DNA of 64,000 nucleotides from Octopus vulgaris. Lineage: Eukaryota. Below, piece by piece: positions 1 through 64,000 of the stretch (positions are counted from its first letter, which is position 1; each line of letters opens with the position of its first letter). The stretch spans positions 93,124,001 through 93,188,000 of the forward strand of contig OX597816.1 in assembly GCA_951406725.2 (NCBI GenBank), given 5' to 3'. Under the pieces are notes generated by a model. It had not been told where the DNA came from and searched no databases. It was given only the letters and a program-made list of their open reading frames with translations. Position numbers and translations under genes: made by a program.

Positions 1-244
1 TGTCTAAACTAAAGAACCAAGCCTTGACAATATACTAGAGATTGGAGTAAATTATTTTCTGTATTAAGTATGCATGTCATACTGTCTCTTGAAAATAGAC
101 TGAAAGGATTCTACACTGCTTTTTAATGGTAAACATGAAGAAGCCTAAAATGTTGTTGCTGTTGTTATTGTTTAAACTTTGGTCAGCTCTGACTGAGAAA
201 ACCCATGATTCAAGATATTTCAGCCACGACTATCCTTCAGTTGT

Positions 245-395
245 GAGTGTTGCTGTATTGTAAGAAGCTGCTTCTCAACCACATGGTTCCAGGTTCAGTC
301 CCACAGCAAGGCACTGGGCAAATGCCTTCTACTATAGCCTCAGGCCAACCAATGTCTTGTGAGTGGATAAGGTAAGAAAAAATTGAAAGAAGCCC

Positions 396-398
<3 letters not shown>
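245..398 (+). mobile_element. tRNA-head SINE family A, 5' half ending in (TA)n
   Basis: B-box-like GGTTCAGTCCC and body (GGCAAATGCCTTCTACTATAGCC...GAAAGAAGCCC) match copies at 6948, 31357, 38605, 60521 and 43826(-). Confidence 0.8.
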
Positions 399-445
<47 letters not shown>

Positions 446-573
446 TTCAGCAACAATTTAGATTCAAATGAATATGGTACTTAATTTAGATGCACCAGAA
501 TTTTGTATAGTGTTATCCATAAAAATTTGCAGGGTGATTATAATCAAAAATGAGCAACAAGAATGACTCCAGT

Positions 574-664
574 AATTTGGTACAATTGTTTCGCACTACA
601 ACCTTTTATTAAAAGTTGTAAGTATTACAGCAGATTTAAGATGCTGAGTGCTCTTCAGCCAATT
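574..664 (-). ncRNA. Type-I hammerhead ribozyme motif (left arm)
   Basis: Minus strand reads AAUUGG-CUGAAGA-GCACU...AGUGC-GAAAC-AAUU-GUA-CCAAAUU, a canonical core with a perfect 5-bp stem II including G10.1-C11.1. Confidence 0.75.
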
Positions 665-958
665 ATATAGGTTTTCCAATAATACAAAAGCTTTTAAATC
701 AAGTAGTAACATTATAGAGAAGGTAGATATACAGATAAAGATGTAGATTTAAATTTTAAGAACATATGAGGTTCTAATTCTTATATCACTTCTAATTCTT
801 ATAGCAGTTAGATACAACCACAGTTTGGTCAGTTAGTGGCTGGATTTCACAACCTCATATGTTCTTAAAATTTAAATCTACATCTTTATCTGTATATCTA
901 CCTTCTCTATAATGTTACTACTTGATTTGAAAGCTTTTGTATTATTGGAAAACCTATA

Positions 959-1052
959 TAAATTGGCTGAAGAGCACTCAGCATCTTAAATCTGCTGTAA
1001 TACTTACAACTTTTAATAAAATGTTGTAGTGTGAAACAATTGTACCAATTTA
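959..1052 (+). ncRNA. Type-I hammerhead ribozyme motif (right arm)
   Basis: Stem I 959-966/1045-1052 (8 bp); CUGAAGA 967-973; stem II GCACU/AGUGU; GAAAC 1033-1037; palindromic ACAAUUGU; predicted cleavage after GUA at 1044. Confidence 0.75.
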
Positions 1053-1574
1053 CTGGAGTCATTCTTGTTGCTTATTTTTGAGATATATATATATATATAT
1101 ATATATACATGCATACAATCATACGTACATACATACATATATATTTAGAAAGGTAATGCTATGCAACTTTGTAATAATCCTTATTATTATTGTTGATATA
1201 TGTGCATGCATGTGTGTATGCATGCATGTGTGTATGCATGCATGTATGTATGCATGTGCATGTATATATGTTATGTGGTAATGTTTCAGCAAGTAGAAAA
1301 GCACTTGATCAGCTAAGATAGTAAGGATAATCTTAAATTAAAAACCACAAATTTTGCAAATAGCTGCCCAGGGTTTTGTGGTCAAATTGATAATTCATTC
1401 CAAGTTGAAAGTAACACTGTTTGTCAGTTGACTTTTTGAGTAGATAATGTTTAAACAGAAACACCTGTAAAATAAAGACAAAGATGGGAAAACACAAGAG
1501 AGATAACCCACATTACAATAATTCAATGTCAAACAGATGTAAATCAGATGTTTACTAAGGGTCCAGTTGTCTAC

Positions 1575-2030
1575 TTTAAATTCTGACAAGATGCATTTTT
1601 TGAAATGTGGACATAAAGGGAAAAAATCTCATTTCTCAAATTCATGTATTTTTTTGAGGTTCTCAAGTGTTTTAATAGATACAGTTTTTCAAGCAAACAC
1701 ACTGAACATTTTCAAGACCCATTAATATAAGGTCTGGATTTAGAGAGGATTCCCCATTTGATATCGAAATTGGTCCCTTTGCCTCTAAGTTTTCAGATTA
1801 AAGCTAGAGGGGTTGTTGAATGTCACACCACAGTACCTAAAATTTGAAAGATGGTTGTTATATCTAGATTTAAATTTTCCTTCCATGGCTCTAATATAAT
1901 GTTTGATATTTGTATGACCATTGTTGTAGTTTACTGTGCTTCATAAACATTGGAAGATATATTGCACTCCTGTCCTAGAGGACATTTAGATTAGTAGGGA
2001 ATGAAACTTCGTGAGGAACATGATTCTTTT
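1575..2030 (-). pseudogene. Penelope-like retroelement C-terminal GIY-YIG endonuclease relic
   Basis: Manual translation with frameshifts gives CPLGQEC...HYIRAMEGKFKSRYNNHLSNF...DIKWGILSKSRPY...KCSVCLLEKLYL...MNLRNEIFS.CPH, matching the PLE pattern CPL..YIG.TE..FK.RY.NH..C.LCL.EK..LN.R.E..C.H. Confidence 0.75.
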
Positions 2031-2315
2031 TGAATGAGATGAAGTTTATAATCAAGGATAAGACAATAGTCTTGTCAGATGTACATGTGCACCATGTCTT
2101 TTGAGGTGCTAACTTTCTTCAGGAAGCCTGCAATCTCTGTTACATTCCCAAGAACTGCCAAAGTAGGATGGTGTGGAGTGTATGTGTTCAAATATGTGTG
2201 TATAGGTAGTGATTCCAGAGTTTTGTATCTGAAAAGTTTGTAAGAGCATTGAGTTGCATGTGCAAGCATGTGTATGTAAGTGTGAGAGTGTATGTGTCTA
2301 TATTTATGTCTATAA

Positions 2316-2545
2316 GGTGGCGAGCTGGCAGAAACGTTAGCACGCCGGGCGAAATGCGTAGCCGTATTTCGTCTGTCGTTACGTTCTGAGTTCAAATTCC
2401 GCCGAGGTCGACTTTGCCTTTCATCCTTTCGGGGTCGATAAATTAAGTACCAGTTACGCACTGGGGTCGATGTAATCGACTAAATCCCTTTGTCTGTCCT
2501 TGTTTGTCCCCTCTATGTTTAGCCCCTTGTGGGTAGTAAAGAAAT
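2316..2545 (+). mobile_element. tRNA-head SINE family N (Nin/Deu-like core), young copy
   Basis: A-box-like TGGCAGAAACG, B-box GAGTTCAAATTCC and core GGTCGACTTTGCCTTTCATCCTTTCGGGGTCGATAAATTAAGTACC with CpGs retained. Older copies at about 5170, 22284, 46375, 52960(-) and 56000. Confidence 0.85.
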
Positions 2546-3156
2546 ATATATTTATGTCTATATGATATATGTATGACCTCTTTTCATAAAAAGGTCCCAA
2601 GCAAGATGAGAATCCATTTAGTGTAAGTGGCTATGATGATGGGGAAATTAAAACGAAAGACTGAATTTATTTTAGACTTGAAAAAGTTTTGGTTATATAA
2701 AGGAGGAAATCAAAAACATTGCATTTATATGTGAGATATTTGTATTCAAAACCATACTGAGTTTCTTAGTTGGGGAATGGCCAATATCATGAAGCCATTT
2801 AGTCACTTATCTTTTGTACATTATGAGAATGTACTGAGAGTCTATTGAATGTATAACTGTTTCAGCAATCATACAACAATTGACAATGTATAATGACACA
2901 CCATGCTGTCTCTTCCTGGTGTATATAATATGTCCTGTAACACCTTCACTTACAATTAACGTATATGTAATTGAAGTCATTAAAATGAATGTAATATTTC
3001 TATTATGGTTCACATAGAACATAATTGCTAGAATTCAAAATCTGGAGCCTGTATGTGGTAGCTGAGCTTACTAGAAATAGTTGTGAAATTGACTCATGTC
3101 ACATTCTAGCCATCTTTAAAATATTAAATATTCAGTTTTGTAGTTTTAGGTTCCTA

Positions 3157-3396
3157 GCACATGGGGAAAATTCATCACTTGAGTGCCTTTGCACATAGGG
3201 AAAAGTCATCACTTGAGTGCCTTTGCACATAGGGAAAAGTCATCACTTGAGTGCCTTTGCACATAGGGAAAAGTCATCACTTGAGTGCCTTTGCACATAG
3301 GGAAAAGTCATCACATGAGTGCCTTTGCACATAGGGAAAAGTCATCACTTGAGTGCCTTTGCACATAGGGAAAAATCATCACTGGAATGCTTTTGC
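3157..3396. repeat. 34-bp minisatellite, 7 copies
   Basis: Unit GCACATAGGGAAAAGTCATCACTTGAGTGCCTTT starts at 3157, 3191, 3225, 3259, 3293, 3327 and 3361. Confidence 0.95.
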
Positions 3397-3559
3397 TTGA
3401 TAAGGGCTAACCTGAAGTTATTCTGAATTACTGAAATATGTGTCAGTATGTGTTAATGAAAGAAATGCAGACAATGATGCATATTAAGGTTACTACAAAA
3501 TGCATTTACAAGACTAGAGTGGAGTCAGATGACCTTAGACATGAGTAATAACAAGTAAC

Positions 3560-3648
3560 CTTTTTGGCAACAGGATTCAAATCTGACTTTTGTTTGTTAT
3601 CAGGTGACTTAATATACGTTATACCTGTGTCCCTCTCAAATGTAGAAT
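3560..3648 (-). other. Candidate 89-nt host exon
   Basis: Strong acceptor TTTTGTTTTCATTATTCAG, open frame (D)STFERDTGITYIKSPDNKQKSDLNPVAKK and a weak donor AAG|GTTACT. No recognised homology. Confidence 0.3.
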
Positions 3649-3808
3649 CTGAATAATGAAAACAAAAGCAGACAAGGCAATATTTAAAATTCTTAAACCT
3701 TTTAAACTTATTTAACACCATGGGGATGGAAACAGAACTGTACAAGTAGATCTATATTTTGTCTTCTCATAACTAAAGATAGGAAGGGACAATAAAAAGA
3801 AGATGCTT

Positions 3809-4020
3809 TTGCCCTTTTGATACCAACCTGTCTAAGACTGCCCTTGGTTTTAGGATACAAACTTTCTATTTCAAAGTAATCTAAAGTGAAGCCTTCCATC
3901 AATTTTTGGGATAATATATATTTCATGCACCAGCTTAATAACAAAATTATCTTGATAAATTGTACATAATTTTCAAAATTAGTGGAAATAAAGACAGAAA
4001 TATGGTAACAAAAGTGTTAA
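3809..4020. mobile_element. piggyBac-like (TTAA) MITE, degenerate
   Basis: Ends CCCTTTTGATACC... and ...GGTAACAAAAGTG-TTAA. A related 3' end at 7205-7384 (GTAACAAAAGGG-TTAA). Confidence 0.5.
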
Positions 4021-4596
4021 TATTTTTTGTGTAGGAGTAGGAGGCTGGTATTTGTCAGGCTGAGACCCATTGCACAATGTTTTGGGATTTTTACATTCAT
4101 AAGGCAACAATTTTTACATTTGCAATGTAACAATGATCTGTAAGATAATAGGCTTTACATCATCATCATCTTTTAATGTCTATGTCCTATGGTGGCCTCA
4201 GTTGAATGGTTTGACAGGATCTAACTATTTCAAGGATAGGATTATGCTACAGAGTCTGCTTTGGTAGGTTTCTATGGCTAGATTCCCTTCCTAGTGCCAA
4301 CTACTTTATAGAATGTAGTGGGTGGCTTTTATGCAGGCCCCGACACTTGTAAGATCACTATACAGTTTGCAAGACTAAGATCTCCTTTGACTGTATAGGA
4401 TAACAGATGATAGTAAGGCAACTTTATGCTGTAAAATGAAAGATTGAAGTATAAAACAGGAACAATAACAGTTTCTTGTTCTAAAGATGTAAAATAATGA
4501 ATATTTAGATAGATGGTATTGACAATACAAAGCATGATTTCAAACACATTCTCTAAACTGATGAGAATTGAAATGCTTACACACATATGCAACACT

Positions 4597-4806
4597 TTAC
4601 TTAATATTGTGAATTATCAATGAAGAATCAACAACTTTAAAACACCACACTAAAAACTTACTAAAATTTATGACATTGTCCCACTGGATTTATTTCCCTT
4701 AACTCATTTTATGTTTCTTTTTACGTGAAACGCTTACACACATATGCAAATATTTGCATTTAAATATTTATTTAAGCTCATACATATGCCCCCATATACA
4801 AATACT
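4597..4806. repeat. About 210-bp direct repeat, copy 1 (copy 2 at 7738-7947)
   Basis: Both copies share AATATTGTGAA...AAAATTTATGACATTGTCCCACT...GAAACGCTTACACACATATGCAAATATTTGCATT. Confidence 0.9.
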
Positions 4807-5699
4807 TGTGAATAAATGTGAGACATATCAGAGTCAAAATTGTTGGGTAGTCTTGTACATGAGTATAAAGAAGAGTAAACTCAACAACAAACCCATGAAA
4901 ATAAAATTACTAAAAGCCCTGAGACATTTAACAACTAATATATGCCTTTCATTGCTTGTGGATATAAAGCAGCAAATGCCTAGCAAATGCAATCCAAAGA
5001 CAACAGCTAATTGTGTTGGTATGCTTGTGGTGTGCAATTATAATACTATTGTTTAAAGGTGATTCTTTAATTTAAAAGATTATAGCTTAAAGCAAGTAAG
5101 TTATGTTACTAATATATATAAGTAGTGAAAATATTATCTGTGTGTACCCATCATAGTAAAAGTATAGTGAATTAGTAGAGTCATTAGCAATTTGTATAGA
5201 ATACTGCTTGATATCTATTCCTGTTCTCTGTGGTCCGAATTCAAATCCTGCCAAGGTCTTCTTTGCCTATCATCATTTCAAGATTGATAAAAACATGTGA
5301 ATCCAGGTTAGTGGCTTGATGGAATGTGAGAAAGCCAAGTGAGTTGTCTTGCTGTATCTGTTGCAGCACTTTCCATTCTGACTGTGATACATGCAACATC
5401 AATGGTTCCAAGCTGTAACAGCCTTAGTTGGTGGCCTTTCTCTTGGATAAAAATCAGTGGCATGCAGAAGAAAGACTTGTACAAATAACTGCTAGCTTTT
5501 ATCCCCAAAACTTGCTCAGGCCAATATGCACATGTGCAAATGCATGGTCAGCATTAACTGATGGAGGCCCTACAACACACACACACATAAACACACACAA
5601 ACACACACACACACACATAATCACCACTAAAAAGTCAATGTTGCATTAGAACACACAAATACTGCAATATTTTCTAAGAGAGAAAATCTCATATGGTTT

Positions 5700-6050
5700 T
5701 ACGAGTAAAACGCCCCCTGTCAAATAAACGGTGCTGAGTTGTCAAACATTTAAACCAAATTTTCTCAAAACAACTTGTCTGACCGTCCCATAGGCTTCCC
5801 CTTTGAGAAACACTGATTTAACCTAAATTTGAGACACCAGCAAAAGAAGAAAAACGATTTTACAAATGCACGTTCCCACAGCTTTATCGATCGCATTCTC
5901 ACCTGGAATCGATTTTTGTAATTTTTTCAAGACTTATACATGCCCTGATACCATCAGTATCTACATATCAAATTTGAGCACAATCAGATGGAGGATGCCC
6001 GAGATCCTAGAAGACACACACACAGGCAGACAGAACGGATTTTATATAAT
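5700..6050 (-). mobile_element. Non-autonomous Helitron/Helentron-like element, 5' part
   Basis: Reverse complement of 63630-64000 with high similarity. The start TATATAAAA..CTGTCTG(TG)n...AAATTTG resembles non-autonomous rolling-circle elements; the class is inferred. Confidence 0.55.
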
Positions 6051-6151
6051 AAATGGTGCATATTTGTGTGTTGTAATGCAACATCTACTTTTAAGTAGTG
6101 AATATTTTATCTTTTGGCAATAATACTACATCTGTCATTTTCTCCCTCTCT

Positions 6152-6203
<52 letters not shown>

Positions 6204-6947
6204 GTATGTATGTATGTATGTATCAGTGTGTTGAAATTACATTAATCTCTTCAAAACAAAACATTTAAATAATTATAGTTGTATTTGGGTGTTACCTTAT
6301 ATGATACAATAAAATATATTACTGATTCTTAAAATACCGAATGTGTAAGTTGTATTAAATTTGTCATTGCATTGTACTCTTCTAAATATGGTATTTCATA
6401 TCTCTACAGATATAGTGTTATAAATTACTAACTTAACCTTTGGTAAGTTTCACAAAAATCCTGCATTTCCTTTTGTCTTATCTCATCCTATTCATTTCTG
6501 CAAAAATATTTTGGGATAATCCGTTATGACCACTGTATATTCTTTCTCCTATTACCATCTTCACTACTTTACCAAACTTGTCACATCTTGCCCATTTCAC
6601 TCTGCCTGGCCAACTATATCAGTTTCCCTTTTCTGTTTTACCTTCCACATTTTTTTGTTTGTTTTTTACAATAAATGCTTCTCTTGCAGAAATTATGGCA
6701 TCTTTAAGAAGCATCCACTAGCATTTGACATCTGTAACCTTATCTTTAGGGCACCAGTCATATATCATAGCAAATATCTTTATTCTTTTATTCAACTAAG
6801 ATATCATTCCCAGTAAAATTCTTTCAAGAATGCACAAACACTCACTCTCAAATGTACTTTTTCCTGTACACAAAGATCAGAAATTTCTTTAAATATGTAA
6901 ATTAATTAACTGAAATTAATTTTTAATTTCTTACCACACAGCTACAT

Positions 6948-7083
6948 CTGTGTGGTAAAAAGTTTGGTCTCCAAACACTTTGTTCTGTGTTTAGTCCCAT
7001 TGTGTGGTACCTTGGACAAGTGTTCTGGGCTGACCAAAGCCACATGAGTGGATTTGGAAGACAGAAACTGAAAGAAGCCCATC
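6948..7083 (+). mobile_element. SINE family A 5' half, degenerate
   Basis: GGGCTGACCAAAGCC...GAGTGGATTTGG...GAAACTGAAAGAAGCCC followed by (TA)n. Confidence 0.75.
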
Positions 7084-7096
7084 ATATATATATATA

Positions 7097-7174
7097 CGAG
7101 AAGGATGTGAGATGTGTTGAAACAATTGCCATGATTAATAAATTCTCATATTCCATCTGTCTTTCATTTGCCAT
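7097..7174 (+). mobile_element. Terminal fragment of the 33-kb foldback/hammerhead family
   Basis: GATGTGTTGAAACAATTGCCATGATTAATA...TTCCATCT...TTCATTTGCCATATA matches 33575-33657 and sits within (TA)n. Confidence 0.75.
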
Positions 7175-7737
7175 ATATATATATGTGTGTGTGTGTGTGT
7201 AATACAAATGTCTTGTTTTCATAAGTTTTGAATTAAAATCTTTCACCAAACCTTAGTCACAATTTATGTTTTTTAACACTAGCTGAATGATAACTAAGTT
7301 ATTTTACTAAATTCTTTGTTATATTTAAAGCAGTTGAAAGAAACACAGAGCATCTCAAAATAATTACAGTAACAAAAGGGTTAATGAGTTGGTTTATCAC
7401 CCTCTTTCACTTTGTTTCAACATGCTTATGTTGTGTTTGACCAAAAGTCTTAACCTTAAATTGTAGTGTCAAATCATGCACACATTGTTTATTTGCCATA
7501 GTTTAACTCTTTCAACTTACTTGGTCGTCAATTACTATGAACTACTTTCATAATAATACCTAGCATGTTGTATTGTAGAAGATTCCTTACTATTATGTGT
7601 ATTGTATCATGAACATTGTTCCAGTAAGTTATATATACAAACAAATATATATGAAGAAATATAAGCAATGCTGGTTAAATATAATATATGAAAACTAAGA
7701 TAAATTTTCGTGTGCTGCTTCTTATCTTCTCACACAT

Positions 7738-7947
7738 CTTACCAATATTGTGAACTACCAATGAAGAATTAACAACTTAAAAACACAACACTAAAAACTT
7801 ATCAAAATTTATGACATTGTCCCACTTGAGTTATTTCCCTTAACTCATTTTATGTTTCTTTTAACATGAAACGCTTACACACATATGCAAATATTTGCAT
7901 TTTAAATATTTATTCAAGCACATACGTATGCCCTCATAAACAAATAC
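7738..7947. repeat. About 210-bp direct repeat, copy 2
   Basis: See 4597-4806. Confidence 0.9.
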
Positions 7948-9524
7948 ATAGAAACACAAATATAATCACAAGCATCAACATATACATTTTCTCATAAATT
8001 TAAGACACACTCATAGTTTCTACAGCTCATTTATTTCAAACCAATATGGTTTACATTTCAACCTTCAGATATTAGAGCAGCCAATATATAGTAATACACA
8101 GATGACAGTTTAGTTGCCTATACATTCTCATTTTTATAGTCAAGGCATTTTGGCTAGTAAAGAGAAATCAATATGATTGTTTTTCTTCAGTTTTCTGCTC
8201 TATTTTTCATCATGATAGCATGAGACTAATCAGTACACAGAAGTACCGTTTCTCAGCTAGACATGTTAACATCACATATCTTAAACTTATTCATTGACCT
8301 CTCTCCTATGCTGTGTAAATTTCTTTTGTCTGTTTTACTTACCATTCAATACAAACCTATAATATTTGTGATATATGTTCACCTAGTTCTCCTATCTTTT
8401 GTGTGTACATAGAAATACTATTATGTCAACAAAAGCAGAAATACTCTAAACCTCTTGCTGTCACAACAATTTCTATTTAACTGTCACATCACTGTCTTCT
8501 TCAATAACACTGATTACATTGCTTAAGTCAAAAAATCTTCTTTACTGCTTCAAGTAATCAGCTTATGTGCCTCATGAAACATACAGGCTCTATGTACTAG
8601 TGCAGCATATGCATTTGTACATAGCATACATAGTATTTCCATGCAGAAATCCTCAATATTTTCTGGTTTATCAAATATTTTGTTCATACTAAGGTAAAAA
8701 TATTACAATTCAATTTTCCTCCGGTTCAACAAATACATAATAGCATTACACTCATCTCAGAATTTGATTTTCTACTCTATCAAAAATATAACTTTCCTCT
8801 GTTTAGATGCAGGTCAATTCCGTTAGTGAAATAGTTATAGATTATTGAATTGACTGTGGTTTAATACTGGTACTAACTGAATCAACCTGGAACAATAAAG
8901 TCACTTCTTGAGGAGTTTATCTGCAGAAATATGAGGCATGAAACTTAATACTATTAAGCAACTGTTTCTGCTCTTTACTCTTTCTGCCAAATCATATGCC
9001 CTTTTCTCTTATGCACTTAAGTTCTATGAGGTTAAACAGAATAAATAATCATATAAGTAAATCAAATATTCCTGCTAATAGTATAGTTAGTTTACCTCCC
9101 AGATTGAATATATGCTTCATGTAAGGAAAACACCAGCCAAAATAATTAAATAAGAGACCTAAATATTCCTTTCTACTCATATATTCTTCTTTGTGTATTC
9201 AGGAATATTGTATAATCTAATGTTATTAGCATGTCACATGACTTCATGAATGAGAACTGATTCATAAATTCAGTTCAAAGTATTTAAGATATAAACTATT
9301 TTAACTGAAACCTCATAAATGACTAATTCCTTCTTAATAGTGATCATAGACTGTATAAGCAAATGAGAGGAAAACTGGCAATGTAACATAGTTTCTTCAT
9401 TCATTTGGTTTGTTTTGCATTCACTTTTCCATGCAAGAAAAAAAAGTAGTAAATATCCACAGTCACACACTCACATATACTCAAACATACGTATGTGTGT
9501 TTGTATACATGCTTATATGGTAGG

Positions 9525-10545
9525 GGATGCCAAATGCACTTTTGTTGAAGGACAAGAAGCTGAAGCCAAGAAGCTGAATGGACACAATGCTGAATGGACA
9601 TAAAGCTGAATGGACACAATGCCAAAAACGGACATAAAGGCAAACAGACACAATGCTGAACAGACATAAAGCCGAATGGACAAGATGCTGAAAAGACATA
9701 TAAAAATTAAAATATATAATTATAATTTTATTCCTACAATATGACCATTTAACAGACTAAAATGCAGAAAAAGTAGATTCATAAAACCATGTTTTAAATA
9801 GGTTTCTTTACTGAATTTATAATGTAAATATGTAATAATGATGTGACCGGATGTTTATTTTAAAATTATTACAATTGACATATTAAAATGTACAAGACAA
9901 AAATAGATAAGAGTATTTCAAAATTGTGAGCCAAAGATTGTAGAAACGCTAATCCTTCTTCTTTATTATAAAAAAACACAAATGGTTTTTATCCTATCAT
10001 TAATGGTATCATATTTTTTGTTAGGTCATATCATGACCTAACAGTCCTACTATCAGTCCCTATAGTAGCAAGCTCAATTCTAATAACCTTTAGTAATTTA
10101 GTGATTGCGGGATAAGTTACATAAAGTTTTTTCTAAAGCTTGATGCTAGCTGTCAAGGGAATTCTTTGTTCCCAGAAAATTATCATGAACTCGAGTGTGG
10201 ACAGACCAAAAATCAACATCAAAAATTGATTTCTTTCAATGCCCTCTCTGGACTATTCCTAACTACATACTTTCAAAGTAAACCAGATAATCACTTAATA
10301 ACTCATCAGGTAGGTAAGAATGTTTTTTTTTTTTATTATCGTGTCTGTTCAGCTTTATGTCCATTCAGCATTATGTCCGTTTGGTATTGTGTTCATTCAG
10401 ATTTATACCCATTCGGCATTACATCCATTCAAATTTATGTCCCTTCAACATTGTGTCCATTCAGCTTTATGTCCATTTGGTATTGTGTCTGTTTGGCTTC
10501 TTAGCTTTGGCTTCTTGTCCTTTGGCAAAAGTGCATTTGGCATCC
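9525..10545. mobile_element. Foldback-type non-autonomous DNA transposon with modular TIRs
   Basis: Perfect 20-bp terminal IR GGATGCCAAATGCACTTTTG/CAAAAGTGCATTTGGCATCC. The 175-200-bp arms are built of 16-bp subrepeats (GCTGAATGGACACAAT). No TSD is visible. Confidence 0.8.
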
Positions 10546-10664
10546 AGTCTGTGCACATGCTTATATACATGCACACATGCCCATATATATATATACATAC
10601 ATACACACACACACACAAAGACATGAATTCACACACTCACACACACACATCATATTCATTAGTT

Positions 10665-10990
10665 AACGTCTGATTTTCATGCTGGCATGGGCTGGCATGG
10701 TGTGACTGGATCCAGTGAGCTGCAGGGCTGCATCATGCTCCATGTCTGCTTTATCGTAGTTTCTTTAGCCAAATGCTCTTTCTAACACCAATCATTTTAC
10801 AGTATGTAATGGCTGTTATTTTCACGCCACCAGTACTAGTGAGGTTGTCAGTTGGCTTGAAGACAGGAAAGAACAAGAAAAGGAAAAAAAACCATCAAGA
10901 CTAAATAGTGGGAATAGTTGAGAAGGTGGTGAGGTGACTTTATGCCAGGGACAAGCAGAGATGTCTGACTATAGAGAAGATGTGTGGCTA
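10665..10990 (-). mobile_element. RTE-type 3' tail/3'UTR fragment
   Basis: TTAACGTC..TTTCATGCTGGCATGGG...AACACCAATCA matches the recurrent tail family. Confidence 0.65.
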
Positions 10991-11476
10991 CCATATATTA
11001 TATAAGGGTGGGATTATTTAGGGAAAACATAAAATGATAGTGATGGGATGCCAGATCAAAATCCCTAAAGAGATGATATGAGCAGGAGATGGGGAGACAA
11101 TTATTAGAGTATTTTATGGGGAGAGTAACAAATGGCTTGAAATAGGAGTAGAGGAGAAAGTAGTAAGCTAAAATTAGAAAGGAATAAATTGGAGATTGGA
11201 ACATAAATAGTTATAAAATTTTGATGAAAGATATGAGTTTAGATCACTTAAAAATAGGAAGTTTATGTCACAGATAAACATAGTTTATTTAGTAATTTCT
11301 ATACAGTGTAGTAGTATTATTAGTTATGGACTACAGGGCAAATGTAGGAAAATAGGCATCAACATAAGTTTATATTAAAGTTCCTACAAGTGTTTCTCCA
11401 TTATGGTCAGTTTGGATCCCTGCAATAAATCAATAAATGTCCCAATTGCAAATTTAACCTAAACACCCTGTATGTA

Positions 11477-11518
<42 letters not shown>

Positions 11519-11524
<6 letters not shown>

Positions 11525-12926
11525 GTTCAGGCTAAATTTGACAATTTTTGTATATCTCCTTCTTTCAAGAACAGTTTCATGTATTGGTGAAAAGTCAATG
11601 GCATAGGAGAGCATCAAGATTAATAGAGTAGTTGAGAAAAAGTTAGTTGACATGAAAGACTGGAGGCCATCTGAGTATTGGAAAAGAGTTACTTGTAATA
11701 TGATGATTTGTGCTGGATATCAAAATGTCAATATCATGATCGCTGGTCAATGCTCTGTGAACAGTGTAAAGGTTGTAAGATGAGGTGTGGACAGCTGTAA
11801 GTGACTACAAAGCTGTGGCCAACAGGAAGGACACAGCAAACGCTCTGACTGTGTCCATGTGCCAGAATGTGTCTAACAACTGCAGACAATGTGATGGAGG
11901 ATCTGCACAAAGGAATCCTGGCTTTGGTGAAAGATGAATGTTGGAGTCACCATCATGAAGCTGGTGATGATACCATTGATACAAGAGATGTGAAGGAGAA
12001 ACTCTGACAACCAAGACCAAGGAGAACCTCTGCACAAAGGCAAAGAAGCTTCTGAACAATCTGAGGCATCCTGTTGAACCAAGGATGGTCTAGTTTTTCT
12101 CAGATGAAAAGAAATTCTGCATGGACCAGTTGCACAATACCCAGAACAACAGGTGGCTACCTACAATTCATGTGATGTCCCACAAATCATGAAAACCAAG
12201 TCTCCCAAACTGTGATGGTCCTTAAGTATGTCTGTTGTGTGGACGACCCCAGACAATGAAGTAGGCTAGCCCAATACGTAGATATAGACGGAGAAGCCTA
12301 GGCATCAGTGGTAGTAGACTAAGAGAGCAGAATTGAGTAGAACGTGCAACATAACAGTCTCCTATGGGGGTAGTGTACTGTTACCCATCTTTGAACAGGG
12401 CTTTAGGCTCAGTTCAAACAGCTATGTGAAACTGCTTGACACTGTGGTCCATCTCTGGCTGAAGAGGGCTGCTGCTGAAAGGTCATATATGAGGCAGCAA
12501 GTTTTGGCCCCTTGCCATACCTCAGGAAAATGACAGAAGTAATTGTTGGACAATTTCTACTTCACCAGCCCTGATTTCTGGCCTCTTAATTCCCACATTT
12601 TTAACTCCATGAGGTGCTATGTGTTGGGTGCAGTTGATAAACATGCCAACAGCTCTGCTTGCTGCACCAAGGCTGAACTGGTGGCTTAAAAGGAAGAGGC
12701 ATTCAAAGATCTTCCCAAGTACACAGTGAGGAATGCATACACCAAGTTCTAGAGGTGTCTTTAGGCTGTGATGGGAGCTGAGAGCAGTTACATTGAGTAA
12801 ACTGTTATCTCCTAGCCATAATCTAGCTGGCATATTTTTATCTTTTCAAATACTTTTATTCTTGGATGGAATATTGTGTTTTCTTTTCCTATTATGCAAA
12901 GTGTCAAATGTTACCTAAGCACCCTG
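11519..12926 (+). mobile_element. Tc1/mariner element of maT (DD37D-like) type, pseudogenised
   Basis: TIRs AGGGTGTTCAGGCTAAATTTGACA / TGTCAAATGTTACCTAAGCACCCTG. Relic motifs FFSDEKKFCMDQLHNTQNNRW, QQVLAPCHTS and FWPLNSHIFNSM (cf. WPPNSPDxNPLD). Confidence 0.8.
12233..12356. mobile_element. About 124-bp insertion in the maT transposase (solo-LTR-like)
   Basis: Begins TGTTG, ends AACA and is flanked by duplicated GTC. Removing it restores the frame VMVLKYVSYGGSVLLPIFEQG. Confidence 0.5.
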
Positions 12927-12928
12927 AT

Positions 12929-12972
<44 letters not shown>

Positions 12973-12981
12973 TGTGTGTGC

Positions 12982-13026
<45 letters not shown>

Positions 13027-13031
13027 TGTAC

Positions 13032-13066
<35 letters not shown>

Positions 13067-13240
13067 TAAAAGGGAGATCTCAAAGAAATAGCTATAACTC
13101 TTTGACTGCTATTTCTAAATTCGGTATGTGGTAAGGCAATTCGTTGCTAAACCCTTTATTGCTTAGTATATATATAAATATATATATATATACCTACATA
13201 TATATATATACATACATACATACATACATACATACATACA

Positions 13241-13271
<31 letters not shown>

Positions 13272-14000
13272 GAGTGTGTAATTATCTTATCATGAGTAAT
13301 CTGACTTTGATTAAAGAATGAAAAGCTGAACATAATGTAAAGAAACAGCAAAATGAAATAAGATAATAGTTTGCTCTCTTCAGAGGAAAAAAAGAAAAAA
13401 AATTTTGATGTATGATTTAAAGTGATAGAAAAATAAAGCAAGAGTTGTCAAAAATAAGAGGAAAGTGTCAATGCTGTGTAAAAGATCGGAGTCAAACAAA
13501 TAGCTCCTGTGGAAGCTTATCAAAACTTGACAACTGATGTAGATCACTTTGAATATATAAAAATGGTAAGGGTAAAAACTACAAGATGGTGGTATCTTTG
13601 GAAGAACTGGATAAAAGTAAAATGAAATTATTGATATTTCATTTACCTTCACCAATAAGTAAATGTCAATCCGAAAGGAATACTGTTTGTAGGAAAGGCT
13701 TGAGATATAAAAAGAAAAAAGAAATTACTTATACTGGAAAATTGGAAGGAAATATACTGCAAGTGAGAAGTGAAGAAGGAGAAGAAATGAAGGAAAAATG
13801 TATAATTGAAGAATATAAGAGATGTCAAAGAATTAAAAGTCAAAATAAAATTGAGAGAGTTAAAATAGAATCCATATTTACATTTAGGTACACATACATA
13901 CATACATACATACATACATGTATACATGCATACATACAAATGTGTAAAGATACACAACTCACATGTTCAAACAGACATGCACAAATATACCAATATAAAA

Positions 14001-14002
<2 letters not shown>

Positions 14003-14045
<43 letters not shown>

Positions 14046-14073
14046 CACACACAGACAGACAGACACACAGACA

Positions 14074-14134
<61 letters not shown>

Positions 14135-14143
14135 ACAGACAGG

Positions 14144-14189
<46 letters not shown>

Positions 14190-14190
14190 T
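14003..14190. repeat. Compound tetranucleotide microsatellite (AGAC)n-(AGGC)n-(AGAT)n
   Basis: Directly visible. Confidence 0.95.
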
Positions 14191-15319
14191 CAAGCTAGCT
14201 AAATAGACAGACAGACAGGCAGATTAATATTTTTAATTGATCATTTGGTAGTCAAGAAAAGAAAGTCTTGTTTAGGAAAATAATCTAGGATAGACTACCT
14301 TGTGATTTGCCAAGAAAATTTTGTTGTTTTACTTTACATCTAGTACATGTGGATGCACGAGAATGGAACAAATTCAGAAGTTCTTCCAACTCTCTAAACA
14401 CTATTTTACTGGACCAATGAGGGACGAACCAAAATCAGTGACTAAATTTCAATCAAATCACACTCTACCATCTTGATTAAGGAGAGAGCATAGGCAATGT
14501 AGTCATAAAACCCACAAAAATACAAGATAGTCTTAAAAAGATTGCCCTTTGATAATAAATCTGCTCGATCAGGGATAACTGGGAACCAAACAGCAATGGC
14601 ATATTACATTAAGTTCATTATAACAATTGTCTTCTTCAGATATCAAATTAATATACTTGTGATTTGATGAAAGTTTGTAAACCAGGTAATTTCTTTTGTG
14701 CTTTAGCAAATCTATTTTTGTCTTTAAGAAGGCAATATCACTAACAGACTGTAGTTATTTCATGTGTGATCTAAAAAGTTGAGTGAATGATTAGTATGAT
14801 ACTAATCTATTAGAATTTGTTTTAGTACCCTTAAATTCTCAAACCTATTGAATGTACGAGTACATTTTAGCAGATGTGATTTCATTCGTCTTATAACACT
14901 GGAAGTCAAAGAAGTGGGTAGTTCCTTGGTTTTGTGTTTATGGTTGAAAATAATGATGTTTCTGTTAATTAGCAAGCTGTAAGCACAAGACCATGTTGCT
15001 TTTTCCAAGGGTAATTTATGCAAAAATGCACCCACTAAAGTGGGTTCAAAGGATTCATTTGTTCTCCTACTAGAACTGATTATGTTCTCCATATTCATTA
15101 GTTCTTAGTATTTCCATTGTAATATTTTTGTGCATTCTTTTTTCCATTCACACTGAAACGTGTGTCAATTCTATCCTCACCATAGTTTCTGTTTTTCAAC
15201 CTAAGTATCAACACATTTTGCATGTGTGACACAAATGTGCTTAATTCTGCATGCTGATATGTGTGTATGAATGTGTGTGTGTGTGTGTGTATGTGTGTGT
15301 GAGTGTAGTGTGTGTATGT

Positions 15320-15570
15320 GAGGGAAAAGAGAGATAAGGAGGGAAGTGAAACAGAGAGGGAGAATGAGAGAGAGGGAGAGAGTAAGAGATAGGAGGAGAA
15401 TGAGAGAGAGAGAGGAGGGAGAGTGAAAGAGAGGGAGGAAGAGTGAGAGAGGGGGAGAGTAAGAGTGAGAGGAGAGTAAGAGGCAGGAGGAGAGTAAGAG
15501 GCAGGAGGAGAGTAAGAGGCAGGAGGAGAGTAAGAGGCAGGAGGAGAGTGAGAGAGGGAGTGAGGGAGAG
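15320..15570. repeat. Purine-rich tract with an 18-bp minisatellite (AGGAGAGTAAGAGGCAGG, about 4 copies)
   Basis: Directly visible; explains the R/S/L-rich ORFs here. Confidence 0.9.
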
Positions 15571-16134
15571 TGTGTGTGTAGGAGTGGAAGCAGTGTTGAG
15601 TAGTAAAAAATTTGCATCACAGGTTTTGTGAAAAAAAAGATGCCAGAGTAGGCGATAAAATATCAATATGTAATTCACAGGCCTATAAATTTTTATTTAC
15701 CATGGGAATCATAGAATGAAACATATCATTGCTTTAGCTCTTGCCTAAAAATAAAAGAACTAGAGTTAAAACTTAAGTTAAGGAATTTATTTGATGGAAA
15801 GAGAGGTTATCAAGCAAGAGGGGTGATGTGAGAGGGCTGGAAGCCAAAGATACTTCATGAATAAAGGAAAACTGTCAATGCATTGGACAGGAAAGTAGAT
15901 ATATACATCCCTCATATAACTCCTAAAACAGAGTTAAGGTGATATATTTAAATATTGTGAGGAAGAGAAAGATGATAAAATACATAAAAACATTACATCA
16001 ACCAATTACAAAGAATTCCATTTGCAAAAACATCAGTCTTGTGTGGGGAGAGGGGCAGAAGTATCAGTATAGGAGCAGAAATAATTCAGTTGTGATAGGA
16101 TAGTTGTGATACATGCTAACATACATATACATAT

Positions 16135-17400
16135 CATCATCATCCTCGTTTAACGTCCACTTTCCATGCTAGCATGGGTTGGACGATTTGACTGAGGTCT
16201 GGTGAACCAGATGGCTGCACTAGACTCCAGTCTGATCTGGCAGAGTTTCTACAGCTGGATGTCCTTCCTAACGCCAACCACTCCGAGAGTGTAGTGGGTG
16301 CTTTTATGTGCCACCGGCACGAGGGCAAGTTTGGTGGTACTGGCAACAGCAACACTCAAATGGTGCTTTTTATGTGCCACCCGCACATGAGCCAGTCCAG
16401 CGGCATTGGCAACAACCTCGCTCAAATGTTTTTTTTCTGTGCCACCAGCACAGGTGCTAGAATGGCGACACAGGTAATGATCACGCTCGAATGGAGCTTT
16501 TAATATGCCATCAGCAAGGAGGCCAGCTTGTTGCTCTGGCAATCATCATTTAATGTTTTCCATGTAGGCATACAGTGCATGGTTTGACAGGAGCTGGAAA
16601 GATCAGGAGCCACGCACCGGGTTCCATTGCCTGTTTTGGCATGATTTGGGTCCTTTTAACATGATGCAATCATCAGTGATTTTTATGTGGTGCCATCACC
16701 ATTACTTTTTACGTGGCACCAAAACAAGTGTTTTTTACATGACACCAGAACCAACAGGATCACCAAGTACCTTGCAGTATAAGAAAATCCTGAACTGGGA
16801 GGTGGTGAATTGTATTGAGGGGTGTGTGATTTTGCATCAGGTGAGAGATTTAAAGTACAGAGGGGATAGATACAGGTGTATTGCTGTAGAGTAGATACAT
16901 GGATATCCTGGTCGGAAAACAAAGGAAAATAAGTCAGATAGTAAGATAAAGGGAGTGAGAGAGATGATGACGTGTTGGGACATACTGTCAAGGGACATTG
17001 GGGGTGGTGATAATTGGTGGAAAAATTTGGGCTGGGTGATTGGGCAGGATGAGGTGGCTGTAGCAAATGATGGAGAGGAATATAGGAGAGGCTGAAAGGC
17101 ATTAAGCATGATAACAGGCAAGTAAGGAGTTGATGATGGAGAGTATCACAGGGAGGGGAGACAAGGCACAGAAAGTGGGTGGTGGAGACAGCAGGTGAGC
17201 AAAGAAGGTTACTGATGGGGAGTAGTAAAAGTAACTGAGAAAGCCAGAGGGTGTAGTGTGTGCTTATTCTGCTCTCGGGTGATAAAGTAAGTGATGGGTG
17301 TTCGGGGAGGAAATATGGGTGGAGGGGAGAGGATTGACAGGGTAAAGCCCATCATGCCCAAATTCTGTTGTAGTGGGCAGGTCATCTTGAGTACAGCAAT
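16135..17400 (-). mobile_element. Two adjacent RTE-type 3'UTR/tail fragments
   Basis: (CAT)n-CGTTTAACGTCC..TTTCCATGCTAGCATGGG...CTACAGCTGGATG..CCTAACGCCAACCACTC, then a second tail at about 16543 and a long purine-rich UTR like 51950-52380 and the reverse complement of 59425-60240. Confidence 0.75.
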
Positions 17401-17694
17401 GTGCCATATATCTTTGTGAAATGAAAAATTGTTGGAGGAAATATTGATAAATTAATACATTAAGTTCTATCCATGAGGTCTCTATTTTCTAACTCGATAA
17501 AAATGTTTGACATTTTATATTCTATATAATATATTCATTGAAGAATTATCTCTTCAAAATTTCATATATTAAACTAGGGTGTCTTTGATAAATATCCCTA
17601 TAAGATGTTTAAATATCCTCTTTGTGACTATATATATAGCTGAAAATATGTGGAAAACATATATATATAAAATGGAAGAGAAATGCCTTCGTTT

Positions 17695-18979
17695 CACATA
17701 GTTTAATATCTTTTTATAAAGAAATTTCTTTTAATATATATACATATTTTATGGATGTCTTGACATCCAACTGGTTTTCACTATTTAAATTAGCTTTTCA
17801 AGTGACATTGTGAAGTAATCAATTCTTGTGACAAACGGGTCTCACCATTTTAGATGCTTGAAAAATAAGAATGAGTCTAGAGAGTTGACAAAGGGGCGCA
17901 ACAGGTGGCCATCACATTAAAATTAATATTCCATTCAATCTAGCTAAAAAGATCTGTACAATTGTATCTGACACAACCACCTACAAGACCTCAAAACAAC
18001 ACTCATCAAATGTCAATACCCATCAGCACTTATAGACCATGGAATTTAATGTGCCAAGAAATTAGACACAAACATACTAAGGACAACCAAACAAAACACC
18101 ACACCTCACTTTAAATCACTCCCATACATATCAACCCACAACCCCAGAAACAATGAAGCATACAACACAATTATACAAAATCTCCATCTGCTCATTCAAG
18201 ACCTGAAAATGAACCACATCCTAAATACACATAAACTCCTCAAATGCAAAAGACAACACAAATCACTCAAGAGGCTCCCAACAAATTCAAAACTATACTC
18301 AATACACACGATACCAACAGTTAAAAAATGCAGATGACCTAATTGTGGTATATGCCCATACCTAACTGAAGGCTCAGAATTCACATTGCAGCAAGGAGAA
18401 AATTCTCAATTAAGACCAACTTCACATGTGCTTCCCAGAACCTTATCTATGTCCTAACCTGCTCAGGTTGTGGCCACAATTATGTGGGCCAAACAAGCCT
18501 TACTTTGAGATGCAGAATCATGCTGCGTAAAAACAGATTCGTTTTCCTCAATACAGGTAGATAGCCCTGAGCGAACATATCGACAGATGCACAAAAAATA
18601 AAATGCCAAATTTCCATATCTTTCCATTATACCAATGCAAAATTTCAATCTCCTTACAAGAACACCTAAACATGGAAAACTTGTGCATACAAATGTATAG
18701 ACCACACCTTAATATACAAACTTGACTACTTTAAAAATTATACTGAAAAATTAGTTGTCCCTCTTGCCACCTGTTGTCTCCCTTTGTCAACTCTCTAGAC
18801 TCATTCTTATTTTTCAAGCATCCAAAATGGTGAGACCCGTTTGTCACAAGAACTGATTACTACACAATGTTCCTTGAAAAGCTAATTTAAATAGTGAAAA
18901 CTGGTTGGATATCATGACATCCATAAAATATGTACATATATATAAAAAACTTCTTTATAAAAAGATATTAAACTATGAT
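17695..18979 (+). mobile_element. 5'-truncated Penelope-like element with inverted pseudo-LTR
   Basis: 17695-17910 is an inverted copy of 18766-18979, with an RT-thumb/GIY-YIG relic between them. Confidence 0.9.
17910..18725 (+). pseudogene. PLE RT C-terminus plus GIY-YIG endonuclease (stops and frameshifts)
   Basis: HHIKINIPFNLAKKICTIVSD...CQYPSALID...LPYISTHNP...KC..PNCGICPY...FTCASQNLIYVLTCSGCGHNYVGQT...FHIFPLY...YRPHLN-stop. Confidence 0.9.
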
Positions 18980-19346
18980 TTTCCTGATGATTTTCCATAC
19001 AGGGTATTTAAAATGCAAAATTATATATTTATGTTTTGTCATTTTAATTTTGTTTGTGAAATGAAGCAATTGTTGGTGAATAATCATCATCATCAGCATC
19101 ATTATCATCGTTTAACGTCCGTTTTCCATGCTGGCATGGGTTGGACGGTTTGAATGAGGTCTGGAAAGCCAACAGCTGCACCAGGCTGCAATCTGATCTT
19201 CCCAATGTTTCTACAGCTGGATGCCCTTCCTAACATTAGATCTCCCTGTTTTCTAACTCAATAAAGATGTTGGATATTTTAAGATATTCTATATGTCTCT
19301 GCACATTTCCAGTGTTTATTGCTCCTGAGCATTTGCCACAGACAAA

Positions 19347-20355
19347 AATCAAATCAAACCAAATCAAAATAGATGAACATCAATGGAATTTGTATCTTTG
19401 TGGTACCAGTACCGGTGGCACACAAGAAAACCATCCGAACATGGCTGTAGCCAGTACCGCATCGACTGGCCTCCGTGCTGTGGGCACAACAAACACCATC
19501 CAATCGTGGCCGTTCGCCAACCTGTGTCGGTGGCACATAAAAACACCATCCGAAGACCCGGCGACGTAGTCAGTCCACCTGTGCATACCTTCCTTCTTAT
19601 GACACTTGTGAAGACCTGTTGAGGCAAGTGTGTGACACTTGTGAAGACCTGTTGAGGCAGAGGCAAGTGTGTGACACTTTGTGAAGACCTGTTGAGGCAG
19701 AGGCAAGTGTGTGACACTTGTGAAGACCTGTTGAGGCAAGTGAAAATCAAACCAAATCAAAATAGATGAACATCAATGGAATTTGTATCTTTGTGGTACC
19801 AGTACCGGGGGCACACAAGAAAACCATCCGAACGTGGCCGTAGCCAGTACCGCATCGACTGGCCTCTGTGATGTGGGCACATAACAAACACCATCCGATC
19901 GTGGTGGCCCCTACCTGGGACATAGTCAGTCCACCTGTGCATACCTTCCTTCTTGTGACACTTGTGAAGACCTGTTGAGGCAAGTGAAAATCAACAAATC
20001 AAAAAATCAAAACAAATCAAAATAGATGAACATCAATGGAATCTGTATCTCTGTGGTACCAGTGCCGGTGGCACACAAGAAAACCATCCGAACGTGGCTG
20101 TAGCCAGTACCGCATCGACTGGCCTCCGTGCTGTGGGCACATAACAAACGCCATCCGATCGTGGCCGTTCACCAGCCTCATCTGGCACCTGTCCGAAGAC
20201 CCGGCAAGACTAGTCAGGCCATAGCCCGTGGCCCCTTCCTGGGACGTAGTCAGTCCACCTGTGCATACCTTCCTTCTTATGACACTTGTGAAGACCTGTT
20301 GAGGCAAGTGCTAATCAAATCAAATGACACTTGTGAAGACCTGTTGAGGCAAGTG

Positions 20356-20390
<35 letters not shown>

Positions 20391-21280
20391 CATAATCAAA
20401 TCAAAATAGATGAACATCAATGGAATTTGTATCTTTGTGGTACCAATGCCGGTGGCACACAAGAAAACCATCCGAACGTGGCGGTAGCCAGTACCACATC
20501 GACTGGCCTCGTGCTGTGGGCACGTAACAAACACCATCCGATCCAGCCTCATTTGGCACCTGTGCTGGTGGCACATAAAAACACCATCCAAAGACCCGGC
20601 AAGACTAGTCAGGCCATAACCCGTGGCCCCTACCTGGGACGTAGTCAGTCCACCTGTGCATACCTTCCTTCTTATGACACTTGTGAAGACCTGTTGAGGC
20701 AAGTATGTGACACTTGTGAAGACCTGTTGAGGCAAGTGTGTGACAGTTGTGAAGACCTGTTGAGGCAAGTGAAAATCAAACCAAATCAAAATAGATGAAC
20801 ATCAATGGAATTTGTATCTTTGTGGTACCAGTGCCGGTGGTACACAAGAAAACCATCCGAACGTGGCCGTAGCCAGTACCGCATCGACTGGCCTCCGTGC
20901 TGTGGGCACGTAACAAACACCATCCGATCGTGGCCGTTCGCCAGCCTCATCTGGCACTTGTGTCGGTGGCACATAAAAACACCATCCGAGCATGGCCGTC
21001 TGCCAGCCTTGTCTGGCACCTGTGTCGGTGGCACATAAAAAACACCATCCGAGCGTGGCCGTTCGCCAGCCTCGTCTGGCACCTGTGTCGGTGGCACATA
21101 AAATCACCCACTACACTCTCAGAGTGGTTGGCGTTAGGAAGGGCATCCAGCTGTAGAAACACTGCCAGATCTGACTGGCCTGGTGCAGCCTTTGGGCTCC
21201 CCAGACTCCAGTTGAACCGTCCAACCCATGCTAGCATGGAAAGCGGACGTTAAATGAGGATGATGATGATGATGATGATA
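19347..21280 (+). mobile_element. Head-to-tail array of five RTE 3'UTR units ending in one (GAT)n tail
   Basis: Unit marker AGATGAACATCAATGG at 19371, 19764, 20024, 20408 and 20793. The terminal tail CACTCTCAGAGTGGTTGGCG...GGACGTTAAA(TGA)n spans 21090-21280. Confidence 0.85.
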
Positions 21281-21489
21281 TCATATAAAAGATTGTGGGT
21301 AAGGCCAAAACAATGTGAGGTAAATGCAAGATAAATCACAAGAAAACAAATATGTGAATGAATGTAGACTTACCCTGTATTCAATATTTTGGGGTTATGA
21401 CACCATCCTCAAGAAATTTGTTTTCTTGTGATTTACCTTGCATTTACTTCACATTGTTTTGGCCTTACCTACGATCTTTTATATAATAT
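21278..21489. repeat. Inverted repeat (about 74-bp arms, 64-bp spacer)
   Basis: ATATAAAAGATTGTGGGTAAGGCCAAAACAATGTGA...AAGAAAACAAAT versus ATTTGTTTTCTT...TCACATTGTTTTGGCCTTACCTACGATCTTTTATAT. Confidence 0.9.
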
Positions 21490-22283
21490 ATTCTACACAA
21501 TACTTCACAGTAATTTTTTCATACATGTATATATAGGTTTGATGTCAGCATGTGCATATAAGAATTTTTGTGCGTAGTGAGATAAAAAACCAAGGCTGTG
21601 TAGATATTAGAACATTTATATGGTGATGTAAACAGGAAAAATAGAACTCACAATATAAGTATATGTATATTTTTGTTAATTGCAGAAGAGCACCACTAAG
21701 CAGTGATAAGTAAAATTACAATATTATTAGTCCAAATATACTGCACGCTACTCTGTGCATTTTGTCATGGAGAATATATCTCACTTGTTGACAAATGGTA
21801 TGTATACACCCAGATCAGTTCGCAATGCCACCTACTTAGACTTTGAGATGTTAGAATTTCGGAGTAGTTATCTTCTCATCAAATGATGCTACAAACTGAT
21901 TGAAGAGATTGCTTTTCCAATCACCATACTGTGACTGGTAGCATTATATGACAGCTCACCATAAGTATATTACGGAAGAGGAGTGCTAGTAAATTACAGT
22001 GTGGGAGTGCTAAGCAGTGATAAGTAATAATTACAATGTTATTATCAGTCTGAATTTAGCAGAAGCAACAGAGTGACTCGAGGGCCACGAGTTCTGTACA
22101 TGGGCACTTATCAAACTAGTTACAGACCAAAGAGCTGTGGATTTATATAACTGGTAATAATAATATTTCCCTGAGTTGTTTGAGAACAAATTATAAAAAC
22201 AATTATAATGTCAGATAGATAATTAATATTTCTCAGATAGTTTGCCCTGCTCATTATCTCATTCAATAAGTAAATACATATAA

Positions 22284-22500
22284 GGCAATGGGCTGGCAGA
22301 AATGCTAGCATCCCAGGTGAAATGCTTAGCAGTATTTCGTCTGCTATTACATTCTGAGTTCAAATTCCGCCAAGGTTGACTTTGCCCTTCATCCTTCCGG
22401 GGTCGATAAATTAAGTACCAGTTGCATACTGGAGTCGATATACTTTACAGGCACCCCTCCCCCAACATTTCAGGCCTTGTGCTTAGCATAGAAAAGAATA
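22284..22500 (+). mobile_element. SINE family N copy
   Basis: Matches 2316-2545 (CTGGCAGAAA...GAGTTCAAATTCC...GGGGTCGATAAATTAAGTACCAG). Confidence 0.85.
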
Positions 22501-22870
22501 AGTAAATACATACAGAAACAAAGGAAAATATGTAATATGTGCATGTTTACACACATGCACACATATAAGTGATTGTTGGTGAATATAAATTGAGTATAAA
22601 CATATATATATATACATACATACATGTGCATGTATATTCACGCACACTCACACACATTCATATATATATACATATATATACACTCTTAAACATGCATAAT
22701 TAAAGAAATGCATACACACATATATATATACAAACTCAAATAGATGTATCTGTAGAATGAAGTAAGGTTATTTATACATATAGGTGCATAAGGTCATCTA
22801 TATATAATATGTACGCACACACACACACATATTCATACACACACACATAAACATACGTGCACGCACACAC

Positions 22871-22926
<56 letters not shown>

Positions 22927-23026
22927 ACACATATGCACATATCCAAGTATATATAACTTATAAACAAGGGCAAAAGATAAATTATTTCTATGCCAATATG
23001 TTGAAAACAGACTTTAAATCGTCAAT

Positions 23027-23080
23027 TTCCAATACCTTATGAGAAAAATCCAATTGGATTTTTCTCATAAGGTATTGGAA
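23027..23080. repeat. Perfect 54-bp palindrome with no spacer
   Basis: TTCCAATACCTTATGAGAAAAATCCAA|TTGGATTTTTCTCATAAGGTATTGGAA. Confidence 0.95.
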
Positions 23081-23437
23081 TCTTACATATATACCATTCT
23101 ACCTAAAAAATACATATACAAATTCAATATCCCTACATATCTCACATCTATTTTCTTTCCTTCACCCCACTCTTTCTTTTGTATCCCATCTAAATTAATT
23201 ATTACTTAACCCTCCTCTCACACCATCTACCATGAAATATTCTGGAAACAGCTGTAACACCTATCTATAAATGTTCTAATATCTACACAGCCTTGATATG
23301 TTTATCGCATTACGCAAAAATTCTCATATACACACGCTGACATATGATCAATGTTGAACCCCTTATTTGCAAAATCATTGAACCTGGAACTTAACTATGG
23401 TCTGTCTATGGCACTTATTTAGCATTACCTGACACTT

Positions 23438-23462
23438 TTGGGTCTCAATGACACCACTACCT

Positions 23463-23496
<34 letters not shown>

Positions 23497-23519
23497 GTAG
23501 TGGTGTCATTGAGACCCAA
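23438..23519. repeat. Perfect 26-bp inverted repeat around a (TA)n centre
   Basis: TTGGGTCTCAATGACACCACTACCTC-(TA)n-GAGGTAGTGGTGTCATTGAGACCCAA. Confidence 0.95.
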
Positions 23520-23768
23520 TGTAATATATACATTATATATCTAATATATATGTACACATTCATATAAATATGTGTGTGCATGCATTTGCACACACACAAA
23601 TGCACTCACATGTGGGTGAATGTGTATAGAGTAGTTTTATGCTAAATTTCATAGCTCTGTAACTCAGTAGTTTTCAATGCTTGACCTTTCAAGTGCATTG
23701 GAAAAATATATTGATTCATGTATATAAACTTACATTCATACACATATGTGTATATATACACACATACT

Positions 23769-23809
<41 letters not shown>

Positions 23810-24589
23810 GCATATATGTACATACATATATACACATATATGCATACAAGCATACATACATTTATAGATACAGTGCTTGGATACATTGTTAGTGTCGCTT
23901 GGTGCTTTGAGTCACAGCATACACTCTCTATACATGAGCACAAACATATATACATACAAGCATATTTGCATACATGTATTTATACATACACACACATGCA
24001 CACATGCACACATATATGTATACATACACACACACATGCATACATACACACATATATGTATACATACATACATACACACATATATGTATACATACATACA
24101 TACATACACACATATATGTATACATACATACATACTCACATATATGAATACATACATACATATATACATACATACAGATTGCTTAATGATGTCAAATGAT
24201 AGCTGTTTTAATATTCTTTGCTCAGTAAATAAGAATAGTGGGATTTGTCACCTGTATCATATTCAATTATAGTGACATATTCTTGTATGACACCTATACC
24301 ACTCTCTAAGCATCCCCAGTAAATGTCCATTGACATGCAAAGTGCAACATGACAGGTAGCCTTATCAACCATAGTTTATGTGTAGATGGGTTTCTCATAG
24401 ATTTTTCCACTAAAAAGAAATTGGCCTGTAGCTTTCAAGTGAGGATTTTCTTCTCCAATGAGTTTTACTGAACAGCCAATTGCAAAACTGGTTTTACACA
24501 GAGAGAGACAAAGACACAGGCACACACACATATACACACATATATAATCACATACACACATATGTGTGCCTGTGTGTTAGGAATATACA

Positions 24590-24934
<345 letters not shown>

Positions 24935-25580
24935 CAGCTATGGGGTGATTTATTTCACATCAGACATGAATCTATATTTACCTCTGTGGCAAATACTAGG
25001 CAAAGAGATTGGATTCTATACTGATTATATCCTGAGTTCACCCATCCCTTTTGTCCCTGATGTGTGGTTTATTCTCTGATGTCTCAACCATGGACATTTT
25101 CTCAGTAACTTGAGAATTATGTCAATACTAACAGAAAGTGAAATCCCTCTTGGCCTCAAAACCTTTACATCATGTGACATTTCAAAGGTTATGCTTTTGC
25201 AGTTAATGATCAAGAGAAAAGCTATTAACTACTTATTAAAGAAAAAAGACAGTAAAGCCTTCGGTCCTTTATGATCTGACTACAAATGTTATTCGTGAGA
25301 CAGTCCTGTGGTAAACATTACGCATATAATCAGTAGTTGCCAAAAAATATCATCCATTGAGGTTTGATGTCAATATAAGTTCATCCTTACAAAAGTTATT
25401 GCCCTGGAACAATGTAAAACATATTCTGATGTTGAGTATTGTCTCCCACAAACATTTTCTAATATTTTGGTGAAGTGGGTTTAATGGCATAATTCTCACT
25501 TTTGCTTAACATGTATTTAGTAACTACCTGCTGCTCTTGGACTGCAAAATCATAACAAAAATTATGTGCTGAATATTTCA

Positions 25581-26124
25581 TCTATATTAATAAAAGCAAA
25601 ATTCTTTCTGTCCATCTGGGAACCTTGTATCTCAGATTGCATTTATTCTTCATAGACATATTATACATTTTTGGAATCAGGATGATCTCAGGATTGAAAA
25701 TCTGCCTTTCATTTGGTTCTTGAACATTCAGCATTGGGATCTGATTTAAAAGCATTTGGGTTGCTATTTCTAGCAGGTAATGCTTGGCTGATTTACGCCA
25801 TCCTGCTTGGCATTTTTCAGATGATGTCAGAGATCAATGGGGAAGTAAATGACATTCTCGTCATTAATTTTACATCAAGGTAAGAACTTTGGTACAAAAA
25901 TTGGCCAACAGTTGGAAATCAACTTGGGACTGGAAAAATAGAATGATTGTATTACAGAATTAATTCTCATTCATCCTTAACTTCTGATCGAACACCAACA
26001 AGGCATATAGTCATTATAGACATAGTCATACTATTTAGCTCTCTTTAATTTTGGTTTGCAGGCCCAATTAGTCCTTTGCAGAAGCTAGTTCAAAGGTCTG
26101 CAGGGAGTGCAACTTTTAAGCTAG
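25581..26124 (+). mobile_element. Possible non-autonomous Helitron
   Basis: Starts A|TCTATATTAATAAAAG and ends CTAG|T (26121-26124; alternative 26085-26088). The subterminal hairpin is poorly preserved. Confidence 0.35.
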
Positions 26125-27339
26125 TTCATAATAAATGAGAAAGGCAACTACTTTGAAACCTACAAATTCCCAATGTAGACTAACAATTGTACATTTGTAC
26201 CAGTGATCTTGGCTCTATTTAGCTATGTCACTAAATATTTTAAATGTAATCTTGAAAAGCTGTGCTCTTCAGGCCAAGCAAATGATAATCTAACTCAATG
26301 TGCAAATACACTCTGTAACTAAAACATACAAATAAAAGAGAATTTTTTTTCTTGTTTTATATTTCATTGTAAACTGTCATTATCAAAATTCCACTGAAGG
26401 AATTTAGCTTCTTAAAATCCTTCCTTTTCTTAGAGGAAGATTTGAAAGAATTAAAATGGAAAGCGCAACAAAAAAAAAGTAAGAAATCAGAGAGCACAAA
26501 ACACTTCACTATTTTTCTGTTTACTTTTCGATTGCTCTCAGCAAACTGGTTTCACCTATTTGCAACTGACATACTTCGATGTTTCTAATAGTCTTGGGAA
26601 ATATATGTCTGTCATGATTTCTTTTATTTTTCCCAAAGAATATTTGGCTTTAAGTCTATATAGAAAAAAGCCCTCAGCAACATCAGTATTACCAACAATC
26701 CAATGTCAACTATGCGGGTGCAATCGATAAAGTACCTGTGCTGATGCATTAGAAGATCCAAAGTTTGGTAATTTTTATTGCTTTTAAGACAAAAATCCTA
26801 ACAATGACAATTTTGTTATTCATCCCTTCATTAAATATGTAGCAACAATACATCAAGTTTACTAAAATCTTTCTTCCTACGTTCTCTCTTATATGAAAAT
26901 AAGTAGCTCTAGTTCCAGACAAAATAATTCTTAATACAACTAGTACTTTTCTATCTGCCTCTGAGCTCAAAGCATAACATGGCTCTATTTAATTGGTTAA
27001 CTTTCTATCTGTTTTTCTAACCATCCATCTCCAAATCTCTCTCCTTCAATATTTACCTGTCTAAGTAATATAAATATAAGTATACATGCATACAGATATG
27101 CAGACATTCACTCACACTCATGCACGCACACATACTCAAACAGGGAATTGTATCAAACATATGAGAGAGGAGTGCTTGATGCATCTTGTACAGTATATAG
27201 TTTACTGAAACTGAATTCTCATCTCTTGACTTGAGTTTCATGTCACAGTGATATTTAGGTGGAAAATATATATATGTGTCTGTGTATGTGTGTGTAGATA
27301 TAGGAGTTTAGTAGGCAGAAACCGAAAGGAGAACATCAT

Positions 27340-27530
27340 TGATCGCTAGCCACTAAAGCTTTTTTTTATTATCTCTCTGTTTATTTTTTCATGTTCCTTT
27401 CAGTTGAAGAGTGTAGGCTCAAAACATAAAATACTTTCTCACCTTCCTGAGTGTTCAAACTAATACATCTGTTTGTTGTTTACATACTAGTCTTCGTCTT
27501 GTTTTTTTTTTTTTTGTAAATTCCAACTAT
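27340..27530 (+). mobile_element. PLE-like terminal repeat with decayed minimal hammerhead-like motif
   Basis: CTTT-CAGTTGA-A-GAGT-GTAG-GCTC-AAAAC-ATA-AAA, ending in (TA)n. Same family as 33715, 33955(-) and 60380. Confidence 0.55.
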
Positions 27531-27549
27531 ATATATATATATATTCAAG

Positions 27550-27768
27550 CATGGTCATTGCCAGAAGCGTCTGACTGGCCCTCGTGCCAGTGGCACATAA
27601 AAAGCATCCTCTACACTCTCGGAGTGGTTGGCATTAGGAAGGGCATCCAGCTGTAGAAACTTTGCCAGACCAGATTGAGCCTGGTGCAGCCTGTGGCTCA
27701 CCAGTCCTCAGTCAAACCGTCCAACCCATGCCAGCATGGAAAGTGGACGTTAAACGATGATGATGATG

Positions 27769-27770
<2 letters not shown>
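27550..27770 (+). mobile_element. RTE-type 3' tail
   Basis: CACTCTCGGAGTGGTTGGC...CCAACCCATGCCAGCATGGAAAGTGGACGTTAAAC(GAT)n. Confidence 0.85.
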
Positions 27771-27837
<67 letters not shown>

Positions 27838-27840
<3 letters not shown>

Positions 27841-28554
27841 GTAAAAAGATGTGGGCCCTGAATGCATAGGACATGTGAAGGTTAGAAAGGAATGAGACTA
27901 GTATGCTCTGCTAGATGTGTAATGTAAGTGTACATATTTGACACAGTGCTAGGGTTCTGAGATAGAAATTAGGCATAAGAGGAATTGGTTGCTGTATGCA
28001 AGAGAGAAGACTGCACTGGTTTGATCATGTGATGTGGATGGATGTTGAAAGCTCCATAAAGAAGTGCCAATCTCAAAGAGGATGGTACCCGTGGAAGTGG
28101 GAAACCTAGAAAGACATAGATGAAGTACTGAAGAATGACCTCAAGAAGCTGAACCTTTCAGGCGAGATGACAAAGTACCAAGATACCTGGTGCCTGGCCA
28201 TGCTCAAGAAGACCCATACTCAGCACCAGAAGTGTTATGACTGATCCTTCTGGTGGTGTAAAGCGGTGCCACATAAAAGCATCTATGTGGTGCCACATAA
28301 AAGCATCTGTGCAGCATCATATAAAGGCAACCATTCGGTGCCATGTAAAAGTGGTGTCACATGAAATCACCCAGCACACTCTGTAAAGTGGTTGGTGTTA
28401 TGAAGGGCATCCAGCCATAGAAGCAATGCCAAATTAGACTAGTGTCTGGTACAGTCCTCCCCCCCCCCCCCCAACTTCACCAACTTGCTAGTTCTGGTCA
28501 CACCATCCAACCTATGCCGGTGTGGACAACAGACATTAAATGGTGATGATAATG

Positions 28555-28555
<1 letters not shown>
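27838..28555 (+). mobile_element. 5'-truncated RTE-clade LINE (ORF C-terminus, 3'UTR and tail)
   Basis: WAL..DM*RLERNE.SML...KLGIRGI...QERRLHWFDHV...GKPRKT* matches RTE RLRWFGHV/RGRPxKxW, followed by the tail family. Confidence 0.85.
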
Positions 28556-28588
<33 letters not shown>

Positions 28589-28814
28589 GTGTGTATGTAG
28601 GGTGGTGCTGATGATGACGACGATGATGATTTATAATCACATATAAGATACACTTTTTCTATAAAATATGACAGCGTATTTACTCGGCATCTGATACATG
28701 CAAATTGTGATATGGGAATTTGATCTGAGGAACCCTCCCCACTGTCATTGAATGTTGATCATGAAGGACTTATTTCATCATGCAGTGGGTAGCAATGAAA
28801 GATCTGACATTTAA

Positions 28815-29341
28815 CCCTTTATGTCCTAACAGTATTTATGAGTAACAGCAGACCAATATCCTATTTGCTATGGAGCCACTTGTCATACCCTGTTGGTGCT
28901 TTTCTGTAATAATAGACAATAGTTTCTTTAAAGCTCAAAAGATGGTATTACAAAATGTTTTATGGTTGTCATTCAAGAAACATAGTTAGAAATCTTGAAG
29001 AATATGTTATCTTCTTTCTCAGGGGAGGGGCTATAGAGAATTATATAGAAAGTTCCCTTAATAGTCGGGACTTGATAGACCCAACTTGTTTTCCAGAGTG
29101 ACCTCCACAGGTGGCTGCTCTGGTACTGGAAGAAAGGGACTTCTATCATATAAAGGACTCCTTCTCAAAGGCAGAGTACAGATCTTGTTTATGGGCCTCC
29201 AACTTGCAGTTGCGGGAATGCTTGCAGAAGGCAAGAAAGTTATTTAGGGACTCATTTGTGTAATAGGTTTTTCACCTATTAAATTGTTTATAATTGTAAT
29301 GAACTTTTTAGTCCATAAAATGTAATAAAATTGTAAGAGGG
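28815..29341 (+). mobile_element. Internally deleted piggyBac-like element
   Basis: TTAA|CCCTTTAT...GTAAGAGGG|TTAA. Internal KLKRWYYKMFY...NIVRN resembles the piggyBac KKWY..xF motif. Confidence 0.55.
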
Positions 29342-30004
29342 TTAATACCTCATTCAGTATTTTTAAAAAGAACAATGTTTTAGAGAAGCAAAGTCGGCGG
29401 GCACTTTTTGTCTTCTCCCATCCTTATAATCCTTGTATCTTTATCATTCATCTCATTAATGTCTGTGCCCAGCCTGCAAGCTTCCTTACCCTATGTACTG
29501 CCTTTATGGCAAATTTAACAAAATAAAGAAACATAGTTGTCACATTAAGCATGGGGAAATGTGAATGTTTGTAACATCTATAACAGTATTAACTTTCCAC
29601 TTATACGTGTAAGTATTAATGCAATATTTGCCAACTGAAATTTTTAAAAATCAACTTTAATGTCACTTTGTGCTTGTTATTACTATTTTGTTCATCTATT
29701 TCTATATATTCTGTAATTATTTGTGCAGTATAAAAAATTGTCAGCATAAAACTTGAAATTTTGTTAATATAGGATTGAAAAGACTAAGCAAATATATTTG
29801 TTCCTTGTATTATTATTTATTTAATAGTTAACGTGATCTTATTGGCTTTCATTCATGACAATGCTAAACAATATTTAAAGTGTAACATAATAAATTATGG
29901 TACATATTGAAATCTATTTATGAAATTTTATTTTATTATTTCGATTTATTTTCATGATTCTGATTATGTAACAGAATCAGAAATAAGGAAAGCTAAAACA
30001 ACTA

Positions 30005-30320
30005 TGGCCACTATTTCAAAATGAAATCACTGTTCTCATGATATTTCATTTAAAATAAAAGTTGTGCAATAAGCTACAGTAATAGCTGCAAAACTGGAGT
30101 TCAGTTTGGTATTTCAGAAAAACATGTCTGTGAAGGGTGGACATGCTCTCTTTTCCTGTAGAGGAACAGCAACTAAAGAAATGGCTCCTTGGTCTCAGAT
30201 AAGATAGCCAGCATATAACAAAAGGGGCCAATATACCTGAAGGTTAAGAAGTTAACCTGCTGCCCAGAATCAACATGCTGATGAGAGACTAGATTAGGTT
30301 AAAGGCTGCCTTTTGACATG
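30005..30320 (+). pseudogene. pogo-superfamily transposase N-terminus relic (Brinker-like DBD plus CENP-B HTH)
   Basis: HDISFKIKVVQ*A...QFGISEKHV...FPVEEQQLKKWLLGLR (cf. Y..xFKLKVV.YA...FGVSEK.V...WP.LE..L..W...R). Confidence 0.6.
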
Positions 30321-30359
30321 GATTACAAATTTTCAGCATTATATGATTAAAAATAAAAA

Positions 30360-30611
30360 TAAATGCGCTCTTTTAAAGCCTAGCCAAGCTCATGGGCCCA
30401 GTTTCTTGATTTTAATGGTGTATGTGTTCTCCAGCTAGACGGGACGCCAGTCCATCACAGCATTACTCATTTTTGCCAGCTGAGTGGACTGGAGCAACGT
30501 GAAATTAAGAGTTTTGCTCAAGAACACAATGCGTTGCCCGGTCCAGGAATCGAAACCACAATCTTACGATCATGGTACTGACACCCTAATCACTAAGCCA
30601 TGCGCCTCCAC
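30360..30611 (-). mobile_element. tRNA-head SINE family D
   Basis: Minus strand GGCGCATGGCTTAGTG (A box), GGTTTCGATTCC (B box) and TGTGTTCTTGAGCAAAAC core. Near-identical copies at 37621 and 38786. Confidence 0.9.
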
Positions 30612-31356
30612 ATTATATAATTAGGCTTTTAGTTATTCATCATTATCAAGTCCACCAAATCAGAAATATTGCTAAAACAGCCATATTTTTAACACCTCCC
30701 CACCCACCCAATAAAAAGACAGCATATATTGTTTGAATGTCACAATTACAATAAGGCTTCAGCATTCATATCTGTTACAACAGTTCACAAGTTTCGATAT
30801 TTTCTATCAATTGTGATTGTAGGTAGTTATGGGTCTTATACTTGAATCAGCTGTGATCCGTGATCATCCATACACATAAAGGTATCTTATAGTCAAGAAA
30901 TTTACTTCCCAATGATATGATTTTGACTCCAGCTACACTATGTAGTACCATCGGCAACTGTTTCCCAGGACCAACTAAAGCCTTGTGAATGGATTTAGTT
31001 GATGGAAACTGAAATACATATATGTGTACTTCATTCAAATATATATGTATGTGTCTATTTGTATGCAGTGTATGTATGTGTGTGTCTGTGTGTATATGTA
31101 GATGTACTTAGGGGTAGTTTGTCTCACCTTCTCCTTACATCATGTGATAGTTGTAAAATGAGCATCAGTCATACAAGTGGTGTCATCCATTTCTAAATTT
31201 CCAGTCTTCCATGGAAACATGTCCACCCATGTGGGAATATCACCCAGGTTGGAAACAGAGAGGGTATCCAGTTACAGAAAAAATTTGACTCAACAAATCT
31301 TATCTGACCCATGCCAGCATGGAAAAGTATACATTAAAAATTATTATATATATAGT

Positions 31357-32781
31357 AGGTACAGGAGTGGCTGTGTGGTAAGTAGCTTGCTTACCAATCA
31401 CATGGTTCCAGGTTCAGTCCCACTGCATGGCATCTTAGGCTGGTGTATTCTACTATAGCCTTGGGCTGACCAAAGTCTTGTGAGTGGAAACTGTAAGAAG
31501 CCCATCGTATATATATATAAAAATACAAACTGGGACAAGAACGCAAAACATTTAGAAGACGATACAAAAAACACGGACGGGACATTCGAAGCCTTCAATC
31601 TCCAGTCAAGAACCGGATCATCCTCGCAATTTCAGCTGATTAACCTTGAGATTGCTCCGATCTGGCCAGCCCCAAAGGAAAATCTAAGCCAGGCGCATTA
31701 GATTCCTTGGAAGAAAGACGGAAAAACAGACGATGTTACACAAATAAGAATACAAAAATATGTAAAAACAATAATGATAATAATAACAAAAACAGGACGT
31801 CACAGACAGGCGTCTTTCGACAGGACGAGTAAACTTTGAGCTGCCATGTTAGAAAAATGCCTTAGGGCAGGGAGAGAAAAAAATGTGTCTTGCCACGACT
31901 GCTAAGCACGAAAGGCCGGCAATTGGTCAGTCAGTCACGTGTGAGGAGAAGAGAGAGGAAAAGGGGAACAAGGAACAAAGGAGGAGGAAAAGAGAGAGAG
32001 CGAGAAAGAGACACATCAAAGTGGAGTGCAAAGTGTGAAAGGCAGAGAAATGTAAGAGAGGGGGGAGAGAGACAGTGTTATAGAGTCGTACCAAGTTTAA
32101 AGAAATATGTACTTACATACAAGACCAAAGGGGTACAGGCGCCGCTATATATATATATGTAAAAAAATATAAACTGGGACAATAACGCAAAACATTAAGA
32201 AGACGATACAAAAAACACGGACGGGACATTCGAAGCCTTCAATCTTCAGTTAAGAATCAGATCATCCTCGCAATTTCGGCTGATAAATCTTGAGATTGCT
32301 CCGATCTGGCCAGCCCTAAAGGAAAATCTAAGCCAAGCGCATTAGATTCCTTGGAAGAAAGCCTTGAATGTATACAAAACAAGGATGGAAAAACGGATAA
32401 TGTTACACGAATAAGAATACAAAAATACGTAAAATCAATAATGATAATAATAACAAAAACAGGACGTCACAGACAGGCATCTTTCGACAGGACGAGTAAA
32501 CTTTGAGCTGGTGTGTTAGAAAAATGCCTTAGGGCAGGGAGAGAAAAAATGTATCTTGCCTCGACATATATATATATGTATGTGTGTGTCCCCCAACATT
32601 GCTTGACAACCGATGCTGGTGTGTTTATGTCCCCGTAATTTAGTGGTTTGGCAAAAGAGACCAATAGAATAAGTACTAGGCTTACACAGAATAAGTCCTG
32701 GGGTCGATTTGCTCGACTAAAGGCAGTGCTCCAGCATGGCCACACTCAAAATGACTGAAACAAGTAAAAGAATAAAAAAAA
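31357..32781 (+). mobile_element. SINE family A split by an insertion in its internal (TA)n
   Basis: The 5' half (31357-31508) and 3' half (32575-32781, CCCCAACATTGCTTGACAACC...GAAACAAGTAAAAGAATA) are contiguous in the copy at 60521-60870. Confidence 0.85.
31515..32560 (-). mobile_element. Tandem direct repeats of about 380 bp (31515-31893 and 32165-32560), PLE pseudo-LTR-like
   Basis: Both read AAACTGGGACAA.AACGCAAAACA...GGGCAGGGAGAGAAAAAA.TGT.TCTTGCC and both abut (TA)n. The PLE assignment is inferred. Confidence 0.7.
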
Positions 32782-33067
32782 AGAATCTATGTAGTTTAGG
32801 ACAATCAGTAAGTTGTCATAATAGGACACAGAGTTTCAAATGCCGGAGCTACAATGCATTCTCATGTGTGTATATGTGTATACACACACACACACACACA
32901 CACATGCTCACACGAGCCATGAAGTAAAATCTTATGCATCTATCTACCTATTGACTTTCTATTTATTATTATTATTATTATTATTATATATAATGGATAA
33001 TGAAACAAATGGTTTACACCTGGTAGGTGACTAGTAAAGCACGGTCACTTTCACAGTGATCGTTGTG

Positions 33068-33657
33068 TATATGGCAATCAAAAGACAGAAGATGGAATAT
33101 ATGAGAATTCAATATTAATCACAATTGTTTTGACTTATCTCACATCAATCCCTCATGGGTAAGACACTGGTTCAGGAGCATCCGGTGGTGCAGATGTATC
33201 TCGTCGGGTGATAAATAGATACAGCTCATAAAAATAACAGTTCCACAATGTAACTTCTTGTTTTGTAGAAAGAAAAGCAACCAGATGGAGGAAATATCTT
33301 CATTTATATAGAAGATCAAAAATGAAACTACAGATGGAAAAAGAGAGAAATGAACATGCAATATGGCGAGAAAACTCATATTGCATGTTCGTTTCTCATT
33401 TTTTCAATCTGAGATTTTATTTTTGATCTTCTATATAAATGAAGATATTTCCTCTGTTATTACATTGCAGAACTGTTATTTTAATGAGTTGTATCTATTT
33501 ATCACCCGATGAAATACATCTGCACCGCCAGATGCTCCTGAACCAGGTGTTGAGTGTCCCCCTACATGAGGGATTGATGCTAGGTGTGTCAAAATAATTG
33601 TCATGATTAATACTAAATTCTTATATATTCCATCTTTTGTTTTTCATTTGCCATATA
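33068..33657. mobile_element. Foldback element (280-300-bp arms, 11-bp loop) with decayed hammerhead motifs
   Basis: 33068-33365 is inverted relative to 33377-33657. Centre GAACATGCAATATG-GCGAGAAAACT-CATATTGCATGTTC. TA-rich flanks. Confidence 0.85.
33501..33607 (+). ncRNA. Degenerate type-I hammerhead-like motif (mirror copy at 33118-33212, minus)
   Basis: ATCAC-CCGATGA-AATACATC...GGTGTGTC-AAAAT-AATT-GTC-ATGAT. The consensus of three copies is AUCAC-CCGAYGA-GAUACAUC...GAUGUGUC-GAAAC-AAUU-GUC-RUGAU. Confidence 0.5.
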
Positions 33658-33681
33658 TATTTATATATATATACATATATA

Positions 33682-33713
<32 letters not shown>

Positions 33714-33714
33714 A

Positions 33715-34135
33715 CCGCGTGTGTATCGTTGGCAATTTTTTCCTCCGTCTTCCTTTCCTTGGATCTTTCCTTTTCCTACGCCTCTGATGAAGAACTCTGC
33801 TCAAAATGTTAAATCCTCCTTCTTTCTTTCCTTTCCTGAGCGTCCAATAACACTATACTTGTTCCACGTCCTCACGTTGTTGTGTTTTCTCTTTGTGTAT
33901 TCATGTTTGGATTAACTATGTATATATATATATATATAAATATATATATATAGTCAAATTTAATAAAGGAACAATAAAAATAATAACAAACAACAAGAGG
34001 ACATGCACATAGAATGTATTAGTTTGACACTTGGTAAAAAGAGAGAGTTTTTGAAGTTTCAAACATAGCTCTTCATCAGAAAGGAAAAAGGAAAAGAGAA
34101 AAGAAGGGAGAGAAAACACCAACAGCACATGTGTA
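33715..34135. mobile_element. Two PLE-like terminal repeats facing tail-to-tail across (TA)n
   Basis: Plus copy CTGATGAAGAACTCTGCTCAAAATGT at 33784; minus copy CTGATGAAGAGCTATGTTTGAAAC at 34079-34056. Confidence 0.65.
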
Positions 34136-37100
34136 GCTACCCCAACAGCACATGTGTATACACACACACAAGTCATGAAGTAAAATCATTTTCTTACGCA
34201 TTTATCTACCTATCGACTTTCTCTATGCTGTTTTTCTTTTTGTTTTGTTTGTTTCTTTTTGGCAAAATATATTGATCTAAAGTCATTGCTCTATTCATTG
34301 TATAATATTTTTAAAGAAATGTCCAAACAGTATCAATCCATTCATTATTGAGCAAAATATTTCTAAATTGAACAATGACTTAGATTTGAAAAAAAATCAT
34401 TTGTTATTAACCAAGTTAGCAACCATCTGGGAAAACACTAACGTTATAGAACTTTTAAACATTCACTAATGCTTTTAATGACAAAAAAAAATTGAATCAT
34501 TCAAGTTAAATTTTGTTTTGTCATTCACAGTCATTCTGCTGCAAGGCTCCAGAGACTTAAACCTTGAATCAAACAAAATTATCCATTCGTTTTCAGAAAC
34601 ATTTTAATAATTTTAATCTATTACTTCCAATTGTTGAAGTTATATGTGGTTCTGTTGGTTTTTGTTAGTAAAATACGATAAGTTATTCAGTTCATTTTTT
34701 TGCTTAACACAACCAAAATTCTATTACAGAAGATTGAAAGTAAGAAGCTAGTAATGTCTTTTACTAAGTTACTGATTCAATATTAAATATATAAGTTTAA
34801 AGTTCACTTCTTACAATGCAATTTAACAAGGTTATACTTCAATGCAGGAAAAGCTGAAATTTTTCTTAAAGGGTTACAAAGCAATGTTAATATATTAATG
34901 TTTTCTTAGATTTACTTTTAGACTATTGTTTTTATCTCTGCTCTTATTTGAAGTACCACAAATCTTCCTTTTCTGTCTTTCTTTGACTTAATATCCTCTT
35001 TCCATCTTATTTTCTCTACCATTTTCAAGTCTTTTTTTTTTTGTTCTATTTTATTTTATTTATTTATTTACTTTTTATGCTATGCAATTCAAAGTGTAAA
35101 GTATCTTCAAATGTTTTAGAATATTTCCATAAGGTATAAATGATATCAATAAATATTTCTGAGAAAAATTAATACAAAATATGTTTTCCCAGTATTTGAT
35201 TTATAATAATTTTGTCATCAGCTTATTTATTGCTTTTATTACAACAACATTGCTGCTTATCTTAAAATTAACACCAAGTTTTGTGTATTTGCAGTTTTTT
35301 CTGCCCCTACCTACTCTTGCCCCATAAAAAAATTCATGTTTCTTTCAAAATTATTAATTTCTATTTGATAATTTCCTGGTATTTTTATACAATAATTTAT
35401 AGTTTGGTGAACAGTTACTACATCAAAAGTACATTTTCTTCAGCCATTTAAATGTGTAACCATCTTAGAGTTGATCTATGTTCAGTCTGAACACTTTGGA
35501 AACTTATGAAAGAACTCATTTCAATTCTACGTGTGAACAGTAGGGAGTGTAAAAATCTCTAGAAAGATTTAATCTCAAGTAGGTAAAGAAAGTAAAACAA
35601 TGGTGTTTTGAATCTTTCAAAGTTAGGAGAGGAACCTTTTAAAACTCTTTGAATAACCACTAGTTCAATGTTATTCTTGGCAATCACAACAAATACACAA
35701 TATATTTAAGTCTATTGTTTAAGATATATGACAATATTTTGTATATTTTTGTTTTTCCATTATGTCTACATATAATTTTGCTCATGAATGCATTTATCAC
35801 TTTAAAATTGTTGCTATTAATTTTACAACTTCCACAATAACAAAACACTGGTACAATTTGAACTTGAAAGCATATGATCTTGAGTCTCATATTCTGCTAT
35901 TAAACGACCACTCTATTATTCCAAACAATAAGAAATGAACAATGTAACTTTGACAAAAAAAATATAGAAAATAGAGAACAGAATTTGTTATTCCATTGCT
36001 GGAAATATAATTGTATTGAGATCATGCATATAGATTTTTTGGCATTCAATAATCAATGAAAGAGAGAAAATAGGAAAAGTTTACTTTAATTCAAATTAAT
36101 TATACAAATGGATAATAAATTGTATCAGAGAATGAAGCTAAGAAAAAGTTTGAAACAGTTGAGAACAATAAAATCAATAAGATAAAGTGTCCACAACAAT
36201 AGGTGAATGGTATCAGATATAATTCAGAGAGGAAAAAGAACTCAAGATCAGTATATGTCATCAGTTGCTTTGGCCTTACACACAGGCTGGCTTTTACACA
36301 TCACTCTTTAGAATTAAGATGTCAGCCATAGATGTTGAGTTATCTGGTAAATATAACCTATTTGCTTTGGTTATCATCTTACGAAGTGACCATAGTATTT
36401 ATTGAATTGCATTATAAATGGTGATATTGTGCAGTTGACTAATTTTAGAACTGACAAATATCAGTAGGGGTTTTGTGTCAAAAGAGCAACATAACCTTCA
36501 TCTAACCTTATACAGAAGTCTTTTATCACAAAAATAAAACTTAGCAATCATTATGGAAGTTAGTGGTTAACTGGGACTTTTTTTGAATATTAATTACTTT
36601 TGGCCTGTTGTTGTTGCTATTGTTATTATTGATTTACCTACAGTCTATTGTACTGATAGAATCTTAGCTATTCTTCTGATTTACTAAGTTGTTAGTTCAT
36701 TTTTTTTCTTGCTTTCTAATAGTTCAATGTATCTCTTCCTCTTATGAATTAAAATGTCAGCAATGGTTTGGATAGCTTGACCTTTCTGATCTTTCCCAAA
36801 TGGTCCTCATACTTATGTGAAGGTACACGAAACACACTTATATACACATCCTTCACTCTCTTGTATTTAGATGTTAACGCAAAGCTAAAAGAAGAATCTT
36901 GAATTTACTGTTTGCCATGCATTTTTCAATGGAATCTTTGTTGAGATAGATTTAGCAAAATTTTTGGCAGTTGCATTTTGTTGAAGCAATTCTGTTTTAC
37001 ATCTAGATGTCTTTCCCATGGCTAAGTATTTAATTCTAAATCTAGCTAGAATCTCTTCATAAGCTGGACAACCTCAGGTAAACAAAGTTATTTATCATTT

Positions 37101-37620
37101 TAGATACAATGCACAAGATTTACAACTGTATCGTTTGAACATATGATTGCGCAGTTTCAATAGTCACCATTTTAATCTCAGATAAATATATTGCAATGAT
37201 AAACAAACACAAGATTAAGTAATATTTTGGGATGGTTATCCCCACCCCACCACAAATAAACACATACACTATATATCCATTCTTTATTTCAGATTTATTA
37301 TTATTCGTATTTTATGTCCTTTGTCTGAAAATCTTTTGTCACACATCCTGTGACCTCTTCAGCAACTCTCCATCCAACATGTCTCCGCTTCCATTTAGTC
37401 CACTCTCTAGATCGTTTTCTCTTTATCACAAAATTAAGCAACCTGATCCTTTCGTTAACCATTAAAAATTAGTAGATCTTCCTAAATTCTTCAACAGTTA
37501 TTTAGAAATCTAGATTATATCATATGTCCATATTACTTCTATTGATAATATGGTGATACTAAATGTTATGGTGAAATAAAGAGTAAATACTGTTTGCAAA
37601 GCAATTTTGTATATATGTAT

Positions 37621-37871
37621 AAATGCGCCCATTTAAAGCCTAGCCAGGCTCATGGGTCCGATATCCCAGTTTCTATGGCGTATGTGTTCCCCAGCTGGAT
37701 GAGACACTAGTCCATCACTGTGTTACTCATTTTTGCCAGCTGAGTGGACTGGAGCAACATGAAATGAAGTGTTTTGCTCAAGAACACAACGCATCACCCA
37801 GTCCAGGAATTAAAACCACAATCTTATGATCATGATGCTGACACCCTAACCACTAAGCCACGTGCTTCCAC
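37621..37871 (-). mobile_element. SINE family D
   Basis: Matches 30360-30611. Confidence 0.9.
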
Positions 37872-37991
37872 ATACATACATATGTAATTTTATTAGATTT
37901 TAAAGTTTCTTGACAAAATCTTCAAATTAGAAAAGATGAATAGGTTGATTCTCACATTGTACTGAATAAGGTAGAACTATATATATATTTT

Positions 37992-38297
37992 TGGAAGCAC
38001 ATGGCCTAGTGGTTAGAGCAGTGGACTCACGGTTGGGGGATTGTAGGTTCAAATCTCAGACTGGGCAATGTGTGTGTTTATGAGTGAGACACCTAAGCTC
38101 CATGCAGATCCAGTAGAAAGCAATAGTGAACTTCTACTGACTCTTCCACCACAACTTTCTCTCACTCTTTCCTCCTGCATCTAGCAGCTCACTTGTGACA
38201 GACCAGCATCCCATCCAGTTGAGGAACCTATATGCCAATGAAACTAGGAAACTAGCCCTTATGAGCCAGACATGGTTCGAGAAGGAACAAACAGCAA
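37992..38297 (+). mobile_element. tRNA-head SINE related to family D
   Basis: A box TGGCCTAGTGG, B box GGTTCAAATCT and a 3' part (CATCCCATCCAG...GAAACTAGCCCTTATGAGCC) shared with family D. Confidence 0.75.
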
Positions 38298-38785
38298 AGG
38301 AATAAGTCATGTTTTCTGTCAGCAGATCCAACTGAATTCATGCAAAAACAATATCACCCTGGAATATTCAATGATATTAGTTTCTCTTTGTATGAAACAT
38401 TCAGTTACCATTTATGTACAATAATAATTCTTATGTGATAATTCTTCAAACCAAGTATGTAGTAAAAGAGCATTAGAATACATAATGATGAGTCAGTGGA
38501 ATAATCTGTATTGTTTTATTACTGTTAATAAAACCTGAGCAAGATGACAGAACTTGTCCTCACCATAAAATGCAGGGTTTAAACTATTTCCTTTCAAGAT
38601 GTGGTCATGGCTGTGCGGTTAAGAAGTCAGCTTCCCAATTACATGATTTCAGGCTCAGTTGTAGTGCATGACCCCTTGGGCAAATATCTTGTATTATAGT
38701 CCCAAGCTAACCAAAACTTTGTGAATGGATTTTGGTTGAAAAAATTGAAAGAAGCCCAGTACATATATACATACATAATAATAAA

Positions 38786-39018
38786 TAAATGTACCCTTTT
38801 AAAGCCTAACCAGGCTCATGGGTTTCAATGGTGTTCCCCAGCTGGATGCGACACCAGTCCATTGCAGCGTTACTCATTTTTGCCAGCTGAGTCGATGGAA
38901 GCAATGTGAAATGAAGTGTTTTGCTCAAAAACACAATGTGTTGCCCGGTCCAGGAATCGAAACCACAATCTTACGATCATGGTGCCGACACCCTAACCAC
39001 TAAGCCAGGCGCCTCCAC
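38786..39018 (-). mobile_element. SINE family D (adjacent to a family A 5' half at 38605-38760)
   Basis: Matches 30360-30611. Confidence 0.9.
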
Positions 39019-39044
39019 ATATACATACATATATATAAATTTAT

Positions 39045-39270
39045 GGTGGTTATCTACTCCTTATGCAGTTTGACCAACTCCTGTACCTACACTTTAGAAC
39101 CATCATGGCATCTGATATGGCTTTCTAAACCAGACAATGTTTTGAAAAGACACCCCCATAGATTGCATATTCGATTTGGACCACCAATTGCTGCAGTTAA
39201 ATTCTGATCTTTGTAGATCTTAAAATGTCTTTTGAGGCCTCCATTAGATCTGCAGACCTTTTGGCTGGCA
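39045..39270 (-). mobile_element. LINE (RTE-BovB-like) C-terminus with two decayed C2H2-like fingers and a short 3'UTR
   Basis: KVCRSNGGLKRHFKIY...CNLWGCLFKTLSGLESHIRCH-stop (cf. CxxCxRxxxSxxGLxSHxRxH). Confidence 0.6.
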
Positions 39271-39419
39271 TGCATACATACATACATGCATACACATGCA
39301 TGCATGCACACACACACACACACACACATACATACCTACCTACATACATACATATAATGGATTCTGTTGTCATTAGACAATGTATTCAACAATTTCTTAC
39401 CAAACAACCACACAGATGA

Positions 39420-39652
39420 TTTGCTTATAGTGATCAAATGCTTGTGTAAGCATTAGCTCACTCTCTCCATCAAATCGACATTACCTGTATAGGTGCACCA
39501 TGTGCCACATGTCAAATGTTGAAATGATCGCAGAGTAACTTGAAATGAAGTGCTTTGCTCAAGAAAACAACGCAATGCCCATTCTGGAAATGAGACACTT
39601 GATCTTGCAATCATGAGTGCAACACCCTAACCACTAAGCCATGTGCCTTCAC
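39420..39652 (-). mobile_element. SINE with a family D head and a different tail
   Basis: TGAAATGAAGTGCTTTGCTCAAG...CACCCTAACCACTAAGCCATGTGCC is shared with family D. Confidence 0.75.
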
Positions 39653-41404
39653 ACACACACATGCACACATATATATAAACATACATATATAAGTAAATGT
39701 GAGTGAGTGTGCATGTGTGAGTGTGAGTGTGTGTGTGTGTTCTTTCATTTTGCATAGCGGCTGTAAACAATCATCCCTGTCTTACAAGTACTGTTCTTTA
39801 TTTCCATTCTTCCACCAAAAGCATTTTAGCTTGCTTGGAAACAGGTGGAATTGGTAACAGGAAGGACATCTGTTTGTAGAAAATTTACATCAATAAATCA
39901 ATCTGACCAAATATGATGATAGTGAGGATGTTGATGATGACCACAATGATGATGAGGAGAGGGAAGAAGGGGAAAAGGAGAAAACAGAGGAAGAAGAATA
40001 TTAAGTGAAAAATGTAATATGATTCTGTGAAATTGATAATTTATTTTCTGTAAGATAAATGGACTATGGAAATGTTTTAATAAAACCGCCAATGAAATTC
40101 ATATTTGATAATAAATAAGGAGTAAATTATCACTGGTAAAATAAAAGTAGAGGAGCTGCTTTGGTGCTTTTCAGCATTCTGGAGATTTTCATTTATCATT
40201 ATTTCTGTTCATTTTGTTTAAACTAAAAATGAAAACTAGATTATCATGCCAGCATTTTTTCTACCCCTTCTATTTACTGGAAGGCCTTCACTTCAGCCAT
40301 TTGACCTTGTCAGCAATATTTTATCACTTTTGTCATATTAAGGAGGACTAGCTCTAAAGATGTGTTTGTACCACATTCTGGCTAGAAACTTTATTTTTAA
40401 TATAGCTTACAAGAGTGAAACAATATTAGGTCTTCATGTTCCTGCAAATATGATGGAAAAAATTTGAGTGGGAGATACTAACAATCTCAACACGATGTAT
40501 ATTCACTAATACCAGTAAAGCAAATTTTTCTAGGCTCACATTTTGAAAATCTTTATTTTATCTTATTGCAAAAGATGCTTAATCCAGATAGAATTTAAGG
40601 AAATGCTTATTTTTTTTTTTTTTTTAACTCTGGTATTTTTTCTATTGGTTTCGATTTTGAACCACTAAGAAGTGACAGGAACATAAACACACCAACACCA
40701 GTTGTCAAGCAGTGGTGGAGTACGGACACAGACACACACATAAACATACATATATATACACAATAGAATTTCAGTTTCCATCAACCTAATCCACTAACTG
40801 TATCATAACTACAATGTTTTGCTTCTTTCAGATTGTTAAATCTATATTTCATTCATCTTAAACTCATCCAATACATTTACTTATTTCTTCTCTTCTGACC
40901 CTTATTCTAAAAACAACCCTCTGAATTGCAGGTCTCTGGGCAAAGCAGTGTATTAGGGACCTACATAAACTGTAGCATACCTAGATTAAGCATTGGTTCC
41001 TTAGTCTCATAGTGCCCCCTGGATGGCCAACGGCCCTATATGTCCATGCCTTTCGATGCCAGTACCTGTAGCAACTACATGTTCACTAAAATATTCTTAC
41101 TCACAATGATAATTCCATCAAGCTCTTTTTTTACAAATGCTTTCATGCAAGCATTAGCCTGGCATATTTTATTATGAATACTATTTGTATTAATCACTTC
41201 CAATTAGGCTTTAAGGTTCAAAGGTCATTAAAAAGCTAGGCACCTCAATGAAGCAATTAAACATGTGTGAGCATACACACACACACATATATATATATAA
41301 ATATATGTATCTTTCTTTCTCTCTCTCTCTCTCTCTCTCTGTACACATACACACACACATATATATAAATATATGTATCTTTCTTTCTCTCTCTCTCTCT
41401 CTGT

Positions 41405-41440
<36 letters not shown>

Positions 41441-42311
41441 CTTCAGTACTCAAACTATACCAGTATGTGCACTGAGTTGTATGCTTACTGTTGGATGTTT
41501 ATAATTTAACCATTCTTTTTGTAGGTTTGTTTTATCATGTCTGACAGGATCTAACCCCCACCACTACCAACAACAACAACAAGACCAACGAAAAATATAA
41601 AATAACAGTGACAACAACAAGACGTATGAAAGCATAAATCAACACTGACAGCATTTCAACTCATAATCATAAAATTATCAAATCGGATGCCCTATCCCTC
41701 AGCTCAATTACTTACTAAAGATGAAGTATTTTTTATCTAAAATAATCTATTCAAAATGTTACTATTAATTCTTTTATCCTATTTACTAACCTCATGCCAT
41801 GAAAGATGTCAAAACAATGAAATATATAAAAGTATTACATTTACACTGAATTTCTTTGCGCAAACCAATTCTTAAAAGAAAAAAAATACATGGAAAACAT
41901 TTTAAAATGTGTGTTGGTTTTTTTATTTTTTTATTAATTTTACTTAAACTATTAATTCCTTTTTAAGATTGGAAACAATTTTTTATAGCAATAATAAATT
42001 TTCTTTTACCTTTCTTATAAAATCTCCCATGAAAGTCATGTTATATTTATCAATGCATTATTTTTATTTACCAGTACATATAATGTATGTATGTATGTAT
42101 GTATGTATGTATGTGTGTGTATGTATGTGTGTGTGTATGTGTGTGTATATATATTATCCAAAATGTATGTTTATATATTTGTGTGTGTGCGTACATATAT
42201 ATAAATCCAAATGTATACAAATACATGCACACACACACAATTGTATTTTCATATTTTCATGTGTGTAAATGTAAAGTGTAAAAGATGGATGTGTATATGT
42301 GTATACATTTG

Positions 42312-42347
<36 letters not shown>

Positions 42348-42420
42348 CACATACACACATATACGTGTATATATTATATTATATAACAATACATACATGT
42401 AAACACACACAAGTGTGCAT

Positions 42421-42455
<35 letters not shown>

Positions 42456-42623
42456 TAAATACTGTTTACATTATTTTTTCTGTGTCTACAAACACCTAAA
42501 TGTACAATCATACTGGTAACATATACTCATTCATATTAATAAATCTTTAACATTACATCTCTTTTTGCATACATACATACACACATATATATATATGTAT
42601 GTATTGGATACATATATATATAC

Positions 42624-42693
<70 letters not shown>

Positions 42694-42987
42694 CTATACA
42701 CACATGCACACATGTACATACAGACAACCAAAATAAAAAGGAAAGAAATTCTGTTCTCATACATAGTCCCAGTTTTCTTTCTTTTTCAAAGCATCCACTT
42801 ACTGTCCGTGTGATTGATGTTATACTATACAGCATGGTGGCTGCATATGCATTGAAACAACCCATCCTCATATATAAAGTGCTTTCACTTACTAACTCTT
42901 GAAATGACTTCATAGAAATCATTGTAAAGAAAATATAAAATAAAAAGAACAATAAAAGAAATTGATGAACAAATAATACATAGTACA

Positions 42988-43025
<38 letters not shown>

Positions 43026-43825
43026 AAAGAAACTACTAAAATGTTGACAGAAAGACAAGATGAGGGAAATTGTGAAAAGGATGGAAATAGCAAAAACTAA
43101 AGACAACATTTTGAAAAGTTTGTAAAAGGACTCTTTGACCAAATAAAAAAAAATCTCTTCAGTATATTTGGTATTGAAGCTGTCACTTGTCAGATTAGAA
43201 AATGTCCCATTTCATGGCAATGTCTTTGACAAGTGATCACAAATGCTGTATTTAGAAAACTAAGCTAGAGAGACTATGGTCAATGACTCATAAATTCCCA
43301 CTACCATTTCATGTTATTAATGTTAAATTGACATCTTCTTTACCTCATGTTTCGGTTTATTATTGTTTTCTTTTCTTTTCTACAAATAGAAATGTAGATT
43401 TAGAGTATCTATAACAAAAGTTGACCTCAAAACAAACTTCAGTCTGAACTGGGCTTGCATGCATTACCAAGACATTGAAGAGAGCTGATCAAGAAGTTTT
43501 CTTAAGAACAAAATACAGTAAGTAGAAGAGCCTAGCCATGAATGTATTATTGGTTCATGTAACATGGCATGGTATTTCAATCATATTTTAATAAGATGAT
43601 TATAGTTGTTGGATAGAAAATATAGCAATGATGGTGGAGGTGGTGGCTGATGATAGTGATGGTTGCATGACTAGAGCTGTACTTTCTCGAACCAAATGCA
43701 GCCAGTGTATTTATTTTTATCATTCTTGGATAAAGTCTCTTAACAATGAACTCACTACTAAGTATTACTAACAATTCGTAAATATTTATTGTATAATAAC
43801 AATAAATCATATGTGCATACACATA

Positions 43826-44215
43826 TTCTTTTATTCTTTTACTTGTTTCAGTTATTTGACTGCAGCGACCATGCTGGAACACCACATTTAGTTGAACAAA
43901 TCAACCCCAGGACTTATTCTTTGTAAGCCTAGTACTTATTCTATTGGTCTCTTTTCCCAAACCACTAAGTTACAGGGATGTAAACACACCAACATCGGTT
44001 GTCAAGCAATGGTGGGGTATAGACACAGACACAAATACATACATATATATATATATTATATATATACATGATGGGCTTTTTTCAGTTTCCATCTACTCAA
44101 TCCACTCACAAGGCTTTGGTTGGCCAAAGGCTATAGTAGTAAAGACTTGCCCAAGGTGCCACACAGTAGGACTGAACCTGGAACCATTGGTTGGGAAGCA
44201 GACTTCTTACCACAC
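43826..44215 (-). mobile_element. SINE family A, full length
   Basis: Reverse complement of the 60521-60870 organisation: head, internal microsatellite, 3' half. Confidence 0.85.
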
Positions 44216-44487
44216 AGGAGAATGCATTACTCCAATGTATCAGTTTTATCATGGTCTTTAAGCCTGGATGCCTTTCTTAACATCAATCACCTTACAGAGT
44301 GTCCAAGGTGCACCTTTCTCATAGCAACGGCACTTTAATCTTGTTCTCAGCAAGACTAAAGGCACATACACACACACATACACACGCACTAACACAACAA
44401 GTTATTTATCTCTGTATCTGTGTTGAGCTTTTTGCCAGGCTGTGCTACTTAGTGGTTTTAAAGTTTCTTACAAATGCATATTTTCAG

Positions 44488-44529
<42 letters not shown>

Positions 44530-45039
44530 TATACATATATTCACATATACGTATACACACACATATGTCTACATATACATATACACACACATATTCACAC
44601 ACACACATTCACACATACACGCATTTCCTTGTACATTAGGCTTCTCTTAACTAGTTTCCAAAGGTAAACATACAATGCGTTTGTAACACACAAACTCCAA
44701 AGTTATGAGTATTTTGCTCATAAAATCTCTATTAACTTAGTTAATTGATCATTAATATCAAATAATACAGAAAATATTTCCATGTAATTTAATTTGTATC
44801 TGTAAAATCATGTTATTAATTTTAGAATTATTATTGAATAAAATCTGTATTTATTGCTTGAATTAGCTGTATTTTACTTTTGATATGCTAGTATGTTTAA
44901 TATAACATTGTCTGTATTTGCATTCATACTCTTTTTTACAATCCTCAAGAGTATTGTTTTAAAAGCTTAAAATGGATATTTACAACATTATTTTTGATTA
45001 TTTCCCCATCCTGTCCTGAAAATGGCTGTTAAATGAATT

Positions 45040-46310
45040 GAAGGTGGGCAAAGTTTTGATGGACTGGCCAAGAATCTTAGAAAAGCAATCATCATAGTAA
45101 TAAGTTGGATATCTTAAAGAAGCAAGAATAAGGTGATAAGATATCACTAACTTCTACAATCTTTCTTTGTCAATTCTTGTCACTATTGACAACAAAAAAA
45201 AAAGAAAGAAAGAAATAGAACAAATTACAATATGTCCAAACCTCTTTAAGTGTAAAGATGGTAAGTATGCATCAACAGAATGTGATTCAAGACATGAAAT
45301 GTGTGTTAACACTGTGGCTTGATGATGTCGGTGAATTTCCAATGAATATTGCTCCTGCCCAAGAAAATACTTTTGCTTTATATGAAATCTCATAGAAAAA
45401 TCTGAAGAGAATGTTGAATTTAGAGTTGCTGTTGTTGCTGTCCCAGGATTTACAGCAAGTTCAGATTGGTTTGACTGCTTCAACAGGTGGTGCAATATGT
45501 ACCACTTAAAAAAGAGTATGGCAGCATGTATGATAAACAGACAGCAGCTGAGTGTCTAAGTATTTTGAAGGGAAATTATATTTTGGTATAGATATATTCT
45601 TAACAAATTGCTAATTTAAGCAGAAACACCTTTTACTGAAAAGAAAGCCCAGTTGCAACAGGCATGATTAATATATCAAAGGTGACCTCCAGAAGACAAG
45701 AAACCTCTGAGTACAAGATCTCAGTTCTTCATAGTATATATGTGCTAAGGGTTATGTAAAACTGAAGCCACTCTTGTTAATTCTGTTACCTCAAAAACAC
45801 AACTCAATAAATTCAATCAAAGGACCATAGTGCATTCTCTACACCCACAAGCAGTTGATTGTGATAGAAAACTAAAGGCTCAACATCAAACATATGTTTT
45901 GAATCGGTTAAAGGAATTAAACAGGTATGCAAATTTTCAAGTTATTTAGAGATTCAACTAATTTGGATTACTTTGTAATTATTTACACACATTGCTTTGA
46001 GATATTCTAACAAGAAGAACATATCCCATAAAATACTGTAATTGTCTGATAATGCTCCTTATATTATCAACTTGTCTTATCTCAGTGACCTATTTTGGAT
46101 GAGGTTTCTTCCTCAAAATCAAAACTCAATAAATCTAGTCAATGGGCCATAACATATTCTCTGCATCTCCAGGCAAATAATTCATGCAGTTGATAGTTTC
46201 ACCATCAAAGAAGTTCAATATCAAACATCAAAGATATAATTGGCAATGTTTTGAATCAGGTAAATTTGAACAACAAGAAAAATGCATTCCAATGTTGTCC
46301 TTTACTGACC
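45040..46310 (+). pseudogene. Tigger/pogo (CENP-B-like) transposase relic, heavily decayed
   Basis: FTASSDWFDCFNR at about 45449 (cf. FxASxGWFxRFKxR), KLKPLL, KIL*LSDNAP at about 46030 and FLPQN. Confidence 0.65.
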
Positions 46311-46704
46311 AAGCTTTGAAAATCCTTGTAAGCAATACTTTAATATTAATCTTGATCATAATACTGAAACTGCCCATGCAGTGCGAAATACTTAGCAGCA
46401 TTTTGTCCGTCTTTATGTTCTGGGTTCAAATTGTGCCACAGTTGATTTTGCCTTTCATCCTTTTGGGATTGATAAAATAAGTACCAGTATATTATTAAGT
46501 ATATTTATATATCTATATATTTTTAATACATGATTTTGTGCACATAATAATTTTACAGCAAAATATATTTTACTAAGTTATCTTTTATCTCTCATCGTTA
46601 TTTTTCCTATGACTCAAATATACTGAGCACTTTGGTGTGCCCTACACATAGAGAAACTTTCATCTCTTGAAAATAAATTATATATTTATATACACATACC
46701 ATAT

Positions 46705-46774
<70 letters not shown>

Positions 46775-47814
46775 ACATTTATATATTATTACATTTATAT
46801 ATTTGTTTTGCAAGATTCTTGATGTGAAATCGTGTGTTGAAACAGATGTTGTATTTAGGAATGGTCATGTTTCCAGTTTAGTCAATAAAAACACACACAC
46901 TATATATTTGGTGTTAATTTGCTTCAGCTTTTTTTATTCTGTGAACTCATCAGTGGTCCTTTGCTTTCTTCTTTCTTATTTGTGTGTCTCTCCTTACTAA
47001 CGGTCAGCCATTTTGTATTCCTGTTGTATATGAAAGAGAATAGGGTAGAGGCAGATAAGAATATTGTGTTAGACTCATGTAATAACTATATTCTTGAACA
47101 CTCATATACTGCATACTACATTGCATAATATTCTTCATACTCTAATTAAGTAATCTACAATATTTGATAATTTATCCTAAATTTTTATTGTCTGAGAGAC
47201 AATATGTGTGGCTCTGAAAGCATCAAAACTTATGAGGCACAAGTAGATCAAAAGTAATATAGAAGTGTGTGTGTTCATGCGTGAGTGCATGCATGTGTAA
47301 GTGTTGTAGTGTGCAGAGAAATACTTTGTTACCTGCTATTTATATCAGTCCACAATTGATCAGTGCAGAAAGATTATTCTCCAGGAAACCATTTATGTCA
47401 GGTGATCATTGCACACAAAAAGCTACATGCACTTTCAAACGTAAAAGTAATTTCTACAAAACTGTCATTTTATATTATCAAAGATATTCTCTGCCAATTA
47501 CAAAAAGTAATAATTTCGAATGTCAGCTTTTCTCGTGTATTATTTGAGACAAAAAAAAAAAAGAAAAATCACTTTCTGTAATTTTATTACACTACAAGCA
47601 AGGAAACATTTTAAGTTCTTTTCTTTTTTTTTAATGAAGAATCAATAATTATGTTTGATCAATAATTATCTATGACAATTCTCATAGAACAAGGATAAGC
47701 TACTGTTTAGGTAAGTCTGCTACAACCCAGTTTTGATTCTCTTTGTTGCAGTAATTTCTCTTCAATTACATTGGAAATGACAGTTGTGGTTAGCAAAGTT
47801 GATAGGGAAGTGGA

Positions 47815-48160
47815 AGTGAAGGTATATGGCCTAGGAATCATGAGTTCTTGGCTCCTGATCATAAGTTAATGAGTTTAATTTCTGAACAAGGAAGTATGTT
47901 TTGTCCTTGAGCAAGGCACCTCATTTCCCATTTCTCCAATCTGCTCTACATTAATGAATAATAGCCAGGTTTTGGTGCAGCCCCCTCTCTGTCACACTCT
48001 GGGTGTTCCAAGGTGTATAGGGAGAGAGAACAATGAGGTTATTTATATCTACATAAGTGCCTAAAACAATTGCTGGAAGTATAGCACTTCCTACCAAGCC
48101 ATACTTGCTCATGGGTATTTGACAATCATTGAGTAAAGGGATTAATAATTCATGCCCTTG
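47815..48160 (+). mobile_element. Degenerate tRNA-head SINE
   Basis: ATGGCCTAGG head and TGTCCTTGAGCAAGGCAC core. Confidence 0.55.
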
Positions 48161-48164
48161 TAAC

Positions 48165-48430
48165 TAGATCCTACCCCAGGTGGGAATAGATGGAGAGGTT
48201 ACCAGCTGAAGAAATGGCTCATGACAGTCAAAGCAGGTATAGAGCTCGTTTCCAGCCCTCGATTCCTTGGTGTTTGTTGCTGGAACTAGGAATGGCTTCA
48301 ACACGCTGCAGAATTGGTTGCTAACAGACATACTTGGACCACTTCGACTCATGAAACAGTGAACTCAATAGGAGCTGGCTTAACCCCTCTTGGATGAATG
48401 CCATTGCAAGGAGGAGGAGGAGGAGGAGGA
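48165..48430 (+). mobile_element. RTE-clade LINE 3' end (SR2-like C-terminus) with (GGA)n tail
   Basis: NRWRGYQLKKWLMTVKAGIELVSSPRFLGVCCWN*EWLQHAAELVANRHTW resembles KRxRGGQxKTW..TxK.D.E...GP...G.RxW...W....LA.NR..W. Confidence 0.6.
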
Positions 48431-49484
48431 AAACTGCTGCTATACATGTCTTTGTCCAAACTATTTTTACTCCAATTGACTATCTATTTGAAAGGGAGTT
48501 TGTATCATGGTCGAAATTACTAATAAGCATGAGCAATAACAATTCAGAATCGTTAACTTCTTGTTAACTAATATTACCATCCGCTACCACCATCAAAGAA
48601 ATACTTGAAACTGAGGGTCATAGCTCTGATACCTTTGTAAGAGAAATGTTAATGACTAAATAACTTTGTTTTCAAGAGAAAATATTTATCTTTTGTCCCA
48701 TGACTTTCAATGGTTGAGAAAATATTTTCTTATTACAGAAAGTTAGTTTATTGCTTTAAAATTTCAGGAAAATAGGGCTCCATTTTTTAACAATAAAGCA
48801 TGTAGAATAAAATATAGTTCTTAAATGTGCAACAAATCACCTTTAGTTTATTTGAACTCAAGACCTCTGAGCTCAATCTTTACACTTGTACTGTAATGCT
48901 TTGAAAAACAGAGGAGTGTCACAGAATCTGATTGTTGCTCATCTTTATTTTTAAGGTAAAATGGCTATGTGAGAAATAAATTAATAATAAATCAAGTGAT
49001 GTTTTTGTAGAACAGCCTTTTTGAAAATGGCTTTTGATGAATTACATCGATTGGAAAACAGACCCATCAACACTATTTGATCAAAAACATGGTTTTCTCA
49101 TCTGATTTCTTTGGATTACAGTGCTCTTGTTTTGCAGTGACCTGACCTTCAAAACATGTTAAGGAAAAATATATGGTACTTAAACTTAAGCAGTTCTCAT
49201 ACAGAGAGAAATGGTAGTTTATAAACAAGAAATATAAGGATAAGTGTTCAAAGGAAATATAATGTTGAAAAACAAGGACAGTTCATTGCAGAAAACATGA
49301 CTTTGATGCCAAACACTTTTGTTCATTAAAAGTTGTGACAAGTTTTTATTAAATAGAATAAGAAACTGGAAAATGGTTTTTAGTGTAAACAGTCAGCTGA
49401 AGACTGCTTTGATTGAAATAACAACTTTTATGTACTCAGTAGTTCTTCACATATTTTATCAGCTTTCATAATAAACAATGCAGA

Positions 49485-49640
49485 TGATGTGGACGACGAT
49501 GATGGCAATGATGATGGTGATGATGATGGTAGCAATGACAATGATGAAGATGATAATGATGACAATGACAACAACAACAATAATAACAACAAGAGTAAAG
49601 ATGAGGATGATGATAGCTATTACAATAATGATAATAAAAA
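49485..49640. repeat. (GAT)/(AAC)/(AAT) trinucleotide low-complexity tract
   Basis: Directly visible. Confidence 0.9.
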
Positions 49641-50241
49641 TAACATAATTTTTGTGGAATTACGATATTGCAGACTATGAAAGCAATCTCAAAACCAACT
49701 GACTGAAATATCAACACTTGCCATCCCAGTCTTGACATAATTCAACTTTTGACAGATATTAAGAAATAGATTCCTTTTTAATGTTAACATCTTTAAAGAA
49801 GCAACAAAATTTTTATGTCTTCTTAATAATTCATGTTTTATAGATCTACTACACATATGTTCCATAATTCTTTTACTGCTTTCAGACATTGAGCTGTAGC
49901 TGTGCTAGGACACTATCTTGAGAGATTTAGCCAAACAAATCAGTTTCAGTACCATATTTTATGTTCGGTACTTATTCTGTCATTGTGTTTTTGTCAAGAT
50001 GCTAAGTTACAGGAGTGCAAACAAACCAACACTAGTTGTCAAGCAGTGTGTGTAACAGTCACAAAGATACACACACACACAGACACAAATACACACACAT
50101 ACATGCATTTTTACATACATGTACTACACACACACACATCATGGATGAGAAGGCTCTAGTATAAACAGACTGAAAACCATTATATATGTGTGTGTGTGTA
50201 TACACACACACACACACATATATATGTAACATATATATAAC

Positions 50242-50278
<37 letters not shown>

Positions 50279-50286
50279 CATACATA

Positions 50287-51538
50287 CAGGGGTTGGACAA
50301 AATAATGGAAACACCTTAAAATTTCAAATAAATTTGTTTTAATATTGAGTAGGACCGTCTTTGGCAGTAATTACAGTTTGAATTCTATGAGGTATGGACT
50401 TGTACATAGTTTGAATTGTTTCCAAAGGAATTTTTGTTCATTCTTCAGCTAAAACAGTCTGCAGCGATGATGGCGGAGGATATCAACTCTTTACTTGTTT
50501 TTCTAAACTGCATCATAAATGTTCAATAAAATTGTGATCTGGGGACTGTGGTGGCCAGATAAGATGTTCAACTTCACTAGAATGTTCCTCGTACCAGTCA
50601 GTAACAACTTTAGCTGTATGAATTGGTGCATTATCATCCTAAAAGATTGTGTTTCCCTCCAGAAACAGTTCTACAACCATAGGAAAAATTTGATCAGACA
50701 AAATGCTTAAATAGTCTTGACTATTAATTTTACCATGAAGGAAAACCATTGGGCTGGTGAAATTCCAAGATATAGCTCCCCCCACCCCCAGATCATCACA
50801 GATCCTCCTCCATTTTTGAAGAAGGCAGTCTGGGTCAAATGCATCTCTTGGCTGTCTCCACACATATACTCAGCCAGTGGTCGGAAATAAGGTAAAGGAT
50901 GACTCATCCGACAAAATAACATTCTTCCACTGCTCTAGGGACCAATTCCATAGGTTTTTACTCCACTCTAAACGCTTTGCAATGTTTGTTTTTGAAAGTA
51001 GTGGTTTTCTGTTTGCAGCCCTCCCATGAAATCCAACTTTGTGCTTCTCCCAGCTAACAGTTTTAGTAGAAACTAAGTTCTCGAGGTGGTCATTAAGCTC
51101 TTCAGTAATTTTGGGAGCTGTACTTTTGTGATCCTTTCTAACAATTTGTGTAAGAGTCCGACTGTACCTATCTGAAAGTTTTGGTTTTCTCCTAGAGTTT
51201 TTTTTTTCCCCCTTCTTTCTCAAAGGCTCTCATTACTTTTGAGACAGTACTTCTTCATACACCAAACAATTTGGCCATTTTTGTTACACTAGCACCTGCC
51301 ATATGAACACCAACAATTTGACTCTTTGAAAGTCCAATAGATCTGTCATTTTAATGAATTTTAATTACCTTTTTCTGATGATATCTGAAAAGAAACAGCA
51401 ATTTTAGCAAAATATATTAAGCAACACTAATAATAAATTTAAAAACATAAAAATAAACAAGCTTTTGACGATTTTATAGATATTTCAAAATTATGATGCT
51501 ATGATGCTAGGTGCTTCCATTATTTTGTCTAACCCTTG
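50287..51538 (-). mobile_element. Full-length Tc1-like transposon (DD36E spacing) with TA TSD
   Basis: TA|CAGGGGTTGGACAAAATAATGGAAACACC ... GGTGCTTCCATTATTTTGTCTAACCCTTG|TA; 1252 bp. Confidence 0.92.
50339..51349 (-). pseudogene. Tc1-family DDE transposase pseudogene
   Basis: MTDLLDFQR...GRAANRKPLL...WKNVILSDESSF...GGGSVMIWG...F*DDNAPIHTAK...WPPQSPDHNFIEHL, with several stops and frameshifts. Confidence 0.92.
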
Positions 51539-51541
51539 TAC

Positions 51542-51579
<38 letters not shown>

Positions 51580-51581
<2 letters not shown>

Positions 51582-52380
51582 TCATCATCATATCACCATC
51601 GTCTAATGTCTGCCTTCCATGCTAGCATGGGTGTGACGGTTTCACAAGAGCCAGCCAGGCAGAAACCTGCACCAGACATTTGTGACTGTTTTGGCAGGAC
51701 TTTTTACAGCTGGATGCCCTTCTTAACACCAACCACTCAGCAGAGTGGTCTTAGTGCTTTTTACATGGCACATGCACAGGCAATCTCAGTTTTGCCAAAC
51801 TTTTTATGGCTGGATGCCCTTCCAAACACCAACCACTTTACAGTGTGAACTGGGTGCTTTTCGGTGGCACCTGCACTGACAGGGTCACCAAGTACTTGCA
51901 AGACAAAGTAAAAAGAAACTTTCAAGTGGGGAGGGAACATTGGCAGATGTGATCTTGTGTCAGATGATGAAAGATTATAGTAAGACAGAGAGTCAGACAC
52001 AGGTGTCTTGCTGTAGAGGAGGTATAAGGTTACTCCACTGGAGAGAGAGAGAGAGAGAGGGTTCAAGAATGAAAACAGAAACAGGTGCACTACCACAAAG
52101 GAAATGCATGGCTATCCAGCCTGAGGGAAGTGCAGGAGAAGGAGAGAGAGAGTGGGAGACAGCAGGATAGAAATGGTGGCAAAATGCCGGGCATACTCAC
52201 AAGGGATGGGGATCAGAGTATAAATGGGATGGTTGAGTAAAGAAAGAGAGAGATATAATATAGATAGTAGCAAGTGTCAAGGCATACCCCCGAGGTTCAA
52301 ACATCATAATATAAGTGGCAGCATATTGCGAAGGAAATGTGATTAAAGAGTGCGGAGTGGGGAAGTGAGAAAAATTTATC
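51580..52380 (-). mobile_element. RTE-type 3'UTR/tail
   Basis: (CAT)n..TAATGTCTGCCTTCCATGCTAGCATGGG and duplicated CTGGATGCCCTTC..ACACCAACCACT; reverse complement of the 59900-60370 type. Confidence 0.75.
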
Positions 52381-53993
52381 GCATAAGCATTTTGCAATGA
52401 GAGTGGGAGTCTGGCTGAAATTGAAATGACATGAAATTACATGTGGCCTTGGCAATTAGATATTGAAAGAAATTGGGGAATCCTAGATTCATTGACTTTG
52501 TCACATTTGAATAATAATATTGATTCAAGAAAGAACAAGCGAGTGCATGAGTTGCTGATCCATGAATGGCAGCAAAGAAATGGAACAATATTTGGAAATT
52601 TATTTTAAATATACAACAAACACTGGGGATGGACGTTGAGCACAGGCCTAGTGCAAACTAAGTTTTATGCACCACATAGCTAGATGAGCTCAGAAGAAAA
52701 GCTGTAGTATTTAATAATAATAATTATTATTATAACTATTAAAATATTATACATACATGTATGTATGTATGTCTGCATGTATGTATATGACTGACCTCCA
52801 CACAGTTTTCACCTAAGAAATTCTCTTGCTAGACAGTAGTTATCCCAGGGCTATAATAGACGATCCTTGCCCAATCTGCTGCCCAAAGAGGCTGAATCTG
52901 AAAACACTTGGTTGTAAAGCAAACTTCTTAACTTCATAGCCATGCCAGTGCCTATAAATAAACGGGAAGCAGTCAGTTGATTATATAGACTCTAGTATTT
53001 GACTGGTACTTTATTTTATTGACCTGGAAGAATGAAAGGCAAAGCTGACAACAGCTGAATTTGAAACTAGAATGTAAAGAGTCAGAAGAAATACTGCAAG
53101 ACATTTGTTAAAGCTCTAATGACACATCTAATTAATCCAATGTTTGGAACTATGTCTGAACAAATACAAAGATGTGGCTGCAAGTGTGTGTGTGTGTGTG
53201 TGTTTACATAAATAAATGCGCAACAAAATCTAGTCTGACTGAATCAATACTGAGATAAAAGCAATCAACTGAAAAGAATATATATATTAAAATAGCTGTC
53301 TATTTGTTTGTCATGCTTAATGTATATACCTTGTTGACAAGTAAGTTACTGCAGTTCTTGTCCAAGATCACATCTCTTATGGACATGCACTACATAAATG
53401 CATTAGATATCATACACAGATGACTATTGTTATTTAATTCTGCTTCAGTTGTGCATACCAGATGATATGGCAAATTCTACAACTGAATGTAGATTTGATG
53501 CTGTTGTAGATTAGTGTTGTTATATAGTCTTAGGCCAATCCTGATCAAGTAGGTGTACAATCACAATCAAAAATATTCCACCTGTGTCCATCGTGTCTTT
53601 TAAAAGGTATGGCTAGATCTACCATAACCAGGGTCCTTTCCTTTTTTTTAAACTGAAAGGGAGATGACTGCTATTTTTTGTAGGTCAAATGACAAAAAGG
53701 CTCCCTCATTGGCTCAAAAAATAATGTGTTGAGTAGAATAACCCTACAGATGAAAGTATATTAAATGATTACATCATCAAAACACTGTTTATAGATACAT
53801 ATTACCAAGAAATACTTTTTAAGCTGAATCTCAACTAATTATATTAATCTCTGATTTGTACTTCGTTATAAAATCTTAATCTGTATTTTTAGCTTATCTT
53901 TGTTTTACATAAAAGTTTACTTTCTACATTATTTCTAGTATTAACAGTACTCTGTACTGTATACACTAACTCTTCTAGTTACATTATACTGTA

Positions 53994-55044
53994 ATTACCT
54001 CCACCTTAGCAAAGGTGGAGATATTGTTTTCAGTCAAGTTTGTTTGTTTGACCATGGACAATATATCTCAAGAACCACTGGATGGATTTGGATGAAACTT
54101 TCAGAGATGTTTAGCCTCATGACTGGCACAAACTGATTAGATTTTGGGATCAATCTGGTACCAGACAAGGATTCTGGATTATTTGTTATACTTACTTTAT
54201 TTTACATGAAGTATTATGATCTTACGTCCACTTTCAAGTCTTTCTCTGATTATCTCCCTTGAAAGCATGCTCGTGGTTTCCATGTAAGTTATGGCGACAT
54301 TGCTGCTTCCGAAATTTTATTTTTGTTTCTCTATTATTAATTTTACTCGTGTCCCTATCTTAATAGAAACTGATGGATAAAAAAAATCAAACTACATAAA
54401 CAAACAACAGCAAAACTGTTCAGAAATTAAATAGCACTAACATATTCAGTAACAATAATAAATTTAATTTATCCTCGACAATATTTAATTTTACCAATTT
54501 TGAATATATTGCTCAGGATTTAACCCTCTTACTGACTTGACAACTGCATTTCTAGCTCTGCCTTGAAGGAAGTTTTATTTCTTGGACTCACATTTTTGCA
54601 TGCAACAATGTTGTTAAACCTCTGTTAACAGCTCCATATGCAGTTTCTTTCTAGATAAATTTTCCACTATATACTTTAATGGTCATAAAAACACTATATC
54701 AGAGGAGAGACTAAAAATGGCCTTCACAAAGAAAACTGTCCCTGTTCCCACTGCAGACAACAAACACACACACAGCATTACAAACACAGCCCCCACACCC
54801 AACTTCACATTCCATGACTACCACAGGAATTGATCAGGTACCGGTCAAGGATTCTGCATTATTTTTGTGCTGTTTTTTTTTACTTAATTTTTGAGAGCAG
54901 TCAGGTTCATTTTTAGTATTTTCGTTTGTGAGAGCAGTCAAGTTTATTTCAGATATTCTCATTTTAAAAATCATCTCCAGCTAATCGTTGAGAGGATGTT
55001 GGTGTTGCCTTGGCAGAGATTTGGGCTCTTTGAGTGCTCTTGTT
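53994..55044 (+). mobile_element. Non-autonomous Helentron-like (HINE-type) element
   Basis: 5' TTACCTCCACC..GGTGGAG, (GTTT)n, GGATGGATTTGGATGAAACTTT, GATTAGATTTTGG. 3' TTGGCAGAGAT (subterminal IR) followed by hairpin GCTC-TTT-GAGT. Confidence 0.65.
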
Positions 55045-55439
55045 TAGTTTAATTTGACTGTATTTTATTCTGTACATTCTACCCTTTTTCATTTTGTTTT
55101 ATGCCTGTTTTTCTATGATAGCATAGGTTAGGTGAATATACTTTTGTGGCATTGATTGTTTACCAGCTGGGTGTTCTTCCTGTTGCTAACCCTTCCCTGT
55201 TTTTCAAGTAAGAGATGGATTTGACGTACCTTTAAAAAAGCAGAGCCACTGGCTAGCCATTGACAGGAGAAATGACAGCAACATCACTGCCCATTCCTGA
55301 GTGATTTCTAGAGATGCAACCAATGTAAACAAGCACATGAACATATGCATGTACTCACATAGTCACACTAACATACATTCACATATAAACTGGCTCCTTT
55401 CAGTTTTCAGCTACCAGATCCAATCACAGAGTCTAACCC

Positions 55440-55877
55440 AGGGGGACGAATTTCAATGCACAATACCACATGTCCAGGGTTGATGCTCATGGAAGGCCTT
55501 CCAGATTGTTTATCATCTTCCAAGTACATTCTTCCACTTTTGAAGCATCCATGCCACTTGAAACATTGCATACGACCCATCATCCCATCGTCATAAGCTT
55601 GCCAAAGGATGCTTAATGTCTTTGTAGTAGACTTGCCAAGTTTGACGCAAAATTTCATGTTGACTCTTTGTTCTTATCCATGACAAAATAGCAGACTACA
55701 GCATATTCATGATCACAGAAACACAAATTTCACAACTTGTGAAGTAAACACAGCGATACCACTCAGTACACTCAGTACCACTCAGTACACTGCCTCATAA
55801 AGGTCACTGATAGCTCTTACTGTGCACACAACTGTGTTCTGCTACCTGTTGGTATCAAATTTTGATACCATCTCATA
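55440..55877 (-). mobile_element. mariner fragment (5' end and N-terminal HTH)
   Basis: ORF KFCVKLGKSTTKTLSILWQAY...QCFKWHGCFKSGRMYLEDDKQSGRPS is typical of a mariner N-terminus. Confidence 0.85.
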
Positions 55878-56249
55878 CTTGACACACCACCACTTGAGCT
55901 TAGTTACTGAACCAACTTTTGGTCAAACTCAAGCACATATTCTTAGTGCTTTGTATATGCCCCATTAGTTACCAGTTAAAATTTATCATTATATTCCAAT
56001 TTATAGTGCTTAGCAGTATTTCTTCTGGCCTTATGGTCTGAGTTCAAAAGCCTATGAGGTAGACTTTGCTTTTCATCCTTTCAGGAATGATAGAATAAGT
56101 ATCAGCTGAGCCCTGGAATCAAAATAATCAACTGATCCTCTTCCCCAACATTTCTGTAGTAATTTGTAATGATTGTAGCTAACAAGCAACTTAACATAAC
56201 ATTAGAGTAAATTTGTTTTTTAACTATTTAAATAAGAGAGAAAAAGTAA

Positions 56250-57300
56250 TATCATCATCATCATCATTTAACATCTGCTTTCCATGTTGGTATGGGTTGG
56301 ATGGTTTGACTGAGGACTGGCAAGGCAGGAGGCTGCACTAGGCTCCAATCTGTTTTGGTAAGGTTTATACAGCTGGATGCCCTTAACACCAACCACTCCA
56401 AGAAGTTAGTATTACAGATCACAAGATCATTTGCATCACAAAACTCCAGCAGCCTGGTTCCGTCCTCATTGCGGGAACCAAAACTTTAGCCACCATATCC
56501 ACAATGGAAGCTCCCTGAATGTTGTCCACAATACCCATTGAAGCCATCAGCCACAAAGAGAAGGTCCTTGTCATTCGTCTGCAGGAGGGTGTCATAAAAT
56601 CGGTCTTTCTGTTCACTAGGTAGCCCTTGCTGAGAGGTATAAGCCAAGATAATGGTTGCTAATCCATGTTGCAGCACAAGTCTAAGCTTAAGTATTCTAT
56701 AACAGACTCTGACTACCTCGATTACCTTATCAACCCATTTCTCTCATTACTCACGTCCCCAACCCCATCAGTGTTTCCTACCCAGGAAATCTTATACCTA
56801 TGTTCTTTACCTGTGAGGAACCTAACAGAACTTCCTCTCCACCTTACTTTTTAGATGCAGCACAAATCTACACATCTCTGTTCTAGCATCTTAATCTCAC
56901 TAGACCTACCTTACAATGTGCCAACTCTGAGGGTGTGGAGAGTGTGGGCCAGGTGAGACCCTGGGATGGGGGACAGCAGCATTATGCATCTAAAAAGAAA
57001 GCTCATTTGGCAGATCTCATAAACATACAATAGCCTTCAACCTGCATTCACTACTCCACCATTTTATTCACTACATAATCGTTACATTCACTAGGCAGGG
57101 ATGGAGGAGGGAAAGCATTCCTTATAGAGGTGCTCGGGAGAAAGACATCTCGTAGAGGTCAGAGAATAAAGACTTCCGTTATAGGTGGTGGGGGCCGGAC
57201 AGGAGGGAGTGCCATAAACGGCAAAGCACTGTGGCTGCCCTATTTCCAAGCAGAAGCTGATGTGGCATAACTACAGACAAATAATATGAGCTACTAATCA
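56250..57300 (-). mobile_element. RTE LINE 5' end and APE endonuclease relic fused directly to the 3' tail
   Basis: LRVGTL...VDLCCI...AYTSQQG...QKDRFYD...VADGFNG...FGSRNEDGTRLLEFCDANDLVICNTNF, then immediately GGAGTGGTTGG...TAAA(TGA)n. Confidence 0.85.
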
Positions 57301-58199
57301 ACAGTTAACATGGGAAAAACAAGTGGTTAATAAAACTGCTTCCAGTTACAGCCCCCTTTATCCTTAGTGCTTACATAATGCATTACCCCTCTATCCCTAG
57401 TGTCTACATAAAGGTTCACCCAACAACCCTGACAAGGGGAGATATTTCCCATACTAAGAAGTACACTAAAATATTTTATTTTTTGAATGAACAAAACAAA
57501 CATGTACACAGTATTACAACAGTATGAAGTAGTTTCAATTCTTTCTTTGACCCATTCCATTTACCTAAAAGCCCTAATAGCTTAAATAAGTCTAATTCAA
57601 TAAAACTTGAAAGAATTCATTATAATAATGATTCAGGTATTATACTCCTGACCATTTTAAAATTATTAATTACTCTATTTTGTTTTAACCTATTTCCTAT
57701 TTTAAATGATATTGCTAATGAAACGCTTGCTGTTAGAATATCTTTTTTTATCAAATCAATTTATTTCTATAAATATTCCAGTATCTGCCCTGGTGTCAGA
57801 GACTTGATTTTCAGATTAATAGTTCCAGACAATATTCCACAAATATTCATTACAAACATCTCTGCAATCCAAATCTTAGGATCAATTAATTGTGACAGCA
57901 ACTGTGACTATTTTGGGACTAAATGTTTTCTTTTAAAAATCAATGATGACAATAATCTGGAGATATGCCTTTAATATATATATGTATGCGTGTGTATTTT
58001 ATTCTGTGTATCTATGAGCATTTGTGTGTGTGTGTGGCAAAGAGATTTTGATGCTAAGGTATAAGATTACAGATTCACATGAGAAGGAGGTTTGATTTAT
58101 AGTATAGTAAATGTTATTTTGCAGCCAAGAAGAGAAGAAAGAAAAGTTTATTCTCTGAAATGGGAAGATACACAATAAAAAATGCACATAGTTCTATGC

Positions 58200-58231
<32 letters not shown>

Positions 58232-59009
58232 TTAAACATTTATATAACCAAGTTGAAAAGCAAACTGCAGAGATATAATTAAGATATATTCCATTTCAGA
58301 ATGGAGACCTTCCCTGTAGTTAATTAAAATTAATTAGTGAAGAAATCCATCATTAAACTGTTACAAAAATTACCATACATTTTGAGTAGGATAGATAATT
58401 AAGAAAGGTAGATAATTAAGATTTCCATAATATGGCCAACTATCCTGTAGGTTTATAACTGTTAAACAAATGTTATAACTATCACAGAATTTAGTCATCT
58501 TTTTCATTGTTGGTGGTGGTGGTGTTGTCCCCAAACCAATTATTATTCAACAAACCTATTATCAAAAGTATTCCAGCCATGACCATCCATTATCTTATAT
58601 ATATATATATGTATGCTTGTATATATATATATATATGTATGTATATAGCAGTAACTGCATTGTCCAGAGTGATTTGGTATGATTTAGAATGGTGGTGGAA
58701 AATTGGTTATTCTAACTAATAGTCCCAGTGACTATGTTGTGGTTCGCTAATTAATCTATTACTGTCTTTGTATTTGGATGGGGTGTAATCTGAAACATAT
58801 TAGCGAAAATATGTCTGAAATAATTTGATAGTGCTATGTATTTGCTTGTTATTGGAAATTTCACATATAGATGAGATGCATGCATGGATGGGCAGTCAAG
58901 AAGTTCATTTTCCAACCAAATGGCTTTGAGTTCAGTCCCACAGCATAATACCTTGGGTAGGTCTTCTGTTATAGTCCCTGACAGTCCACCATATATACTT
59001 ACATTTATC

Positions 59010-60370
59010 AGCGTGAAAGGTAGATTGTATGATGCTTGTGTATGAACAGCTATACTCCATGGTAGTGAGACATGGGCTCTGGATGCAAAGGGCATGTATA
59101 GACTAGAGAGAAATGAAGGCAGTATGTTCCCCTGGATGTGCATGAATGAATAAGAGCAAATGTGTTGAGAGAAAAGTTGGGCATAAGAGGAATTAAATGT
59201 AGCATGCAAGAAAGGAGACTATGTTGGTTAGGACATGTGATGTGCATGAGGGAAGACAGCTGTATACAGCTGTCACCAAAAGTAAATGGTACCTGTGGAA
59301 GAGGAAGACCCAGGAAGACACGAGAGAAGTGGTGAGAACTGATTTCAAGGTGTTGGGGCTCACAGAGGAAATGATAATAGACCAAAATGGCTGTGGATGA
59401 GTTTCTAGAGAAAACCCACCCACATCAGTGAACCTGAGTTCTAGAAGTGTGTGTTCCACCCACATGTAACAAAATTTCCATACACCCTACTTCCAACAAA
59501 CTAACTTACATTCTCCTTTCCCAAACTGTTTCGCTTCTCTTCCTCACATTTCCCCTTCATACACTATGATTATCTCCCACTCGCCAATCCAGTCCTCACT
59601 ACCCTGCCACTTGTATCATTGCTTCCCCACTTCCCACCCCTCCACCCACATTCTCACCGGTCATGGCATTCCCCACCCCCACTCCCAACTTGTGACTTCT
59701 TGGCAAAACTCTGCCAGCACCTGCCACCTTTCATCTCTCTCTTCCTTACTCTACCATCCTATCTATGCCTTGATCTCTGTTCAGTGTGAGTATATCCTGG
59801 TACTTACTGCCATCCCTATTCTGCTCTCTCTCTTTTCCTTGCTCTTCCCTCTGGTTGAGTAATCATGTATCTCTCTACAGCAACAAACCTGTTTTTGCCC
59901 TCATTCTTGGTCACATTTCCTTCTTTCTCTTGCTTTTACCTCTGGCTAGGCAGCCATGTATCTCTTTTACAAGTGCACACCTCTTTCTTGTTAACTCCCC
60001 CACTCTCTCTCTTTAGGAAAGCATGTCCCTCCTCTTCAGCAGTACACCTGTATCTGCCCTCATTTTTGTTAACGCTTGCACTCTTTCTTTCCCTCTCTTC
60101 CTCTACCTCTCAATCTCTCTCTCTCTCTCCTGCTCTCTGGCTGGGTAACCATGTCCTCTGCAGCAAGACACCTGTTTCTGTCTCCCTGTCAAACTAACTT
60201 TTCATTATCTGACACAAGATCACCTCCTCCTTGTAAAGTTACTTGGTGACCCTACCAACGCAGGTGCCACTTAAGAAGCACCCAGTCCACACTGTAAAGT
60301 GGTTGGCATTTGGAAGAGCATCCAGTTGTAAAAACAATGCCAAAACTGACCTCGCTTGAGCGAGTGCCAT
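59010..60370 (+). mobile_element. 5'-truncated RTE LINE (ORF C-terminus and long 3'UTR)
   Basis: VKGRLYDACV*TAILHGSETWAL...RLERNE...LREKLGIRGI...ERRLCWLGHV...RGRPRKT. Confidence 0.88.
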
Positions 60371-60406
60371 GCAAAAAGCATTCAGCCGACTGTTTCCAAC
60401 GTTTCC

Positions 60407-60443
60407 TGTTTCTGAAGAAGAGCTATGCCTGAAATGTAAAACA
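60407..60443 (+). ncRNA. Minimal hammerhead-like motif (A-insertion variant), decayed
   Basis: TGTTT-CTGAAGA-A-GAGC-TAT-GCCT-GAAAT-GTA-AAACA, with stem I UGUUU/AAACA intact. Confidence 0.45.
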
Positions 60444-60520
60444 ACCACTCTTTCTTTCCTTCTCTGAGTGTCTCATTAATACTTTGCATGTAGCAAGTCC
60501 TCGCGTTGTTGATTTCTCTG

Positions 60521-60870
60521 GTGTGGCTGTGTGGTAAGTAGCTTACTTACCAAGCACATGGTCCCAAGTTCAGTCCCTCTGTGTGGCACCTTCTACTATA
60601 GCCTTAGGCTGACCAAAGCCTTGTGAGTGGATTTTGTAGATATGTGTGTGTGTGTGTGTGTGTCTGCTTGTTCCCCCACCATTTGACAACTGATGTTGGT
60701 GTGTTTAGGTCCCTGTAACTTGTGAATTCGGCAAAAGTGACTGATGGAATAGATACAAGGCTTGCAAAGAATAAGTCCTGGGGTCGATTTGTTCAACTAA
60801 AAAGCAGTGCTCCAGCATGGCTGCAGTCAAATTACTCAAACAAGTAAAAGAACAAAGTAATAAAAGAATA
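60521..60870 (+). mobile_element. SINE family A, near full length
   Basis: GTGGCTGTGTGGTAAGTAGCTT...GTTCAGTCCC...(TG)n...CAAGTAAAAGAA. Confidence 0.85.
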
Positions 60871-60872
60871 TG

Positions 60873-62305
60873 AAATGAGAAATAATGAAAGCTTCTGATG
60901 GACCTGCTCACTATTACGTACTTAGACTTGCTGAAGTGCAGGACACTCAGTACCTACCACTCATGCATCTTCTTCACCTGGTATGTGGATGACATCCTCA
61001 TGCTTAATGCATCTCAAGAAGACACTTCCACAATATTGGAAACATTCAGTAAAATGGACTAACACATCAAACACCCGAATGGTGAAGGTTCCCTCTCCTC
61101 ACTTGGCTTTCAGTTAAACATCTGGACAAGGGAAGAACTGAGCTGGTGTTCTAGCAAAATTCAGCCTAGGTACCGCTTCATCCATTACAAATTGGCCTAC
61201 CTTATCAGAATTAAGACTAGCTACATACATAATGAAATTGCCTGGATACACAAGAGATGCAGTGACAAAACCAGCTAGGGTGCACAGATTGTACAATCCC
61301 TAAAGGTACTTGGGACCAACGGATACCCAGTATCCATCATTAACTCCATACTTGGACACAAACCAGATAAATGTGGCTGGAGGAATCTCTCTATAATCTG
61401 TTTCCTGAAAATTTCCCACTTTAATGAGAAGACAACCTCTGCCATCTATAAGGCTATCCACAGAGAAGGCCTTGATATCCTACTGGCTCATTCAGGACTT
61501 TCCTTATGTAAACACCTGTCTACAAGGTGGCCACTTGCAGAACAGCAGCTGGAAAATTGGCAAACTACCTATTTGCAGTACAAACATGTGCCTTACATAT
61601 CTACTTAGTGTAACAGATGCAACTTTTACATGGTTTGACCATTTCATGTCCAACTGAAGGAGAACCTAATTACCAACCCATCTTCCTTCCACAAAACAAC
61701 TAAATGTGACAACATCACCAAAGAGTTAGACACCTCTCACTTCTATACTGGCTTCAAAGAGGAACATAGGAAATCTCTGTATCAAAGAAACTTTATTGAT
61801 CCACTGCCTTAACCAGAAAAATCAATAATTGATTGGAATTGGATCACTGGCTCCTTTGGATACATCACTCCCTACATTATGACATGTATATATTAAGATG
61901 TTATTGGTGGTAACATCTTAATATATACCACCAATACCATCACCAACAACTACAACACCAACATGCGGCCAGTCTTAACTACCATCTCCAAAGTGACCTC
62001 TATGACACTGACTACTCCAAGCGAGGAGAGAGAACCTTCACCATTTGGATGTTTGATGTGTTGGCTCATTGCTGCTACTAACTCTTACACCAAGATGTGT
62101 GGAGTTGCTGCTGCTAACTCCTACACCAACGTATGGGGAGTTGTTGCACCTGATAACTCAACCTCTAGACTATCCAAAATGGCAGGATCTATGCAAATAC
62201 ATATTTATTTGATGGTATTCTTGTGAAGAAACATCTTTATATCTGAAATGTAATGGTTTTTCAAACTTTGTGCATTGTAAGATTTTCTTATTTCTCATTT
62301 CATTC
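60873..62305 (+). mobile_element. Decayed Penelope-like element (RT core to endonuclease) with a short inverted terminus
   Basis: FTWYVDDILML at 60973-61005 and later IY..C..C-like and ..LNQK end motifs. GAAATGAGAAATAA (about 60872) is inverted relative to TTATTTCTCATTTC (about 62288). Confidence 0.65.
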
Positions 62306-62366
62306 ATTTTTCTAATTCTGTACTAATTACTTCAAGTGAACTACACTTTTCTTTCATATATATATA

Positions 62367-63575
62367 TTGGGTCATCCCATAAATAATGTGATTTTTTCAA
62401 TTGCATGAACTAAAAGTGAGAGGGGATGGAATAAACTACCTGCATCAACTCACTATAAAAGCAGGTAGTAATATTACCTTGTACTTATTCTAAGGGCAAG
62501 TTTTGAAAAGTACAATTCGATTTTAACAGTTATTTTTTTAAAGCTATAATGGAAGTGACATAGGAGCATATTCGGCGTATTTTGCTTTATGAGTTCAATA
62601 AAGGCAACAATGCAATGGAAAGGGCAAGGAATATTAATACAGTATATAGGGATTGGACAATAAACATAAGCCAATGTCAAAAAAGAGTTCCAGAAATTCT
62701 GAGCTGGAAGCTACTTCCCTTAAGATGAGCCTTGTCCTGGAAGATCTGTAGAGCTTGATGAGAACGTCCTGCAAAGCTTGGTGGAACAAAATCTCATCTT
62801 AACTGTTGAGGAACTATTAGAGAAGCTTGGATTTGGTCATTCAACCATTCATCAACACCTGCATGCTATTAGAAAAGTCAACCAATTGGATCAATAGATT
62901 CCCCACAAACTTTCCAAGACTAATCGCTGTAACATTGCATGAATGAACCTTTTTTGGACCAAATAGTGACTGGTGATGTGAAATGGATTCCCTACAAAAA
63001 TGTCAAGCACCAAAGACTGAGCACCTTAAGCTAAAGAAGGTCTTCACCCATGTAAGGTGTTGTTATATGTTTGGTGGGATATGAAAGGTTTAGTCCACTT
63101 TGAACTTTTAAACCCAAACCAAACAATAACAAAGGAGATCTTCTGAAAGTAGTTTGAGTGGCTTAAGTCAGTCCTAGAAGAAAAACAACTTTCTTTGGTT
63201 TTAAGATGAAATATGTTCTTCCATCAGGATAGTGCTCAGTTACATACTGGAGCAGTTTAAATGGGAAACAATGCCTCACTTGCCATATTTGCTGGACACT
63301 GCCCATCAAAGTATCATTTATTCCTCAGTCTTCAAAATCATTTGGAAGGAAAAAATATGACTTCTGTAGACGAGGTCAGAACAGTATTAGAGGAGTATTT
63401 TTCGTCACATACAAGTGAATTTTTGAAGAGGGGCCTTGCAGGTCTACCAGATAGATGGAAGAGCATTGTACAAAATGAAGGAGAGTATATTTTAAATTAA
63501 AAAAGAACATTGTTTATCATAATTTTGAAAAATAAAATAAGTATGAAAAAAGACATTATTTATGGGATGACACAA
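62367..63575 (+). mobile_element. Full-length mariner transposon with TA TSD
   Basis: TA|TTGGGTCATCCCATAAATAATG ... CATTATTTATGGGATGACACAA|TA; 1209 bp. Confidence 0.92.
62549..63500 (+). pseudogene. mariner (DD34D-type) transposase pseudogene
   Basis: HIRRILLYEFNKG, *IPHKL (WVPHxL), FLDQIVTGDVKW, KVLLYVWWD, FFHQDSA and YHLFLSLQNHLEGK...LPDRWKSIVQNEGEY, with many stops. Confidence 0.92.
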
Positions 63576-63586
63576 TATGCATAAAT

Positions 63587-63627
<41 letters not shown>

Positions 63628-63636
<9 letters not shown>

Positions 63637-64000
63637 AAATCCATTCTCTCTGTCTGTGTGTGTCTTCTAGGATCTTGGGTATCCTCCGTCTGATTGCACT
63701 TAAATTTGATATGTAGATACTGACGGTATCAGGGCGTGTATAAGTCTTGAAAAAATTACAAAATTCGATTCCAGGTGAGAATGCGATCAATAAAGCCGTG
63801 GGAATGTGCATTTGTAAAATCGTTTTTCTCGGAATAGAAAAAAAGTCTATTTCTTTTGCTGGTGTCTCAAATTTAGGTTAAATCGGTGTTTCTCAAAGGG
63901 GAGGCCTATGAGAAGGTCGGACAAGTTGTTTTGAGAAAATTTGGTTTAAATGTTTGACAACTCAGCACCGTCCATTGGACGGAGGGCGTTTTGCTCGTAT
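63628..64000 (+). mobile_element. Same Helitron/Helentron-like family as 5700-6050, running off the window
   Basis: Reverse-complement match to 5700-6050. Confidence 0.6.

What the first reader, a model, noticed from the sequence alone, without database searches (positions are those of the whole stretch)
544..1081. Young 230-bp foldback with a hammerhead ribozyme motif on each strand
The arms differ at only about 6 positions. Both keep CUGAAGA...GAAAC...GUA with paired stems I and II. Transcription from either direction would give an RNA with one hammerhead plus its antisense copy, so a long dsRNA hairpin would compete with ribozyme folding. Such a hairpin is also a plausible ADAR or Dicer substrate (inference).
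Basis: partly seen in the sequence, partly recalled or inferred. Interest (0 to 1): 0.75.

Follow-up and report, generated by a model that had tools for sequence, protein, structure and literature searches.

The report
Hydra retroelement ends with long-armed hammerheads
The foldback is two head-to-head end pieces of a Penelope-like jumping gene, likely left by one insertion in a layout already known for these elements; each piece carries a predicted self-cutting RNA motif with an unusually long arm that holds a likely polyadenylation signal.

Summary
In detail: arms 544-773 and 851-1081 differ at 6 of 231 columns, and each carries an intact type I hammerhead core (predicted cuts after 1044 and 581). 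The unit is larger than reported (444-1082, between (TA)n tracts). It is a 5'-truncated Hydra-clade Penelope-like element. The 'spacer' is element body, the left arm has a 100-nt family tail, and a longer copy carries RT and GIY-YIG upstream of the same hammerhead. The inverted layout is published and common here: 11 of 27 family loci examined; 17 of 17 simple pairs have one tail. The arms are no closer to each other than to the best other copies (97.4%). In read-through RNA the hairpin is predicted to abolish ribozyme folding; no locus-specific RNA or editing evidence was obtained. Two features are unusual. Helix II is a covarying 57-60-nt rod (10-25 nt in relatives), which Rfam misses. It holds AATAAA/ATTAAA 23-26 nt before the cut (88 of 88 contexts), whereas in metagenomic relatives the hexamer lies at or just after the cut (20 of 37 clusters; 2 of 674 control windows). 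This scan already reported long-armed Hydra hammerheads elsewhere in this genome. Cleavage is untested.

The parts
398..443 (.). (TA)23 microsatellite, left flank (likely insertion target)
   Evidence: family ends run into (TA)n
444..543 (-). 100-nt family 'tail', present on this arm only; in tandem copies it is the leader between the hammerhead and the ORF start
544..773 (-). inverted 5'-truncated copy of the element's 3' end (left arm)
577..662 (-). type I hammerhead motif, left arm; C3 at 658, predicted cut after N17 at 581; G10.1-C11.1 intact
   Evidence: alignment
605..610 (-). AATAAA hexamer inside helix II (left arm)
   Evidence: sequence; conservation
774..850 (+). 'spacer': element 3' UTR continuing the right arm upstream (family match from 776); a 14-nt local repeat (772-785 = 790-803) lies at the junction
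851..1081 (+). right arm, ending at the family's short terminus 37 nt after the predicted cut
963..1048 (+). type I hammerhead motif, right arm; core 967-973 and 1033-1036, predicted cut after A1044; G10.1-U11.1 wobble
974..1032 (+). 59-nt rod-like helix II with apical hairpin, covarying across sister families
1015..1020 (+). AATAAA hexamer inside helix II, ending 24 nt before N17 (likely poly(A) signal)
1036..1043 (+). palindromic helix III ACAATTGT (ACGATCGT in sister families), predicted dimer interface
1062..1072 (+). conserved GU/U-rich stretch downstream of the cut (candidate downstream poly(A) element or RT-binding site)
   Evidence: seen in families A-D, (it was also a filter in that script)
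1083..1107 (.). (AT)12.5 microsatellite, right flank

Best explanation
444-1082 consists of two head-to-head, 5'-truncated 3' ends of a Hydra-clade Penelope-like retrotransposon between (TA)n tracts, likely made in one insertion event, and each end carries the element's own predicted hammerhead ribozyme. Shown: family membership, link to an RT + GIY-YIG element, layout and tail asymmetry. Inferred mechanism: the element's endonuclease cuts both strands of the (TA)n target and reverse transcription is primed twice on uncleaved RNA. One start lies 37 nt after the hammerhead cut site (right arm) and one about 100 nt further on (left arm plus tail). Both cDNAs stop early and are joined at their 5' ends. 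The hammerhead likely evolved to process tandem element RNA as a dimer through its palindromic helix III. At this locus it is probably a passenger that the 230-bp hairpin would silence in read-through RNA.
For: 1,740 first-look candidates and 46 matches from 40 scored in the own genome. L031 holds inverted 3' end + RT (YRDD) + GIY-YIG (Pfam E 6.4e-4, below the curated cut-off) + the same hammerhead. Hydra diagnostics are in a sister-family ORF and partly in family-A pieces, matching section 11 of PMC8557442. Each arm holds element sequence the other lacks (tail on the left, 77 nt upstream on the right), so neither was copied from the other. 11 of 27 distinct family-A loci, this one included, are inverted pairs (partner of L015 seen). 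17 of 17 simple pairs over three families have exactly one tail. The layout is described in PMC8557442 and PMC4209133 (opposite-strand hammerheads 100-700 bp apart). Two RT start sites, both-strand extension and uncleaved template were shown in vitro for another PLE (PMC11167929).
Against: No intact ORF of family A itself was seen; the complete motif set was read from sister family D (RT about 84% identical to the family-A piece). Pfam found no RT domain in four long ORFs. One complex insertion (L093) has two tail-less outer ends, so the one-tail rule is not absolute, and the queries for families B and C contained the tail. The tail is about 100 nt, against the published 30-40. No minus-strand hammerhead was found in 78 metagenomic Hydra-type loci, which are short contigs. 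ViennaRNA gives the right arm's rod helix II only about 0.09 probability in isolation, so this copy may fold poorly. No cleavage data.
Confidence: 0.92

Rival explanations
1. A host-selected regulatory device: a ribozyme/antisense switch or an ADAR/Dicer substrate.
For: A 230-bp near-perfect hairpin would form if transcribed; family sequence is present in contigs of three runs guessed to be RNA.
Against: The same layout occurs at 10 other of 27 family loci. Arm divergence is ordinary. The A>G and T>C differences in the RNA-guessed runs also occur in the run that covers unique flank like DNA, so they look like family variants.
Confidence: 0.04
2. A MITE or foldback DNA transposon whose terminal inverted repeats captured a hammerhead.
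For: Long inverted repeats, short spacer, TA-rich flanks, many copies.
Against: Arm lengths vary from 44 to about 750 bp between loci, the spacer is collinear element body, the ends are asymmetric, and the body leads to RT + GIY-YIG.
Confidence: 0.015
3. A non-autonomous retrozyme (short tandem hammerhead unit replicated through circular RNA).
For: Type I hammerhead with palindromic helix III; retrozymes are related to PLE ends (bioRxiv 10.64898/2026.07.22.740005, passages).
Against: No tandem short unit; the sequence is the 3' UTR of a 3.5-4.7-kb coding unit.
Confidence: 0.015
4. An assembly artefact, or a DNA-level inverted duplication of one copy after insertion.
For: Palindromes can be artefacts; no listed contig bridges the 773/774 junction.
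Against: Six arm differences, each arm with element sequence missing from the other, and the same asymmetric layout at many loci.
Confidence: 0.01

Closest known systems
Hydra clade of Penelope-like elements, incl. Hydra-1_Obim and Penelope-13_HM (Craig et al. 2021, PMC8557442; passages, section 11, supplement parts 1, 2 and 52 of 59)
   Same: RW[K/R], DKT, CxCX5C linker, CxxC and CxH around E/N, no CCHH, C-terminal GIY-YIG, (TA)n target, 3' type I hammerhead, inverted 5'-truncated copy (listed for Penelope-13_HM), tail at one end.
   Different: Helix II segment 57-60 nt against at most about 25 nt in their Hydra rows; unit 3.5-4.7 kb against mostly <3 kb; ORF 980-1090 aa with Asn-rich inserts; tail about 100 nt against 30-40. 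The Hydra-1_Obim hammerhead row is a different, short motif.
Minimal and short-helix-III type I hammerheads of metazoan PLEs (Cervera & de la Pena 2014, PMC4209133; parts 1-2 of 4 read)
   Same: Type I topology, short helix I, palindromic helix III predicted to need a dimer, dual motifs on opposite strands 100-700 bp apart.
   Different: Their helix II is 7-8 bp; here it is an irregular rod of about 20 bp. Their tested motifs cleaved weakly, and only as dimers or mimics.
Poseidon PAc of Anolis (Frangieh et al. 2024, PMC11167929; parts 1-2 of 4 read)
   Same: Two RT initiation sites defining a tail, both target strands extended, AT-rich target, uncleaved RNA as template.
   Different: Different clade. 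The PAc ORF starts inside the hammerhead; here the ATG lies about 190-210 nt after the cut and the tail is non-coding leader.
PLE-X1_sMoe hammerhead (same supplement, File S2) and the Clec2 3' UTR hammerhead (review passage, PMC6765202)
   Same: PLE-X1_sMoe has a helix II segment of about 53 nt, flagged as non-canonical, so long helix II has a PLE precedent. In Clec2, cleavage separates the mRNA from its poly(A) signal.
   Different: Plant EN- element and mammalian host gene. Neither passage describes a hexamer inside the ribozyme or spanning its cut.

Membership tests
Penelope-like element (EN+) | Single ORF with RT and C-terminal GIY-YIG linked to this 3' end | tested here: met
   L031: RT 4801-5628, GIY-YIG 6799-7392 (Pfam E 6.4e-4, under the cut-off), same hammerhead at 7959; frame broken in this copy. 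Unbroken 980-1091-aa frames in sister families.
Penelope-like element (EN+) | Pseudo-LTRs: partial tandems, inverted 5'-truncated copy, tail at one end | tested here: met
   Tandem hammerheads 3465-4722 bp apart; 11 of 27 inverted; 17 of 17 simple pairs with one tail.
Hydra clade | RWK motif and DKG changed to DKT | tested here: met
   IRWR/IRWK and PADKTGN; family-A copies L089/L092 appear to read RWI at the first motif (DNA), L090 has ADKTGN.
Hydra clade | CxCX5C linker, CxxC and CxH around E and N, no CCHH | tested here: met
   CNCRIRSKC, CQLCSME, SCIH in family A (L031) and family D.
Hydra clade | Insertion into (TA)n | tested here: met
   Both ends here; 90 of 102 ends reach a TA run within 140 nt, and several of the other 12 are internal pLTRs.
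Hydra clade | Placement in an RT phylogeny with reference PLE clades | not tested
   No reference set of Neptune/Nematis/Poseidon proteins was available as tool sequence; no tree was built.
Neptune clade | CX2-5CxxC linker and CCHH motif in EN | tested here: not met
   Linker is CxCX5C and CCHH was not seen; my first guess, dropped.
Type I hammerhead ribozyme | Conserved core nucleotides and NUH triplet | tested here: met
   Both arms; core columns invariant in 19 of 19 aligned copies, which were chosen by a scan for that core.
Type I hammerhead ribozyme | Helices I, II, III with covariation | tested here: met
   91.3% of cells paired, 15 of 29 pairs with two-sided change, slid controls 32-47%. 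The 19 rows fall into about six related groups, so the events are few.
Type I hammerhead ribozyme | Match to an Rfam hammerhead model | tested here: not met
   likely because of the 59-nt helix II (inference).
Type I hammerhead ribozyme | Mg2+-dependent self-cleavage | not testable with these tools
   Only contigs were available; they cannot show RNA ends.
MITE / foldback DNA transposon | Fixed terminal inverted repeats shared by all copies | tested here: not met
   Variable arm lengths and asymmetric ends.
Animal non-LTR retrozyme | Short non-coding tandem unit | tested here: not met
   3' UTR of a coding unit, not tandem here.

The most novel reading that the evidence does not exclude
In Hydra-clade elements the hammerhead and the poly(A) signal are one coupled 3'-end switch. 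In short-armed relatives the ribozyme cuts through or just before AAUAAA/AUUAAA. In this lineage the hexamer has moved into an enlarged helix II, so the ribozyme cut falls inside the poly(A) cleavage window. Folding would then decide between a polyadenylated message, a self-cleaved RNA and the read-through RNA needed as insertion template.
Probability: 0.3. Interest if true: 0.68.

Novelty: new variant of a known kind. Interest (0 to 1): 0.36.

Why it matters
The locus itself is ordinary. The family offers two things. First, hammerheads with a 57-60-nt helix II escape Rfam here and exceed the sizes in the published Hydra table, so ribozyme counts in such genomes are probably too low. Second, the role of PLE hammerheads is an open question (they were dispensable for insertion in vitro in PMC11167929), and the tight positional link to a poly(A) hexamer gives a simple reporter test. 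As a by-product, such insertions scatter long dsRNA hairpins and two-way poly(A) signals through the genome.

Tried and rejected
Two-hairpin junction on helix II (suggested by single-sequence folds): rejected; its extra hairpins are 70-71% paired with 1 two-sided pair each, against 89-90% and 7 + 3 two-sided pairs for the rod. Neptune assignment: rejected on motifs. Rfam: no hammerhead hit. Pfam found no RT domain in four long ORFs or in the L031 RT piece. The look-up of sequencing runs: no RNA holder listed on record. Laying contigs of X1, X3, X5 and X18 on 444-850 showed family sequence, no listed piece bridging the 773/774 junction, and no editing signature separable from family variants. 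On 1270-3100 the three RNA-guessed runs covered little besides a high-copy repeat, plus one 199-nt exact contig in X3; this is no evidence either way on transcription. No host gene was recognised among 34 stop-to-stop frames of at least 110 aa; small exons are not excluded. One search paired 21 neighbours; 4 were dropped (one cross-family pair, three involving an internal pLTR that runs on into an ORF). Lunse et al. 2017 was not held under its DOI or PMC id, so its variants were not seen, and one search returned an unrelated paper. Literature searches; none listed a paper on long-helix-II Hydra hammerheads or on a poly(A) hexamer tied to PLE hammerheads, but subscription journals, Repbase and bioRxiv supplements are not covered. 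Earlier-findings look-ups by place, sequence and words were empty; one search returned a different (permuted) hammerhead class.

Full report
Observation. The inverted repeat is real: 544-773 and 851-1081 align over 231 columns with 6 differences. Each arm, read outward, has helix I, CUGAAGA, a 59-nt segment closed by GCAC/GUG(U/C), GAA, the palindrome ACAAUUGU and A17. C3 is at 967(+) and 658(-), N17 at 1044 and 581. Rfam gives no hammerhead hit at gathering score or at E<=10.

What it is. A search of the own genome (2.8 Gb; octopus-like by inference from protein hits and a recalled SINE resemblance) gave 1,740 first-look candidates, 40 scored, 46 matches. Other copies match 776-1081 collinearly, so the spacer is element body. 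The left flank 444-543 is a 100-nt tail shared by the family, and both ends run into (TA)n. Each arm thus holds element sequence that the other lacks, so neither was copied from the other. Locus L031 has an inverted 3' end, then RT (GGLYRDD), a cysteine linker, GIY-YIG (Pfam E 6.4e-4, under the cut-off) and a 3' UTR ending in the same hammerhead. An RT search returned 150 scored matches from 8,596 candidates, some in unbroken frames of 980-1091 aa. The sister-family ORF shows IRWR, PADKTGN, CNCRIKSKC, CQLCSME and SCIH, and I saw no CCHH; the family-A endonuclease is 57% identical with the same motifs. These are the Hydra diagnostics in section 11 of PMC8557442. No RT tree was built.

The layout is known and common. 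PMC8557442 (passages) describes an adjacent inverted 5'-truncated copy and a tail at one end. PMC4209133 (parts 1-2) reports dual hammerheads on opposite strands 100-700 bp apart. PMC2377424 (passages) describes inverted terminal repeats in Drosophila Penelope. Here 11 of 27 distinct family-A loci are inverted pairs (the partner of L015 seen). Among 102 distinct 3' ends from 102 loci, 21 head-to-head neighbours were found. After dropping one cross-family pair and three involving internal pLTRs, 17 of 17 had exactly one tail, on either the longer or the shorter arm. One complex insertion (L093) has two tail-less outer ends, and the family B and C queries contained the tail, which biases those rows.

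Age. The arms are 97.4% identical to each other, the same as each arm's best match among 30 other copies; five other pairs are 93.6-98.8%. Sister family C is younger, with top hits at 98-100%.

Mechanism (inferred). For an Anolis PLE, purified protein cut and extended both target strands, began reverse transcription at two internal sites that match the short and tail ends, and used uncleaved RNA (PMC11167929, parts 1-2). The one-tail pattern fits two primings, one per site, with the truncated cDNAs joined head to head; a 14-nt local repeat lies at the junction. Both arms run 37 nt or more past the predicted cut, so the template was uncleaved there. In tandem copies the tail is the leader before the ATG, about 190-210 nt after the cut.

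The ribozyme. Sister families A, A2, B, C, C2 and D all have 57-60 nt between the core halves. On 19 hand-picked copies, a rod-like helix II with an apical hairpin gives 91.3% paired cells and 15 of 29 pairs with two-sided changes, with slid controls at 32-47%. A two-hairpin model fails in its extra helices. The rows are related, so these reflect few events. Helix III varies ACAAUUGU / ACGAUUGU / ACGAUCGU and stays self-complementary, as expected for a dimer; predicted duplex energies are -6.4 and -10.0 kcal/mol for the two perfect palindromes. In the published Hydra table the segment is at most about 25 nt, and only a plant PLE-X row reaches about 53 (supplement part 2). In 78 metagenomic Hydra-type loci (best 80 of 492 relatives), 59 had a motif, 70 motifs in all, each with 10-25 nt.

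Poly(A) hexamer. Shuffle chance for that 14-nt window is 0.4-5% per family, and the families are related. In the metagenomic set, 20 of 37 clusters (85% identity) have the hexamer ending 5-14 nt after N17, and in 7 it begins at N17, so the cut splits it; 2 of 674 control windows hold one. The window was chosen after seeing the data and the clusters share ancestry, so the printed P value is overstated. By eye, the published Hydra-1_aMil row also shows ATTAAA across the cut. Predicted pairing of the hexamer is partial and variable, so masking by the fold is not shown. Searches listed no paper on this link; Lunse et al. 2017 could not be read.

At this locus. The foldback folds at -378.5 kcal/mol and the 11 ribozyme pairs tested drop to probability 0.000. 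Because the arms point outward, the antisense arm is transcribed first in either direction. Only transcription starting inside the element would free a hammerhead (inference; a pLTR promoter is described for Drosophila Penelope, and was not tested here). Contigs of three RNA-guessed runs hold family sequence but give no locus-specific, end or editing information.

Verdict. A Hydra-clade PLE remnant in a known layout, carrying a long-helix-II hammerhead variant that this scan has already noted on other DNA of the same genome. The positional link between cut site and poly(A) hexamer in wider Hydra-type elements is the one addition that merits a bench test.

Noticed in passing
L103-L180 (metagenome loci): In Hydra-type elements with short helix II, AATAAA/ATTAAA ends 5-14 nt after N17 in 20 of 37 clusters and spans the cut in 7; 2 of 674 control windows hold one.
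   Followed up: partly
L052 3289-3385 (-), L097 near 8102 (-) and near 7236 (+): Other hammerheads with 60-, 31- and 51-nt helix II segments and different helix III palindromes; the 51-nt one also has AATAAA near the end of the segment. Their elements were not traced.
   Followed up: partly
L036 2676-4674; L032 5729-7847; L059 1195-2209: Hydra insertions of different families sit next to or inside each other at one (TA)n site.
   Followed up: no
L031 2754-3491: A second, short-type GIY-YIG fragment of another Hydra-like family lies just beyond the inverted arm.
   Followed up: no
L093 2900-6175, L095 3026-5965: Long Asn-rich low-complexity inserts between RT and endonuclease make these ORFs 980-1090 aa against about 700 aa in homologs.
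   Followed up: no
window 2313-2553: Very high-copy repeat resembling an octopus SINE (label recalled, from no call).
   Followed up: no
window 3157-3396: 34-bp tandem repeat, 7.1 copies, 96% matches.
   Followed up: no
window 50870-51229 (-): Frame resembling a Tc1/mariner transposase fragment (label recalled).
   Followed up: no
window 35328-35443 (-): Weak hammerhead-like pattern with 3-4-bp stems; probably chance.
   Followed up: no
L059 near 54 (+), L071 near 961 (+), L034 near 8149 (-): Minimal short-helix hammerheads of other repeat families.
   Followed up: no
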